This document shows positions 1-64,000 of a stretch of DNA of 64,000 nt, piece after piece. Made by a program: the position numbers and the translations under genes. The stretch is from a virus. The notes under the pieces are model-generated. The model did no database searches, had not been told where the DNA came from, and saw only the letters and a program-made list of their open reading frames with translations. Within the stretch, counting starts at the first letter, position 1. Each line of letters begins with the position of its first letter. Location of the stretch: positions 6,892-70,891 of the IMG/VR virus record IMGVR_UViG_3300009499_000001, one strand, 5' to 3'.

Positions 1-461
1 GCGATGGGGGTGATCGAGGAATTCAGGCGTAGGAAGGTGATGCCCTTGGCCCGGATCTCTACATCCCTCTCCGGCAACAGCCAGTCTCTGCATGGGATGT
101 GGTTCACGATGAACTTGGTTCGGCCCAACAGGCCGTCGCCGGAGTGTTCGTTGCCGATCACATCCTCAAGCTTCTTGCTCTGCTGGAAGATCAGCCGGCC
201 GGGATGGAACAAGGGGTCCCACAGGCTAATCATCGCGGCCCACCACGTCACCAGGAGCTGGCGGGATTTGGGTACGAACATCATCCGGTTGCCCTGCCAG
301 ATCCGCGTCAGCGCCACGATGTGGCGGCGGTAAGCCGGGAACGGCTTGATCGGCTGCTCCTCGTCGTGCTGGTCGAGGGTCCTGACGAAGTAGCGAGCGA
401 ACACCAACGGATCGCCGGCAGCCGCCGCCCAGCGGGCTTGAACCAGTTCACGCTCCGTCAT
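1..461 (-). CDS. terL: Terminase large subunit, N-terminal part (runs off window start)
   Basis: Manual translation from ATG at 461 (GGAGG RBS): MTERELVQARWAAAAGDPLVFARYFVRTLDQHDEEQPIKPFP...FVPKSRQLLVTWW; KSRQ is the T4-type TerL Walker A; lies downstream of terS. Confidence 0.85.
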   Translation of the reverse strand, partial: MTERELVQARWAAAAGDPLVFARYFVRTLDQHDEEQPIKPFPAYRRHIVALTRIWQGNRMMFVPKSRQLLVTWWAAMISLWDPLFHPGRLIFQQSKKLEDVIGNEHSGDGLLGRTKFIVNHIPCRDWLLPERDVEIRAKGITFLRLNSSITPI

Positions 462-606
462 GGTTGCCTCCGAAGATCCTCGCCTTGACCCCAGCCAGCC
501 ACTTGCCGAAGCCGACCAGCGGCCGCGGGATACGGGCATAGGTCGGCAGGTGTTCCCGTCGGAACCGCAGCCCGGCCTTATGGATTCGGCGTTGTCGTTT
601 GGTCAT
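448..606 (-). CDS. Small basic hypothetical protein (52 aa) between terS and terL
   Basis: MTKRQRRIHKAGLRFRREHLPTYARIPRPLVGFGKWLAGVKARIFGGNHDGA fills the gap and overlaps both neighbours. Confidence 0.4.
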   Translation of the reverse strand: MTKRQRRIHKAGLRFRREHLPTYARIPRPLVGFGKWLAGVKARIFGGNHDGA

Positions 607-1219
607 TGCCACTGGCTGTTTCCTGTCCTTCCTCTGCGAGCCACCGATCGTCCGGCGCGCTGGCCTGGGCCCGGGCCATCAGTTCCTCTTGAGTCAGGTC
701 GCCGCCGGGCTTGAGGCCGATGGTACCCCCATGCCGCACGTCCCGGCCCTCGCTCACGATGCCCAGCACGCGCCCCAACTCCCGGCCGGCGGCGAGGGCA
801 TCGAGCAGTTCCAGCTTGCGGACCTCCGAATCTCTGCCCTGGCTGTGGATCGTGGCAGCCTTCACCATCCGCGTGTCCCGGCCGGCCCGGCGCAGTTCCA
901 CCAACGTCGTCTTGCCCTGGAGGAACCCCTGGAAGTCCGCCAAGTCCGCCCCGAAGAAGATCTCCGCGTAGCGACACATGACGGCTTCGCGGGTGATCCC
1001 GTGTTCCCTCAGCAATTCGCGTACAGCGGCCGCAACCTTAACATTTCTCAGCAGTCTGCTGGCCCCGGTCCAGGCTGTTCCCTCGCTCCTGACCCGATAC
1101 CCAGCCTCCTTGTAGGCCCGCGTGCCGTTGAAATGGTTCAGGTAGTGGATGACGAATTGCTGCTGGCGTGGGTTCAATTGGCTGAAGGGGGACGCGGTGT
1201 TGGCCTCATCGTCAGGCAT
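578..1219 (-). CDS. terS: Terminase small subunit
   Basis: LNPRQQQFVIHYLNHFNGTRAYKEAGY...ASRLLRNVKVAAAV is the Terminase_2-type HTH; start moved to ATG 1219. Confidence 0.9.
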   Translation of the reverse strand: MPDDEANTASPFSQLNPRQQQFVIHYLNHFNGTRAYKEAGYRVRSEGTAWTGASRLLRNVKVAAAVRELLREHGITREAVMCRYAEIFFGADLADFQGFLQGKTTLVELRRAGRDTRMVKAATIHSQGRDSEVRKLELLDALAAGRELGRVLGIVSEGRDVRHGGTIGLKPGGDLTQEELMARAQASAPDDRWLAEEGQETASGNDQTTTPNP

Positions 1220-1287
1220 CACCCCAATTCTCCGCCCGAAGAACTCCCCTCTCCAAGCCCCTTCCTCCGTTTGTTCACAAACCGCTC

Positions 1288-2001
1288 TTAGGAAACGTCC
1301 CCCCAAGTTGTCCCGCGTACGATGCGCCGGATGTTTCGCTCAGACACCGCATATTCTGTTGCAAGCTTCGCGCAACTTGTGTTTCCATTCTCGTGGCGCA
1401 GACGAATCTGCCGAACCTGGGCCTGCGTAAGGCGCGGCCGAGGGCTCCTCGCGCTGCATGGGCCACCGACATGTTTCCAGATCACGCCGTGCACAATGGA
1501 CCAGATCAACGTCGGACCCACTGCGTATTCTTGCGCCAACGCCTTTTGAGTCATCTCTCCCGTCGCGTAGCGCTCACGGATTGCGAGTACATCCGTAGCC
1601 GTGAGTTTGGCCCGGCCCCCCTTCTCGCCACGTGCAGTAGCCTCCGGTTGAGTACGCCTGCCGTGTCGCTCTCCCGTTGGCGCTCTTTGCTTGGCCTTCA
1701 TATCGGCCATGTTATCTGCATCCGTACCAACCGCAAGATGAGCAGGATTGCAGCAGGGAGGGTTGTCGCAGGCGAGGTGTCGGATGCACATGGCCTCAGG
1801 GACCGAGCCGTTGGCAATGACCCACGCAACGCGGTGGGCACTGTACATCTTGCCTCGCAAGTTGAATCGCCCATAACCCCGTCCATTACGGCCGGCAGTC
1901 CACGGCCAGCATTCATCGGTGCCGCGAACATCAACCCTAGCCCAGAATCTGGAAAGGTCTTTCGCGGTCAGAGGGGGGACGGTAAGGTTCTTGGCAGCCA
2001 T
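1288..2001 (-). CDS. HNH homing endonuclease with two C-terminal HTH-like repeats
   Basis: FWARVD..CWPW...YGRF...AHRVAW...HLACDNPPCCNPAHL..GT..DN..DM (HNH_3-type). Confidence 0.9.
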   Translation of the reverse strand: MAAKNLTVPPLTAKDLSRFWARVDVRGTDECWPWTAGRNGRGYGRFNLRGKMYSAHRVAWVIANGSVPEAMCIRHLACDNPPCCNPAHLAVGTDADNMADMKAKQRAPTGERHGRRTQPEATARGEKGGRAKLTATDVLAIRERYATGEMTQKALAQEYAVGPTLIWSIVHGVIWKHVGGPCSARSPRPRLTQAQVRQIRLRHENGNTSCAKLATEYAVSERNIRRIVRGTTWGDVS

Positions 2002-2072
2002 TGGTGCTCTCCCAACAGGGCATCCTGGTCAGAGCTGCGGGCAGCTCCAGTGCTGTCCGTGGCTCGCTCTCT

Positions 2073-2100
2073 ATCCTACCCACCCCAACCACGCTGTCAA
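2073..2100 (-). promoter_or_regulatory. sigma70-like promoter upstream of HNH/terS
   Basis: TTGACA-16 nt-TAGGAT on minus strand. Confidence 0.55.
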
Positions 2101-2144
2101 GCGGAAACGACAACCCGGTGATGGATTTTCACAACCCGCAAATG

Positions 2145-2220
2145 GGTGTCCGACGGGACTCGAACCCGCAGTCCCCGGGCCCACGACCTAGTGCTCTGTT
2201 CCAATTAAGCCACGGACACC
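2145..2220 (-). tRNA. tRNA-His(GTG), atypical anticodon arm
   Basis: G-1 + GTGTCCG/CGGACAC acceptor with C73, T arm GCGGG-TTCGAGT-CCCGT, anticodon loop TC-GTG-GG. Confidence 0.8.
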
Positions 2221-2235
2221 GGGATCAGCTTACTG

Positions 2236-2580
2236 TCAATCGCTCGCCCATGCAGCCTCGTCCTCGGCCGTGGCCTCGCGGACGAATTCCGCGGTCGTGA
2301 ACGGGCACAGGCACTTGGGCTCAGCCAGAATCTCCACCAAGTTGCTGGCACACCAGGAACTCCCGTTGTAGCGGAAGCGAATCTGTTCCTCGTCCCAGAA
2401 CCCCGGCAGCCGGATGACAGCCTCGACAGTGAACCGCACGACCACGGTGCGCTGGCGGCAGACGCAGTCGGCCTTGTGGTCCTCGCCGACCGGCTGCTTA
2501 CAGTAGAAGCATTCGTCGGGCCGACCAGCGGGCCGTGGCCCGTTCTCCATCGTTACCCGATGAGTCTCAGGATGTTGCAT
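2236..2580 (-). CDS. Cys-rich hypothetical phage protein
   Basis: MQHPETHRVT...CFYC...HKADCVC...WC...CLC; AGGA upstream. Confidence 0.65.
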   Translation of the reverse strand: MQHPETHRVTMENGPRPAGRPDECFYCKQPVGEDHKADCVCRQRTVVVRFTVEAVIRLPGFWDEEQIRFRYNGSSWCASNLVEILAEPKCLCPFTTAEFVREATAEDEAAWASD

Positions 2581-2597
2581 AGCAATCCTTCTGCCTG

Positions 2598-3062
2598 TCA
2601 CCCCGCCCTGGCCCGTCGTCTCACCGAGTAGATCGCCACCCTCCTGGCCGGCGTGCTCCTGACGATCCGCAATCGCGCCGCCGGACGCACGACGCCGCCT
2701 CCCCGCCGCCGGTGCCACCACCGCTCGAGGCGGTCTCGGATGATGATCCAGTGCCGCCGCGGGATGCAATACACTTCCCTGTGTCCCCAGGCACGCTCAG
2801 AACAGCGATCACGCCACAGCCCGTACACGTTCTCGATCTGCTTCAGCGCCTCCCGCACCCGCCGGCGAGAGGCCTTCTTCGTGTTGCCACAGAGGCTTGC
2901 CGCCAGATCGACCACGGCCAAGCCGATCTCCTCCCGGGGGTCCATCCGCCGTGTCCCGGGAGCTGGCTCTGGGGGAAGGCAGGTGAGGACCTGCAAGGCC
3001 CAGGGACTCAGCTTGTCAACGGGGTTGGGCGTGTAGCCTGCTGGCTGTGTGTACTTCGGCAT
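2598..3062 (-). CDS. Hypothetical protein (possible winged-helix)
   Basis: 154-aa ORF in operon orientation. Confidence 0.55.
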   Translation of the reverse strand: MPKYTQPAGYTPNPVDKLSPWALQVLTCLPPEPAPGTRRMDPREEIGLAVVDLAASLCGNTKKASRRRVREALKQIENVYGLWRDRCSERAWGHREVYCIPRRHWIIIRDRLERWWHRRRGGGVVRPAARLRIVRSTPARRVAIYSVRRRARAG

Positions 3063-3083
3063 GCGGTCTCGCTACAGGTATCG

Positions 3084-3368
3084 TCATTGCCACAGGAATG
3101 CATGGAGTGGGTTGCCGAAAGCGTCGTGCAGGTCGTGCAGGTATTTGCCAGCCCGTCGCGGCAGCCGGTCGATCAGCCAGTGAGTCAATTCGTGGATCAG
3201 GGTATGCCAATAACGCACCCCTCGCAGATCGTTCCGTATCCAGATTGTTTGCCGATCCTTGGTCATGTATAGCCCATCCACACCCCCCGCAAGCGGACAG
3301 CCTGCCATGACGACGGGGCCCCAGATAACAATTCCGGGTTCAACATGCTCAATCTTGGGCCACTTCAT
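3084..3368 (-). CDS. Small HExxH zinc-metallopeptidase-like protein (ImmA/IrrE-like)
   Basis: GLY....TIWI.......HTLIHELTHW. Confidence 0.65.
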   Translation of the reverse strand: MKWPKIEHVEPGIVIWGPVVMAGCPLAGGVDGLYMTKDRQTIWIRNDLRGVRYWHTLIHELTHWLIDRLPRRAGKYLHDLHDAFGNPLHAFLWQ

Positions 3369-3564
3369 TCAGTTCACACCTTCCAACACGGCCATCGCCC
3401 TGTCCAGTCGTGGTAGGGGACGCTGGTGTCTGGCCGAAGGCGGCGCAGCGTCCCGTCCGGCAGCAGCTCCCTGTGGCTGTTCTTGTGCAGGTAGTCCTGC
3501 ACCACCGTCTTGCTCACGGGCTCGAAGTATCCATGCCCATACATGTCACAGATGGCTGTTCTCC

Positions 3565-3834
3565 TTACACTGAATCAGACAGACGATAGAGGAATGCCGC
3601 GAGGGTGCGGAGCAGTCTCGCGAGGCCCCGGAGTAGACGCGCAAGCCACCACGCCCGGCCCGTGCCGAGGCATCTCGGACAGATCAGCCGCCAGGGCGCA
3701 CCGGGCGTCGCCGGGCCTGCCGATGTCATTGGGTACGCCGCTTGGTTCACGACTTCCCCCATGCCCGAGCAGCGCGCACAACGGTCGTCCTCGTTCTGGA
3801 CTTTCGGGCCCGTTCTGGCCGTCCGCGAGTTCAT
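3565..3834 (-). CDS. Small zinc-finger protein (DnaJ-like CxxCxGxG x2)
   Basis: CARCSGMG ... CPRCLGTG; ATGA coupling to upstream gene. Confidence 0.55.
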   Translation of the reverse strand: MNSRTARTGPKVQNEDDRCARCSGMGEVVNQAAYPMTSAGPATPGAPWRLICPRCLGTGRAWWLARLLRGLARLLRTLAAFLYRLSDSV

Positions 3835-4184
3835 TTCTGGTCCTCTGCCATCCGGGCAAGCTCGCCCCGGAGCCGATCCACTTCTTCATCGGCCTTGTCC
3901 CGCGCCACCCTGGCAGCGATGACTTCATCTCGCCAGTGGGCCTCAGCATCATTGGCTGCCTTCTCGGCCTTGTCCGCGCGGGCTGTGGCTTCGCCGAGAA
4001 GACGCTGGGATTCGGCGAGCTGGCGGCGGACGCAGGCCATCGTTTCGGTTAGTACGATGCCATCTACAATCGCCTCAGTGCCACACGCGAAGGTGATTAC
4101 TTGCTCCTCTGAGTAATCTTCCACCAGCATAAGCCTTTGGTCACAAAACTCTGCCCCGCATTGCGGGCATTTCTCGTCGTTCAT
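3831..4184 (-). CDS. CxxCG zinc-binding + coiled-coil protein (paralog family)
   Basis: CPQCG...FACG...CVRRQLA followed by coiled coil. Confidence 0.7.
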   Translation of the reverse strand: MNDEKCPQCGAEFCDQRLMLVEDYSEEQVITFACGTEAIVDGIVLTETMACVRRQLAESQRLLGEATARADKAEKAANDAEAHWRDEVIAARVARDKADEEVDRLRGELARMAEDQK

Positions 4185-4927
4185 GTCGTGTCCTTGGCGG
4201 CTTCTGCGGCACCTTCGGGAGTGGAATACCAGCCGGTTGCCGTCTCCCAGTCTATGTCATCAACGCAACCGGGGTGCGGGCAGATGAGCCGCAGAGCGGG
4301 GACGGTGGCCACGTGCATGTCTCCACAGGCACCAACGTGATAGACCGTCATGCCCTGGCTGAACGGCTTCCCGTCCGCAGTTTTCGACACCTTGTCGATG
4401 ATGGCCTGGGCCTGGGTGAGGTCTGCCTTGAGCTTGCAGAAAGCGCCGTCTGTGGTTTCCCACCAGCAACTACTGGCCAGTCCAACCGATGGGTCACCGT
4501 AGTCCTCTCGATATACAACGCAGCGGGCGTCCTCCTCCGCGTCGCCGTGTTCGTCCGTTTCGTAGAAATCAACGCCCTCCTGGCGCAGTTTCTCCCACAC
4601 TTCATCAGGTGCGTTCGCGGCTGCGTCTTGGGCCTCCCGTAACTGGACCTTGGCCTCGGCGAGTTCTGCTTTGAACTCAGCCTTTGCCTCCAGATAGGCA
4701 ATGTCCTTTGCGCTGCCGACCATCCCCGCCCTGTTGCGAGATTCCTGTTCTGCCGTTAATTTCCATTCTTTGGCTTCTGCCTTGGCCTCGGCAGTGGCGG
4801 CGTCGATGGCGCGCTGGATGGCAGTAGCCAGATCGTGTGCCCTAAAGCTGCTACGGGCGCGCGAGAAGTCCTGCTTGGCCAGGAATCGCTTCGCTGCTGC
4901 CTTGGCAATGTCTGATGGTTCACTCAT
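4181..4927 (-). CDS. Hypothetical coiled-coil protein
   Basis: Start at MSEPSDIAK (AAAGGA RBS); ATGA overlap with next gene. Confidence 0.65.
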   Translation of the reverse strand: MSEPSDIAKAAAKRFLAKQDFSRARSSFRAHDLATAIQRAIDAATAEAKAEAKEWKLTAEQESRNRAGMVGSAKDIAYLEAKAEFKAELAEAKVQLREAQDAAANAPDEVWEKLRQEGVDFYETDEHGDAEEDARCVVYREDYGDPSVGLASSCWWETTDGAFCKLKADLTQAQAIIDKVSKTADGKPFSQGMTVYHVGACGDMHVATVPALRLICPHPGCVDDIDWETATGWYSTPEGAAEAAKDTT

Positions 4928-5012
4928 GGGTTGTCCTTTCACCCTCACCGCCTGCGCCCGCGACGACGGCTCCTCTCCCCCCATTCTACACCAAGTTGCT
5001 TCAGCCGGGTTC

Positions 5013-6002
5013 TCAGACGGCCTTGATCGCGTCCTGCCAAGCATGCCCGTTTGCCTTCAGTCGCTTCTTGAACCATGCCATCAGCACCGCCATGCGCTTT
5101 CGCGCCGGGCTGCGCCCGACCTGTTTCGCCTTGTCGAGAGTTGCCTGTGCCGCCTGGTCTACTCGACCTGCGTGGCCAAGGTAAACATGGTTGGCCATGA
5201 TGCAGATCGACGTGATGTCCGCCTTCTGCTGTTTGGTGGGTGGACCGCGGGCATTGAGACCCACGGCCTCGCGGATCGCCTGGGCGGTCTGGTGTGCCTT
5301 GAATCGTAGCTGTTGACCTTGCTTCTCCGAACCCGAATCTTCCTCCTGCGCGCGCTCTTCCGAATCTTCCGGTTCCCTTTCGGTTTCGTTATGTTCTTCT
5401 GTTGAGTTATGTTCGGGTTCGGATTCCTGTTCTTGAAAGGCTCCGGGAGTTCCCGGAATTTCCGGGAGCGTTGTCGACAAGGCTCCGGGAGTTCCCGGAC
5501 GCTCCGGGACTTTCCGGGGATTCCCGGAATCTCCGGGGCTGTCCGGGAGTTCCCGGACGTTCCCGGAATCATCGGTCGCTGGAACCGGCCAGGGCCGTTC
5601 CTCGACCCATCGCACCTCAGGGTCACACAGCGCCTCGAGGCCAAGTTGAATCTGTTCTTCCGTGAACCGCGTGATGCGCATCAGGGCTCGCATGGCTATG
5701 GGCTTCTGGCCGCGGCCCAGGACATACCCTCGCGAGGTGGGCTTCTGCCTGGCGGCGATCTCGACGAGCTTGTTGAACAGACCCCAGGCGACGGGCCAAG
5801 CTGCCTCCCCATACCTGTCGATGGTGATGTCCGCGACATCCTCGTAGGCCTGGTTGTCCCCCCGGGGCCCGTAGGTGTAACGGCGTGACCAGGGCAGGGG
5901 CGTTTTGCGCTTCCTGTTCTTGCCGTTGGCCTCCCAGGGGCTGCCGTGGTCGTTGACCTCGTAATGCAGTTCCCAGTCCACGATGTAATAGGCTTCGGCC
6001 AT
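5013..6002 (-). CDS. Putative replication initiator protein
   Basis: Globular N-domain, low-complexity linker encoded by iteron-like repeats, helical C-domain; lambda O-like layout next to resolvase. Confidence 0.65.
   Translation of the reverse strand: MAEAYYIVDWELHYEVNDHGSPWEANGKNRKRKTPLPWSRRYTYGPRGDNQAYEDVADITIDRYGEAAWPVAWGLFNKLVEIAARQKPTSRGYVLGRGQKPIAMRALMRITRFTEEQIQLGLEALCDPEVRWVEERPWPVPATDDSGNVRELPDSPGDSGNPRKVPERPGTPGALSTTLPEIPGTPGAFQEQESEPEHNSTEEHNETEREPEDSEERAQEEDSGSEKQGQQLRFKAHQTAQAIREAVGLNARGPPTKQQKADITSICIMANHVYLGHAGRVDQAAQATLDKAKQVGRSPARKRMAVLMAWFKKRLKANGHAWQDAIKAV
5437..5568. repeat. Iteron-like array TCCGGGA/TCCCGGA (putative origin of replication)
   Basis: AAGGCTCCGGGAGTTCCCGGA exact at 5437-5457 and 5479-5499; palindrome TCCGGGAGTTCCCGGA again at 5542-5557; ~9-bp periodic CCGG. 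Confidence 0.75.
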
Positions 6003-6015
6003 TGCACTTGCTCCT

Positions 6016-6714
6016 CTACCTTCGCATCTTGGATGATCGGTACACCCTCACCTGTCGGCCGACCCGGGCAGTGCAGGGCTGCTTCCGGTGCCGGCGCCGG
6101 GCCGGCACCACTGTCTTCCGGCGTCGAGCTGGTCGCGAGCTGCGGACCTGCTCAATTGCCCGGTTCGCCCCCGCTTGTCGTTCTCGACGGAACCAGTACA
6201 GCCCCAGGCCGATCGCGTCCCCGATGTCGCCATCGGGATCGGGCTGGGCCTTGTATTGAGCGAATTGGAGGCGGGCCAGGAGGAGGCGTTCCTTCTTTGG
6301 CATGCCCCGGGTCCACACGTCGGCCGGGATGCCGCCCACGTCAAAATCCCTGGTGCCGAGTTCGGCCATGCTCACCAAGTAACCGTAGACGCTCCAGGGA
6401 GCCCCGGCGTAAGTGAGGACATCCTGGACGATCCCGTTCACCCTGCCCACAAGCTCCTTGCGAGATTTGGCCACCATCAGGCCCTTGATGCGCCTGCCGT
6501 ACATGGCCTTCCCCGGGAGTTCCACGACGCAGTAGGTCGGCTCGTACTGCCGCATCAGGGCAGACAGAGGCGGGAGCATGGAATCAATCCGCTCACGAGC
6601 GTCTGCCTCGCGGTTCTTTGGCAAGAGCCGGTCGGCTTTGGTCAGGTGTTCAGGATCCTTCATCACGGCCCAGCCGATGGCCGTGGTGCTGGGATCAAGA
6701 CTGAGTAGTATCAC
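6016..6714 (-). CDS. RuvC-like Holliday junction resolvase
   Basis: [30 protein letters not shown] acidic catalytic motifs; GTG start with GGAG. Confidence 0.8.
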   Translation of the reverse strand: MILLSLDPSTTAIGWAVMKDPEHLTKADRLLPKNREADARERIDSMLPPLSALMRQYEPTYCVVELPGKAMYGRRIKGLMVAKSRKELVGRVNGIVQDVLTYAGAPWSVYGYLVSMAELGTRDFDVGGIPADVWTRGMPKKERLLLARLQFAQYKAQPDPDGDIGDAIGLGLYWFRRERQAGANRAIEQVRSSRPARRRKTVVPARRRHRKQPCTARVGRQVRVYRSSKMRR

Positions 6715-7369
6715 TGCGTGTCTCCAACAGCTTGAAGGTGATTGCCCATACCCCGTCATTGTTGGACCAGGGGTGGCCGCGCTTGGCGTTGAGGGAATCC
6801 CAGAGCTGCCGAAAGTCGCGATAGGCCAGGATACCCTTCTCCCCGCTTGGCCCGGTGTCCTCTATGGGGACTCCCTCATCTTCAATATCCTCGAAGCTGA
6901 TGTCCTGGATTTGCTCGACCCGCACTTCCCGCACTTCCAGCCATAGGCGCGCTGCCCACTTGGGCATGTGGATGGAAGGACGCCAGCGGGAGCCTGCGGG
7001 CTTATTCTCGTCAGCAGCAAACCATATCCGGTGTCCCGGCCCGATGTCCGATGGGCGGCAATCGTTGAGCATGGGATGGGCTGCCCATTGCTCTCTCACC
7101 CACAGCGCGTCCCCGGACTGGCCGTAGGGGCAGCGGACTTTCTGAGGCGTGAGCTCCCCGGCATCACGCTTGTTTCTGCCGCGAGACACAACAGCTCGCG
7201 TCACAGAACCGTCCAGCTCGATATACACGTCGCCGGGCTCCAGGCTCTGAGACCATCCGGTGCGGTGGCCCACAGGCTGTACGCGCATGACCCGCCGCGT
7301 CTGGGTCGTCCGCTTAGCCAGGATGCCGCAGACGGACTCAGCCGACATGATGATGGGATGGTCAGCCAT
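6695..7369 (-). CDS. ASCH/PUA-like phage protein
   Basis: [20 protein letters not shown]...CPYG..GD.LWVRE...[27 protein letters not shown]. Confidence 0.8.
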
Positions 7370-8687
7370 CGTTCACCCCCGCCCCTTCGGCGGTGCTCAG
7401 GGCAGGCATCTCGTTCCATTCCCGGCCGTCCAGCAGCCGGCCGGCCTTCTTCTTGCCGACGCGATAGTAGGTGTCGGCGACGCCAATCGTCTTTATGGCC
7501 GAATCTGGCACATCCCACGGCAGCATGACCGAGTCCGGGCGCTGTTGCCGCTCAGCCTCGAACTGTTCATCCGGGAACCACTGGCCCCAACCCTTGAAGA
7601 AGTAGGGCACGACTGCCGCCTGGCACTGGTCACGGAGCGCTCGCGCCCAGTCCGGGTGCATGGGCCGCGCCCCCGGGCCCGTCTCACCCCCGCAGATGAT
7701 CCAATCGAGGATGCGAGCCTTTCCCGTTCCACGGCAATAGGGACATTCACTCCGCAGGAGATGAGAGGCGTCGTCGCAGCGGTCCTTGTTGCAGCAGTGG
7801 GCGCAGCCCAAGGTGCCGTCTGATCGCTCGAATGTCCGAGTTGGCAAGCTAAGGTCGACAGAGCCCAACAGCGGCTCGCAGGAAACGAACCGAACCGCCG
7901 CCGCGCATTCCATCAGCTTGTCAATTCGCCACAGGCATGATGCGTCCTCCACCGTGACCCCCAGCCAGACGTTAGATAGCGGAGCGGGGAATGCTCCGCT
8001 CAGCGCATCCTGCCGGACGCTGATGTATCCGCCTGTCAGTTCAACGGCGACCCCATGTTGATCGCCTCGCGGGTTCCATCGGAAGCCATCGCAAACATGG
8101 TCCGGGCGGTGCCACCAATCCACTTTCCCCGTTGCTCGGAAATTCGGCGTAACAGGCTCGTCCTTCCACTCGTTGCGGCCGCGCAGGCAGCCTAGAAAAA
8201 AGGAACGACATTCACTACAGGCCTGTTGGCGCAGGAACAGGTTTGGCGCTTTGTGCGGCTTGCCGTGGCGGCAGAATGTGTGCGTCTTCTCCGGCTTCCA
8301 CCACCGATGGAACCATTGAGCCATGCGCTCGGGTCGTTTCGTAAGAAGCTGAAAGGTGTGTTGTGGGCAGTCGGCCATGACCTGAAAGACCTGGGCGATG
8401 AAGTCGTCGGGTACGTCCCTGTGAAACAGGTCGGCCATGGAACAGACGAAGATCGTCCTGTGCTTCCGCCAGCCCTGCGGCTCGCCAAGCCGATCAGGCT
8501 GCAACGTCACGTCGAAACCATTGCGGTAGGCGGCCTTGCCCATGGCCTTCAGCCGCTGGGCCATCCGCCGGGCGTAGCAGTTCTTGCACCCGGCCGAGAC
8601 AGGCGAGCATCCGGTCACGGGATTCCATGTGACGCCTTGCGTCCCATCAGCATTCTTTACCCACTCGATCTTGGTTGTGCTTCCCAT
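7362..8687 (-). CDS. DUF5131 / phage Gp37Gp68 family protein with Cys-rich insertions
   Basis: TKIEW...[20 protein letters not shown]...[11 protein letters not shown]...[12 protein letters not shown]...NVWLGVTVE...FVSCEPLLG...[17 protein letters not shown]. Confidence 0.92.
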
Positions 8688-8688
8688 C

Positions 8689-9126
8689 CTACTTCTCCGT
8701 GTGCTGGCGCTGTTTCGGCGGCGGACCCTTCCGCAGCTCCGCCAGACCCGCCTCGGTGATCCCGTAGACGTCCACCTTGATCCCGCTGGGACTCTCCCGC
8801 TTGCCCACCACTGCTATCTTCGGCGGTCGGCGGTGCATGAACGGGCTGCTGCGGTCGGGGTCCTTCAACTCGCCGATCCGACCGCACGCGGCGTTGACCG
8901 TCAGTCCGCGTATCGACTCCACCAGCTCGAAGCGGGCCAGGGGTCCCAGGATCGCCAGGGCGTCGAGGATCCGGTAGCACTGCCAGCCCACACGACCCTC
9001 CCGTTCGACAAGCCGCGCCCCGGCCCGGGACGATTCGCTCGTCTGCTGGGCGGGTGCCTCCCAGCGTTCACCGGCCGGGGTGTTGTGTCGCTCGAACAAC
9101 GCGCGATGTGGCATCTGTTTGCTCAT
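8689..9126 (-). CDS. Hypothetical winged-helix protein
   Basis: Start 9126 overlaps upstream stop (ATGA); wHTH-like [13 protein letters not shown]...YGITEAG. Confidence 0.55.
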
Positions 9127-9494
9127 CGTCGCCAGATCGTTACCTTCAATCTCCGCCGGCCCCAAATCAGGGCTTGGCGGTGGGTGGGAAAAAGAACATC
9201 AAAGCGGACCAGTGTACCGGACGATACGATGGCTCCTCCTCGATCCAGTACGGGTACATGAGCACCACCGGCATACCCTGGGATGAGTACGCGACTACCG
9301 AACGGTAGCTCCACCGGCGCCGCGACGAGGTAGCCTCTCGCAGGATAACCGGACGCTGTAATTCCATCAGACCACCTCCCGCAACATTTCGGGCATGGGC
9401 AGTACGCAGTCACCACAGCATCCACCACCACAGGAGCCGGCTGAGGACCGATCAGGCCGGCCAGGACGATCAGAATGTGGGTGAGGGGGGTCAT
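9123..9494 (-). CDS. 3D (Asp-Asp-Asp) domain protein, MltA-like peptidoglycan lytic enzyme, with N-terminal hydrophobic segment
   Basis: VTAYCPCPKCCG..SDGITASG....VAAP...PFGS.V.IPGY.....VLDRGGAI...FDVLFPTH..AL.WGRR. Confidence 0.85.
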   Translation of the reverse strand: MTPLTHILIVLAGLIGPQPAPVVVDAVVTAYCPCPKCCGRWSDGITASGYPARGYLVAAPVELPFGSRVLIPGYAGGAHVPVLDRGGAIVSSGTLVRFDVLFPTHRQALIWGRRRLKVTIWRR

Positions 9495-10306
9495 CCCGTC
9501 ATCCTCCGCTGAATCTTCTCGAACGTGCCACTCCCGCATTTCGCACACCGCTGTGGGCGGCGCCCTTGCCGCAGCTCGTTGCCGCAGGCCCGGCACAGCC
9601 AGGAGACTCGCAGGGCTCCGCGGAGCTTCTTGACTTCCCGGTTCATTGCGTGCCGACGCCGATTGGTTTCGGCGGACCGTTCACGGCACAGCCTGAGTTG
9701 CTCGGGATTGCGCTCGATCTGCAAAGCCAAGTGGCGCCGTCGGTCAACCAGGAGGAGGTTATCCAACCCGTCGTTCATCGTGTCGCCGTCGGCATGAACA
9801 ACGAAGCAGCCGTCCGGAATCGGCCCGCGGGCTTCCTGCCAGATGTACCTTGTCAGGGGGATCCAGCGGCGACGAAGCGGGCCGTCGTCGCGAATCTTGA
9901 TCCATCGCCGGAGCCTTCCTTTACGCGGCCGGCCGGTTGGCCCGCGCCGCCGGCTATCCCGACGCACGGTGACTGTGCCGACCGGCCGCCACTTCCTGGC
10001 GGCCCTGCCCCCGATGTGTCCCGGCTTGAACTCGGTCTCTGGCGACAGGTGAATACCCTTGAACCCGCTGTTCCAGGTCACGTGCCCCTTTGTGAAGCGC
10101 GTGCGCTCGCCCCATCGCCGGAGGGTGCGGCGCCGGACCTTGCGCCGCTGGGCCGCCGTCGTATGCCGTCGCCACAGGCGATTGAGCGCCGTCCAGCCGA
10201 CTCGGTACTGTTTCCGGATGGCGCCGAACGTGTCGGTCCCGGCCAGCAGGCGTTCCACGATCTGCTCCGCATCGGCCTCAAGCTTTTGGACGTTGCCTCT
10301 ACCCAT
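9491..10306 (-). CDS. HNH endonuclease with FxxG repeats and C-terminal Zn ribbon
   Basis: TRFTKGH/TEFKPGH repeats, RPVGT, IW....GPIP....V.HADGD.MN..LDNL; CxxC..CxxC tail. Confidence 0.8.
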   Translation of the reverse strand: MGRGNVQKLEADAEQIVERLLAGTDTFGAIRKQYRVGWTALNRLWRRHTTAAQRRKVRRRTLRRWGERTRFTKGHVTWNSGFKGIHLSPETEFKPGHIGGRAARKWRPVGTVTVRRDSRRRGPTGRPRKGRLRRWIKIRDDGPLRRRWIPLTRYIWQEARGPIPDGCFVVHADGDTMNDGLDNLLLVDRRRHLALQIERNPEQLRLCRERSAETNRRRHAMNREVKKLRGALRVSWLCRACGNELRQGRRPQRCAKCGSGTFEKIQRRMTG

Positions 10307-11105
10307 CAGTCGCCTCCGCTTCCACCAGATCGGGGTCGTCCTCGAACAGGACCGGGTCGGGGTCCTCCAAAGCTGAGGCGTCCCGGTCCAGCCACCACTG
10401 CCAGTATTCCTCGGGCGTCTTGAAGCAGTATTTCTTGGCCTTGTCGGGCGTGAACGTCGCCTTGATGGCTCGCTCCCACGCCGCGGCGATCCTGGGCCAG
10501 CGCTGCATCTGGCGTTCCGTGTCCCGGCTCATGGGGCAGAGCACACATCCGAGCCGCTTGAACCCCTGATCGTAGAGCTGGCAGTAAGGCAGCTCTCGCT
10601 CGTGGATGTACGCCCACACCGCGTCTGTGGGCCAGTCGATGATCGGGTTGACGAAGTGCCTGCTCTTGTCGCGGAAGCAGGCCTCGACCATGTGCCGTTT
10701 CCGCCGACGCGACGACTCCGCCCAGCGCATACCAGTTAGCACAAGCCGCTTCCGGCCCCCCCGTTCCTTCAATGCCCGGCAGCAGTATCTGGTCTGCCTC
10801 AAGGGCGGCATGCCCTCCTTCCGGATCAACTGCCACATCGTGAGCGGTGGCCGGTCGATGCGGACATCGGGGAACGTCTTGACGAACTTGACCAGCTCCG
10901 GGGGATCGACGGTGGTGAGGTTGTGGACGGCCTCGAACTTCACCTCTGCCCGTTTGGCGAGATCCAGGATGACGATGGAGTCCTTGCCGCCGGAGAACGC
11001 CAGCCAGTAGCCGTTGGGGTCCTTGTCCAGGGCGGCCGGCTCGAGCTGGCGGATCCTGGCGATCGCCATGTCGTCCATCGGCGTGCTGTCGAGGTAGGTT
11101 CTCAT
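10299..11105 (-). CDS. Phosphoadenosine phosphosulfate (PAPS) reductase family protein
   Basis: AFSGGKDS PP-loop, RYCC..LKE, G.R..ES..R, NPIIDW...VW.YI, LY..G..RLGCVLCP. Confidence 0.92.
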   Translation of the reverse strand: MRTYLDSTPMDDMAIARIRQLEPAALDKDPNGYWLAFSGGKDSIVILDLAKRAEVKFEAVHNLTTVDPPELVKFVKTFPDVRIDRPPLTMWQLIRKEGMPPLRQTRYCCRALKERGGRKRLVLTGMRWAESSRRRKRHMVEACFRDKSRHFVNPIIDWPTDAVWAYIHERELPYCQLYDQGFKRLGCVLCPMSRDTERQMQRWPRIAAAWERAIKATFTPDKAKKYCFKTPEEYWQWWLDRDASALEDPDPVLFEDDPDLVEAEATDG

Positions 11106-11386
11106 TCCTGGACTCCCGTTTTGGCCTTGCGTGCTTCGTGAATCGCCTCTCCACTGAGGCCCGTTACGATGTCGATGGCCTGGGAGGCGATCTCGTCTTC
11201 GTTCCAGCCCATCCCCTCACAGCACACCCGGCACCACTTCTCGCCAGAGAACTCGCCGTCCTGGTAGACGCTCACCGCGAGATACGCACAGACGCCGCGG
11301 TTACAGGAGTAGCAGTGCAGGTACTCGGTACACTGCTGGCAGTGGTGGATGCTGTGCTCGGGCAGGATGTCAGCTTTCTTGGGCAT
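11102..11386 (-). CDS. Cys-rich hypothetical protein
   Basis: HHCQQC..LHCYSCNRGVC...WCRVCC; ATGA coupling. Confidence 0.6.
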   Translation of the reverse strand: MPKKADILPEHSIHHCQQCTEYLHCYSCNRGVCAYLAVSVYQDGEFSGEKWCRVCCEGMGWNEDEIASQAIDIVTGLSGEAIHEARKAKTGVQE

Positions 11387-11391
11387 CTCGT

Positions 11392-12243
11392 CTACTCTGT
11401 TGCCTCCCACAAGAGCCTTCCGAGCCACTTCGCCATGAATGATGGCCAAGCGTTTCCAGTCAGTTTCGCAACCCGCATCAGCGATGGTTCGCCGAGGCAG
11501 TCGAGCCAGTCTTCGGGGAACCCTTGAGCACGAAGCCGTTCTGTGCGCGAAAGCACCCGGAGTCGCCCGTCTGCGTAAGCGATAAAATTGTCGCGGTTGT
11601 CATATCGGTAGGGGTGACAAGTAAGAGCCCTAAAGGGGATCTGCGCCGAGCCAATCTTCGGCCAATCCCTCTTAGAGCAACGATGCCGACCCAGCAACTC
11701 GCGCAGACGGACTCCGGCGTATCCAAGGCCAGCACAGACGAAGGTTCGCTGGCGAGAGACACCGGAAACCTGTCCGCCCTGCATGTCGATGATGGTGCAT
11801 TCATATCCAATCCGTTCCAGGCATTCCGCCACGCGCTCTGGCCGTGACGGCGCCTCCCTGCGCACTCTCGTCGGGTTCTCCCTGAGCACAAACCGCGGCT
11901 TACGGGCCACGATCAGCATATATGCCTCTCCCCAGAGGCTCGGCGGCGTGCGGCCGTCCTTGATCCGCGTGTTGGCCATCGTGTTGCGCTGGCAGGGATC
12001 CGAGACCGTGTAGAAATCCGCCTCGGGCAGGTCGCCTGGCCAGACACCCTCGATGTCGCCCTTGCCCCAAAAGATGCCTTTGCCTTCACCGTCAACGAGC
12101 AAACCCGGCCAGTGATGCGACAGGACCTTCCGGCACACAGGGTCATTCTCCATCTGAGCGACACAACAGTGGCCAGAGTCTTCCATGCCCTTGTCACCGC
12201 CGCCGATGCCAGCGAACAACGAGATGAATCGAAGGCTTGCCAT
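11392..12243 (-). CDS. DNA (cytosine-5)-methyltransferase, compact
   Basis: FISLFAGIGG (motif I), PCQ (IV), ENP (VI), R.RTF (VIII), R.QGFPE.W (IX), GNA (X). Confidence 0.9.
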   Translation of the reverse strand: MASLRFISLFAGIGGGDKGMEDSGHCCVAQMENDPVCRKVLSHHWPGLLVDGEGKGIFWGKGDIEGVWPGDLPEADFYTVSDPCQRNTMANTRIKDGRTPPSLWGEAYMLIVARKPRFVLRENPTRVRREAPSRPERVAECLERIGYECTIIDMQGGQVSGVSRQRTFVCAGLGYAGVRLRELLGRHRCSKRDWPKIGSAQIPFRALTCHPYRYDNRDNFIAYADGRLRVLSRTERLRAQGFPEDWLDCLGEPSLMRVAKLTGNAWPSFMAKWLGRLLWEATE

Positions 12244-12252
12244 GGTTACCCG

Positions 12253-13149
12253 TCATTTCCTCCCCGCCCCCGCGAACATCGCCGACGGCCGCATGTAGCG
12301 TCGAAGCTTCCGTTTCATCTGCTGGTTCTCCCGGTTGCGGGACTCGTCGTCGCCCTGGTAGAACATGGGGAAGGGCGTGGCACCCAGCGAGATCACCCAA
12401 TCCAGGCGCTCGGCGATCGCCGTAACGTCGTCCTCGCCGTTGAAGCCGCACAGGACGTAGCAACCGATCCGCCGCCGCGCCGTCCCGTCCGACCACCCGC
12501 CGGCCTCGCGGAGCATCTTCACCGCCCGTTCCACAGCGTCTCGCTGCTCCGGCTGATCGTACGCCGTGTAGGCGATACCCAGCCGGAAACTCGGGTGCGT
12601 GATGGCCTTGACGAACCAGGGGGCCATGCGAGCCGCTTCCAGACCGCCCGTGAACTTCGGCCGGGGTCTCTGGCGGCTGAGCATTTCCAGCACGGCTTCG
12701 ACGTGTGCCCTGGGGCAGGCCAGCAGGTTGTTGTCGAGGACGTCCCAGCCCTCGGCGATCGGCAGAACCCGCAAGGCGCCCTCCCACTCCGGGACCAGAC
12801 AGAACTCGCAGTGGTTGGGACAGCCCCGGCTGGTGATGACGTAGCCCTTCTTCAGGTACATGCCTGGGCGGAAACCACGGTGGTAGGCTCCGCTGCCGGA
12901 CTCGTAGTACGCGGGCCCGCCCAACCATGTCTTGTTCCGACCGTAGATCGCCCGCCACGCCCGCAGCAACCGTACTCCCTCTGGCCGGTCCCAACTGAAC
13001 GTGCAGGAGATGTGTACGGAGCGGACCTTGCTCGGTTCGGGGCGCATGCCGGGCAAACGTGGGTCGCCTACGAAGGCCAGCCGATCAGTCGGCGTTGCCT
13101 TTGTCCGCCGCGGGAAGACGCGGATGATGTCGTGGGGCAGATCAGTCAT
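12253..13149 (-). CDS. Radical SAM protein
   Basis: ITSRGCPNHCEFC (CxxxCxxC) preceded by ISCTFSWD/GGPA, resembling B12-dependent radical SAM N-terminus. Confidence 0.88.
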   Translation of the reverse strand: MTDLPHDIIRVFPRRTKATPTDRLAFVGDPRLPGMRPEPSKVRSVHISCTFSWDRPEGVRLLRAWRAIYGRNKTWLGGPAYYESGSGAYHRGFRPGMYLKKGYVITSRGCPNHCEFCLVPEWEGALRVLPIAEGWDVLDNNLLACPRAHVEAVLEMLSRQRPRPKFTGGLEAARMAPWFVKAITHPSFRLGIAYTAYDQPEQRDAVERAVKMLREAGGWSDGTARRRIGCYVLCGFNGEDDVTAIAERLDWVISLGATPFPMFYQGDDESRNRENQQMKRKLRRYMRPSAMFAGAGRK

Positions 13150-13156
13150 TCAAACC

Positions 13157-13447
13157 TCAGCAACTCGCCCGGTGCGACAGGGTTCCCAGCGCCGCAGCGA
13201 CCACTAGCAACCGCCCGGACTTGGCGCTGTAGAGCTTCCGCCTGCCGACGCGGACCGATTCGACCAGCCCGGCCAGCTTCAGTAGCCCGAGATGGTGCGA
13301 GGTGTTGGGCTGGCTTGCTCGGACGGCCCGCGTGATCCTGCCGACGTCGGATTCAGGCCGGCCGGCCAGGAATTGCACGATCTTCAGCCGCGTGGGATGG
13401 CCCAGAGTCGCCAGCATCCGGACCAGTTGTTCGTCCTTGTTCGTCAT
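13157..13447 (-). CDS. ArsR/SmtB family HTH regulator
   Basis: LGHPTRLKIVQFL...V..I......SQPNTSHHLGLLKLAGLVES.RVGRRKLY. Confidence 0.9.
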   Translation of the reverse strand: MTNKDEQLVRMLATLGHPTRLKIVQFLAGRPESDVGRITRAVRASQPNTSHHLGLLKLAGLVESVRVGRRKLYSAKSGRLLVVAAALGTLSHRASC

Positions 13448-13468
13448 GTCGTGTTTACCCCTTATTGG

Positions 13469-14401
13469 TCAGCCGAACAGTGAGTCTTTGGCCTTCGCCT
13501 TGATGTAGCTGGGGCCGTTCATCAGGAGGACTTCAGGCGCGACTTGTCGTTTCGCCCCGCGCCGGTTCTGGACATGCAGGTTTTTGCACCCGTAGACCTT
13601 GCGCTTGGTCCACTTCGGTGGCCGGTACAGGCCATCGACGCGGGGATCCTCGTAATAGCTGACGACGATCCTGGCCTTTTGGAAGCGGCCCAGGGCCTCG
13701 GCCAGACGGGCGTGTTCCGCCTCGTCGAAATTGTGCAGGTAACGGCTTCCGCCACCGTTGCTGCGGCCGCTTGAGAAGTACGGGGGATCCACGTAGATGG
13801 CGCAGCCGGGGTGGTCGTCGATGTTGGGGATGATCTCGAACGCATCGCGGCGCAGGATCACGACGTTCTGAAGCCGGCGGTGCCACTCGGCGATGCTGTC
13901 GGTGGCGCTCCGGAAGCGCTTACCCCCTCCCCCGCCGCCCGGTGTCCAGCGGATGGCCATGCAGTAGTTGACTCGCTCCGTCCCGGACACGCCGTTTCGG
14001 CCCATCCAGGACACGATGAAGTAGCAGTAGGCACGTTCGATGTGGGCGTCCGTGACGCTGCCAGGATCCTCGGGCGGCGGGGCTTCCCGCGCCATGAAGG
14101 TGTGCTTGTACAGCCGGAACAGGTCTTCGTGGTACAGCGTGCGGTCCAGGCGATCGTACAGGTCCCCCCATCGGGGCGAGGCCAGCACCATGGCGAGGTT
14201 GATGAGGTCGGCGTGCAGATCGTTCACCGTCTCATGGCCGACCACGGGCTTGGCCATGAGCACTGCCATGGATCCGCAGAACGGCTCGAAGTACATGCGG
14301 TGCGGGCCCAGCTCCCGGACGATCCGTCCCGCCAGCGTCCTCTTGCCGCCGAACCACGGAGCGATCGAGCGAATTGCGGGCTTGTCAGCCTTTTGCTTCA
14401 C
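13469..14401 (-). CDS. DNA adenine methyltransferase (Dam/D12 class)
   Basis: PWFGGK, YFEPFCGS, ETVND, YVDPPY. Confidence 0.93.
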   Translation of the reverse strand: MKQKADKPAIRSIAPWFGGKRTLAGRIVRELGPHRMYFEPFCGSMAVLMAKPVVGHETVNDLHADLINLAMVLASPRWGDLYDRLDRTLYHEDLFRLYKHTFMAREAPPPEDPGSVTDAHIERAYCYFIVSWMGRNGVSGTERVNYCMAIRWTPGGGGGGKRFRSATDSIAEWHRRLQNVVILRRDAFEIIPNIDDHPGCAIYVDPPYFSSGRSNGGGSRYLHNFDEAEHARLAEALGRFQKARIVVSYYEDPRVDGLYRPPKWTKRKVYGCKNLHVQNRRGAKRQVAPEVLLMNGPSYIKAKAKDSLFG

Positions 14402-14930
14402 CTTCTCCGACCTCCGTGTCGGCTGTCAGTCCTTTGTGGATGATCTTCTTGGGCCAGATGTCCTCATGGATCCAGGGATTGGGGTACTTGCCTTCCCTGG
14501 TGATTCGCAGCAGCCCGAGTCCCAACCCGGCCGCCCAGGCGTTGCGGAACAGCGACCAGTCTCCGAGGTCCTTGCCCTTGACCTCGTTCCAGGCAGGTAT
14601 GTCTGTGCGGCATTCGACGTAGTAGAAGTCGATCCGCCAACTGAGCCGCCGTCCCTTGCGAGCTGGCGTGAGGACCACTCGAACCTGCCGCTTGAGGTCG
14701 CGGATCTCGCCCCTCTCCTGGCGGTGGCACAGGTAATCGCCGCAGCGGCGCTCCGTGCCGGAGTCGAACGTACATCCCCACAGGTCGGACCAGCGCTCGG
14801 ATTCGCTCTCGACGGGCTTCTCTCGCTTCTTGCGCCCACGCTTCTCGGGCCTGGGTATGGGCTCGCCGCGGGCGGCGCGCTCCCGCTCTGACAGCTTGGT
14901 GCCACGGCGAGTTGACTTGGTCTTGGTCAC
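14385..14930 (-). CDS. DUF1064-like PD-(D/E)xK nuclease
   Basis: FDSGTE.R...GEIRDLKRQV......IDFYY......EVKG. Confidence 0.75.
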   Translation of the reverse strand: MTKTKSTRRGTKLSERERAARGEPIPRPEKRGRKKREKPVESESERWSDLWGCTFDSGTERRCGDYLCHRQERGEIRDLKRQVRVVLTPARKGRRLSWRIDFYYVECRTDIPAWNEVKGKDLGDWSLFRNAWAAGLGLGLLRITREGKYPNPWIHEDIWPKKIIHKGLTADTEVGEGEAKG

Positions 14931-16129
14931 TGCGCAGCTTGCGTGCCGTTCTTGGCAGGGATGTATCCCATGGGGTTGAAGTCGCTCTTGAGCTTCGCCG
15001 CCAGGGTGTCCACGTCGGCGGCGTTCAGTTCCGCCAGTTCCTTGCCGACGGTGAATCTCACGAAGCGCTGCCAGGCCTCAGGTAGTACCTCAGCGGGCGC
15101 TCCCTTGGACTCCAGCAGCTCCTTGAAGTGGACCTCGACCTCGCCGGCATCGGCGGGCGCGGCCTTGGCCGGTTGCTCCGGGGTGGGAGGCTGGACTGCG
15201 GGTTCCGGTGCGGGCGGTGTCGGGTCGGGGACCTGGGGCGCGGCCAACTGCGCCGGTGGTTGGTCCTGCTCGCCGGCCAGCCGTTTGGCTAGGTCCTCGG
15301 TGCGGTTGATGTTGTCCAGGGCCTCTACGTCGATCTCCCTGACGTCCAGACCCTCTACCTCGTTGTCGTGTTGGAGGGCCTTTTCCAACTCGGTGCTCAT
15401 CGGCAGGTACTTGCACAGCCGTCGCACGGCCGTCTTGCGTCCCATCTCCGAGAAGTGGTCGACCCAGGGGCCCCTGTTGCCCATCTTGGACATGGACTGA
15501 ATCTTCTTCACGTCGGCGAGGGTCATCATCTCCAGTTGCTTGGTTCCATCGCGCAGCGTACCCACCGCGTAGAAGCAGATGAACTCCTCCCGGCGATCAG
15601 TCTTCAGGCTCGGCTTGTGGATCAACCTGGGCTCGGTGCCGTACTGGACCTCGAATACATCATCAACGTAGACGGCGTGGGCCTCGATGGCCGCGATCTC
15701 GTTGGATCGCCTCGCCAGATCAATCAGCCCACGGTAGCCGGGGATGAACTGGCACTCGGTGCATTGCTTCGCCCTGTTGTAGTAAGGCACCAGATACCCG
15801 CTGCCCAGCGTGCCCGAGCAGTCCAGCCCCAATTGCGAGGCGCGTATCAGGGCCATCATAAAGCTCTCTTGGGTGCAGTTCAGCAGCTTCGGTGTCTGCA
15901 ACACGGCCGTCAGGGCCGCCTTGATGACACGCTCGGGGGTGATGTGCTTGGGTAAGACCGTCGCGATCTTGGGCTGCATCGCGGCCAGCAGGCCCTTGAG
16001 CCCCGCATGTCCGCCGATCTTCATCAGCGGCTGGTAGTTGAACGCCGCCGCCAGAGCAGTTGTCGGGTCCTGTGCCTTCGCCGCGTCGGGTGGTGCAGTC
16101 GTGTTGGTTGGTGCTTGGGTCATGGTCAC
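14927..16129 (-). CDS. recT: RecT family single-strand annealing recombinase
   Basis: VLPKHITPER, LLNC...SF, LGL....YLVPY, QFIPGYRGLIDLARRS, PW..HF.EMGRKTAVRRLCKYLPMS. Confidence 0.93.
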   Translation of the reverse strand: MTMTQAPTNTTAPPDAAKAQDPTTALAAAFNYQPLMKIGGHAGLKGLLAAMQPKIATVLPKHITPERVIKAALTAVLQTPKLLNCTQESFMMALIRASQLGLDCSGTLGSGYLVPYYNRAKQCTECQFIPGYRGLIDLARRSNEIAAIEAHAVYVDDVFEVQYGTEPRLIHKPSLKTDRREEFICFYAVGTLRDGTKQLEMMTLADVKKIQSMSKMGNRGPWVDHFSEMGRKTAVRRLCKYLPMSTELEKALQHDNEVEGLDVREIDVEALDNINRTEDLAKRLAGEQDQPPAQLAAPQVPDPTPPAPEPAVQPPTPEQPAKAAPADAGEVEVHFKELLESKGAPAEVLPEAWQRFVRFTVGKELAELNAADVDTLAAKLKSDFNPMGYIPAKNGTQAAQ

Positions 16130-16983
16130 AATCCTTTCTTGCGATGTCGCAGTGTCCTGAAGGTCGTTGCCTTTGCCGTGTATCCCTTACGCTGTGTCTC
16201 AAGGTAGGTGACGGCCCCGAGGTCCCCGCACAGGCCCGCCTCCGCGTCCCCCAGGGCTTCCAGTACGGCCGCCTCGGCTTTCTTCTTGGCCTTTATGGCG
16301 TCGGACGCTACGCCGTTCGCCATCAACCAGTTCTCGACGATGTGCGGGTCTATGCTGACGACCTTCTCGGCTTCGCGGCGGACGAGCTTGACGACCTCCA
16401 GGCTGGCCCGCGATCCCTCCGGCGGCTGATCGGCCTCGACGTTCTCATGCCAGAAGGCCGTGGCCCGCTCCCGGACGATCTCAACCAGTTTGTCGTTGCG
16501 GGGCACCGCGAACATGGCGAAACCCCGGCCGCCGATGAACGCGGCCACATGGCACACCTGGGCGCTGACGGCCATCATGTGGACGTGCGACTGGACGATT
16601 ACGCGGTCCGGCACTTGGTCTGTGCGCTCCTGGCCCCACCACTCCCGCACAGGGCCGTACAGGCCGACGGTCTTGCCCTCGACCGGTTCCTCGGTCTCCT
16701 TGACCAATGCGTCGATGTTGGTCGCCAAGGGCGTGCCTTCCACGGGCTTGGACACGTTGCGGGACAGCGGCCCGAGCTGTTCCTCGGCGAAGTCCAGGAC
16801 GCCGTCCTCAAAGCGGCTGCCGGCCTTCATCACTTCGCTGGGCGGGCGGTCGACGAGACGGCCTTTCTTCTCCAGCCACACGTCGTAGGCCGTCTTGAAC
16901 GGGTCCAGCCCCAGGATCGCGGCCATGTCCGATGATCCCACATGATGCTTGCGGGCTTCGCGTTGCTGTTCAGTGATCGGCAT
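16126..16983 (-). CDS. YqaJ-like viral recombinase exonuclease
   Basis: R...VGSSD.AAILGL.PFKT.YDVWLEK, G..FE, NID, EGKT, Q.HVHM. Confidence 0.92.
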   Translation of the reverse strand: MPITEQQREARKHHVGSSDMAAILGLDPFKTAYDVWLEKKGRLVDRPPSEVMKAGSRFEDGVLDFAEEQLGPLSRNVSKPVEGTPLATNIDALVKETEEPVEGKTVGLYGPVREWWGQERTDQVPDRVIVQSHVHMMAVSAQVCHVAAFIGGRGFAMFAVPRNDKLVEIVRERATAFWHENVEADQPPEGSRASLEVVKLVRREAEKVVSIDPHIVENWLMANGVASDAIKAKKKAEAAVLEALGDAEAGLCGDLGAVTYLETQRKGYTAKATTFRTLRHRKKGL

Positions 16984-16986
16984 TGT

Positions 16987-17622
16987 TCACCTCACATGTT
17001 TCCAGCAGTAGCGATTCACGATTCTCCAGACGGTCGATTCGGCGACCCCGTAGGTCTCCGCAAGTTGGCGCTGAGTGGTCCCCTGCCCTGCTGCGTGGCG
17101 GATCGCCCGCACCTCGTTCTCGCCGAGCCGCGACTGGGGATTCCACAACCGTGGACGACGGTTCTTCGCCTGCTGGCTCGGTGTTGCCCAACGGCAGTTG
17201 CTGGGCGAATACGGGCCGTTGTTGTCGATCCGGTCAATCTGGTAGGTCGGCCCTGGCTTCTGGCCCATGTCCGCCAAGAATGCCTCAAATGATTGCCAGC
17301 GTTCGCAGACACGGATGCCACGACCGCCATAGTCGGGGTAGCACTTCACGCGAGGGTCCTGGCACCGTTGCCGCATGGCCCGCCACACCCTCCATTCAGG
17401 CGAACTACTCAGGCCATGCTTGAAATTAGCCTGGGTGATCCGCTCGGAGGCTAGGCAGCCGCATGATCGCGTGTACCCGCCTCGAAGACTACTCGCCCTG
17501 ACCGTCTTGGTGTTGCCGCACTCGCAGCGGCACACACACGCAGCCTTGCCGCTACGGCGTGTCATGCCGACAACTGTCAGCCTGCCGAACCGCTCACCAG
17601 TCCTGTCTAATCGCTTGGTCAC
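16987..17622 (-). CDS. HNH-type endonuclease (GERFGRL/RC.CG/YGGRGI family)
   Basis: GERFGRLTV...CRCECG...SCGC...W.AM.QRC...[21 protein letters not shown]...[19 protein letters not shown]. Confidence 0.9.
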
Positions 17623-17629
17623 TGGTTAC

Positions 17630-19009
17630 CTATTTCCCTTCCGCGTCAGCCTCGATGTGCTCGGCGATCGGGGTGTCCGCCAGGGTGGCGCCCTTGACCG
17701 CCCCATTTTCAATGATGACGGAACATTCCTTGCCCTGGCCAACTCTTTCAATCCATATCTGAGCGTCGTGCGCCTCGGCCATCTCGGCCACCAGCCGCAA
17801 GCTATCGGCATCCAGCAGCGACCCGTCGCGGATCAGCAGGATCTTGAGCTTCGGGTTCATGGCCAACCCCATGGCCACCGAGATACGGAGTTTCTCGGCG
17901 CTGGAGCAATTCTCGAACGGGAGGTCCTTGAAGGTCACCCGCTCATCGTTGAAGCCCAGCCCCTGGATCGGGAATTCGGCCTCACGCAAGGCCGCAGCCT
18001 TCTGCTCGTCGAATGCGTCAATGGCGGCGGTGAGCCCATCGGCCTCCGTCTGGACCTGTCCCAGCCGTGTGGCGAGCTTGGCGTGAGCTTGGTTCTCGCG
18101 AACCTTGCGGTTGACGCCGTCGGCGCTCATGTGGGCCTGGTGCAGCGGCTTAAGGTCAATGTCCTCCAGGTCGGCTACCTGCGGCTCAAGCTCGGCGATT
18201 CTCTGGCGATGTGCCCCCAGGCCCTCGTTGCGTTGCTCGGTCCGCGCCGCTATCGCAGCGGTCAGTTCCTGCTCACGTCGTTGCAGTTCCCCGATCTGCC
18301 GGCGGAGGTCTTCGAGTTGCCCCCGTTCCTGGGCCTCGGCGCTGGCGATCATGGCGGCTTCCCGATCAATTTCGGCCTGCGCGGCTTTCAAATCGGCGCG
18401 AGCCCCATCGTTCGCGTCGTTGTGGGCCTTCGCCTCCCAATACTCGTCCAGCAGCGCCCTGGCGTCGACCTCCTCGGCCGGGGCATCGTCGTGGTGAGGC
18501 ACGGCCTCAAGCTGCGACTCCAGGGCCCTGATGTCCCGGCGCACGCCCGTGCGGTTCTCAAACAGCCCCTCCCGGCGGGCGTCGAGGTCGGTGAAGTCCA
18601 GTCCGACCAACTCCCGCAAGGTCTCGGCCTGTTGGCGCGGGGCTTGGCGGGTGAAGGCCAGGGGATCGAAGGTCAGCTTGCCCGTCAGGGCGTCCAGGAC
18701 GGCCTGGGGGGTCGGTAGCTTGGCCCCATCGGTGCCGGTGACCGCCAGTGTCCCCCCGCCGCGGGCGGTGAACGTCCGCGTCACGGTCAGTTCGCCCAGA
18801 TCGCACACGATCTTGGCTTTCTTCGTGCCTGTGCGGACGGGCTTGTCGCACACCAGGGCCTTGCCGCCCAGGGCGTAGGCGATGGAATCCAGAACCGACG
18901 TCTTGCCCGCCCCGTTGCGCCCGCCGATGACGACCATGTCGCCGTCCGGGGTGATCTCAACGGCGTTGAGACGCTTGACGTTCTGGGCTTCCAACTTCAC
19001 GATCTTCAT
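17630..19009 (-). CDS. SMC/SbcC-like AAA ATPase
   Basis: GGRNGAGKTS Walker A, long coiled coil, SSAEK signature, LLIRDGSLLD Walker B. Confidence 0.9.
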   Translation of the reverse strand: MKIVKLEAQNVKRLNAVEITPDGDMVVIGGRNGAGKTSVLDSIAYALGGKALVCDKPVRTGTKKAKIVCDLGELTVTRTFTARGGGTLAVTGTDGAKLPTPQAVLDALTGKLTFDPLAFTRQAPRQQAETLRELVGLDFTDLDARREGLFENRTGVRRDIRALESQLEAVPHHDDAPAEEVDARALLDEYWEAKAHNDANDGARADLKAAQAEIDREAAMIASAEAQERGQLEDLRRQIGELQRREQELTAAIAARTEQRNEGLGAHRQRIAELEPQVADLEDIDLKPLHQAHMSADGVNRKVRENQAHAKLATRLGQVQTEADGLTAAIDAFDEQKAAALREAEFPIQGLGFNDERVTFKDLPFENCSSAEKLRISVAMGLAMNPKLKILLIRDGSLLDADSLRLVAEMAEAHDAQIWIERVGQGKECSVIIENGAVKGATLADTPIAEHIEADAEGK

Positions 19010-19301
19010 AGCGTTCTCCTTTGCGACTGACTTCTCTGTGCGTTCAGGCGATGGGCCGTCCGCCGCACTGTCGGGTAAGCTGGTCCAGTTTGGTCCATGG
19101 TTGATCCGTTCTGTCTACCCTCGTTCCCTGGGCCGCCGGCGTGGATTCGTTAGTGCGGCGACCCAGGGCTCGTGGGTCTTCAGGCGGGTGACGCACCCGC
19201 CATCCGGATGCTGCCCCGCGCTTCCGGCGGTAAAGGGTTCAGGGAGGCGCGGGGCGTCTTCAGTTGTCACCTCTGCCACAGAGGCGCAGAGGGCTGTGAG
19301 T

Positions 19302-19490
19302 TCACCAGTTGCCGCCAGCGGTATCGGCCTCGCCGAAGCAGCAGGGGCCGCACAGTCCCGTTGGATGGACGGTCGGAAGTTCGCCGCAGAGTTGGCATTT
19401 GGTTGTCCAGTCCTGGTCGCCGTCTTGCAGTTCCTGGACAGGAGCGCGGTCTTCGTGTTCTCGGCATTGCGCGCGATCCTTGTCCTTCAT
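19302..19490 (-). CDS. Small Cys-rich hypothetical protein
   Basis: CQLCGE.PTVH.TGLCGPCCFGE; GAAGGGA RBS. Confidence 0.6.
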   Translation of the reverse strand: MKDKDRAQCREHEDRAPVQELQDGDQDWTTKCQLCGELPTVHPTGLCGPCCFGEADTAGGNW

Positions 19491-19843
19491 CTCATCATCC
19501 CTTCGGCGGCGGGTCAGCGCCCCCGCCGCACAGTTCAGGGCTGGGACTTTTACCCTTGGCGCTGCAAGGTGTCGCTTGTTTTCGGGGCTAAGGTCGCCCA
19601 CGGAGGTCCGCTCCCAGCCAATCGGTTTCAAAGTCAGGGGCGGCTCGCCGGAACGCCCGGCAACGGAACTCTCTCAGGCCCGAAAGTTGCACGGTCTGCC
19701 GCCCCGGATGATTCAGGAAGGGGCGGGTTCCGACTACGAGCCGGCGGCGGTACTGGGATTATGGAAAGCACCTGAGACGCATCTGCCATTGGTCGTGACC
19801 GCCACCCGCCCCATCGTTATTCACTTGTCAAAGCGCTGCCCGG

Positions 19844-19963
19844 TCAGCGAATGATCGGGTTCTCGTCGTGCTTGCCTCGGTAGGCCTCTCGCAGGAAGAA
19901 CGCAACCCAGAACAGGCCGAACGTGATGGCCACGGACAGAAGCCCGCTGATTACGCCAGTCAT
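19844..19963 (-). CDS. Small single-TM peptide (39 aa)
   Basis: MTGVISGLLSVAITFGLFWVAFFLREAYRGKHDENPIIR; ATGA overlap with upstream gene; not in ORF track. Confidence 0.55.
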   Translation of the reverse strand: MTGVISGLLSVAITFGLFWVAFFLREAYRGKHDENPIIR

Positions 19964-21024
19964 TGTGCGGCCTCACCCTTCTCCGCTTCCGGCTCCTGCT
20001 CGCCGGCGGGCTCCTCGTCGCTGGTCTCGTCGGTCGGCTCCTGGCCTTCAGCAACGGCGGTCGGCTGGCAATACTCGGGATGGGTGGCCCAGAACTTGAC
20101 GTAGGCGTCCTCGATCTTCTTCTGGGCCACAGAACCGACGCCCTCGATGTCCTTCGCCCAGAACTTCCCTTTGTCCGCTCGCCAGTCGGCGAAGTCGCCC
20201 AGGGTCCTCAGTGGCGGCTCATGGTCGAGCAGCTTGGTCTGGACGTGCTGAGGGATGCCCAGATGTTCGATCTCGACCTCACGCCAGGCGTCCGCAGCGG
20301 CTTCGGTCTCACCCGGAGTTCCCTTGCACTCGTCCACAGAGAACAGCCGACTTTGGTTGGCCCGGATGTCCGCCAGAATCTCCTGGAGGTCGGCCTGGGC
20401 CACATCACGGGCCTTCTTGGCCGCATCATGGGTTTGCTTCGCGTTCACCTCGTCCGCTGAGGCCCTTTCGACCTTGGCCAAGGCCACGAACAAGTCCTCG
20501 GCCCGGTCGTTTGAGATCAGCGGCTCCTCCCTGTTCTGGTCTGCGGGCTCAACCGACGTGACTTGGTCCTCAGCCGGTGCGTCCGCCGCGTCCGGGGCTT
20601 CCGGCTCAGGTGCATCGCCGTCCACAACCTTCTTCCTTGCCATCGCTCTGTCCTTTCGCTCTTTGATGCCGCCGGGCGGCAGCTCCACGTCGAATACGCC
20701 GCGCTCGCCGATCACGGGGAACGGCTTGATCGCGCGGATGTCCTTCAGGATCCAGGCCTTCGCGTCCCAATAGAAATTGCAGCAGGCAGCCTCCTCGTCG
20801 AAGCGCTCCATGGGCCGGATGCTCACCAGGTCGCAGACCGCCAGAGCTTTCCCCCTCGGCAGCCGGAGACCGTTCTCGTCCTCCACCACAGGCTCGAAGG
20901 TCGAGCAGATCAGCAACGGTCCGCGGTACTTGGTCGCCCAATTCCTGGTCTCGATGGTCTTCTCGCCTTCGGCGATCATCGACGCCCAGGGCTGGTGCAG
21001 GGAGATGGCCTTCATGGTCGTCAT
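19960..21024 (-). CDS. ASCH domain protein fused to an acidic hypothetical domain
   Basis: MKAISLHQPWASMIAEGEKTIETRNWATKYRGPLLI...PFPV.G..GVF is canonical ASCH. Confidence 0.85.
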   Translation of the reverse strand: MTTMKAISLHQPWASMIAEGEKTIETRNWATKYRGPLLICSTFEPVVEDENGLRLPRGKALAVCDLVSIRPMERFDEEAACCNFYWDAKAWILKDIRAIKPFPVIGERGVFDVELPPGGIKERKDRAMARKKVVDGDAPEPEAPDAADAPAEDQVTSVEPADQNREEPLISNDRAEDLFVALAKVERASADEVNAKQTHDAAKKARDVAQADLQEILADIRANQSRLFSVDECKGTPGETEAAADAWREVEIEHLGIPQHVQTKLLDHEPPLRTLGDFADWRADKGKFWAKDIEGVGSVAQKKIEDAYVKFWATHPEYCQPTAVAEGQEPTDETSDEEPAGEQEPEAEKGEAAQ

Positions 21025-21353
21025 CGGTCTCTGGCCCTTCGCAGTTGGTTCTTGATGTACCAAGGGATGTTGTCACAGGCCGCCCGGAAGCGCTTGAAGA
21101 CGTCAGGGCCGTCACATGTTGCGCAAATGAGGAAGTTGGCGATCTTGCCTTGGCCGAAGACCCAGCGGTACGTGTCCCCTTCTCGGAAGGCGTAGCCGCA
21201 GAGGTAGCAGTGGAATTGGTCGTGGCGTCCGTTCCAGGGCAAGTTGAGGATTCTCACACTGACTTCGTGGGGGCGTTGGTCAGTGAAGGCCTGGTTCCGG
21301 TAATGTGAAACCTCGCCCGGATGTCGTCGCGGGTCTGTTGCGACTTCAGTCAT
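21021..21353 (-). CDS. Hypothetical Zn-binding protein
   Basis: FHCYLCG..F..GD.YRW...ICATCDG; ATGA coupling. Confidence 0.6.
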   Translation of the reverse strand: MTEVATDPRRHPGEVSHYRNQAFTDQRPHEVSVRILNLPWNGRHDQFHCYLCGYAFREGDTYRWVFGQGKIANFLICATCDGPDVFKRFRAACDNIPWYIKNQLRRARDR

Positions 21354-21538
21354 CGCCTGTTCTCCACCGCCGCCGCGATGTTCTCGACGGCTTCCTGCTG
21401 CGTTTCCGTGCAGTGCTGCATGCCTTCCACCGTCTCCTTCATCCCTTCGAGGGTGTCTACGGCCCACTCGTAGGCGTCGTCCTCGAGCAGGTCGTCGATC
21501 CGCTCGATCAGCTTTTCCCATTCGCAGTGCTCGCACAT
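21350..21538 (-). CDS. Small acidic hypothetical protein
   Basis: MCEHCEWEKLIERIDDLL...; GAGG RBS, ATGA coupling. Confidence 0.65.
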   Translation of the reverse strand: MCEHCEWEKLIERIDDLLEDDAYEWAVDTLEGMKETVEGMQHCTETQQEAVENIAAAVENRR

Positions 21539-22476
21539 GGTTCCTCAACAAGTCGCGCCGCCAGGGCGATGGCGCCAATCCCGGCGAGCACCAATTTGTC
21601 TCGCGCCCACAGAGCTAGTTTGGTGATCGCTTCGGCTTGCGTGACTTCTTGGCCGTCCTCAAGGCAGTGCTCAAGCGTAAGATGCCTATGGTCAGGGTCT
21701 CCACTCCGACGCGCGTTCCCGTCCCGGTAAACCCACACTGCTTCATGGGCCGAATCCAGACGGTAGAAGGCGTAGGTGTCGGCCCACCCGGGAAAGACAA
21801 AATACCTCGGGAAGGTGCGCTTGGCCGGCTCTGTCTTTTCGGGGAAGAACTCGGCGGGGGCGAGATTGCTGAGAGGGACGCGGTGTAGTGGTCGGCCGTT
21901 GAAGTCCACGATGTACCAGCCAGACCAACTGGCCTCAACAGCTTCGGCCTGGACGACGCCATAGCACGCGTTTGCTGTATCCCACACCCGGTCGCCCTTG
22001 GCGGGCGTCCAGGCTGTGTAGGCCTCCGGCCTGCCGTGCCAGTACATTCCATCTGGGCGCATCACGAACACAGGGCGCTCAACGATCTTGGGGCTACAGG
22101 TCGGGCAGCCCTCTCGGTGTTGAAAGAATTCTTCCTCCGGCACCACGCGGGAAATCTCCGAGGGGCAACTGACCAACCTGACGTAAGTGCCCAGCGGAAA
22201 CTTCGGGGCAGGCGGGCCAGCTTGGATTTGCAGCCGGAGTTGCACCACCTCACCGACGAGCCTCTTGTTCTCTTCCTTGGCCTGGGCGAGCTGGCGGCGG
22301 GCACACCAGAGTTCTTGTAAGACCAAGCCGACATTTAGCGCAAAGGCGTGTGGGGATACGCCCGCCACTTCCATGTTTTCGCTGCGCAGAAGCGCACCAC
22401 AACCGCCATCGGGGGTGGTCCAGGCCGAGGCTACCGGATGGTACTGGCCACAGCCTTTGCATTTCTCATCACTCAT
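21508..22476 (-). CDS. CxxCG + coiled-coil paralog with SH3/KOW-like C-terminal modules
   Basis: MSDEKCKGCG...GCG...WCARRQLAQAKEE; KFPLGTYVRL and KGDRVWD segments. Confidence 0.65.
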   Translation of the reverse strand: MSDEKCKGCGQYHPVASAWTTPDGGCGALLRSENMEVAGVSPHAFALNVGLVLQELWCARRQLAQAKEENKRLVGEVVQLRLQIQAGPPAPKFPLGTYVRLVSCPSEISRVVPEEEFFQHREGCPTCSPKIVERPVFVMRPDGMYWHGRPEAYTAWTPAKGDRVWDTANACYGVVQAEAVEASWSGWYIVDFNGRPLHRVPLSNLAPAEFFPEKTEPAKRTFPRYFVFPGWADTYAFYRLDSAHEAVWVYRDGNARRSGDPDHRHLTLEHCLEDGQEVTQAEAITKLALWARDKLVLAGIGAIALAARLVEEPCASTANGKS

Positions 22477-22922
22477 GGCTTGTCCTCCCCTTGGGCTGGG
22501 GGGTTGAGGGCGGAAAGGATGGCGCGAGCGCAGCAGTGCGGACAAGGCGCGGCATCTGCACACGGAGCGCAGTTGCATTCGTCCAGTTGATACGCCAGCA
22601 AATCCCTAACTGCCTCTACCAGCTTGTGGTGGCTGTTGACGGCGCGGAGGATGAGGCTCCGGCTTGCCGTCGCTTCGTCGGCATCACGAAAGACCGCCGC
22701 GAGCGTGTCTCCCTTTGCGTTGAGAATGACGTGAGGAAACTCGGACTTCTGCCACGGCAACGGCGAATGCTCGCCCTCTACAGGCGGACACACCAGTTGC
22801 AGGGCATCCTGGATGGCGGTGCGAATGATGGGACTCAGTTCCGGGCACTCGCCCTTATCAACGAATCCCTGCCAGAATTCGTCTGCCCGCTTCGCGGCGA
22901 TTTTGTCCAGGACGTCACTCAC
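22473..22922 (-). CDS. Hypothetical phage protein
   Basis: HSPLPW...A..ILRAVNSH.KLVEA motif common in phage early proteins; GTGA coupling. Confidence 0.6.
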   Translation of the reverse strand: MSDVLDKIAAKRADEFWQGFVDKGECPELSPIIRTAIQDALQLVCPPVEGEHSPLPWQKSEFPHVILNAKGDTLAAVFRDADEATASRSLILRAVNSHHKLVEAVRDLLAYQLDECNCAPCADAAPCPHCCARAILSALNPPAQGEDKP

Positions 22923-23473
22923 GCGTCCATCCTCGCAGTGAAGCAACAGTGCAGGTGAAGCGCTTCGCCGTAGTGGTGCAGCTTGAATTCGAGGTCGTCG
23001 TAGTCGAATCTCGCCTGGAGGTGTTCACACCGCTGCGAGTGAGCGCCTTGGCGGACCAGGAAGCCTCTGAGGCCACCGCGGGCGCACAGGATTCGTTCGA
23101 TGAACTCGTCCGTCAGCACCGATCTGCCGATAGCTACCCCGCTGCCGGGCGGCCGTCGCCACAGTCTGACCTCCATGTCGTTGCCGTCCGGTGCGATCGT
23201 CGCGGCAACCGGGATGTGCCAGGTCGGCACCTGAAACTCACAGGGCTGGGAGGCGTGTACGGACAGGATGCGACTGTGTGCGGCCTCCACCAGCGAGCTC
23301 AACGGGGCGCAGTCCATGTCAATGGTCACCTTGGCGCAGCCCTTTCTCTCCAGCAACACCCAGGCGCAGTTGCGGCAGGTGGCCAGAAACGCGTCCAGCG
23401 CCATCTCGTCGGCCGACCGCCGCCGCTCCGGTGTGTGTCGCCGTGCCCGTGTTGTCTGTGCCGTTGTCACCAT
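22919..23473 (-). CDS. Hypothetical protein
   Basis: 184-aa ORF, GAGG RBS. Confidence 0.6.
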   Translation of the reverse strand: MVTTAQTTRARRHTPERRRSADEMALDAFLATCRNCAWVLLERKGCAKVTIDMDCAPLSSLVEAAHSRILSVHASQPCEFQVPTWHIPVAATIAPDGNDMEVRLWRRPPGSGVAIGRSVLTDEFIERILCARGGLRGFLVRQGAHSQRCEHLQARFDYDDLEFKLHHYGEALHLHCCFTARMDA

Positions 23474-23483
23474 GAATCAGTCC

Positions 23484-23819
23484 TCATTTGCGCGTGTCCC
23501 ACTTCAGCCACTTCTCGAAGAAGTCGAGAAGGTCATAGGTGCTCATCTTCCCCTGACCCTTGAATTTGACACCCGCGTTGGCCTTGAGATCGTTGAGTAG
23601 CCGGTCGACACTTTTCTCGCTGATCCCCAACAGCCCAGCGAGCTGCTTCTTCGTGATGCTTACCGGCATCCCCGTCACCAGAATGGCGAACCCGACCACC
23701 AGAGCGAACTTCACATACTCGACCACGCCAAGAAACTCCGGCAGCGACCCCAGAACCTTGCGCAGCACAATATCGTCACGGTCTACCGGCTTGGCCGAAT
23801 GTGCGAGGTTGGGTCTCAT
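23484..23819 (-). CDS. Winged-helix DNA-binding protein
   Basis: ITKKQLAGLLGISEKSVDRLLNDL. Confidence 0.7.
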   Translation of the reverse strand: MRPNLAHSAKPVDRDDIVLRKVLGSLPEFLGVVEYVKFALVVGFAILVTGMPVSITKKQLAGLLGISEKSVDRLLNDLKANAGVKFKGQGKMSTYDLLDFFEKWLKWDTRK

Positions 23820-24256
23820 GCCTGCTTCTTCCCTTCCGCCACCGCCTCTGTCAGGGCCTTGGCGGCTTGGCGCGTGGAGTCAAGCACTGCATCAGCCCTC
23901 TCAATTGCCTTCTCGTTGTCCCAAAGGTCATCATTGGCACAAGCGTTGGCCAGATTGTGTAGCCCGGCGCGCAGTTGTCTGATAGCGGTTCGCAGCTTCT
24001 CGTTCTCTGCCTTGACCTGGCTGAGATGGGCTCCCAGAATCACCGTCATGGTGCGCTCTTCCATCAGGCACAGATCGGTGTGGGCGATCTGCCGACGGAG
24101 GCACTGCGTGGATTCCTCGAAGCAGCGTCTCGTTGGCGGGCAGTGTTCGGGAGTCCACTCCGTTGCCCCGCACATGTAGGACCAATTCCGGAAACCATCT
24201 ATCGTCCCGTCATGCGTTGCCGGGGGAGATCCGCAGCCTGGGCAGTTCTTGGTCAT
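23816..24256 (-). CDS. CxxCG + coiled-coil paralog
   Basis: CPGCG...YMCG...CLRRQIA. Confidence 0.7.
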   Translation of the reverse strand: MTKNCPGCGSPPATHDGTIDGFRNWSYMCGATEWTPEHCPPTRRCFEESTQCLRRQIAHTDLCLMEERTMTVILGAHLSQVKAENEKLRTAIRQLRAGLHNLANACANDDLWDNEKAIERADAVLDSTRQAAKALTEAVAEGKKQA

Positions 24257-25272
24257 GTCTGATCCCCTCCTTCCCCTGCCGGTTCGGCGTGCTGGGCTTT
24301 GGCGGCTTGGGCGGCTTCGGAGACTGGCAAAGATTCCTGCGGCGTTCTCTTACACATCCCGCAGACGGGCAAGTTCGGCCCATTCCAGTGACCGCAGCCG
24401 CAGCACCAGTCATGGCGTGTGTCCACGATGGCCTTGAGCTGTTCTGCCCGTTCAACGATGTTGCCCGGTCCTGCCCACTGATAGCCGAGTTCTCCGCCGC
24501 CGAGGGCCTGCCAGACCTGTCGCAGCAGCACATCGGAGTGGTCGCGGTCTATCTTGATCCCAGCGAGCCGACGTTTCACTTCCGCATACCGTGCGGGAAT
24601 GGCCGCAAGGTGCTTGGCGTGTTCTATCAGCTTGGCATTGGACACGCTCAGGATGCCGGGCTCTGTCAACCCGAACGCTGCTGTCAGTTCGTGGGCAAAG
24701 GCCAGATTCGCCAGCGGCTTGACGATGGGGACCTGCTGGCCGGCCACGTTGACCGTGCCGTCGGTTACCTGGGCGAGTTGTTCCTTGGCCTGGGCGAGCG
24801 CCTGCATGACTTCATCGGCGCGGTCTGTTACCGAGCCAGCCGACGGAACGGTGGCGAAAGTCGTCATGCCGAGTATCTTTTCTGTGCGGTTGACCAACTG
24901 GCCCCAGTCCCGGGCTTCGCATGCGAGGCGCTCGGCCCGCCTCGTCTCTGCACTCAACTGGTACGCAGCGACCTTGTCGCGGCGCTCCAGCTCGCCGACT
25001 CGCTCCTTGGCTTTGGCGACCAGTTCGGGAAGGTCCGAATGCCCCCCGCCCTTGAACCAACCACCCGCGACGGTGATCTCGTCAAGTATCTGTAGCAGTT
25101 CTTCAGCCTGCTTCTCCCGCTGGGCGACCTGGGCGAGGAGGCATTTCTTCGAGGCAACGTAACTCCACGGCTTCCCGTCCTTGCCGTGGCCGGTGATCGT
25201 GGTCCCGCATTCGTAGGTCAGCGGTACGGTCGGCGAAAGATCCTCGCCGCATCCTGGACACTTGGAGATCAT
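24253..25272 (-). CDS. CxxCG + long coiled-coil paralog with C-terminal RanBP2-like Zn finger
   Basis: CPGCG...YECG...CLLAQVA; WCCGCGHWN....VCGMC. Confidence 0.7.
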   Translation of the reverse strand: MISKCPGCGEDLSPTVPLTYECGTTITGHGKDGKPWSYVASKKCLLAQVAQREKQAEELLQILDEITVAGGWFKGGGHSDLPELVAKAKERVGELERRDKVAAYQLSAETRRAERLACEARDWGQLVNRTEKILGMTTFATVPSAGSVTDRADEVMQALAQAKEQLAQVTDGTVNVAGQQVPIVKPLANLAFAHELTAAFGLTEPGILSVSNAKLIEHAKHLAAIPARYAEVKRRLAGIKIDRDHSDVLLRQVWQALGGGELGYQWAGPGNIVERAEQLKAIVDTRHDWCCGCGHWNGPNLPVCGMCKRTPQESLPVSEAAQAAKAQHAEPAGEGGDQT

Positions 25273-25637
25273 GCCGTCTTCCTTCCCGCCCTGGCCTTCC
25301 TGGCCGGGCGCCCCGCCGGCAGACGCTTGCCGGCCCGCTCAAGTTCGTCGGCGGCTGCTGCATCCGCGGCCACCTTCATCAACCGGGTCACATGCTGCAT
25401 GACGCGGGGGTCCCCGCTGGCGAACAGGCGGTGCCACCGGCTGATCTTGTGACGGACCGAGTTCGCGGCCTGGTCGGCCCGGACGCCCCGGGCGATGTAC
25501 GGCGGGGCTAGGTCCTCGACGATCATTTCATCCAGAGTCCCTTGTTTTCGCTTGGCCCGAGGCCCTGCCGTTCCGTGCAGTGCAGCGAGTTCGTCCGTGG
25601 TCCAAGGGGTCTGGCCGTAAGCAGTTGCAACGGCCAT
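25269..25637 (-). CDS. Hypothetical protein (first gene after structured RNA)
   Basis: Start MAVATAYGQ with GGAGG RBS; the ORF-track extension runs through a tRNA. Confidence 0.6.
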   Translation of the reverse strand: MAVATAYGQTPWTTDELAALHGTAGPRAKRKQGTLDEMIVEDLAPPYIARGVRADQAANSVRHKISRWHRLFASGDPRVMQHVTRLMKVAADAAAADELERAGKRLPAGRPARKARAGRKTA

Positions 25638-25649
25638 GGCCTTGTCCTC

Positions 25650-26430
25650 CGGCGCGGGGTTACCCCCACAAGGGGCGTGGGGGTCAGAAATTCGCAGTCG
25701 CGGTGGATCGAGAATCCAGCGTGGGGGTAATGGTTTGCCCGTCACGGTTGATCCAGCTCGCCCGAGAATGGTGCTATGCAGCGACTTGGTAAAGGTCCCG
25801 ACGCCGACCGGATCCTCCGGACGTGCACAGCCGTCCCTGACTCCGGCGTCGGGTGTGCAAACAACAAGCCCTACTCTGGTAGCAAAATGAGGGCTCGCGG
25901 GGTGGCAATGGAAGGAGTTCGCCATGAAATCCAACTGAACATCGCTCGCCCGCGAGCCTGCGGCAATGAACAATGTGCCCTGGTGCCAAGTGGGGGGAGA
26001 CTCAGCACCAGGGCGGTGTACCCAGCTTCCGGGGGAAAAAGCCGGGCTTGCTACTGCCCGCTTGGGGTAAAGCGGGCACGGCATCGGACTCATAATTGCG
26101 GGGGCCGGAGTCGAACCGGCGACCTCCAGGGTATGAACCTGGCGTGCTGGCCGCTGCACCACCCCGCTGTGAATGGCCGAGCGACCGGGAACCTGCCACT
26201 GGTCTGTGAGGCCGCTCGGCCAAGAATGGTTGCCCTGGAGGAGGGAGCCCAGGGCACTACAGAATACGGCCTGCCAGGAGGGAGGGCCGGCCGCTATCCT
26301 CAAAACGGCCCGGTCGGCCGCATGGACCAGACCGGGCGCACAAGAAAGGCAAGAGGACCCGCCGCCACAGCAAGACTCTCGCCGACTTGTCTTTGCGTTG
26401 TGGAAACCCAGAATGGCGGCGGATCTTGTC
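25650..26430 (-). ncRNA. Putative long structured leader/ncRNA (tandem GC-rich hairpins) surrounding tRNA-Met
   Basis: About ten successive inverted repeats (e.g. CCCGACGCCG/CGGCGTCGGG, GCCCTGGTGC/GCACCAGGGC, TGGCCGAGCG/CGCTCGGCCA); no credible ORF. Confidence 0.55.
26096..26168 (-). tRNA. tRNA-Met(CAT), initiator-like
   Basis: AGCGGGG/CCCCGCA acceptor with 1:72 mismatch, anticodon arm CCAGG-TTCATAC-CCTGG, T arm GCCGG-TTCGACT-CCGGC. Confidence 0.9.
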
Positions 26431-26437
26431 ATTGTCC

Positions 26438-26641
26438 CTACCCCGAGAGTCCTGCAACGGCCTCAGCAGCGACTTCCTCGGCTGCCTCCTGGGCGACCTT
26501 GCGGAGGTCCAGGGCCTCGCGAAGGAGAACCCTGACCATCGGAGCGAATTTGCGGTCCTCGGCTTTTGCCAGCCGTTCGACCTTGTTGGCCAGCTTGCCG
26601 GTGACGATCAGGAATTTCGTTTTCTCAGCCTTCTCTGGCAT
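26438..26641 (-). CDS. Ribbon-helix-helix (Arc/CopG-like) regulator, Cro-position
   Basis: KFLIVT..LANKVERLAKAEDRKFAPMVRVLLREAL; first gene of early operon. Confidence 0.75.
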   Translation of the reverse strand: MPEKAEKTKFLIVTGKLANKVERLAKAEDRKFAPMVRVLLREALDLRKVAQEAAEEVAAEAVAGLSG

Positions 26642-26697
26642 TGCTGTTCGTGCCTTTGGGTCGTCAGTTCTAAAAACTTCTGTAACCTTCTTCCATC

Positions 26698-26725
26698 ATC
26701 TTAACACCCAATATCGTCCTGTCAA
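26698..26725 (-). promoter_or_regulatory. Early lytic promoter
   Basis: TTGACA-16 nt-TAAGAT with extended TG, in the AT-rich divergent intergenic region. Confidence 0.7.
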
Positions 26726-26805
26726 CCCCAAAACATGAAAAAAATACGAAAAACTTCTTCTAACTTCGTCGAAGCCCCGTAAAGGTTCCCCGGACAATGT
26801 GTTGC

Positions 26806-27144
26806 ATGGCGAGGTCAAGGATCAAGAGAAGCTACGAAGTGGATGCAGACATCATCGAGGTGTTCGACGCATGGACTCGGCGGAAGGGACTTCAGAAGAA
26901 TGCTGCCGCGCAGCTCGCCCTTTGGGTCGTCATGCGTCTCAGCGGCGCAGTCCGGGATCGTTGTCTCGATGAAATGGACGCTCGGCCTGTTAGCTGGGCC
27001 GATGCACTTTCAGCCGAACGGGACGACATCGCCCAGGCCGTTGGCCAGGCTGCCGAGAAGGCCCTTGAGGAAACCCTGGGCGAACCGGAAGTTCCACCGC
27101 GTAAGGAAGCAGCTTCGCCAGCAAAACCGGCAAAGCCCGCATAG
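26806..27144 (+). CDS. Putative repressor, RHH-like, CI-position
   Basis: KRSYEVDADIIEVFDAWTRRKGLQKNAAAQLAL; divergent from early operon; GACAAT ends 7 nt before ATG with no SD. Confidence 0.65.
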   Translation: MARSRIKRSYEVDADIIEVFDAWTRRKGLQKNAAAQLALWVVMRLSGAVRDRCLDEMDARPVSWADALSAERDDIAQAVGQAAEKALEETLGEPEVPPRKEAASPAKPAKPA

Positions 27145-27307
27145 GCAGCTTGAGTGCGAGCTGGTAGATCATTGCGGCGAGTGCCGCGTGGACGGAAGGA
27201 TCCTCACTGGTGACGACGACGATGTTGGACTGCATTGGGCAACCCCATTACCCTGCTTGCTGGTCGGCCCACTACCCCGTCGCGGGCGGGATTCGCCAGC
27301 CGGGTAC

Positions 27308-27336
27308 ATGTTAGCACATTGTTCGGGTTTTGACAA
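27308..27336 (-). promoter_or_regulatory. Promoter antisense to the repressor gene
   Basis: TTGTCA-17 nt-TAACAT with extended TG on minus strand. Confidence 0.5.
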
Positions 27337-27344
27337 GGGGAAAA

Positions 27345-28418
27345 ATGGTGATTCGGTACGATTGCCCGCAATGCGGTGCACACATGGAATCGCCGGAGGA
27401 CCTCGGGGGGGAAGTGGACGAATGCCCTGTTTGCGGTGCCGCTGTGCGGGTTCCGCAGATGGCCATGCCCCCGGTCCAGCCACCTATCACAGCCGCTCCC
27501 CCCGTTATCACAGGCCGAGGCGCAACTCGACCCTTCTCGCCCGTGGTCATCTTACGCTGGCTGGCCATCATCCCTTGTGCCTTAGTCAGTGGGCTGGCTG
27601 GCTTTTGGGTTTCTGCCGTGTGCATTGGCGGTGTGCTCGCCAACGCCGTTTCCTTGCCTGACGCTGTTGTCGTACCCATCGTTGTGTTTCTCGGATGCCT
27701 TGTGGGTGGGGCCGCGATGGCGTTTACGGGGGCTACCGTCGCGCCATCCCAAAAGGGATCCGTGGCAATGTGCCTTGGGAGCTTCGGTCTGCTCTTGAGC
27801 ATCACTGTGATTATCGGAGCGATTTCGAAAGGTGAATATGTAGGCCTCGGCGCTGGACTCGGCATCGCCTCTGGCGCCATTCCTTCGGCGGTCTGGCTTT
27901 ACCGCCGTCATCGTTCAGTCAGCCAGCCACCTTGTGTGAATCCTGAAAGCCGAGAAACCGTGATCGGGCACGAATGCCCAGAGTGCGGGGAGGCAATGGA
28001 ATCACCCCAGCCCTTCGGTGGAGCGACCGAGGTTTGCCCACGTTGCCACCGTCCCGTCATCGTATCCATTCGGCGACAACTGCGTGTGGACACACCCAGC
28101 GTCCCCTTCTGGACCCATGTTCGCAGAGTTGGCGTGATCCTGCTATTGGTGATCTGGTTCCTGGGTCCGATCTGTTTGTGGTTCTGGTGTTACAGCCGTT
28201 GGCCGCGAGTGAGTTGCTGGCTGCTGGTCGCCCTGGCGTTTGTGGAACTCGGCGGGATCTACCTTCTTCTCGTGCTCGGAGCAGGAGTGGCGGGCCTTGC
28301 GTGTTCTCTCTACTCCGCAGCGATTGCACCTCTGCGACGGCTCTTTCGAACCAAGTCGGCCACCCCTCGAACTCCATCCAATCTGAAATACCCACCCCAC
28401 AGCGAGGAAGAAACATGA
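27345..28418 (+). CDS. Multi-pass membrane protein with two Zn-ribbon domains
   Basis: CPQCGAHMESP....CPVCG and CPECGEAMESP....CPRC duplicated; about six hydrophobic helices. Confidence 0.75.
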   Translation: MVIRYDCPQCGAHMESPEDLGGEVDECPVCGAAVRVPQMAMPPVQPPITAAPPVITGRGATRPFSPVVILRWLAIIPCALVSGLAGFWVSAVCIGGVLANAVSLPDAVVVPIVVFLGCLVGGAAMAFTGATVAPSQKGSVAMCLGSFGLLLSITVIIGAISKGEYVGLGAGLGIASGAIPSAVWLYRRHRSVSQPPCVNPESRETVIGHECPECGEAMESPQPFGGATEVCPRCHRPVIVSIRRQLRVDTPSVPFWTHVRRVGVILLLVIWFLGPICLWFWCYSRWPRVSCWLLVALAFVELGGIYLLLVLGAGVAGLACSLYSAAIAPLRRLFRTKSATPRTPSNLKYPPHSEEET

Positions 28419-28699
28419 AAGACACCATCCTCCGTTTGGTCCTGCTGGCCCTCGTCCTGGGTCTCTTGCTCGGTTGCTCGGAGTCCGCCAGCGACAAACG
28501 CAGTGCCGCCCCTCAGGCCTCGGCCCGCGGGGCTGACGCTCGGAGCAAGCCGTACGTCGCCAGCGTCCTCCGCGAACCGTTCCACAAGAGCACGTGTAGA
28601 TGGGCCAAGAAGATCCATACGGAGAACCTCGTCGGGTACGACAGCCGCGAGGATGCTGTGGCAGATAAGCACCGATCGTGTAAGGTGTGCAAGCCGTAG
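28415..28699 (+). CDS. Lipoprotein with Ada-type metal-binding domain
   Basis: Lipobox LLGC; YVAS....FHKSTC..AKKI..ENL....SRE.A....RSCKVCKP. Confidence 0.8.
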   Translation: MKDTILRLVLLALVLGLLLGCSESASDKRSAAPQASARGADARSKPYVASVLREPFHKSTCRWAKKIHTENLVGYDSREDAVADKHRSCKVCKP

Positions 28700-28733
28700 G
28701 AGCCGTGTATCTTCGGACATTGGAGATGACGAA

Positions 28734-28853
28734 ATGGTTGAGGCGGGCTACTTCAAAGACTTGCTGGCCGAATCCCTGGCGATTCTGATCTTTGGAGGGG
28801 TGCTCTGGGGTGGGTATCTCATTTATCGGATTCTGAACCGACGTAAGAAGTGA
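28734..28853 (+). CDS. Small single-TM protein
   Basis: MVEAGYFKDLLAESLAILIFGGVLWGGYLIYRILNRRKK; GGAG RBS. Confidence 0.55.
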   Translation: MVEAGYFKDLLAESLAILIFGGVLWGGYLIYRILNRRKK

Positions 28854-29018
28854 GCGATGTGACCTCGGTTTGAGGTTAGACACGGAGGTTCGACAAGGCC
28901 TGCAAAAGGTTGGGACGCATCGTCCGGATGCCCCGGCGAATCCGGACACAATCGCTTATGCGAACATGAGTAACGCCATAACCCCCGACAGGCCAAAACC
29001 TTGGGAAAGCCGGCCTCA

Positions 29019-29064
29019 CTGACTCTTAATCAGCGGGTCCGGGGTTCGAATCCCTGGCGGCGCA
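29019..29064 (+). other. attP core: 3' half of tRNA-Lys(CTT)
   Basis: CTGA-CTCTTAA-TCAGCGGGTCCGGGG-TTCGAAT-CCCTGGCGGCGCA; anticodon and T arms without D arm or 5' acceptor, 39 bp upstream of integrase. Confidence 0.88.
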
Positions 29065-29102
29065 ATGACTTACGAAAATGGTGAGGCACGGGGTTAGGCA
29101 CT

Positions 29103-30173
29103 ATGGCCCTGAAGAAGCTCCCCGGGTCGCTCTGGAAGCACCCGAAAACGGGCGGCTGGTACTGGCAGGTCCGCAAACCCGGCGAGAAAAAACGTCGGTC
29201 TTTTCCGATGCGGCTGGTCGGCCAGCGGTACGCCACGAAGGTCAAGAGTCTCGCCCAAGCGCGGCAACGGCACTTGTGGAAGCAGTGGATGGGTCCGCTC
29301 GGCGCGCCTGTCCGAACCATCGAGACCTGGATCCTCGACTTCCAGGACTGGAACCGCAACACCGCCGCAGAACCTCAGGTCCGCTACAACGGCTGGATCG
29401 TCCGCCAGTTCGCTTCGAGTCAGGGGATCAGAGAGCCCATGGACATCACGCCCGAGGCCATTCAGGATTACATCACGGCCCGTCGCGAAGGCACGCTCGG
29501 GGACGACGGCGGTGCAGAACCGAAACGGAGGGCCAGTCAACGTACGCTGGTCGCTCACCGCAATGCCCTGGGGAAGTTCTGCCGGTTCCTGATGCTCCGT
29601 CGCCAGACCGACCACAACCCGGCTCGGCTGATCGAGCTGCGCCAGCCATCGAAGCGGCCCCCGCGGTATCTCACTGATCGGCAGATCAGCCGGCTCCTGA
29701 AGCAGACGAAGAAGATCGGTCCGCCGTGGATGTATCTGGCCGTCTGCGTTGGGCTGTACGAAGGCCTCCGCCGCGGGGAGATCGCAGAGCTGACCTGGGC
29801 CGACATCGGGACCGACGGCATGGTCGTGCATGCGGGGAAGACGGCGGACTGGCGGACCGTGCCGATCTTCCCCGAGATGGGGGCGGTTCTCGAATCGACG
29901 CCGCGTGGCGATGACGCCGAGTACGTCTTCCCCCGCCACAATCCGCGTTGGTGGGGAGAGCTGCTCAGTCGGATCACGGAGCAGTTGCCGGTGTTCCTCG
30001 ATGCCGAAAAACAGTGGAGCCTTCTGCGGAACACGTTCGCGGTGCAGCGGGCTCGGGGTGTCGGCATGAATCGCCCGGCGACGGTCTGGGAGCTTCTAGC
30101 GTGGCTGGGCCACAAGAACCCGACGACCACAATGCGGTACGTGAACATCGCCCGGGCAGCCCGCTCACTGTGA
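29103..30173 (+). CDS. int: Tyrosine integrase/recombinase
   Basis: GLRRGEIAELTWADI, GKT, LRNTFA, LGHKNPTTTMRY. Confidence 0.93.
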   Translation: MALKKLPGSLWKHPKTGGWYWQVRKPGEKKRRSFPMRLVGQRYATKVKSLAQARQRHLWKQWMGPLGAPVRTIETWILDFQDWNRNTAAEPQVRYNGWIVRQFASSQGIREPMDITPEAIQDYITARREGTLGDDGGAEPKRRASQRTLVAHRNALGKFCRFLMLRRQTDHNPARLIELRQPSKRPPRYLTDRQISRLLKQTKKIGPPWMYLAVCVGLYEGLRRGEIAELTWADIGTDGMVVHAGKTADWRTVPIFPEMGAVLESTPRGDDAEYVFPRHNPRWWGELLSRITEQLPVFLDAEKQWSLLRNTFAVQRARGVGMNRPATVWELLAWLGHKNPTTTMRYVNIARAARSL

Positions 30174-30174
30174 A

Positions 30175-30405
30175 CTATTCGCCCGCTTTCGATCTCGTGA
30201 CCTCTCGGATCAATTCCCGCCGCTCACGCACCTTCTCGGCCCTGTCCTCCAGAAACTCTATCAGTCCCCGGGGGTTGGAGTCCAACTCCTCTGCCACTAG
30301 GTCCAGCACATGGCATTGCGTCTCAAGGATCTGCGAGAGTGTACTCCCTCTCCGCGGGTCCTGGCGCTCCTGGACCGTCACTGCCATTGCCAAGGGCTCG
30401 GTCAT
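30175..30405 (-). CDS. Hypothetical protein
   Basis: 76-aa ORF convergent with int. Confidence 0.5.
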   Translation of the reverse strand: MTEPLAMAVTVQERQDPRRGSTLSQILETQCHVLDLVAEELDSNPRGLIEFLEDRAEKVRERRELIREVTRSKAGE

Positions 30406-30425
30406 GGGTCTTCTCGGCTTGCGGG

Positions 30426-30677
30426 TCAGGTTTCGTCCGGCTTCGCCACGTCGGCCATCCGCTTGCGGAGCAGGTGGGCCACTCCGTGCGGGTTCTTCAG
30501 CATCGTCTCGGCCAGGAGATCCAGGGTGAGCGAAAGGATCTCGCTGACCTGGGCGATGTCCACTTCTCTCTTGCCAGCTTCGCGGGCGGTGATCTCCTTG
30601 GCCAGCGCGTGGAAGCTCACGGGCCGGTTCGGCTTGTCGCTCGTGACCGTGATGGTCGTGGTGACTGCGATCTTCAT
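30426..30677 (-). CDS. Hypothetical protein (weakly HU-like helical segment)
   Basis: LAKEITAREAGKREVDIAQVSEILSLTLDLL; AAGGAG RBS. Confidence 0.55.
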   Translation of the reverse strand: MKIAVTTTITVTSDKPNRPVSFHALAKEITAREAGKREVDIAQVSEILSLTLDLLAETMLKNPHGVAHLLRKRMADVAKPDET

Positions 30678-30687
30678 GGCATGCTCC

Positions 30688-31401
30688 TTACTTCACAAGG
30701 CCTGCCGCTTTCTTCGCGCTGCGGACCTCGGCCCTAACAATGTTCCGAAGGGGGCTTCCTTCGGGCCCCGCCGCCTTCGCGATGCTCGCCTTGGTGCCGT
30801 TCGCATGGTCCGTGTCTTCCACGCCCGTAACAATGGCCCCTAAAGTCCGACTGAGTCGGTCCTTCTTGCGAACCTTGAGAATCCAGAACACCGCGCCGGC
30901 AAGGCCCAGGAGAAGGATGAGCAGCATGGCCCACGGGTAGCGGTCTTGGACAACGGCGACAGCGCCCACAGCGACACCAGCCACGCACAGGGCGATCCCC
31001 AGGCGCGCCATCTTCAACCAGATACAGACCACGACGCCTGAGACGATGCAGAGGGCGGCAACGCCGTAGAGGATCATGTTGCCCCGGCTGAGAGCCTTGG
31101 CTGAGAATTGGAGACTCCCAGCTTCCCCGGCCGCCCCATTGTTGATCGTCGCCTTGGGCGGCGTGTAGTTGAACTTCTCGGCCGCCTTGTCGCTGCTGGT
31201 CGACAGGCCCGGCCCCTTCGCCTTCACCGAGGTTTTCGTTCGGCTCGTCGGCACGCCCCGACTGTCAAGGCGCTCGGTGGTCTTCTCGGTGGTCACTTCG
31301 GCCGGGGTGACCTTCGTTCTGTTCCAGACGCCGCAACCGGGAAGACCCAGCGCAAGCACAAGGGCGATGCACAGCATCAGTCTGATGGTCTTGGTGTTCA
31401 T
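30688..31401 (-). CDS. Lipoprotein with three C-terminal TM helices (lysis; spanin/holin-like)
   Basis: Lipobox LPGC, soluble segment, three hydrophobic helices; end of late operon. Confidence 0.6.
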   Translation of the reverse strand: MNTKTIRLMLCIALVLALGLPGCGVWNRTKVTPAEVTTEKTTERLDSRGVPTSRTKTSVKAKGPGLSTSSDKAAEKFNYTPPKATINNGAAGEAGSLQFSAKALSRGNMILYGVAALCIVSGVVVCIWLKMARLGIALCVAGVAVGAVAVVQDRYPWAMLLILLLGLAGAVFWILKVRKKDRLSRTLGAIVTGVEDTDHANGTKASIAKAAGPEGSPLRNIVRAEVRSAKKAAGLVK

Positions 31402-31607
31402 GGTCTCGCCTCGATTCCGAGCTTGCCTTCGATCCGGCTCAAGCGCTGGTCGATGCTCGCGTAGCGGGCCTCAGCCTTGGTGATCCGAGCGGCATTGCCC
31501 TCGACGGTCGTGTACATGCAGCCCCACGCGATGCCGGCGCCGAGGAACATGCCCAAGACGATCAGCACGATCCCAACCCACGCGGCGAGTTTGCCGTCCT
31601 TAATCAT
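31398..31607 (-). CDS. Small TM + coiled-coil protein (holin/XhlA-like)
   Basis: One TM then RITKAE...IDQRLSRIEGKL; AGGAG RBS. Confidence 0.6.
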   Translation of the reverse strand: MIKDGKLAAWVGIVLIVLGMFLGAGIAWGCMYTTVEGNAARITKAEARYASIDQRLSRIEGKLGIEARP

Positions 31608-31616
31608 CTCACTCTC

Positions 31617-34600
31617 CTACCCTCCCAGAACCGCCCTGGCCTTCGCGAACGCCTCGGCGGCGGCTGTGTCGTCCCGCTCAAGGGCTTCCTTGCAGAGCCG
31701 TGTGTACTTCGACCGAACCGAACCCCTGGCCTTCGGGTAGACCCGAGCGACGGGGACTTTCAGCTTGCGCGCCCAGCCAGCGATGGTTCGCTTGTTCTTT
31801 CGTTCCTGGTCGGTATCCCACGCCGTCCCGGTCAGCGCCGCTTCGACCTTGCCCTCAAGCAATTCGGTGTACGCCAGCCGGACTTCGTCGGCGCTTTCCG
31901 CCGGCGTCGCCATGAAGGCCAGCTCCCCATTCATCGCGGCCTTGGCCATCTTGACCATGCGCTGCTGAATCGCCCGGTAGCCCTCACGTTTGGCCTCATC
32001 AGAAGCCTCCGAGTCGATCAACGCCCTGCCCTGCTTGCGGAGTTCGGCCAAGTGCCGGCTGATGCGGTGCATGGCGGACCGTTTGGCGCGCTGAGCGTGA
32101 GGGAAGTCCCTGCCGCGTTGCTTCGCGCTGCCGTGCTGGCGGTCCAGGTCCTCCATCTCCCGGTAGAAATCATTGAACACCCGCGTCGTGCCGGGCCGCA
32201 AGAAGGCCCGACCGATCGCCGGGATGTCTTGGAGCCCCGGGGGACGCGCGCCCTTCTCGGGAAGGACGCCGGCCTTCCGCAGAACCGTCTCGGCACTGCG
32301 GATACCAGCGACCGGCATGCCGCCGGTGTAGCTCCGTAGCAGGTGTTCGATCTTGGCTGGCGAGACGTTCAGCAACCTGCCGAGGGCCTTGGCGGTCTCC
32401 GTCGTGTACTGGTAGAACTGGTCTTGAGGTTCCAGGCGGCGCAGGGCTTCGGACACAATCGGCCGCTGGCGGAACCAGTCCCATCCCCCCGGTCCGAACG
32501 CGACTTCGATGGGTCCCTTGATTGCTGTCGGCGCGATCGGCGGCATGAAGCTGCGAATCGACTCTGCGGCACCTTCTTTGAAATGCTTCGGATCGTTGCG
32601 GTACAGGGATTCGCAGGCGGCTTCTGGCAGCGAACCGAACAGCATGCCCCACTCGAACGGCCGCGGGACGCGGATGATCGCGTCACCAACGGGTACATGC
32701 CAATAGCGATACTTCTCCCACACCGGAAGGTCGATGTACCAGTCCTCGTCCTTTATCAACCACCACAAGAACAAGGTCGGGCCGGTAATCCACGCCAGGC
32801 CCCGCAGCGTTGATCGCACGGGATGCTGACGGTAGGTCTGGATCATGCGGTTGGGACCTTGAATCTGGGCGTTGTGGAAGGGCACGACCCGATTCAGCCA
32901 CATCGCGACCGAGCCCCCCTCGCGGAAGTCCACGGTCACGTTCGCCGCCCGCATCTGGGCGTCGAGATATTGAGCCAGGGTGATCGTGTCGCCCGGCTTC
33001 CAGCCGGTTTCTTCCAACGCTGCCTTGAACTCGGCCAGTCGGGGCCCCATCTCTGTGATGGAGAACAGTTGGCGCAGCGATTCGATCGGATGCTTCATCC
33101 AGTTCAAGACTTTGCGGGTTGGGCTATTTGCAAGAACTTCGTCCAGCAAGTCCTGTGTGAAGACTCGGTCGATGGCCAAAGGCTGCGCCATCTCACCGCC
33201 CCCAGCTTTGTGTAGCCGAGCCACTTCTCTGCCGAAGACATGGTCCATGACGCCGCAAATGTTGCGGTAGATGAGAGATGGCAGGGTAGCCTTGCGTCCC
33301 TTGGTCCTCGTCTGCATGATCGCCGTGCCGGTGTCGCGCGTGGGATTCGTGTACCAAGCGAAGCCAGCCCGCAGTCCCGTTGTGGACAGCCGCAACATCC
33401 TAGCGGCCTTGCCGAAAGTCCACTCAACGATCTTGGGTAACTCAAACTGCTGGTCCACCGCCATCATCGCCCGGTACATGTCCGGGGCGACCTCATACAT
33501 CCGCAGCTTGCCGTGTTGCCACAGGACGATGATGTTGTCCTTGGCCTTGTGGTGGTACACGTTCTGGAAGATATTGATAACGGCGTCCAGGTCGGCATCC
33601 TCCAGGGCCACGTCCGCCGCTTCGAGCTGGGCCTGGAGTTGGCGAATCTGCGCGGAAGTAACTCGGCCACCCGGCGCGACCTTCTCGACGTACTTGCCCA
33701 TCCCCTCGTAATGCTCGGTCGCCTCGACCAGCATCTTGCCGACGCGAATCTTGTCGGCGAGGCTGAAGATTCGGTCGGCGTACATCATCGAGCTTTCCAG
33801 CGGGGAGATAATCGGGCGGCCTGATCCCTTCATCCTCCGAACCACTGATGGCAGACCAGCCAAACGGCCTCCTCCGACACCCTTCCCCTGCCGTAGGTTC
33901 TCGGCTTCGAGGCTTATCATCCTGGGAACATAGTGGGGATACATGCGGCGCATCTTGACTTTCCCTGCCGGATCCAAACCGCCCGCGTCCATGCCATAAT
34001 CAAGAAGCTGATCGTGCCACTTCGTGGTTCCGTCCGCTGCTTCTACCCAGCCTGGCCGGTCGCCGAATTGCCGGACGTTGAACCGTGCATCCGCCAGCGA
34101 GATGCCGGGATTCTTGCCGACAGCATGGATGTCGATGGCGTGTCGGGAGTACAGGAAAATCTCAAACTCAAGTTGCGTCTGCGGATCCCGCAAGTCCTCC
34201 ATGATCGGTTCCCAGACTTCCGCAAGGCTCGGACCGACCCTGTTGCCCATAACGTCCGGCATGTAATCCAGCACTGCCCGGCGCGCCCGGGCGGGGCCGG
34301 CCATGCTGGTGACCTTGGCCATCTGGGCGAATCGGTACTCGGCGGGGATGTCCGCGAGCTCCGTCGTGTCCGCCATGGCGTACATCGCCCGCCACAAGGG
34401 CTGGAAGCGGTTGACGAACTTCTCCAGGCCCTTCTGCCAAGCTTCCTTGGGGTCTGCGAACACGGCTCGCACCGTCTTCCAGCGCGTGGATTTCTTGTCG
34501 ATCTGGGCCCCCACTCGTGCCACGGCGCCCTGTGCCCGCCATTGGGTGATCGTTGCCTTGGCGTCGGCGATTGCCTCGGCGTACTCGCTGGTGGGCAGGA

Positions 34601-37600
34601 AGTCCTCCGTGAACCACTCGTACATGAGCGGGGCGGCGTCCTGAGCGTTCTCGGTGGTCAAGTAGAGCCGGACGAACTCCGCGACCCCTTCTTTGGTCCG
34701 TTTCTTCTCCGGGTCGTAGTCCAGCTCGCGGACTTCCGCTCTCACGTCCTTCGACAGCCGGCGAGAGATTCGTTCCCGCTTGTCGAGGTGGTGGGCGACT
34801 TCATGGCATTGAGAGGCGACATCGCCGTATCCCTTCGTCCGGGCAACTTCCTCGAACCGCTTGTAGATGCCCGCGTACGGGCCGCGGTAGTGGCCCGTCC
34901 GCAAGGGAACCCCGAAGCCTTCCGAGAGCACCGTGCGGATGTCGTTGATGCTGACGGGCCGGTCGGCCGGTTCCATCGAGACGGGGACTGGCGGCGCGGC
35001 GACCGGGCCGTGATCCACCTCGCCACTCCTGTTCAGGTATCTGACATCGGTGACCGGCCGGCTCTCGGTGACGCGCTGGAATACCTGGAGGGCTTCGTCG
35101 CCGGTCGGGATGAAGTACCGCACCTTGTAGCCGACGCGCTCGCGGAAGACGCCGTCGGCATCGAGTTCTATGTGAAAGCTGAGGTCGGGACCCAGGACCT
35201 CCAGGCGCGTCTCGCCGCCCACGAGCTTGGACCGGATCGTCCAACCGTTGCTGAGAACCAGGATGGTCTCACCATCGAGGGTCTTGTCGATCATCTGCTG
35301 GGGCGTGAGATCCATCTTCGGCTTGTCGGCACCCAGGGCACGCAGGATCCCAGCTACGTCGTTGGCGTTGATGATCCGCCCCAGCAGCTCCTCCCCTTCG
35401 TTTGTCAGCATCCGTCGTACACGCGGTCTCGCGCCGCGAATCCGGTCCCAGATCGGCAAGAGAACGCCCGTGATGAGGTGCTGTTCGCTCTCGCGGAACT
35501 CCGGCAGTTTCTCGACCTGCTCATCCCAGAGTCGTCGCGCCTCATCTTCATCGAGCCGTCGCCAGTATTGCTCGTTGTAGTCGTTGTCGATCCGCTCCAT
35601 GTCGATGAAGTCGTGGCCCTTCTGGTCGATCTGGCGGTACTGTCGTACGACCCGACCAGTCCTCGTTTCGGTGTGCGTGGGCCCCTGGACGATGGCGTAG
35701 ACCTTCCCTGCTCTTTTGGACTGGACGTAGAACAGGATGGGATGGCCGGCCCGGTGTTCGCCGGCCTGAAGGTTGTCCCATGTCACCGGGACGATACGAG
35801 TCGAGAGCTTGACCTTGACGTACTTGGTCTCCGCGCCCGTTTCCGCATGGGTGTAGACAACGCGGTCTTCCACCTTGTCAATTCGGTCGGCACGGACTGT
35901 CTCAATCCCGCGGTCGATGGTTCCGAGGCGAATGGCAGCGTCGATCCTCTCCAAACGGCGCTGGTCAAAGGCCTCGAAAATCTGGTTCTGTGTGTCGGTC
36001 GGGCAGGACAAGAGCCGGTTCAGGAATTGCCGCATGACCGGCAGGGTCTGGCGGAGATTGCCCTGGCCGTCGATGAGCCTCAGGGCCAGCGCTTCCTGCA
36101 CCTCGCCAATGCTCAATCCCTCCACGTCATCTCGGTACAACTCTCGCCAGAACTGCGATAGGGCCTCCCGGGCTTCGGTCGTGTGCAGGTTGTCCTCGGC
36201 GCTGAACAGGCCGCCACTGGTCGCCTCGCGCTGGCCTTTGGTGAGGGCCCCGAGCTGGTCAAGCCTCTGGGCAATGACGGACGTGAACCGACGTTCGGCG
36301 CTGAGATCAGTGGTGCACAGCGTGTAGATGGGAGCACTGGCTTGATTGGAACGGTGAGTTCGACCCATGCCCTGGAAGGCCTGCTCGGCACGGTAGCCAG
36401 GCTGAATGATGTAGTGGGAACGCCGCTGCTGGTTCTCATGTGCCAAGGAAGCGTGGTAGCTATCACCCGTGTTGCCGGCCCCGGACATCACCAGCAGGAA
36501 TTTCTTGCCGCCCATGAAAGCGGCGATTTCTGCGGGATTCTCTCGGTCGGCGTTGCGGCTGAGACGCTCTCGCTTTCGCGTCCCATCCTCCTGTAGGACT
36601 TCCACGACGCGCTGTCTTCGGCCGGTCACTTCGGCGACGTTCTCCACGGCGAAGTGGTCGAGGATGTAGTCCAGCGGGCCGCGCGGCACAGACAAGGCAC
36701 CCAGCTTGTCCAGCAATTGGTCCCGCATCCTCACGGCTTCCTGGTTCAATACGGGATTGCCGTCCGAGTCAACGACCGGCTCCATGGTAACATTGCCCTG
36801 GTCATCCGTTTCCTCCTGGTATTGTTGAACGGGGAAGGTGTGCTCTACAAGTTGCATCAGCGAATCTCGCGGCGTGATGTCAATATCATCCAGGTCCTGC
36901 TCGCTTTGCATCCCAGCCAGCGCCCGGGCCGTGGCAGCTTCGTTGGTATTGACCAGTTGGAGCACGACGCTACGTCCTTCAGCCAAGTCCTTTTCCGCGG
37001 CCTTGACCACGGTGGGCATCTGCATGGACATCAGGATCTGATTGAAGAATCGCAGGTTTGCGCCCCAGAAGGCGCCGCGAGCCCTCATCTTCGCTCGCGC
37101 GTTGCCGTCTCCCCCAGTGAGTTGCAGCGCTTCCTCGATGTTGTTCAGCACGATCCGCCAGGCCCTGGCGAACGTGTCGTACGCCTCCCGCTGGTTAGGC
37201 CTCAGGGTATGTTCGACGCGTTTGTATTCAACCGTCCCCTTCTCGGTGCCATCGTTGTAGGAGATGTTGCGGGCCATGTAGGAACCCATGGCCTTCATGT
37301 CCCGGGCGACCGTTTCCATCGCCGCTACACCACTTCGCGCGATCTCGTTGATGAAGGCCGCTTTGTTGGGGAACGGCGTACCACGTCCCCACAGTCCGAG
37401 GCGATCCGCATACGCGTAGTTCGCCACATTCGTTGCCGCAGTTGCCGTTGCGTAGACCATGCGACAATTCGGCAGGCGGTTCTGCAACTCGACTCCGACG
37501 CGAGCTTGTTGCGAGGGTGCGCGGGTTCCGAACGTCGTTCGGATGGCGATGGCGTTGCCCATGTTGTGCGCTTCGTCGAACACCAAGACGCCATCGAAGT

Positions 37601-46247: not shown

Positions 46248-47327
46248 CTACGCGGAGAAGCTCAGTTCGCCAGCCAATTGGGGGTCGAGCGTGACTGGGT
46301 TCGTCCAAGTGATGATCCCAACGCGGGGGAACTTGATCGTCCCGCCGTAGAGGTTTACTGCGGTCGAGCCAATGCTTCGCGCCTTGGCAGTTCCGGTCAG
46401 ATCGAGGACGCCCTCGTCGCGGATGTTCACTGTGCCAAGCGTCACGGGCGTACCGTTCACGTCTGCGGTTTCCACGCCGCCGAGCGTTATGGCGTCGTCG
46501 TCTGCTGGGAATCCCCCGCTGAAGGTGTCGGCCTCAAATGTTCCGCTTGCATCGCCCGATGGGACGGTGCGTACAACGCCCGTCCAGGTGCCGTCAGTGA
46601 ATGTATCGCCCACCGCCGCATTGGTCATGTTGGTGCCCCCATCGAAGGTGATGAGCATGTTGTCGCTGTTGTGGTAGTACGTCCCGCCGTTCAGATTCAG
46701 GGTCGCAACCCTGGCAGCCTCTTGGTGGAGCGTGCCCCCGGTCTGCGTGATCGTCGTCGCCCCAGAGTAGTTCGTGACCGTCCCGCCACTCACGATCAAG
46801 TTGGTCATGGTGACATCACTTCCGAGCGTGACGTTGCCCTGCTTCACGATGATGGTGGTGCAGGCGAAGCCGGTGAGGGCGTCGTCGTTGGGCATTCCGC
46901 CCAGGGCGATGTCCCCGCTCCCCTCGGAATCGCAGATCAGCAGCGCGTTGGTCGCCCCAAGCAACAACAGGCCGTAGTCCGACCCGTCGCCTCCCGCGCC
47001 GACGTCCAGAATCCGCATCGCGCCGGCGCAGTTGTCCACTTGCAGGAACGCTTGGCCACTGCCGGCATACGTCAGGGCATCGGTGTCGATGTACAACGGC
47101 GCTATGCGTGAACCCAGATCGCACGCGAAGCCCGGTTCGACGAAGAAGTTCGCCAGGAGCACGGCCGACTTGTCCTCGCCGGCGACATCCTTGGTGCTGG
47201 CCGCCGCTAAGGCGGGGAAGATGACTGTATCTGTGCTGGCCGGTGTGTCGGCGCTGTGCCAGTTCCCCACAGCGTCGAAATCGTTGTCGCCTGCTGCGCC
47301 ATTCCAAAGATGACTCTCAGCGGCCAT
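46248..47327 (-). CDS. Virion structural protein with beta-helix-like repeats
   Basis: WNGAAGDNDF...NW; Gly/Thr-rich repeats (LIVSGGTV, TQTGGTL, LNLNGGT). Confidence 0.7.
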   Translation of the reverse strand: MAAESHLWNGAAGDNDFDAVGNWHSADTPASTDTVIFPALAAASTKDVAGEDKSAVLLANFFVEPGFACDLGSRIAPLYIDTDALTYAGSGQAFLQVDNCAGAMRILDVGAGGDGSDYGLLLLGATNALLICDSEGSGDIALGGMPNDDALTGFACTTIIVKQGNVTLGSDVTMTNLIVSGGTVTNYSGATTITQTGGTLHQEAARVATLNLNGGTYYHNSDNMLITFDGGTNMTNAAVGDTFTDGTWTGVVRTVPSGDASGTFEADTFSGGFPADDDAITLGGVETADVNGTPVTLGTVNIRDEGVLDLTGTAKARSIGSTAVNLYGGTIKFPRVGIITWTNPVTLDPQLAGELSFSA

Positions 47328-47392
47328 GATTCAATCCATCCTTTCTCAGACCCACTGCTGCTGGGGCTCCTTGTCTGTGGGCTTGGCTATCC

Positions 47393-48439
47393 TCAGCCCT
47401 TCTTTTCAAATCCGTTGGCCACGTCCCACTGCACCAGGCAGTTATCGTAGTCAATTTCCCACCCTTTCGTGGTGTCCTGCCTGTCTCCAGGGTCCGCCGT
47501 GGGCTCTTGACACCATGCCGGGAAAGGCAGAGCGGCTGGGTCACCCAAGGAGTCGGAGGAGAACGGATTCGTCACGTCCGAGGAAGGCGAGTCCACGAGC
47601 CAACACGCCCACGCATCCTCTGAGATCCGCGTTTCCCCGTTGTTATGCCACTCTGTCACGTCTCCCTCGTTGTAGATCGGGGGGGCGGTGGCCCATACGA
47701 ACCACCGAATCGCTCGGCTAATGCCCGTTCCAAGATTATCCACACAGCGACATCTGCTTCGGAGCCGCGTCGCGTAGGCACCGTAATCCCCGTCAAAGTT
47801 AAACCTCGCTCTCGTGGTCGCCCAGGGAGCATAATCCCCAGGGGTTACAACATCCCAATCTGCTTCGACGTCTGTTTTGACGACCGCCCACGGCCCCGGG
47901 TGATTGGGGTCTAGCCATCCGAATTGTAGCCCTGCCTCTCCGTATTTACTCGCCGTGCCATCCCACCCCACGTCTCCCTGCTGCCAGATCATGGCATTTA
48001 GACACTTCTGAATGTCCTCAAAAATCCACGGCCCAATAATCTCCCCTGACGTGAGTTTATGCGAGAGATCACTTCCTCCATCGTCAGGATGGGTGGCGTA
48101 TGCCCGGAAAGTCGAAGTCGAAAGGCCGGCCGCCGAAAACAGCGCCGCCAAGTTAGCGTAATGCTGGACGTTCCCGGCCGCGTCGTAATAATCCACAGGA
48201 TGCCGCATACCGGCAGCATGGGATATGGCGAAGTCGTTGTAATGATCGATGATCCACTGCTGCATGTCCGCCCAGACGGACGCAAGCTGCACATCCTCCC
48301 CTTCGGCCTTCAGTCCCATTAAGGGTGTGTCCCCAATGGCGGTCTGCCGCTCTCTGATAGCCGAGATAAAATCGTTCACGTTGGTCAGCTCCGACCAATA
48401 CGGGTTCGTGGTCCAGTCTATGATCGACCAATTGGCCAT
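47393..48439 (-). CDS. Putative tail/receptor-binding protein
   Basis: Trp/Asp-rich 348 aa, lower GC; in structural block. Confidence 0.55.
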   Translation of the reverse strand: MANWSIIDWTTNPYWSELTNVNDFISAIRERQTAIGDTPLMGLKAEGEDVQLASVWADMQQWIIDHYNDFAISHAAGMRHPVDYYDAAGNVQHYANLAALFSAAGLSTSTFRAYATHPDDGGSDLSHKLTSGEIIGPWIFEDIQKCLNAMIWQQGDVGWDGTASKYGEAGLQFGWLDPNHPGPWAVVKTDVEADWDVVTPGDYAPWATTRARFNFDGDYGAYATRLRSRCRCVDNLGTGISRAIRWFVWATAPPIYNEGDVTEWHNNGETRISEDAWACWLVDSPSSDVTNPFSSDSLGDPAALPFPAWCQEPTADPGDRQDTTKGWEIDYDNCLVQWDVANGFEKKG

Positions 48440-49455
48440 CAGTGAGCCCTCACGTAATCCCAACCGACGGCACCGGGGTTCGCGGCATCCGTCAGTTGCA
48501 GCACCTTGTACTGCCCGGTGCCGGCCAAAAGGTCCCACTCGACGTTGATGATGAGACCCTCGTTGTCGCCAAATGGAATGTAGGCCAGCACATCGTGTTC
48601 GCTGATCTGGGGCTGGACGGCATCAGCCGCCAGGGTTGCGTCGGTTGGGGTGACCACATAGCCGGTGACATTGGCTGCGCCGTCGAACAGAACCCCATCC
48701 TCATCGCACGGGTACAGCGTTATCTCGTTTCCGGAAGACCAGTCCGCGCTGGCCTTGCCCCACAGGAATGTGGGTTCGGGCAGGAGCTTGGGTGCCAACG
48801 GATCCGAGTCCAAGCCTCGCGTCTGCTCGATAGGGGGTTCGCCGTGCAGCAATTCCTCGGGCCCGCTGCCTACCCGCCGGGCGCTGGGTCTCGGCCGCGG
48901 CTCGGGCCAGTTCTCGTCGATCTCGGCTTCCAATTCGCCGAAGTCGATCTGGCCAGCCGATTCTTCCAGCGTGGGCAGTTCTGGGAAATCCGCGTCGGTC
49001 ACCTCAGCGAGCTTTTCGAGTTCGCCCAGATCGGGAACCTCGGCCTCTGGTAGTTCAATCTCCTCGACGGCAGCACTCTCTGGGGCAGGTTGCTCGAAGT
49101 CGGTCTCGCCGGCCGATTCGTCAACTGCCGGGGCGTCAGGGGCTTCCACTTCGGTGACTTCTGGCTCAGGGATCTGGATTTCCTCAGGTCCCGGAACGTC
49201 GGCGGCCGGCTCGGATGTTTCGTCTTCTGGGGATTCCTGCAACTCCGGCGGGATCTCGGGTTCCTCCTGAGGGCTGTCGTCGGGCAATTGGACCGGATCA
49301 TCTTCGGCCTGGAGCGCCTGCACTTCCTCCGCTCCTGGGGCCTGGTTCTGGCTCAGGCGTTCACCGCGCAGCCAGTCCAACACCTTCCCAAGCCAGCTTC
49401 GCCGAGTTGCGTCGTCTCCTACCATGGTCGTCAATCGCGGATCATGCTGTCCCAC
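48439..49455 (-). CDS. Structural protein with long acidic Glu/Pro linker
   Basis: E/P/D-rich middle, beta-rich C-terminus. Confidence 0.6.
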   Translation of the reverse strand: MGQHDPRLTTMVGDDATRRSWLGKVLDWLRGERLSQNQAPGAEEVQALQAEDDPVQLPDDSPQEEPEIPPELQESPEDETSEPAADVPGPEEIQIPEPEVTEVEAPDAPAVDESAGETDFEQPAPESAAVEEIELPEAEVPDLGELEKLAEVTDADFPELPTLEESAGQIDFGELEAEIDENWPEPRPRPSARRVGSGPEELLHGEPPIEQTRGLDSDPLAPKLLPEPTFLWGKASADWSSGNEITLYPCDEDGVLFDGAANVTGYVVTPTDATLAADAVQPQISEHDVLAYIPFGDNEGLIINVEWDLLAGTGQYKVLQLTDAANPGAVGWDYVRAH

Positions 49456-50327
49456 TTGCCGAAGTCGTATTTCTCGAAGGGTTCGCGGGCTTCTGGGCCA
49501 ACCTCAACCAGGTTGTCGACCCCCCCGTCCTTCTTCCACTCGCGCGCGGGCAGGAACACCTTCATGTCACGCGTTCTTCCGTCAGTGCTGGGCGTGCCGG
49601 TGACTGGGGAGATCGTCCACACGGGAACTTCCTGGATGCTCCAGATGCCCTTCTGTGACTCGAACTGTTCGTTCCACTTCTCCTTCGGCCCGAGACGCCA
49701 AAACAGATGGTCAACATAAAGGAGATCGTCCCCCATCTCCCAATCGACGCGCGCCCCAACCGACAGCATCGTTCCCTTCGCCGCCCCGAGTTTGGACATC
49801 CTGTTCTTGTTCACGCAACGGTAGCCGTTGGAGACGGAGACCCAGTCGAAGCTGTCGGCCCAGTACGCCGTCTCGATGCTGACCTCCCACAGGTCGCTGA
49901 AGTCTGTGTTGATCGCGCCAGTGAGTAGCCAGTGGTGGATCCCATCGGGCTTTCCGGGCTTGTCGTCCGTGGCACCACGCGAGTGCAGATCGGGACCCTC
50001 CATGGTCCAGCCATTGCGGTCTTTCAATTGCTTGCGCTTGCAGGGTCGCGTTCGCGCCCTGACGTGGGCCGTGCCGGGGACGCGCTGCGTCTCGTAGTAG
50101 CAGGCCAGCAGGACGCGGCCGGTGAGTCCTGCGGGGGCGTACATGGCCCGGACGCTGCGCACGGTTGGTGCAGTAAACCCCGACGTGCCTGGAAACTTCT
50201 GCCGGTGGAACCATTTGGCGTACTGAACGGCGTTTGCGCTGTACGTCACGAAGCTGCGGAGTCCCTTCCAGCGGTTCGCGCCGACGAGTTCCAGCCAACG
50301 AGGATGGACTTCAACGATCGAGGCCAT
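49431..50327 (-). CDS. Putative tail structural protein
   Basis: 298-aa ORF in late operon. Confidence 0.6.
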   Translation of the reverse strand: MASIVEVHPRWLELVGANRWKGLRSFVTYSANAVQYAKWFHRQKFPGTSGFTAPTVRSVRAMYAPAGLTGRVLLACYYETQRVPGTAHVRARTRPCKRKQLKDRNGWTMEGPDLHSRGATDDKPGKPDGIHHWLLTGAINTDFSDLWEVSIETAYWADSFDWVSVSNGYRCVNKNRMSKLGAAKGTMLSVGARVDWEMGDDLLYVDHLFWRLGPKEKWNEQFESQKGIWSIQEVPVWTISPVTGTPSTDGRTRDMKVFLPAREWKKDGGVDNLVEVGPEAREPFEKYDFGKWDSMIRD

Positions 50328-50342
50328 GGGTTGCGTTTCTTA

Positions 50343-50588
50343 TCAAAAGCCGCCAGCGACGAAGCCCTGGAACGTGGCGACGTGGTAGTAGATCCCAGGG
50401 ACCACTTCTGGCTCGCTCGTAACCTCTGTGCAAACCCGACCACTGATCCCGCTATCGTCCGGGAACAAAGAACCGATTGCGGGAAGACCTGTGCTGTCGT
50501 CATCGGTGACGAACAACTGTGTGCCGAAGGTCATCTTGCCCGTCTCCCTCTCTTCCCGGCTTCCCTTGATTTCCTGTCCTGCTGCCAT
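50343..50588 (-). CDS. Small structural protein, paralog A1
   Basis: QEIKGSR...PEVVPG..Y...FQGFVA; AGGAG RBS. Confidence 0.7.
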   Translation of the reverse strand: MAAGQEIKGSREERETGKMTFGTQLFVTDDDSTGLPAIGSLFPDDSGISGRVCTEVTSEPEVVPGIYYHVATFQGFVAGGF

Positions 50589-50613
50589 AGATTCACTCCT
50601 CTCACATGGTGGA

Positions 50614-50877
50614 TCACGAGTAGGCGACGAAGGCGCGGTACAGGCAGGTGATGAACCACACACCTGGAATCACTTCAGGACTCTTCTGAACGCTGACGCA
50701 CCGTAGTTCAGCAAGGGTGCTTGCCCCCGTCTCGCCATGATCGGAGGTGAAGTCGCTCGCCGTCGCCGGGGCATCTGCCGCGGCCAGCGCGACGAAGAGA
50801 CGCTGGCCGCGCAAGAATTTCCCCCCCGTCCATTTCTTGCGGCTGCCCTTGATTTCCTGGTTGTCTGCGACTGCCAT
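50614..50877 (-). CDS. Small structural protein, paralog A2
   Basis: QEIKGSR...PEVIPG..F...YRAFVA; AGGAG RBS. Confidence 0.7.
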   Translation of the reverse strand: MAVADNQEIKGSRKKWTGGKFLRGQRLFVALAAADAPATASDFTSDHGETGASTLAELRCVSVQKSPEVIPGVWFITCLYRAFVAYS

Positions 50878-50902
50878 TGGTTCACTCCTGTAAGGCGCAG
50901 GG

Positions 50903-51169
50903 TCATGCGTACGCTTCAGGCTGAATCAAAGTGATCGTCACCTGGAGGCTGCCGTCGTCGTTCTGCTTGCGGCGGGGATTCCGGAGGACCCGCGGCGTCA
51001 GCAGCGCACTGGGCGAGTCCACGTCGTTCAGGTCCACAGCATCCCCCCGGGCCGGGATCAGATTCGCCGCATCGTCCTCGGGGACGTTGTAGACGCGCGT
51101 GTAGAGCTGGCCGATCTTGATCGCCCGTTGCTGCCGCTTCGGGATGTCCTCATAGTCCTGGAGGTCCAC
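50903..51169 (-). CDS. Small hypothetical structural protein
   Basis: 88-aa ORF in late operon. Confidence 0.6.
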   Translation of the reverse strand: MDLQDYEDIPKRQQRAIKIGQLYTRVYNVPEDDAANLIPARGDAVDLNDVDSPSALLTPRVLRNPRRKQNDDGSLQVTITLIQPEAYA

Positions 51170-51194
51170 TACGGGCCTGCCTTAATGGCTTCGG

Positions 51195-51548
51195 CTACGC
51201 CGCGTTCGAGTCGTGGTTCTGATACCACGCATTAGCCGTGCAGACGACGAGAGCACACTCGCCGCGCGTGAGCGTGATTGTGTCCATGCCCAACCCGCCG
51301 CCGCCGAAGCCTGCGGTGACAACGACGGTCAGATTGTTGGCCCCGCGGTTCGCGCAGAGGAGCTTGCAGCCCTTGACTTGGTCACCTGCGGCCGGCAACG
51401 TGACCGCGACGGCGCCGTCGGTCGTGTCCACCTCCACGATCCGATGGCCTCGGACCTGCCACACGGTCAGCGTGAGGGTGGCGGTCACGGCCAACGTGCC
51501 AATGGCAAGGGCTTGCTGTTCTCTCGCCAGTTCATTGTGACTCGGCAT
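51195..51548 (-). CDS. Small beta-rich virion protein, paralog B1
   Basis: TATLTL...VDT....VTLPAA...GAN...GFGGGG..D.....VC....WY. Confidence 0.7.
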   Translation of the reverse strand: MPSHNELAREQQALAIGTLAVTATLTLTVWQVRGHRIVEVDTTDGAVAVTLPAAGDQVKGCKLLCANRGANNLTVVVTAGFGGGGLGMDTITLTRGECALVVCTANAWYQNHDSNAA

Positions 51549-51663
51549 GTCTCGTTACTCCTTCAGTTCGGCCACCTGGGCGCGGTCTGCGGCACCGCGC
51601 AGCGCGCCGGGTCCAAGCCGATCCCGATGTCCTCAACGGTCAGTGCGACCCGGCACCAATTGC

Positions 51664-52026
51664 TTACTGGTCGCCGGCCGCGGCAACCTCTCCGCCGGCG
51701 TACCAACGAGTTCCGTCGCAAAAGACATCCATGAACCCGCCGCACCCGATGGTGGCGTAGTCGTAGCTCTCCCCCCCGGCCCCGAACCCGGCCGCGACAA
51801 GCACGCTCACGCCGTTCGCCCCGTACGCACAGATTCGCCGACACACGTTCTTGAGCGCGGCTGAGGCCGCCGGGAGGGTCAGTTCAACGTCCGCGGAGGC
51901 GGTGTTGACGATGATGACGGGGAAGTTCAGAACCTCCCTCACTGTCAACGTGGCGGTGGCCGTTTTGGTGAGCACGCTCCTGAGGGCCTCGTCTCGTTTC
52001 GGGATCAAAGTCTGGCTGCCTGGCAT
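51664..52026 (-). CDS. Small beta-rich virion protein, paralog B2
   Basis: TATLTV...VNT....LTLPAA...GAN...GFGAGG..D.....FCDG..WY. Confidence 0.7.
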   Translation of the reverse strand: MPGSQTLIPKRDEALRSVLTKTATATLTVREVLNFPVIIVNTASADVELTLPAASAALKNVCRRICAYGANGVSVLVAAGFGAGGESYDYATIGCGGFMDVFCDGTRWYAGGEVAAAGDQ

Positions 52027-52041
52027 CTTCCTGCTCCTTCC

Positions 52042-52083
52042 AAAAAAGAGCCCTCCCGACCTCTGCGCAGGTAGAGAGGGTTT
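52042..52083 (-). terminator. Intrinsic terminator with CTGCGCAG in loop
   Basis: AAACCCTCTC..CTGCGCAG..GGGAGGGCTCTTTTTT. Confidence 0.6.
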
Positions 52084-52149
52084 GGTTTCTCTCGCAAGTC
52101 GCCGGTGCGTAGCCGGTCGCTTGCTGGCCTTACTTACTTGTCTGAGTCC

Positions 52150-52752
52150 TTATCCTTTGATGTCGCACAGCACCTGGATGCCGTCGAGCTGAGCAATGGT
52201 GCCAACCGCCCCGCCGGTGTCGTTGGTGACAACGCGAATGAACACCCGTATGATCCGGCCAGCAAGCAATCCCGATTCGTCGATGTCGGCAGTTGCCAAG
52301 GCCCAGCTATCAGTCACGTCGGTCGGAGTAAACGCGGATAGCAGATCGCTGCCGGCGCCGCCCTGCTGGTCGGACTTGTAGACCTCGCAACTCGCGGTGG
52401 TGGAGTCGGTAGCGGCCCCGACGGACTCCTGCTGATACCATCGCACCTTCACATCGCCTGCGGCGACGTACTCTGCCGGCAGGGCGAAGTCGAACATCAG
52501 CGTGTCCGTCTTGGTGTTGCCGGTGGCGGCCTCACCGTCAATCGTGAGCGTACCCGTCCCGAAGCCGCCGCTTGTGAGGTTGAATAGCCCCGCCCCGCCG
52601 GTGGCGTCAATCACGCTCCCATCATCATTGCGAAGGTCGCCCACGGGGATCGCGTAAGCGGCCAGGGCGTTCTCGGCCATCTTGCTACGCGCGATGGCCG
52701 CGTCGTCCCTGACGTTTACGTTGGCAATTTGTAACAGGCTCGATCCCGACAT
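52150..52752 (-). CDS. Virion structural protein (jelly-roll-like)
   Basis: DDAAIARSKMA N-terminus, FDFALP.EY..G motif. Confidence 0.65.
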   Translation of the reverse strand: MSGSSLLQIANVNVRDDAAIARSKMAENALAAYAIPVGDLRNDDGSVIDATGGAGLFNLTSGGFGTGTLTIDGEAATGNTKTDTLMFDFALPAEYVAAGDVKVRWYQQESVGAATDSTTASCEVYKSDQQGGAGSDLLSAFTPTDVTDSWALATADIDESGLLAGRIIRVFIRVVTNDTGGAVGTIAQLDGIQVLCDIKG

Positions 52753-52842
52753 TTGGTCACCTTTCTTTCTTATCTCGCTGGTTCGCCGGAAGACCTGGGC
52801 GCATGTTGTGTGAGGCGTTGCCTGTCATGCTCGTCGTCGCTC

Positions 52843-53142
52843 TCACCAAATCTCACCCCAGATGCCGGACAGGTCACTGCCGCCAGCTACCCGCTTTACT
52901 TGCACGGCCTTATCCCGGATATAGATGTCATCATCGGTGATGACCGTGGCCGCAGGGAGGCGAGACCACGTGCTGCCTCCATCGGCTGACCAAAACCCTG
53001 CAACCGCCCCTTCATTTATCAGGCGCGCGTGGCGGAATGTGCGCGCGGGTCCCTGAGTGGCGATGACCTCAACGGCGGTGTCGGCCGTCGTGGCCTTGGC
53101 CGTCGTCCCGGAAGTCACTTTGATTGTCGCTGGCGCTGGCAT
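52843..53142 (-). CDS. Small structural protein
   Basis: 99 aa, beta-rich; AAAGGA RBS. Confidence 0.6.
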   Translation of the reverse strand: MPAPATIKVTSGTTAKATTADTAVEVIATQGPARTFRHARLINEGAVAGFWSADGGSTWSRLPAATVITDDDIYIRDKAVQVKRVAGGSDLSGIWGEIW

Positions 53143-53160
53143 TGCAGTATTCCTTTCACG

Positions 53161-54459
53161 CTACGTTGAGTACGTCCACTCGCTCATCTGCGGATCCGCG
53201 GAGGGTTGCACGTCCGAGCGGTCGGCGTTGTATCCCAAGTTCTTGGGCCGGTCGGCCAGGTCGCGGCGGATGCTGGCCAGCAGCAACCCCCCGACTTGCC
53301 GCCCGGCAACGCGTTCGGCGTTCTCCTGGCAGTACAGCTTCCATTCCTTCCCGCAAGTCCCGTGCTTCCATTGCTCGGCAATCGCCTTTGCGGCCTGGAC
53401 GATGGCCATGGCGTGCTTCTGGCCCCCGAGCGGATAGTCGTTGTCGTTGACCAACTCGGCCGCCTCCGCCCGGTAGGGGTAGTACAGGGTGAGGTCCGCG
53501 TCCGGCACGGGATACCACATCGCACACGATCGCTGGCCCGTCGCCAGAACATGCGTCTTGGGCAGGATGGCGTAGTACAACGGCGTCCCGGCCTCATTCT
53601 CGCTGGCCGTCTTGAGCACGCGGATGTTCTCGTAGGTGGTTCGCTCGATCTTGGTTCGGCCCAAGCCGGCATCGGGGGCGAACCGGAAGTCGCCGCGCAT
53701 CTCCCCGAAGTCCGCTGGCAGATCGGTGGTGTCGTCGGCCGTTGTGACCGCCAACGTGGCGTCGGGGTGCATAAAGGTCCAAGGCCACTCGGCGAGGAAC
53801 GTCAGATAGCCGCGGTTCGCGATCTTCTTGCACTCGGCGAGGGCATCCCCCGTTGGCGCAGCCGTGTTCTTGAGAGACCTCCCCACTTCTTCCCAGATGT
53901 TTTGGAAGGTGAAGATCAGTGTGCCGGGCGCCGTCGGCGTACCCAGCATCGTATCGGTGATCCAGAACGTCTCGCCGTCGTAGACGATTTCGAGGACGTA
54001 CTGGTAGGTGAGGTCGGCGGCCGGGTCGGTGAACGAATACTGATAGACGCCCGTGGCGGTCATGGTCAGGGCGGTGCCGTCAGCCACCACCAACGGCGTT
54101 ATGGTTCCCGCGCTCGCGTACGTCGTGTACCCGCTGGAATCGACGGTGGTAGCCAAGTCGGAATCGCTGTAGAGGGCGAAGGTCGTGGTCGTCAGCACGT
54201 CGACGTAGTAGTTGTTGCCGTTCAACTGCGTCATCCCGACGACAGCGCTGATGTTGACGAATTGGCCGTCGGAGTAGCCGTGCGCGGCGGCTGTCGTAAT
54301 GACGCAGGGGTCCGCCTTGGTGGCGGCATTGGCTGTGGCGTTGCTGAGATCCGTCCGGGTGACGCCGTAGGTTCCCCCCTGGTTCGACAGCTTCACGGAC
54401 GTCATGTCCGTGGCAACGCCGCCTACTTTGAACGATTCGGCAATCGTGGTTGTACTCAT
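53161..54459 (-). CDS. Head-tail adaptor-like protein with N-terminal E1-FCCH-like domain
   Basis: ATKADPCVITTAAAHG.SDGQ.V.IS.V.GMTQLNGN.Y.V....TTFALY; C-half WPWTF...DLPADF...GTP.YY...WYPVPD. Confidence 0.7.
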   Translation of the reverse strand: MSTTTIAESFKVGGVATDMTSVKLSNQGGTYGVTRTDLSNATANAATKADPCVITTAAAHGYSDGQFVNISAVVGMTQLNGNNYYVDVLTTTTFALYSDSDLATTVDSSGYTTYASAGTITPLVVADGTALTMTATGVYQYSFTDPAADLTYQYVLEIVYDGETFWITDTMLGTPTAPGTLIFTFQNIWEEVGRSLKNTAAPTGDALAECKKIANRGYLTFLAEWPWTFMHPDATLAVTTADDTTDLPADFGEMRGDFRFAPDAGLGRTKIERTTYENIRVLKTASENEAGTPLYYAILPKTHVLATGQRSCAMWYPVPDADLTLYYPYRAEAAELVNDNDYPLGGQKHAMAIVQAAKAIAEQWKHGTCGKEWKLYCQENAERVAGRQVGGLLLASIRRDLADRPKNLGYNADRSDVQPSADPQMSEWTYST

Positions 54460-54463
54460 GCCA

Positions 54464-55954
54464 TTACCTGGTTATCACATGCCGCTCAATTTGGAGGTTC
54501 TTGATCGTGGTCGCGGTCGCAAGCACATCCGCAGCGCCCTCCAGGCTGTCCGTGGACAACACATAATCGCTGGTGTCGCCGGTTTTGGTCATCAGGTTCG
54601 AGAGGACCGTTCCGTCAGGAACCTCGGTGGTCATGTCGGCGTTGTTGGCAACGGCGGTTTTCATCAGGTGATCGAGATTGAGGGCAACTAGGGCATCGTT
54701 AGCCTCGGATTCGATTTCAGCTTTCGCAGCAGCGGTGAAGCCACCGATGGTGCCCGAGAGGTTGCCGTAGATGCCGACGCCGGTGCCGTGGGGCGCAAGG
54801 CTGATGGCATTTGCATTGGCCGCGACCGCAGTTGCCCTGATCCCGACACCACCTACTGAGCCACCTTGGCATTGGAAGCCCGCGCCGGACAGCCCAGCCT
54901 CGGTATAGATGCCGGCGTTCGTGCCGCCACCCTGGCAGTGCATACCGATTCCGCTGACGCTGACAAAGTAGGCACCCTTGCCTTCGTTGCTGCCCGAACT
55001 GCCATACAGACCATGACCGAAGTTGCCCCCCTTGGCTCGTAGGCCCGCGCCTGTGCCGCCCGATGTGGGATCGCCTTCGAGGTACATGCCGTTGCCGTCG
55101 CCGTCTTGGGCAGTGCCGCGGATGCCGTCTCCTGAGGTGCTGCCACCTTGAGCGTACAAGCCGTGGCCAGTTGCTCCACCCAGGGTGTAGATGCCCTCGC
55201 CGGTGCCGTTGCCGGCAATCTCCAAACCGTGACCGTTGCCGCCGGTGCTCTTGGCAATGACCGCGCTGCCGGCGCTGTTCTGAATGTCGAGTTGTTTGAG
55301 CTTGAGCGTGGCGTTGTTGCCGCTGATGGCTTGGCCGCCGATATGGGTGAGGTCGGCGGTGACAGCCGTTGCGGTGGCCCAAGCGCTGTCCCCGTGCGAC
55401 TCCAAGGCTGTGAGAAGGGTGGAGGCTGTCCCGGCGGCGTCGGGTACTGTCGTGTTGGCACTATCTGTCCCACGCATGGCAGTCGTGGGGATGGCGTCGA
55501 TGAGTAGGTCCAGCCGACCACCATCAGCCCACTCCGTTTGCACCAGGCCGTCATACGGGTCGAGGTCGGTCAGCGGGATCACTGCGTCGGTCTCGGCGCA
55601 GTTGGTCGCTCCGCTGATCGAGACCAGCAAGCTCTTGGCGCTGGCGACGGCCAACCTGGCATCGGCAAGTTGAATCTCGTACACGCCCGGATGGTTGGTC
55701 GCATCCACCTCCTTGAACCGGCACTTGGTGGCCGTTGGGGCGGCGTAGGTGCCGAGAGTGGCTATCGTCTCGATGGTCGAGCCGGCCTGGGTGTACGCGG
55801 TCGCAGTGGCTTCGTTGTCGGCGATGGTGGAGATGATGAGGCCAGCGCTGGCGCTCGTCAGGCCGGTCAGCCCTGCCCCGGTGGTCACCGAGGAGTTGAG
55901 AATCTTCACTCGGAGGATGACGCTGCCCTGCCCGCGTTTGTAACTGATGAGCAC
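54464..55954 (-). CDS. Tail fibre/spike with Gly-rich repeats
   Basis: Repeated GHGLY/GDGIRG/GNGMY units; KEVDATNHPGVYE N-domain. Confidence 0.7.
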   Translation of the reverse strand: MLISYKRGQGSVILRVKILNSSVTTGAGLTGLTSASAGLIISTIADNEATATAYTQAGSTIETIATLGTYAAPTATKCRFKEVDATNHPGVYEIQLADARLAVASAKSLLVSISGATNCAETDAVIPLTDLDPYDGLVQTEWADGGRLDLLIDAIPTTAMRGTDSANTTVPDAAGTASTLLTALESHGDSAWATATAVTADLTHIGGQAISGNNATLKLKQLDIQNSAGSAVIAKSTGGNGHGLEIAGNGTGEGIYTLGGATGHGLYAQGGSTSGDGIRGTAQDGDGNGMYLEGDPTSGGTGAGLRAKGGNFGHGLYGSSGSNEGKGAYFVSVSGIGMHCQGGGTNAGIYTEAGLSGAGFQCQGGSVGGVGIRATAVAANANAISLAPHGTGVGIYGNLSGTIGGFTAAAKAEIESEANDALVALNLDHLMKTAVANNADMTTEVPDGTVLSNLMTKTGDTSDYVLSTDSLEGAADVLATATTIKNLQIERHVITR

Positions 55955-56784
55955 TAGGCTGCCCCTTGCATTGAGATTGTCCCGCCGGCCATGCGCCTAC
56001 GGGTATAGTGTGGGAACGGCCCACCCGCTGCTGCCCCCGCCATCACCGCCCCATAGAAGTAGCTCCGCCGCCGCTGTGTGATGATGCCCCAGGGGTCTTC
56101 GTGGTTCTCTTTTACCTGTTCGTCTGTCCAAGCTCCCGCGACGATGAGAGCGAAGCCAACGCGACCGGACAAATAGAGGCTTGGGCTTAAATCGCCAATG
56201 CGACCAATTGAGACTCGGTTGACTCCAGCAGGCGTTCTACTTGTGGCATTCGTGCCCTTGTTGCCACCATTCAGAAAAACCGCACGGGAGTCCGCAGCGT
56301 ATTCGATCCCACAAAGATGAGCCCAAGTATTGAGAGTAATTCTCGCCGTACTCTGCGCCGCTCCTATACCAACTCCATCCCAGGCCCTAAACTCGGCAAA
56401 CGGCGGACCATCATTGCTGAAACCAAGCCACCAGAAGTGTACACCATCTGTACTCTTGGCGATGCTGACAACAGCTTGATCTATCCAGTTGGCATTGCTT
56501 TGTGCCAATGCTGCAAGGGTAAACGGAGGAGCGGTGACTGGGGCGGCATCCCGCTCAGCATACTGGCTGGCCGCATCGTTAAACGACAGTGCAGGACCAA
56601 ATAGTGAATCAGCCCAGGTGGGGTTGTTGGCCCCTCCGGGGAAATCAAGGTCGTAGCCCGGATCGCCAACGTTTGTCAGGGCCAATCCGGCAACCCAGAA
56701 TGGCCAAAGCACGAAACGCCGACCGGCTATCAGCGGATGCCCTTTGCGGTATCCCGGACACCAGATTGACGGTTTCGGGTTCAT
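55954..56784 (-). CDS. LamG/concanavalin A-like lectin domain protein
   Basis: GPALSF...PFTLAA...LNTWAHLCG....VFLNG...VSIGR....LSGRV. Confidence 0.8.
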   Translation of the reverse strand: MNPKPSIWCPGYRKGHPLIAGRRFVLWPFWVAGLALTNVGDPGYDLDFPGGANNPTWADSLFGPALSFNDAASQYAERDAAPVTAPPFTLAALAQSNANWIDQAVVSIAKSTDGVHFWWLGFSNDGPPFAEFRAWDGVGIGAAQSTARITLNTWAHLCGIEYAADSRAVFLNGGNKGTNATSRTPAGVNRVSIGRIGDLSPSLYLSGRVGFALIVAGAWTDEQVKENHEDPWGIITQRRRSYFYGAVMAGAAAGGPFPHYTRRRMAGGTISMQGAA

Positions 56785-57200
56785 CAGCTCGCCAGGGGGA
56801 TCGTCGCCGTCCTGAACTTGACCGTCACGGCCAACTCTTGGCCGCTGTCATTCCACACGGCCAGCTTGAAGTCGCCGTAAGCTGCGGGGTCGATGGAGAA
56901 CCGCTTGTACACGTGATCGTTCTGGATCGGCGTCACGGTGAACGCCCACGCGGTCTTTTGGGCCGGTTCCTCGGAGTTGCTGGGATCGGCACTGCCCAAC
57001 ACGTACACCGTTGCGTCGCCGCTGATCGCACCGGTATTGTCCTCGTAGAAGTCGATGCCCACTTCGCATGTGGCCTTGCCGGTGAGGTCAGTCAGATCCC
57101 CCGTCTCGGTGACCCCCTGGGCCAAAGCATCCGAGGTCCAGTCCCCCGCCGCCTTCTGCATCGGCTCGTAGTTGCCCCAGTTGTAGCCTGTATCGGCCAT
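56784..57200 (-). CDS. Structural protein
   Basis: 138 aa; AAGGAGG RBS; beta-sandwich-like. Confidence 0.6.
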   Translation of the reverse strand: MADTGYNWGNYEPMQKAAGDWTSDALAQGVTETGDLTDLTGKATCEVGIDFYEDNTGAISGDATVYVLGSADPSNSEEPAQKTAWAFTVTPIQNDHVYKRFSIDPAAYGDFKLAVWNDSGQELAVTVKFRTATIPLAS

Positions 57201-57201
57201 G

Positions 57202-57492
57202 TCATGCCTCCTTCGCGTTCAGGCCTTCGGCCAGGAGGGTCTCGCAGTCAGTGACGAGATCGCCGACGCTGGTTTCCCGGTCCAGATCGTTCTGGTACAG
57301 CGCCCAGATTTCGCGGCCCCAATCCTGCAGGTTCTGTGCCTTGGTCTTGTCCGTGTCGTAGTGAGTCTGGACGGTGTAGCTCCGCTCGAGGGGTCCCGAT
57401 GGCACATCGGGATCCGTGCGCATCGCCCTGATCGTCAGCCGCTTTGCGGGGAGATCAAGAACCTCGATTGTAATGCTCCAACTTCCAGCCAT
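57202..57492 (-). CDS. Hypothetical structural protein
   Basis: Start MAGSWSITIEV with AGGAG RBS. Confidence 0.6.
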   Translation of the reverse strand: MAGSWSITIEVLDLPAKRLTIRAMRTDPDVPSGPLERSYTVQTHYDTDKTKAQNLQDWGREIWALYQNDLDRETSVGDLVTDCETLLAEGLNAKEA

Positions 57493-57611
57493 TGTCGGCT
57501 CTCCTGACATCGTCGAGCTGTGCGATGGTGCCGATGATGCCCTTGCTGTCCATAATGGACCGGAAGGAATCTCTCCCCGCCGGTCCTGAGGTATTCAGTT
57601 GTCTGAGGGTG

Positions 57612-58844
57612 TTACCGAAGCTGGGCGATCTTGATCCAGTCCACATCGAGCAAGCCGATCGTGGTGCCCTCGGAGACTGCTGCGTAGCAGATTCCCAGGC
57701 CCGTTGCGGCCGTTGGCAGTTTCGTGGTGGTCGCGTGAGCCGTCCCCACGACGCCATTGACGTAGGGCGACACGGTGGTCAGGTCCGCGACGAAGCCGAG
57801 GTTGATCCACGTGGAATCGGCCACCGTAGCCGCATCGGCCGTGATTTCCTCCACGGTCGTCTTGGCAGTGATGAACGACATCTTCAGCACGGTCGTTCCG
57901 TCGTGGCGGAACCAACCGATCTTGTCCACCGTGTCATCGACCACGCCGGCGGACAGCGCGGCGGTCATGGTGTTCGCCAGCCCGACGAAGAACTGGTCCT
58001 CAGCCCCTGCGGTGCTGACGTTGACCATCCTCACGCGCGCCTCGAACCAGATGCGCTTGCCTGCGGTCGGCGTCCAGGGCGTGTCGCGGTACATGACGCA
58101 CAGGCCGTCGTTGGCGGCAACGCTTGCCTCGGAACTCACGCGGAGGGCCCCGCCTGCCATTTCGACCTTGGCCGTCAGGCCGGACGTCACCTCGGTCTGA
58201 ATCCAGTCGGGACACTCGGTCGTCGAGGTACCGGTCATAACGGCCGAACCGTCAGCCGCATTGCCCAACCCGTGCCGCCCGTTGTAGTCCTCGAACAAAC
58301 ATGAGGCGTAGGGCGTGCCCCAAGGGCATGTGTCCCAGATGCTGTAGGACGGAATGTTGATGGTCGCTGACGGTAGCGGGCCATCAATCATCTGGTCGCG
58401 GTTGAGTCCGACCAGTTGGGCCAAAACCGTACCGTTGACGCTGCTGCGATTGATCGTCTGCGCGGCTCGGCCGATGATGGGTCCTTCGCCAAGCCCACCA
58501 GCAGCGTAGCTGGCCGGCTTGAGCGTGAGAACCGTCGTGTCGATCACGCAGTTTTCCTCGGTGTAGACCTCCGCGAAGACTCCCGTGGGCTCGACGATCT
58601 CGATGATCTTGGGACCCGTGACGCCGTTGGATTTGCTGCTGACGACGCCTGCGAAATGCTTGAGGTTCGCTGCGGCGGGCTTCTCCACGAGGCTGGCGCG
58701 GTCGAAGTCCGCCGCGCTCGCCGTGCCGGAGTCGTGGTTGAAGCACAGGCAGTAGCCTGTCACGAGGGCGTCGCTGCCCTCGTAGTACACGCGTTTGAGA
58801 TGCTGCTTCTCGCTGCCTGGCACCTGTTGCCATTGAGTAGTCAT
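57612..58844 (-). CDS. Capsid decoration/cement-like protein with ConA-like C-domain
   Basis: Directly after MCP; FAGVV...IVEP N-domain; WFEARV...FFVGL...YVNGV...LDVDWI C-domain. Confidence 0.65.
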   Translation of the reverse strand: MTTQWQQVPGSEKQHLKRVYYEGSDALVTGYCLCFNHDSGTASAADFDRASLVEKPAAANLKHFAGVVSSKSNGVTGPKIIEIVEPTGVFAEVYTEENCVIDTTVLTLKPASYAAGGLGEGPIIGRAAQTINRSSVNGTVLAQLVGLNRDQMIDGPLPSATINIPSYSIWDTCPWGTPYASCLFEDYNGRHGLGNAADGSAVMTGTSTTECPDWIQTEVTSGLTAKVEMAGGALRVSSEASVAANDGLCVMYRDTPWTPTAGKRIWFEARVRMVNVSTAGAEDQFFVGLANTMTAALSAGVVDDTVDKIGWFRHDGTTVLKMSFITAKTTVEEITADAATVADSTWINLGFVADLTTVSPYVNGVVGTAHATTTKLPTAATGLGICYAAVSEGTTIGLLDVDWIKIAQLR

Positions 58845-58946
58845 TTGTTGACTCTCCTAATCTGAGGAATCCGCGCCGGCGGGTTTGTCCCACCGGCACG
58901 GGGTTCCGATTCACTTGTCAAAGCTCTTGCTCACAACCGGCTCTCA

Positions 58947-60077
58947 CTACGCCGGGTACGAGATGTTGCCGCCGCACAGTTGGCGGTTGCTGCACATGAT
59001 GTTGAAACAGCTATCCACCCAAGTCGTGAACACGTCCGGCTGCTCCACGGTGCGCAGAGGGGAATCCTCCCTCAGCCACTTGCCGCGCTGGGCGATGGGG
59101 TAGAGGTAGTCGTGGTTGACGAAGTCCAGGGGGAAGGTGGCGTCGTCGTCGAGTTTCTCCATCCACTGGATGGGCATGCCCCACATGGTGGGTTCGCCGT
59201 TGCGGGCGATGCCGGCGCCGTAGTAATTCACGGCGTTGGCACCCAGGTTGTCGTTCTGCCGACGAGTTGCGGCGCTGTACGAGTCGATGATCGTCTCGCA
59301 CGAGTAACCGCGCATCTTGCGGAACTTGGGTTGGGCCAACTGCGAGGCCTCCAACGGAGCCCTGAAGTGGAGGCGCCGGAACATGCGCCCGATCTTCCTC
59401 AGGTCGTCCTCGGTGATCTCCCCGTCGGCGTTGGTCCAGGTGTCGTTGTACGACCGCCAACGGCTGTAGATGGCGTTCGAGGCGTCCAGGCCCATGCATG
59501 TGCTGAAGCCCGTGGGGTTCTGACCCTGGTGCTGACCGGGGTTTGTCCCCGCAGAGGCGTGCGCCGTGCGCTGAGCCGCGGTGATCGGCACGATGTAGTA
59601 CACGATGCCGCGGGGGAACTTGGTGTCCGCCTCCGTGGTGGGCAGCTCCCAGGCGCGATTCTCAACGGCGTCACAGATGGAGACCATGCAGCCGGCGCGT
59701 CGTCCATCCGCGAGCTTCTTGAGCCTGGCCTTGCCCAGGTTGCGGAGGATCTCGTCCTCCGTCATGTTGTGGTCCATCACGATGTTGCAGAACGGCATGG
59801 TGATCTTTGCCACGACGTTCCCGGTGGACCGCGTGCGGACCTCGCCCGGATGCACCCAGGAGGCAGAGCCGCCCTCGCGGTAGATCACTTCCCGTTCGAT
59901 CTGGGTACCGCCGTCGAACTCCATCCGGTCCTTGCGGAACCACTCGTCGACGACGATCCAGTTATGGCGGGGGAACAGGTACTCGTAGGTCCTGTTCTTC
60001 CAGTCGTGGGCCGACAACGTGACCTTCCAAAGGTCAAGGGTGTCGTCGGTACTCAGTGCTACACCTGTTGCAGGCAT
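58947..60077 (-). CDS. Major capsid protein
   Basis: 376 aa after scaffold; GG.QIE, EI.RN.G..RL..L, P.GI.Y, W..Y, G.PI.W...LD, N..C.NR..G patterns of podoviral MCPs. Confidence 0.8.
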   Translation of the reverse strand: MPATGVALSTDDTLDLWKVTLSAHDWKNRTYEYLFPRHNWIVVDEWFRKDRMEFDGGTQIEREVIYREGGSASWVHPGEVRTRSTGNVVAKITMPFCNIVMDHNMTEDEILRNLGKARLKKLADGRRAGCMVSICDAVENRAWELPTTEADTKFPRGIVYYIVPITAAQRTAHASAGTNPGQHQGQNPTGFSTCMGLDASNAIYSRWRSYNDTWTNADGEITEDDLRKIGRMFRRLHFRAPLEASQLAQPKFRKMRGYSCETIIDSYSAATRRQNDNLGANAVNYYGAGIARNGEPTMWGMPIQWMEKLDDDATFPLDFVNHDYLYPIAQRGKWLREDSPLRTVEQPDVFTTWVDSCFNIMCSNRQLCGGNISYPA

Positions 60078-60113
60078 TGTTTGTCACTCCCGCGCAGTGC
60101 GCGGTCGAGCGTC

Positions 60114-61364
60114 CTAGTCGTCGGGGATTTTGAAGCCCTTTTCCGCGCCCCAGTCGTCGATGGCCTTGTCGGCCTTCTCATCGGGACTGGACTTGGGCGG
60201 GATCCGGGGTCGTGACCCGGGGCGGGGGATCGCCTTGCCGCGTCTCTTGCCGACGCGCTGAACGACCTTGCGCCACACTGCGTCTCTGATCTCTTTGCCC
60301 GTGCAGATCTCAAGGGCTTCCGCAAGGGCGCGATCCTCGGGGATGTCCTCGCCGGTGACTTGGAAGGTTCCCTGAGCCTGGATCACGGCCTGCTTGCGGA
60401 TCTTGTCGCGGGCCTGGGCTTCGTCGGAGTCGGGCGCGAGGTCAGAACCCGGACCCTTACCAAATTGGGGATAGTCCGTGACCTCCTGCCCGTTGTCGTC
60501 CTTGTCCCAGAGCCCCGCGAAGAACTTGTCGACGATCTGCGCTGTCTGTTTGTCTTCATCATCCTGACGGGTGCTTTCGATGCCGTCGACGCGCTGGGTC
60601 AGCCCATCGACAGCGGCCAACCTCGCTTGCACGTCCCGGGTGGCCTTCACAAGGGTGTTCAACTTGTCTGTGAAGGCCTCGTCAGATTCCGCCGTCAGGT
60701 CGCCGTCGCTGAACTCCAGGTTCGCCAGATCGCCCCGCGACGACTCCGTGGGGGCCTCGGCGGTCTTGTCCGGGGGCGTTTGGGTACCTTCGCCCTCGGT
60801 TCCTGCTGCTGGGGGTTCTCCCTCTGCGGGCTTGGCCGCGGCCTCTTTCATCTTGGCCATGGCCTCACCCACCGCCGAATGTTGCCGGCTGATCTGGCGT
60901 CGGGCCCCTGTGAGCTGCTCAAAGAGGGCGTCACGGGCCTTGCCAGGGGCCGGGAGGTCATCCGGGGTGAGGTTGAACTGGTCCAGCAGGTCCTCTTGCT
61001 TGCCGGTCAGACCGCTCTCAGGCGGCTCAGGAGGTGCTTCGTCCGGCTTGGTGGGCCCGTCAGGCGGTTTCTCGTCTGTCTCGGTTCCTGGGCCGTCCTC
61101 ACCGCCCTTCTCGGCAGCCTGATCGGTCGTGCCGCCGCCATCTTCCCCTGTCGCGGCCGCACCGTCGTCGGTATCCGGGGGCGTCTCAGGTTCAGCGGGT
61201 GCTCCGGCATCGGCGTCCTCAACGCCCATTTCCGCCAGCTTGGCGTCAATGGCCGCATCGCCCGGTGATGCTTGGGAGTCCTGCCCTGAGTCGCTACCGG
61301 CGCCGCCGTCGGGTGCCGCGGTGTCGGGGTTCTCAACTGCTGTGTCTGTCGCTGTTTCTGGCAT
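60114..61364 (-). CDS. Capsid scaffolding protein
   Basis: Acidic low-complexity N-half, coiled coil, basic C-terminus; upstream of MCP. Confidence 0.75.
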   Translation of the reverse strand: MPETATDTAVENPDTAAPDGGAGSDSGQDSQASPGDAAIDAKLAEMGVEDADAGAPAEPETPPDTDDGAAATGEDGGGTTDQAAEKGGEDGPGTETDEKPPDGPTKPDEAPPEPPESGLTGKQEDLLDQFNLTPDDLPAPGKARDALFEQLTGARRQISRQHSAVGEAMAKMKEAAAKPAEGEPPAAGTEGEGTQTPPDKTAEAPTESSRGDLANLEFSDGDLTAESDEAFTDKLNTLVKATRDVQARLAAVDGLTQRVDGIESTRQDDEDKQTAQIVDKFFAGLWDKDDNGQEVTDYPQFGKGPGSDLAPDSDEAQARDKIRKQAVIQAQGTFQVTGEDIPEDRALAEALEICTGKEIRDAVWRKVVQRVGKRRGKAIPRPGSRPRIPPKSSPDEKADKAIDDWGAEKGFKIPDD

Positions 61365-61428
61365 CGCTGCTATCCTTTGGGATGGGCCGCGGGGGCGGTC
61401 GGCGACGCGCCGAACGCTCGTCCGCCAG

Positions 61429-61809
61429 CTACCCTTTGATCTCGTCGTTGCAGTGCAGCCCCCGGGCCTTCAGGTGCTTGAGGCGGGCTTGGCGGTCTCG
61501 GAAGATGACTTCCCCCGTTGCCGCATCCACCGTCACCCCCTCGCCGGGGGGGTACTTGTGCTCGAACTCAGGAATTTGGTCCGGGTGGATCCCTGCGGAC
61601 ATGGAGCGGATGTTGTGGGCGTCGTTCTTCCGCCTGACGGCCGTGTCCTCCCCGGTCATCTCGCGGGGGTCGACCCAGCGCCCTCTCACGAGGATCTGCC
61701 GGCCGCCCTTCGGGAGGGCTCTCTTGCCGAACAGGCGCTCGTGGCCCTTGCCGTAGGCCTCCGGGTTGCCCGGTCTGCGTGCGCTGCCTTTGCCCGCCTC
61801 TCCGTTCAT
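61429..61809 (-). CDS. Hypothetical late protein
   Basis: SMSAGIHPDQIPE...G..IF.DR..R.KHLKARG; AGGA RBS. Confidence 0.65.
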   Translation of the reverse strand: MNGEAGKGSARRPGNPEAYGKGHERLFGKRALPKGGRQILVRGRWVDPREMTGEDTAVRRKNDAHNIRSMSAGIHPDQIPEFEHKYPPGEGVTVDAATGEVIFRDRQARLKHLKARGLHCNDEIKG

Positions 61810-61832
61810 GTCCTGCTCTCGGTCAGCCCACG

Positions 61833-61869
61833 AAAAACCCCCCCCCGCCCTGCGCAGCGGGGAGGGTTT
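61833..61869 (-). terminator. Intrinsic terminator with CTGCGCAG in loop
   Basis: AAACCCTCCCCG-CTGCGCAG-GGCGGGGGGGGTTTTT. Confidence 0.6.
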
Positions 61870-61910
61870 GTTTCGTCTCCGAAATCCCGGCCGCCGCCGG
61901 GTTTCGTGGG

Positions 61911-62129
61911 CTATTTGGATTTCCGACCGCCGCCGAGTCTGCGCGCGGTCTTGGAGGTTCGCACGACCGCCCCGATGGCGTCCTGTTGCTTCTTCACCTC
62001 CGCCAGGGCCGCCTTGTGGAGCTTGCTGTCTTGCTTGATCTTCTCGGCCTCGATCAGGGTGCTGGCGGCGCTCTCAACCTTCCAGCGCCAGTCCTCCGCG
62101 CTCATCTTCGGGGTGGCTGCTTTCGCCAT
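61911..62129 (-). CDS. Small basic protein
   Basis: WKVESAASTLIEAEKIKQDSKLHKAAL; GGGAG RBS. Confidence 0.65.
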   Translation of the reverse strand: MAKAATPKMSAEDWRWKVESAASTLIEAEKIKQDSKLHKAALAEVKKQQDAIGAVVRTSKTARRLGGGRKSK

Positions 62130-62151
62130 ATCTCATCTCCCGGGCCCTGCG

Positions 62152-62191
62152 AAAAAACGCCCCTCACCGCCTACGTAGGCAAGGGGCGTTT
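62152..62191 (-). terminator. Intrinsic terminator with GCCTACGTAGGC palindrome
   Basis: AAACGCCCCT..GCCTACGTAGGC..AGGGGCGTTTTTT. Confidence 0.65.
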
Positions 62192-62298
62192 CCGGTTCAT
62201 CGAACGCATCGGCCGGCCGGCCGACTCGCAGGGCGCTGCCTGAAGCCTGTCGCCGTGGTTCACGTCATGGTCATGGCTGCTACCTCACTGCCTGCTCC

Positions 62299-62760
62299 TC
62301 ATCTGTCAGTCGACCGGCCTAACCCGTCCGTGTTCCCACCGGCCGCTCGGCGCAAGGCGTCGAGGTCGATGCCGGCACCTGCAAGCTGGATCCGCTGGTT
62401 CTGGGGCTGGACGCGATACTGCGCCAGAAGGTGTTCCTCGGCTTGCTCCCGCAGTGCTGGCCAGGCCAGATTCACCGCTTCGTCGATCATGGCGAACGCC
62501 CCCTCCACATCGGGAGCGGGGAGTTCGACCGTGAACTGGCCAGTTTGGATCTTGCCCCTGAACTTCGGGTCCTGGAACAGTTCGCCGAGGTCTATCATGC
62601 CCTTAGCGTGGCCCATGAAATCGGGCCTATCGCCGTTGATCCAGTACCTGCCGGTGATGTGGTGCCCAGCCTCGTCGTAGTACTCCCGCACCTCGAAGGC
62701 GCGCGGAGGCTGCATCGTCTCGTCGGAGGATTCGCGTTGGCCGACCTGGTCGTCGTCCAT
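62299..62760 (-). CDS. Hypothetical protein
   Basis: 153 aa; GAGG RBS. Confidence 0.6.
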   Translation of the reverse strand: MDDDQVGQRESSDETMQPPRAFEVREYYDEAGHHITGRYWINGDRPDFMGHAKGMIDLGELFQDPKFRGKIQTGQFTVELPAPDVEGAFAMIDEAVNLAWPALREQAEEHLLAQYRVQPQNQRIQLAGAGIDLDALRRAAGGNTDGLGRSTDR

Positions 62761-62828
62761 TGTCGCCTCAATTATTCCGGGCAGATGAGACGGCGGAAAC
62801 CCCCTTTTCCCGTTCGTTCACAACAGCG

Positions 62829-63008
62829 TTATTGCTCGTCCTCGACGGGTTCCCAGTGGTCGCAGACGTATCCAGGCTCAATGCTGGTGCCAACCATGCT
62901 GGGCCGTCCGCATCGGTCAATGTGACCCGAACTGTCGGTTTGATACCCGGCGAACTTGCATGTCGCGCAACACTTGATCTGCGCCGGCCGGTAGTTGGGG
63001 TCAGGCAT
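62829..63008 (-). CDS. Small four-Cys (HiPIP-like) protein, 59 aa
   Basis: MPDPNYRPAQIKCCATCKF...RC...IEPGYVCDHWE; AAGGAG RBS; not in ORF track. Confidence 0.6.
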   Translation of the reverse strand: MPDPNYRPAQIKCCATCKFAGYQTDSSGHIDRCGRPSMVGTSIEPGYVCDHWEPVEDEQ

Positions 63009-63020
63009 GTTGCTTCTCCT

Positions 63021-63452
63021 TCACAGGCTGATACCCGCCCGGAAGGCCGTGGCGCAGAGCGCCCCGAGACGGTTCCAGGCATACTGCTGCCGGGCCTCGG
63101 TGTCAGGGATCCCGATGTCCGAAGCCATCACATGGCAGCACTCATGGAACAGGACGGCCAGGGGGTCGGCGGGCTGAATCGGTTCGGCCTCATGCTGGCA
63201 ATTGCGCGGGCTGACCCAGATCTTCGCGTCCTTGTAGTTCGGGTCGGTCTCGCAGGCGCCGTAGCCGTCCCGGATGGCTTCTGGAACCCACGCCGGGGCC
63301 ACATCTTCAATGAACGTCCGGACCTGCCAGTCCACTAGGCCCATCGCCGTCTGGAACCACTCCACGCAGCGACGGGCCTGGGCGTCGGTCAGCGGCTCGA
63401 TCTGTGCCTTCTTGCCCATCTTCGCCATCCGCCTGTGCTTATCATACACCAT
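63021..63452 (-). CDS. HExxH metallopeptidase-like protein
   Basis: WFQTAMGLVDW...AKIWV...VLFHECCHV. Confidence 0.65.
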   Translation of the reverse strand: MVYDKHRRMAKMGKKAQIEPLTDAQARRCVEWFQTAMGLVDWQVRTFIEDVAPAWVPEAIRDGYGACETDPNYKDAKIWVSPRNCQHEAEPIQPADPLAVLFHECCHVMASDIGIPDTEARQQYAWNRLGALCATAFRAGISL

Positions 63453-63502
63453 CGGACGGCCTTGGCACAGGTGCGCATGTCAAGTTATGTGGCCAGCGCG
63501 GC

Positions 63503-63712
63503 TTACGCCCGACGTTTCTTGCCGACCCTGGCGAGCCGGCGGGCCGTCTTGCTCCGGGCCTTGGCCTTGTTCTTGCGGTAGTTCCTCACCGCATTGGTGG
63601 CCCAGCCGCCGGGGTCGTCGATTTCGGACTTCTCCTTCGCCCGCTTGAGCGCGGCCTTCCAGACCTCATGCTCCCGCTTTGTCAGGCTTTTGCCGTCGAT
63701 CACCTGAGGCAC
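63503..63712 (-). CDS. Small basic hypothetical protein
   Basis: REHEVWKAALKRAKE...WATNAVRNYRK; AAGGAG RBS. Confidence 0.55.
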   Translation of the reverse strand: MPQVIDGKSLTKREHEVWKAALKRAKEKSEIDDPGGWATNAVRNYRKNKAKARSKTARRLARVGKKRRA

Positions 63713-63965
63713 GCGTTTTCTCCTTCGCCGCCGGCGGGGCGGCCGGGGCTACGGGCGCGGCCGGGGCGCTCGGTGCTGGGGTGTCGTCTATTACAGGCCC
63801 GGCAACGGGTTGCGGCGCCGGCGGGGAGTCCGGCACTCCCACGCCGGCCACGCTCAACAGCTTGTTGGCGATCGCATTGGCCAGGGTCGGGTCCATCTGG
63901 TGGTCCCTATACCCGCCGTCCTCCCAACACTCCTGGGCCATCTCGAGGGCGCGGTCGCGGGTCAT
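63666..63965 (-). CDS. Hypothetical protein
   Basis: 99 aa, Pro/Ala-rich tail. Confidence 0.5.
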   Translation of the reverse strand: MTRDRALEMAQECWEDGGYRDHQMDPTLANAIANKLLSVAGVGVPDSPPAPQPVAGPVIDDTPAPSAPAAPVAPAAPPAAKEKTRASGDRRQKPDKAGA

Positions 63966-64000
63966 GGGACCACCGCCGGCACCGCCCGCGATAGCGACCA

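Follow-up and report, generated by a model that had tools for sequence, protein, structure and literature searches.

The region of about 800 nt between the first early gene of this phage and the next early gene, p122, forms an array of hairpins on both sides of a nested tRNA-Met gene, an array that exists at the level of RNA, on the presumably transcribed strand. New here is the observation that a long, strongly folded leader before a p122 homolog recurs in four related Planctomycetota loci. We read the gap, with somewhat less than even confidence, as a cis-acting structured leader that is translated through by ribosomes and gates the early operon. On this reading, it would be the version carried by this phage of an open-frame structured leader that is typical of a small group of temperate phages of Planctomycetota, in which it precedes the conserved early gene p122.

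The window, the whole stretch of 64,000 nt that was analyzed (GC content about 63%), is part of an IMG/VR record of 70,891 bases that has direct terminal repeats and is rated 100% complete. The phage is temperate and has a tyrosine integrase gene (29103–30170) about 3 kb from the tRNA-Met; genes for RecE-like, RecT-like, and SbcC-like proteins lie further along on the minus strand. A planctomycete is the probable host, since p122 homologs are present in a Planctomycetota MAG (locus L005 in genome G001) and in two more genomes of the same order, and since the phage tRNA-Met shares 79–84% identity with tRNA-Met genes found in 64 of the 401 Planctomycetota genomes that were sampled.

The hairpin array and its nested tRNA

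The early operon has a sigma70-like promoter candidate on the minus strand (26698–26725; TTGACA-16-TAAGAT, with TG), predicted by a consensus scan that found one site where 0.3 was expected. The first early gene, an ORF on the same strand (26438–26641), encodes an Arc/RHH-like protein of 67 residues in a Cro-like position; its match to phrog_3431 is weak (E = 0.0036), and its codon-position GC contents are 0.73/0.39/0.73. This gene has a 5' UTR of about 56 nt and stands before the leader in the window. The gap extends on the minus strand from the stop of the RHH-like gene to the ATG of p122 (25638–26437) and thus lies, as the initial annotation placed it, between the first early gene and an SD-led gene, the SD of p122 being GGAGGA (25645–25650). 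p122 encodes an early protein of 122 residues (25269–25637, minus strand, ATG at 25637), and its stop overlaps the start of the next gene. Codon-position GC is flat in the gap (0.64/0.62/0.65) as compared with p122 (0.71/0.57/0.77), and the gap is the longest stretch of low periodicity within the 64-kb window.

Local folding of the minus strand gave 12 predicted hairpins with ΔG values of −15 to −32 kcal/mol, five of them (H1–H5) 5' and seven (H6–H12) 3' of the tRNA, in agreement with the roughly ten inverted repeats on both sides of tRNA-Met described initially. In line with the structured RNA that had been proposed, the minus-strand gap folds better than dinucleotide shuffles at each length: z is −3.21 for a 272-nt fold (1 of 200 shuffles as good), −3.84 for 457 nt (0 of 100), and −3.98 for 802 nt (0 of 20), whereas the plus-strand fold reaches a z of just −1.89. 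When 319 segments of 400 nt on the minus strand were ranked by GC-adjusted minimum free energy, 26001–26400, 25801–26200, and 26201–26600 took ranks 1, 2, and 4; segment 25601–26000 ranked 129, and the p122-proximal 240 nt or so are therefore not exceptional in stability. The minus strand is favored by 11 of the 12 hairpins through 23 G-U pairs, with summed energies of −258.7 as against −226.2 kcal/mol. Because the minus strand out-folds its shuffles, holds the top stability ranks, and is preferred over its complement, the hairpin array is genuine and exceeds what chance would give. In the predicted fold of the leader RNA, some 60% of the bases are paired.

The 5' arm of the array, on the minus strand as are all of the elements described here, begins with H1 (26356–26425), a hairpin of 70 nt with a ΔG of −31.7 kcal/mol that is followed by a U-rich tail and is a possible terminator after the RHH-like gene. 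H2 (26308–26337; −21.6 kcal/mol) precedes H3 (26261–26300) and H4 (26231–26256), which have the apical loops CUCCCUCCU and CUCCCUCC, respectively, and form a tandem duplicate with a period of 37 nt and 76% identity. H5 (26174–26222; −29.7 kcal/mol) ends 5 nt upstream of the 5' end of the tRNA. On the other side, H6 (26049–26083; loop UACCCC) begins 12 nt past the 3' end of the tRNA and leads to H7 (26020–26047; loop UCCCCC), which has four G-U pairs and a good fold on the minus strand only, and to H8 (25977–26014; −27.2 kcal/mol; loop CUCCCCCC). H9 (25939–25976, or an alternative long stem at 25892–25958) and H10 (25856–25907) together span 25856–25976 and are followed by H11 (25797–25853; −31.6 kcal/mol). 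The p122-proximal unit (25638–25790), which is common to the relatives, includes a CUGCAU..AUUCUC motif (25764–25781), a first C5 tract (25721–25730), H12 (25662–25684), a hairpin of a C tract with a G tract, and the SD of p122. Each of the two C tracts of the unit can pair with one G tract (25660–25669), and a consensus of the H12-type hairpin over five loci has 12 pairs, of which three are compensatory.

The tRNA-Met(CAU) gene (26096–26168, minus strand) was identified by both ARAGORN and Rfam (RF00005; 60.2 bits as compared with a gathering threshold of 29; model positions 1–71), and the embedded tRNA reported initially is thus upheld. The acceptor stem is GCGGGG/CCCCGC and CCA is not encoded. 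Bacterial initiator tRNAs are recognized by a 1:72 mismatch, G2:C71, and C3:G70, and the phage tRNA fits this pattern with A1×A72, G2:C71, and C3:G70; its initiator-type relatives in Planctomycetota have the same stem with C1×U72 or C1×A72. It departs from the initiator pattern at U11:A24 and in the anticodon loop, which is UUCAUAC rather than CUCAUAA. Since hairpins stand 5 and 12 nt from its ends, cutting by RNase P and RNase Z would leave fragments capped by hairpins. The possibility that the gap is a degenerate tRNA array was rejected, as no second tRNA-like match was found at E ≤ 10. In some Planctomycetota genomes (L017 and L020), there are duplicated 3' pieces of the same type of tRNA-Met.

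The unpaired parts of the leader are rich in C. The motif CCCC, CCUCC, CUCCC, or CCCUC is present in the apical loop of six of the nine strong hairpins of the gap and of seven of 241 in the other 63 kb of the minus strand (Fisher p = 4.2e-7). The motif was defined after inspection of the window, and the relatives described below provide an independent check; because H3 and H4 are a tandem duplicate, the independent events in the window number fewer than six. C makes up 0.36 and G 0.16 of the unpaired bases of the leader, as compared with 0.23–0.30 and 0.21–0.25 in coding controls.

At gathering thresholds, an Rfam search of the whole window returned no match in the gap besides the tRNA, as an earlier proposal of an undescribed RNA would lead one to expect. 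A permissive scan gave 6C, Scr3202, ar14, and ar7 as the four best non-tRNA matches, and also sX13, all of them small RNAs that score far below threshold. The match of 6C (RF01066) to H7 and H8 spans the full 75-position model at 27.5 bits, with a gathering threshold of 47 and an E-value of 0.33; ar14 reaches 19.4 bits as compared with 58.8. The other sub-threshold matches are to unrelated families and do not rise above the level of chance. The 6C, ar14, and sX13 RNAs are known for their C-rich loops. Prediction of targets for the loops over 819 candidate starts on the phage gave nothing specific, and the ribosome-binding region of p122 itself is absent from the 25 best predicted partners among these starts. 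G-rich SDs are common among the genes of the phage. No match to GOLLD, ROOL, or other large structured RNAs was found at E ≤ 10 across 25400–26700, nor at gathering anywhere in the window. The gap was initially taken for an undescribed multi-domain noncoding RNA: it is structured, strand-specific, not protein-like, and outside the families of Rfam, but its hairpins follow one another like beads on a string and do not form a multi-domain architecture of the GOLLD or ROOL kind.

Related loci and the stop-free frame

p122 has 23 relatives in 1.84 billion representatives scanned with HMMER. Thirteen are called from the conserved start, and nine of the 22 non-self relatives are called with upstream extensions; the ATG or GTG start with a G-rich site upstream is kept in 23 of 23. 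p122 has no Pfam or PHROG match, the RHH-like protein likewise has no Pfam match at E ≤ 0.01, and no PDB fold matched p122 at E ≤ 0.001 (best E = 4.3). The p122 family is thus rare, and its fold, modeled by AF2 with confidence (pLDDT 93.6), looks novel. Searches of IMG/VR with p122, the RHH-like protein, and alignments A1 and A4 found no close relative of the phage, and the SbcC-like gene as query identified two distant phages, both without the leader. At the DNA level, a search of the phage collection returned 18 records that all aligned to the tRNA alone (≤9% of the query), a search of the phage's own genome gave the self match only, G001 gave no match below E = 0.04, and the 3' array had two marginal matches (E ~ 4e-4 per genome), judged to be chance, among 401 genomes of Planctomycetota. 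Two weak p122 matches were also inspected: L035 is without the leader architecture, and no tRNA was found in L034.

Five loci were reached as DNA through p122, and four of them carry a leader. L005, in the Planctomycetota MAG, has a 1.3-kb leader; L031 and L033, from genomes of the order of G001, have leaders without a tRNA and with a nested tRNA-Met, respectively. These three loci are prophage-like, and in each a repressor-type gene is divergent from the leader. The other two are from metagenomes, and no repressor-like gene was seen in either: L007 has a leader, and L006 is without one, its upstream gene ending 3 nt before the start of p122. No nucleotide homology was detected between the array of the window and the leaders of the four relatives. 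The three of these leaders that were folded have z scores of −8.0 (L033), −6.6 (L031), and −2.5 (L007). C-motif loops occur in five of 19 strong hairpins in the leaders of the relatives and in one of 68 outside (p = 0.0016), or in seven of 24 and one of 82 at ΔG ≤ −10 kcal/mol; the leader of L007 has no C-motif loop. The ratio of C to G among unpaired bases is 1.6–3.1 in all five leaders, including that of the window, as compared with 1.0–1.4 in three coding controls.

A nested tRNA-Met is seen as DNA in the window and L033 and is absent from three of the five leader-bearing loci seen as DNA. In L033, hairpins flank the tRNA at 2 nt before and 1 nt after, and one of them has the loop CUCCCUCC, as in H4 of the window, on a different stem. 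At a further locus, P0004, the tRNA is deduced from translation: the called protein includes the translated image of the T-arm and acceptor end of a tRNA(CAU), followed directly by the p122-proximal unit. The linkage of the tRNA with p122 therefore recurs and, since the image in P0004 adjoins the proximal unit, H6–H11 are lineage-specific.

The leaders share an open reading frame in phase with p122. In the window, the frame is opened by an ATG (26430–26432, minus strand) 5 nt after the RHH stop and continues through the gap into p122 for 387 codons in total; there are no stops in 265 codons of the gap (P = 0.006 with respect to dinucleotide shuffles). The corresponding stop-free frames comprise 434 codons in L005 (P < 5e-5; 0 of 20,000 shuffles), 183 in L007 (P = 0.049), 175 in L033 (P = 0.009), and 169 in L031, where P is 0.093 and not significant alone. 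The other two sense frames of the leaders have 2–11 stops each. The p122 homologs of L005, L031, and L033 are called short, yet the frame is open upstream of each. Selection, as we read these data, keeps one frame open across the array. All four leader-bearing relatives open the frame with an ATG that is 6–7 nt past the predicted −10 hexamer of a sigma70-like consensus match that, in L005, L031, and L033, faces the repressor gene. The ATG should therefore lie at the predicted transcription start, a leaderless geometry. The window itself does not have this geometry, because the RHH-like gene with its 5' UTR precedes the leader.

The peptide specified by the frame has few properties of a protein. 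No leader has a codon-position GC signal (GC3 in L007 is 0.68, as compared with 0.87 in its p122 part), the leader frame has no Pfam match, and outside the last 50 codons or so the peptides of the loci do not resemble one another; a long stretch aligned by phmmer to P0017 was unconfirmed by BLASTP. AF2 assigned a pLDDT of 53–59 and no secondary structure to the 60 residues upstream of p122, as compared with >92 in the p122 part, and the upstream peptide is predicted to be unfolded. In the last 50 codons of the extended calls, the motifs H-S/T-x-I-I/V, L/F-P-P, and P-H-x-G-x-G-G hold a constant phase, with spacing that varies by whole codons, and a Met is exactly at the first motif in L005 and P0008. 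As RNA, the same motifs correspond to a (C/A)UGCAU..AUUAUC element, the first C5 tract, and the C-tract/G-tract hairpin just before the SD. The initial view that the gap has no credible ORF thus stands as regards codon periodicity, which is flat, and the peptide, which is unconserved apart from its last 50 residues or so, but it overlooked the stop-free frame in phase with p122; what is conserved is the openness of the frame.

Possible roles of the leader

The stop-free frame together with the leaderless-type start in the relatives points to a cis-acting leader that is read through by ribosomes, and the hairpin array together with the open frame is most simply explained by such a leader, the peptide sequence being immaterial. 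Transcription of the leader would begin at the early promoter and follow the minus strand, and the RNA would fold into a stable chain of hairpins with unpaired parts that are C-rich and G-poor and with the initiator-type tRNA-Met nested in it. Ribosomes would start at the ATG 5 nt past the RHH stop in the window, or at the 5'-terminal ATG in the relatives, would meet no stop before p122, and would keep the RNA covered up to that point; their transit may gate the early operon. In a bare leader, the exposed C-rich loops could oppose downstream expression as Rho-loading (rut-like) patches or, alternatively, could mask G-rich ribosome-binding sequences such as the SD of p122 and the G5 tract, and ribosome transit would lift the block imposed by the loops. 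The nested initiator tRNA may feed back on start-codon-driven initiation, which is proposed because extra fMet-tRNA strongly enhances leaderless translation (PMC9031893). In other systems, ribosomes are bound by the 5'-terminal AUGs of mRNAs that also have an SD-led gene, and that gene can be affected (PMC4965119); translation of a uORF gates the access of Rho in a number of leaders, and the subunits of Rho attach to short single-stranded stretches that contain YC and are spaced by linkers (PMC12360218).

Several observations weigh against this scheme. L006 has p122 without any leader, and excision of the tRNA would cut the message that ribosomes are proposed to traverse. Since p122 has its own SD and a start conserved in 23 of 23 relatives, read-through is unnecessary for making p122. 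Classical rut sites are unstructured, in contrast to the leader with its high proportion of paired bases. The lack of C-motif loops in L007, the frame of L031 that is not significant alone, the missing leaderless geometry in the window, and the poor rank of the p122 ribosome-binding region among predicted loop partners count against it as well.

The main rival, which we consider unlikely, is the trans-acting cassette of small RNAs that was initially suggested to be released by RNase P and RNase Z. The tRNA would be excised by RNase P and RNase Z/E, and the hairpin-capped fragments, or shorter RNAs released by cleavage within the A/U-rich linkers, would persist and pair through their C-rich loops with G-rich SD-type sites on host or phage mRNAs, in the manner of 6C, sX13, and the CcsR/cuckoo RNAs. 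The hairpins that abut both ends of the tRNA in the window and, more closely, in L033 agree with this, as do the loops CUCCCUCC(U), CUCCCCCC, UCCCCC, and UACCCC on stable GC stems, the C-rich-loop RNAs among the sub-threshold Rfam matches, and the G-rich SDs on many phage genes. Precedents are provided by the CcsR RNAs, which are cut by RNase E from a precursor of about 680 nt that also encodes a small protein (PMC8034643), and by 6C, which needs no chaperone when its C-rich loops pair with ribosome-binding sites rich in G (PMC6486639). Such a cassette leaves both the stop-free frame and the leaderless-type start of the relatives unexplained, the tRNA is missing from three of the five leaders seen as DNA, every Rfam score is far under gathering, and target prediction was unspecific. 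Trans-acting small RNAs are usually conserved in sequence, and the sequence of the array is unconserved between loci.

It is improbable that the array is passive RNA furniture, made up of terminators, processing guides, and exonuclease blocks with no regulatory role, with the frame and the loops as by-products. H1 with its U-rich tail does resemble an intrinsic terminator, the tRNA is closely flanked by hairpins, and the array is lineage-specific, as P0004 and L006, which has no leader, indicate, but 12 hairpins far exceed the needs of processing, the leaders of L031 and L007 are structured although they have no tRNA, and the loop composition and open frame recur in independent loci of unrelated sequence. 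A coding function, in which at least some p122 is made in a longer form whose N-terminal extension is disordered and evolves fast and the hairpins and the tRNA image are inside a gene, seems to us improbable as well. The frame is open in five of five leader-bearing loci, extensions are called in nine of the 22 non-self relatives, and the three proximal motifs hold phase with whole-codon changes of spacing and a Met at the first of them in two loci; the absence of codon-position signal, of a Pfam match, and of similarity beyond the proximal codons, the low pLDDT upstream of p122, the conserved ATG or GTG and G-rich site that mark the short start, and the complete 60-bit tRNA gene within the frame all argue against it. 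For gene callers the frame is a source of error, as the annotations of nine of 22 relatives include N-terminal extensions that look spurious, and in one case a tRNA gene has been translated as protein.

That the gap acts at the DNA level, as an origin, a packaging site, or an attP at the tRNA with its arm sites, is highly improbable. tRNA genes are common integration targets, an integrase gene is 3 kb away, and the duplicated 3' pieces in L017 and L020 are of the right type. However, the contigs of other organisms in a DNA run that is probably from the source sample share only 29018–29061 with the phage, and tRNA-Met was rejected as attP for this reason. That segment, immediately upstream of the integrase gene, corresponds to a 3' portion of a sequence resembling tRNA-Lys(CUU), and a 70,797-nt phage contig closes on itself there; at tRNA-Met, one foreign contig of the run overlaps, by 35 nt. 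The preference of the hairpins for one strand through G-U pairs is also unexpected for a DNA element.

A broader reading, which we offer as quite improbable, extends the translated leader to a module that reprograms translation initiation, with three parts that would act on the choice of start sites by ribosomes and move the infected cell away from SD-led translation and toward the leaderless type. The early transcript would start with, or be coupled to, a 5' AUG for which no SD is needed; the nested initiator tRNA would selectively boost start-codon-driven initiation; and hairpin loops imitating the anti-SD tail of 16S rRNA would hide the SDs of mRNAs that compete for ribosomes. The loops CUCCCUCC of the window and CCACCUCCUU of L033 presumably resemble this tail. 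A switch with positive feedback would result, at the point where lysis or lysogeny is decided.

A recurrent design, with coordinates in five loci, is now available, in which a chain of C-loop hairpins is combined with a stop-free frame, with a start codon where transcription is predicted to begin (in the four relatives), and sometimes with a nested initiator tRNA. Should the operon prove to be gated by ribosome transit, control by a leader would here take a new form, in which no stop ends a leader peptide and a tRNA lies inside the leader, and this would be a natural case in which the supply of initiator tRNA is linked to leaderless translation. If the loops act in trans, they would constitute the first phage-borne array of anti-SD RNAs. 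To our knowledge, almost nothing has been charted of regulatory RNAs in the phages of Planctomycetota. No element that unites an unbroken frame, a start at the 5' terminus, a chain of hairpins with anti-SD-like loops, and a nested initiator tRNA came up in indirect searches of the open-access literature, which is weak evidence that none has been described.

Comparison with known systems

By analogy, the element appears to work most like the RNAs with C-rich loops (6C, CcsR/cuckoo, and sX13) and the translation-gated leaders, and among the Rfam families tested it reaches the membership threshold of tRNA only. The species 1 and 2 RNAs of phage T4 are structured RNAs of unknown function that come from the same precursor as the phage tRNAs, within a tRNA cluster. 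They are similar to the present element in that a structured RNA accompanies a phage tRNA, whereas that of the window is in a presumed regulatory leader; neither sequence nor Rfam matches link the two.

The CcsR/cuckoo RNAs of Alphaproteobacteria (ar14) are tandem stem-loops with anti-SD loops of the CCUCC type, each carrying CCUCCUCCC; they are situated in a 3' or 5' UTR, are co-transcribed with a small protein gene, and mature from a precursor of a few hundred nucleotides (PMC8034643). H3 and H4 of the window are a comparable tandem pair, but their loops are CUCCCUCC(U) and not the exact CCUCCUCCC, and the ar14 score is far below its threshold. There is no DUF1127 neighbor as in CcsR/cuckoo, because neither the RHH-like protein nor p122 has a Pfam match at E ≤ 0.01. 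The window element also differs in its nested tRNA, its open frame, the phylum of its host, and the lack of sequence conservation between loci. With 6C of Actinobacteria and sX13 of Xanthomonas it shares two adjacent GC-rich hairpins with loops of at least five C residues. Unlike 6C, H7 and H8 are part of a phage leader of 800 nt and not a free-standing gene of about 75 nt, and their score of 27.5 bits is below the gathering threshold of 47.

In the lambda cro-tR1 region, the leader is positioned directly after cro, much as that of the window comes directly after a Cro-like gene. The translation-gated Rho leaders of the tnaC, speFL, cruR, and mgtA type (PMC12360218) are likewise at the heads of operons, with unpaired segments that are C-rich and G-poor, and in the window, as in these leaders, ribosome occupancy would decide downstream transcription. 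Their uORFs are short and have a stop, whereas the frame of the window never stops and enters the next gene; in addition, the RNA of the window is mostly paired, and no antiterminator was identified.

The 5'-uAUG set of Escherichia coli and the leaderless cI mRNA of lambda resemble the relatives, in which the ATG is at the expected transcription start and p122 keeps its SD. In contrast to the 5'-uAUG set, the upstream frame is 169–434 codons long, in phase with the gene, rich in hairpins, and may hold a tRNA, and the copy in the window starts after an upstream cistron. The predicted geometry of the relatives matches the dual leaderless/leadered design of PMC4965119.

A likely attP core in the phage, and tRNA-Met fragments in Planctomycetota

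Directly upstream of the integrase gene (29103-30170) lies a partial tRNA-Lys(CUU)-like sequence (29018-29065, plus strand) that corresponds to the 3' two-thirds of the tRNA, comprising the anticodon arm, the T arm, and the 3' strand of the acceptor. In the sequencing run that is probably the source sample, the 70,797-nt contig of the phage closes into a circle at this piece, and ~40 nt there are the only part common to the phage and several contigs from other organisms. The tRNA-Lys(CUU)-like piece is likely to be the attP core.

In two Planctomycetota genomes, 3' fragments of an initiator-type tRNA-Met are repeated downstream of the intact gene. Locus L020 (genome G310) has four extra copies within 1.5 kb (1504-3021), and in locus L017 (genome G161) the repetition involves 449-498 and 1502-1574. 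The repeats resemble att sites of integrated elements stacked one behind another.

Reading frames and hairpins inside and outside the leader

The 1.3-kb leader of the prophage in genome G001 (locus L005) contains, at 3941-4765, four plausible small ORFs in frames other than that of p122, the early gene that follows the leader. Of the two forward ORFs, both with SD-like sites, one has 75 aa and the other 55 aa; the two reverse ones have about 51 aa each. Across all four, the frame in phase with p122 has no stop in 434 codons. On the strand opposite the leader of the window, a strong SD-like GGAAGGAG precedes a 4-codon mini-ORF (ATG AAA TCC AAC TGA) at 25911-25937 (plus strand), probably by chance.

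C-rich-loop hairpins are few outside the gap that holds the leader. Two of these, both on the minus strand, are at 182-236 (loop CCCCUUGUUCCA) and at 9463-9505 (loop ACCCCCCUCACCCA), the latter in an 800-nt poorly coding stretch between ORFs 7362-8687 and 9491-10306. On the plus strand, stability peaks at 5201-5800, where the two top-ranked segments out of 319 have GC-adjusted z of -3.4 and -3.3; this stretch lies within a 329-aa ORF of the minus strand (5013-6002) or antisense to it. A single 4252-aa reading frame occupies 31617-44375 (minus strand), which is very large given a 71-kb phage.

The phage tRNA-Met and Planctomycetota initiators

The CAU anticodon of the initiator-type tRNA-Met in the window (26096-26168, minus strand) doubles as a His codon in the open frame that runs through the leader in phase with p122. 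The same holds for the tRNA-Met copy of the prophage-like locus L033 (1081-1154), the other locus where such a tRNA is present at the DNA level, and apparently for the translation of P0004, a relative of the p122 protein. In the L033 copy, the anticodon loop reads CUCAUGC and the T loop, UCCGAUU, is unusual. The window tRNA-Met has A1, U11:A24, and the anticodon loop UUCAUAC, whereas the initiators of Planctomycetota have C1, A11:U24, and CUCAUAA.
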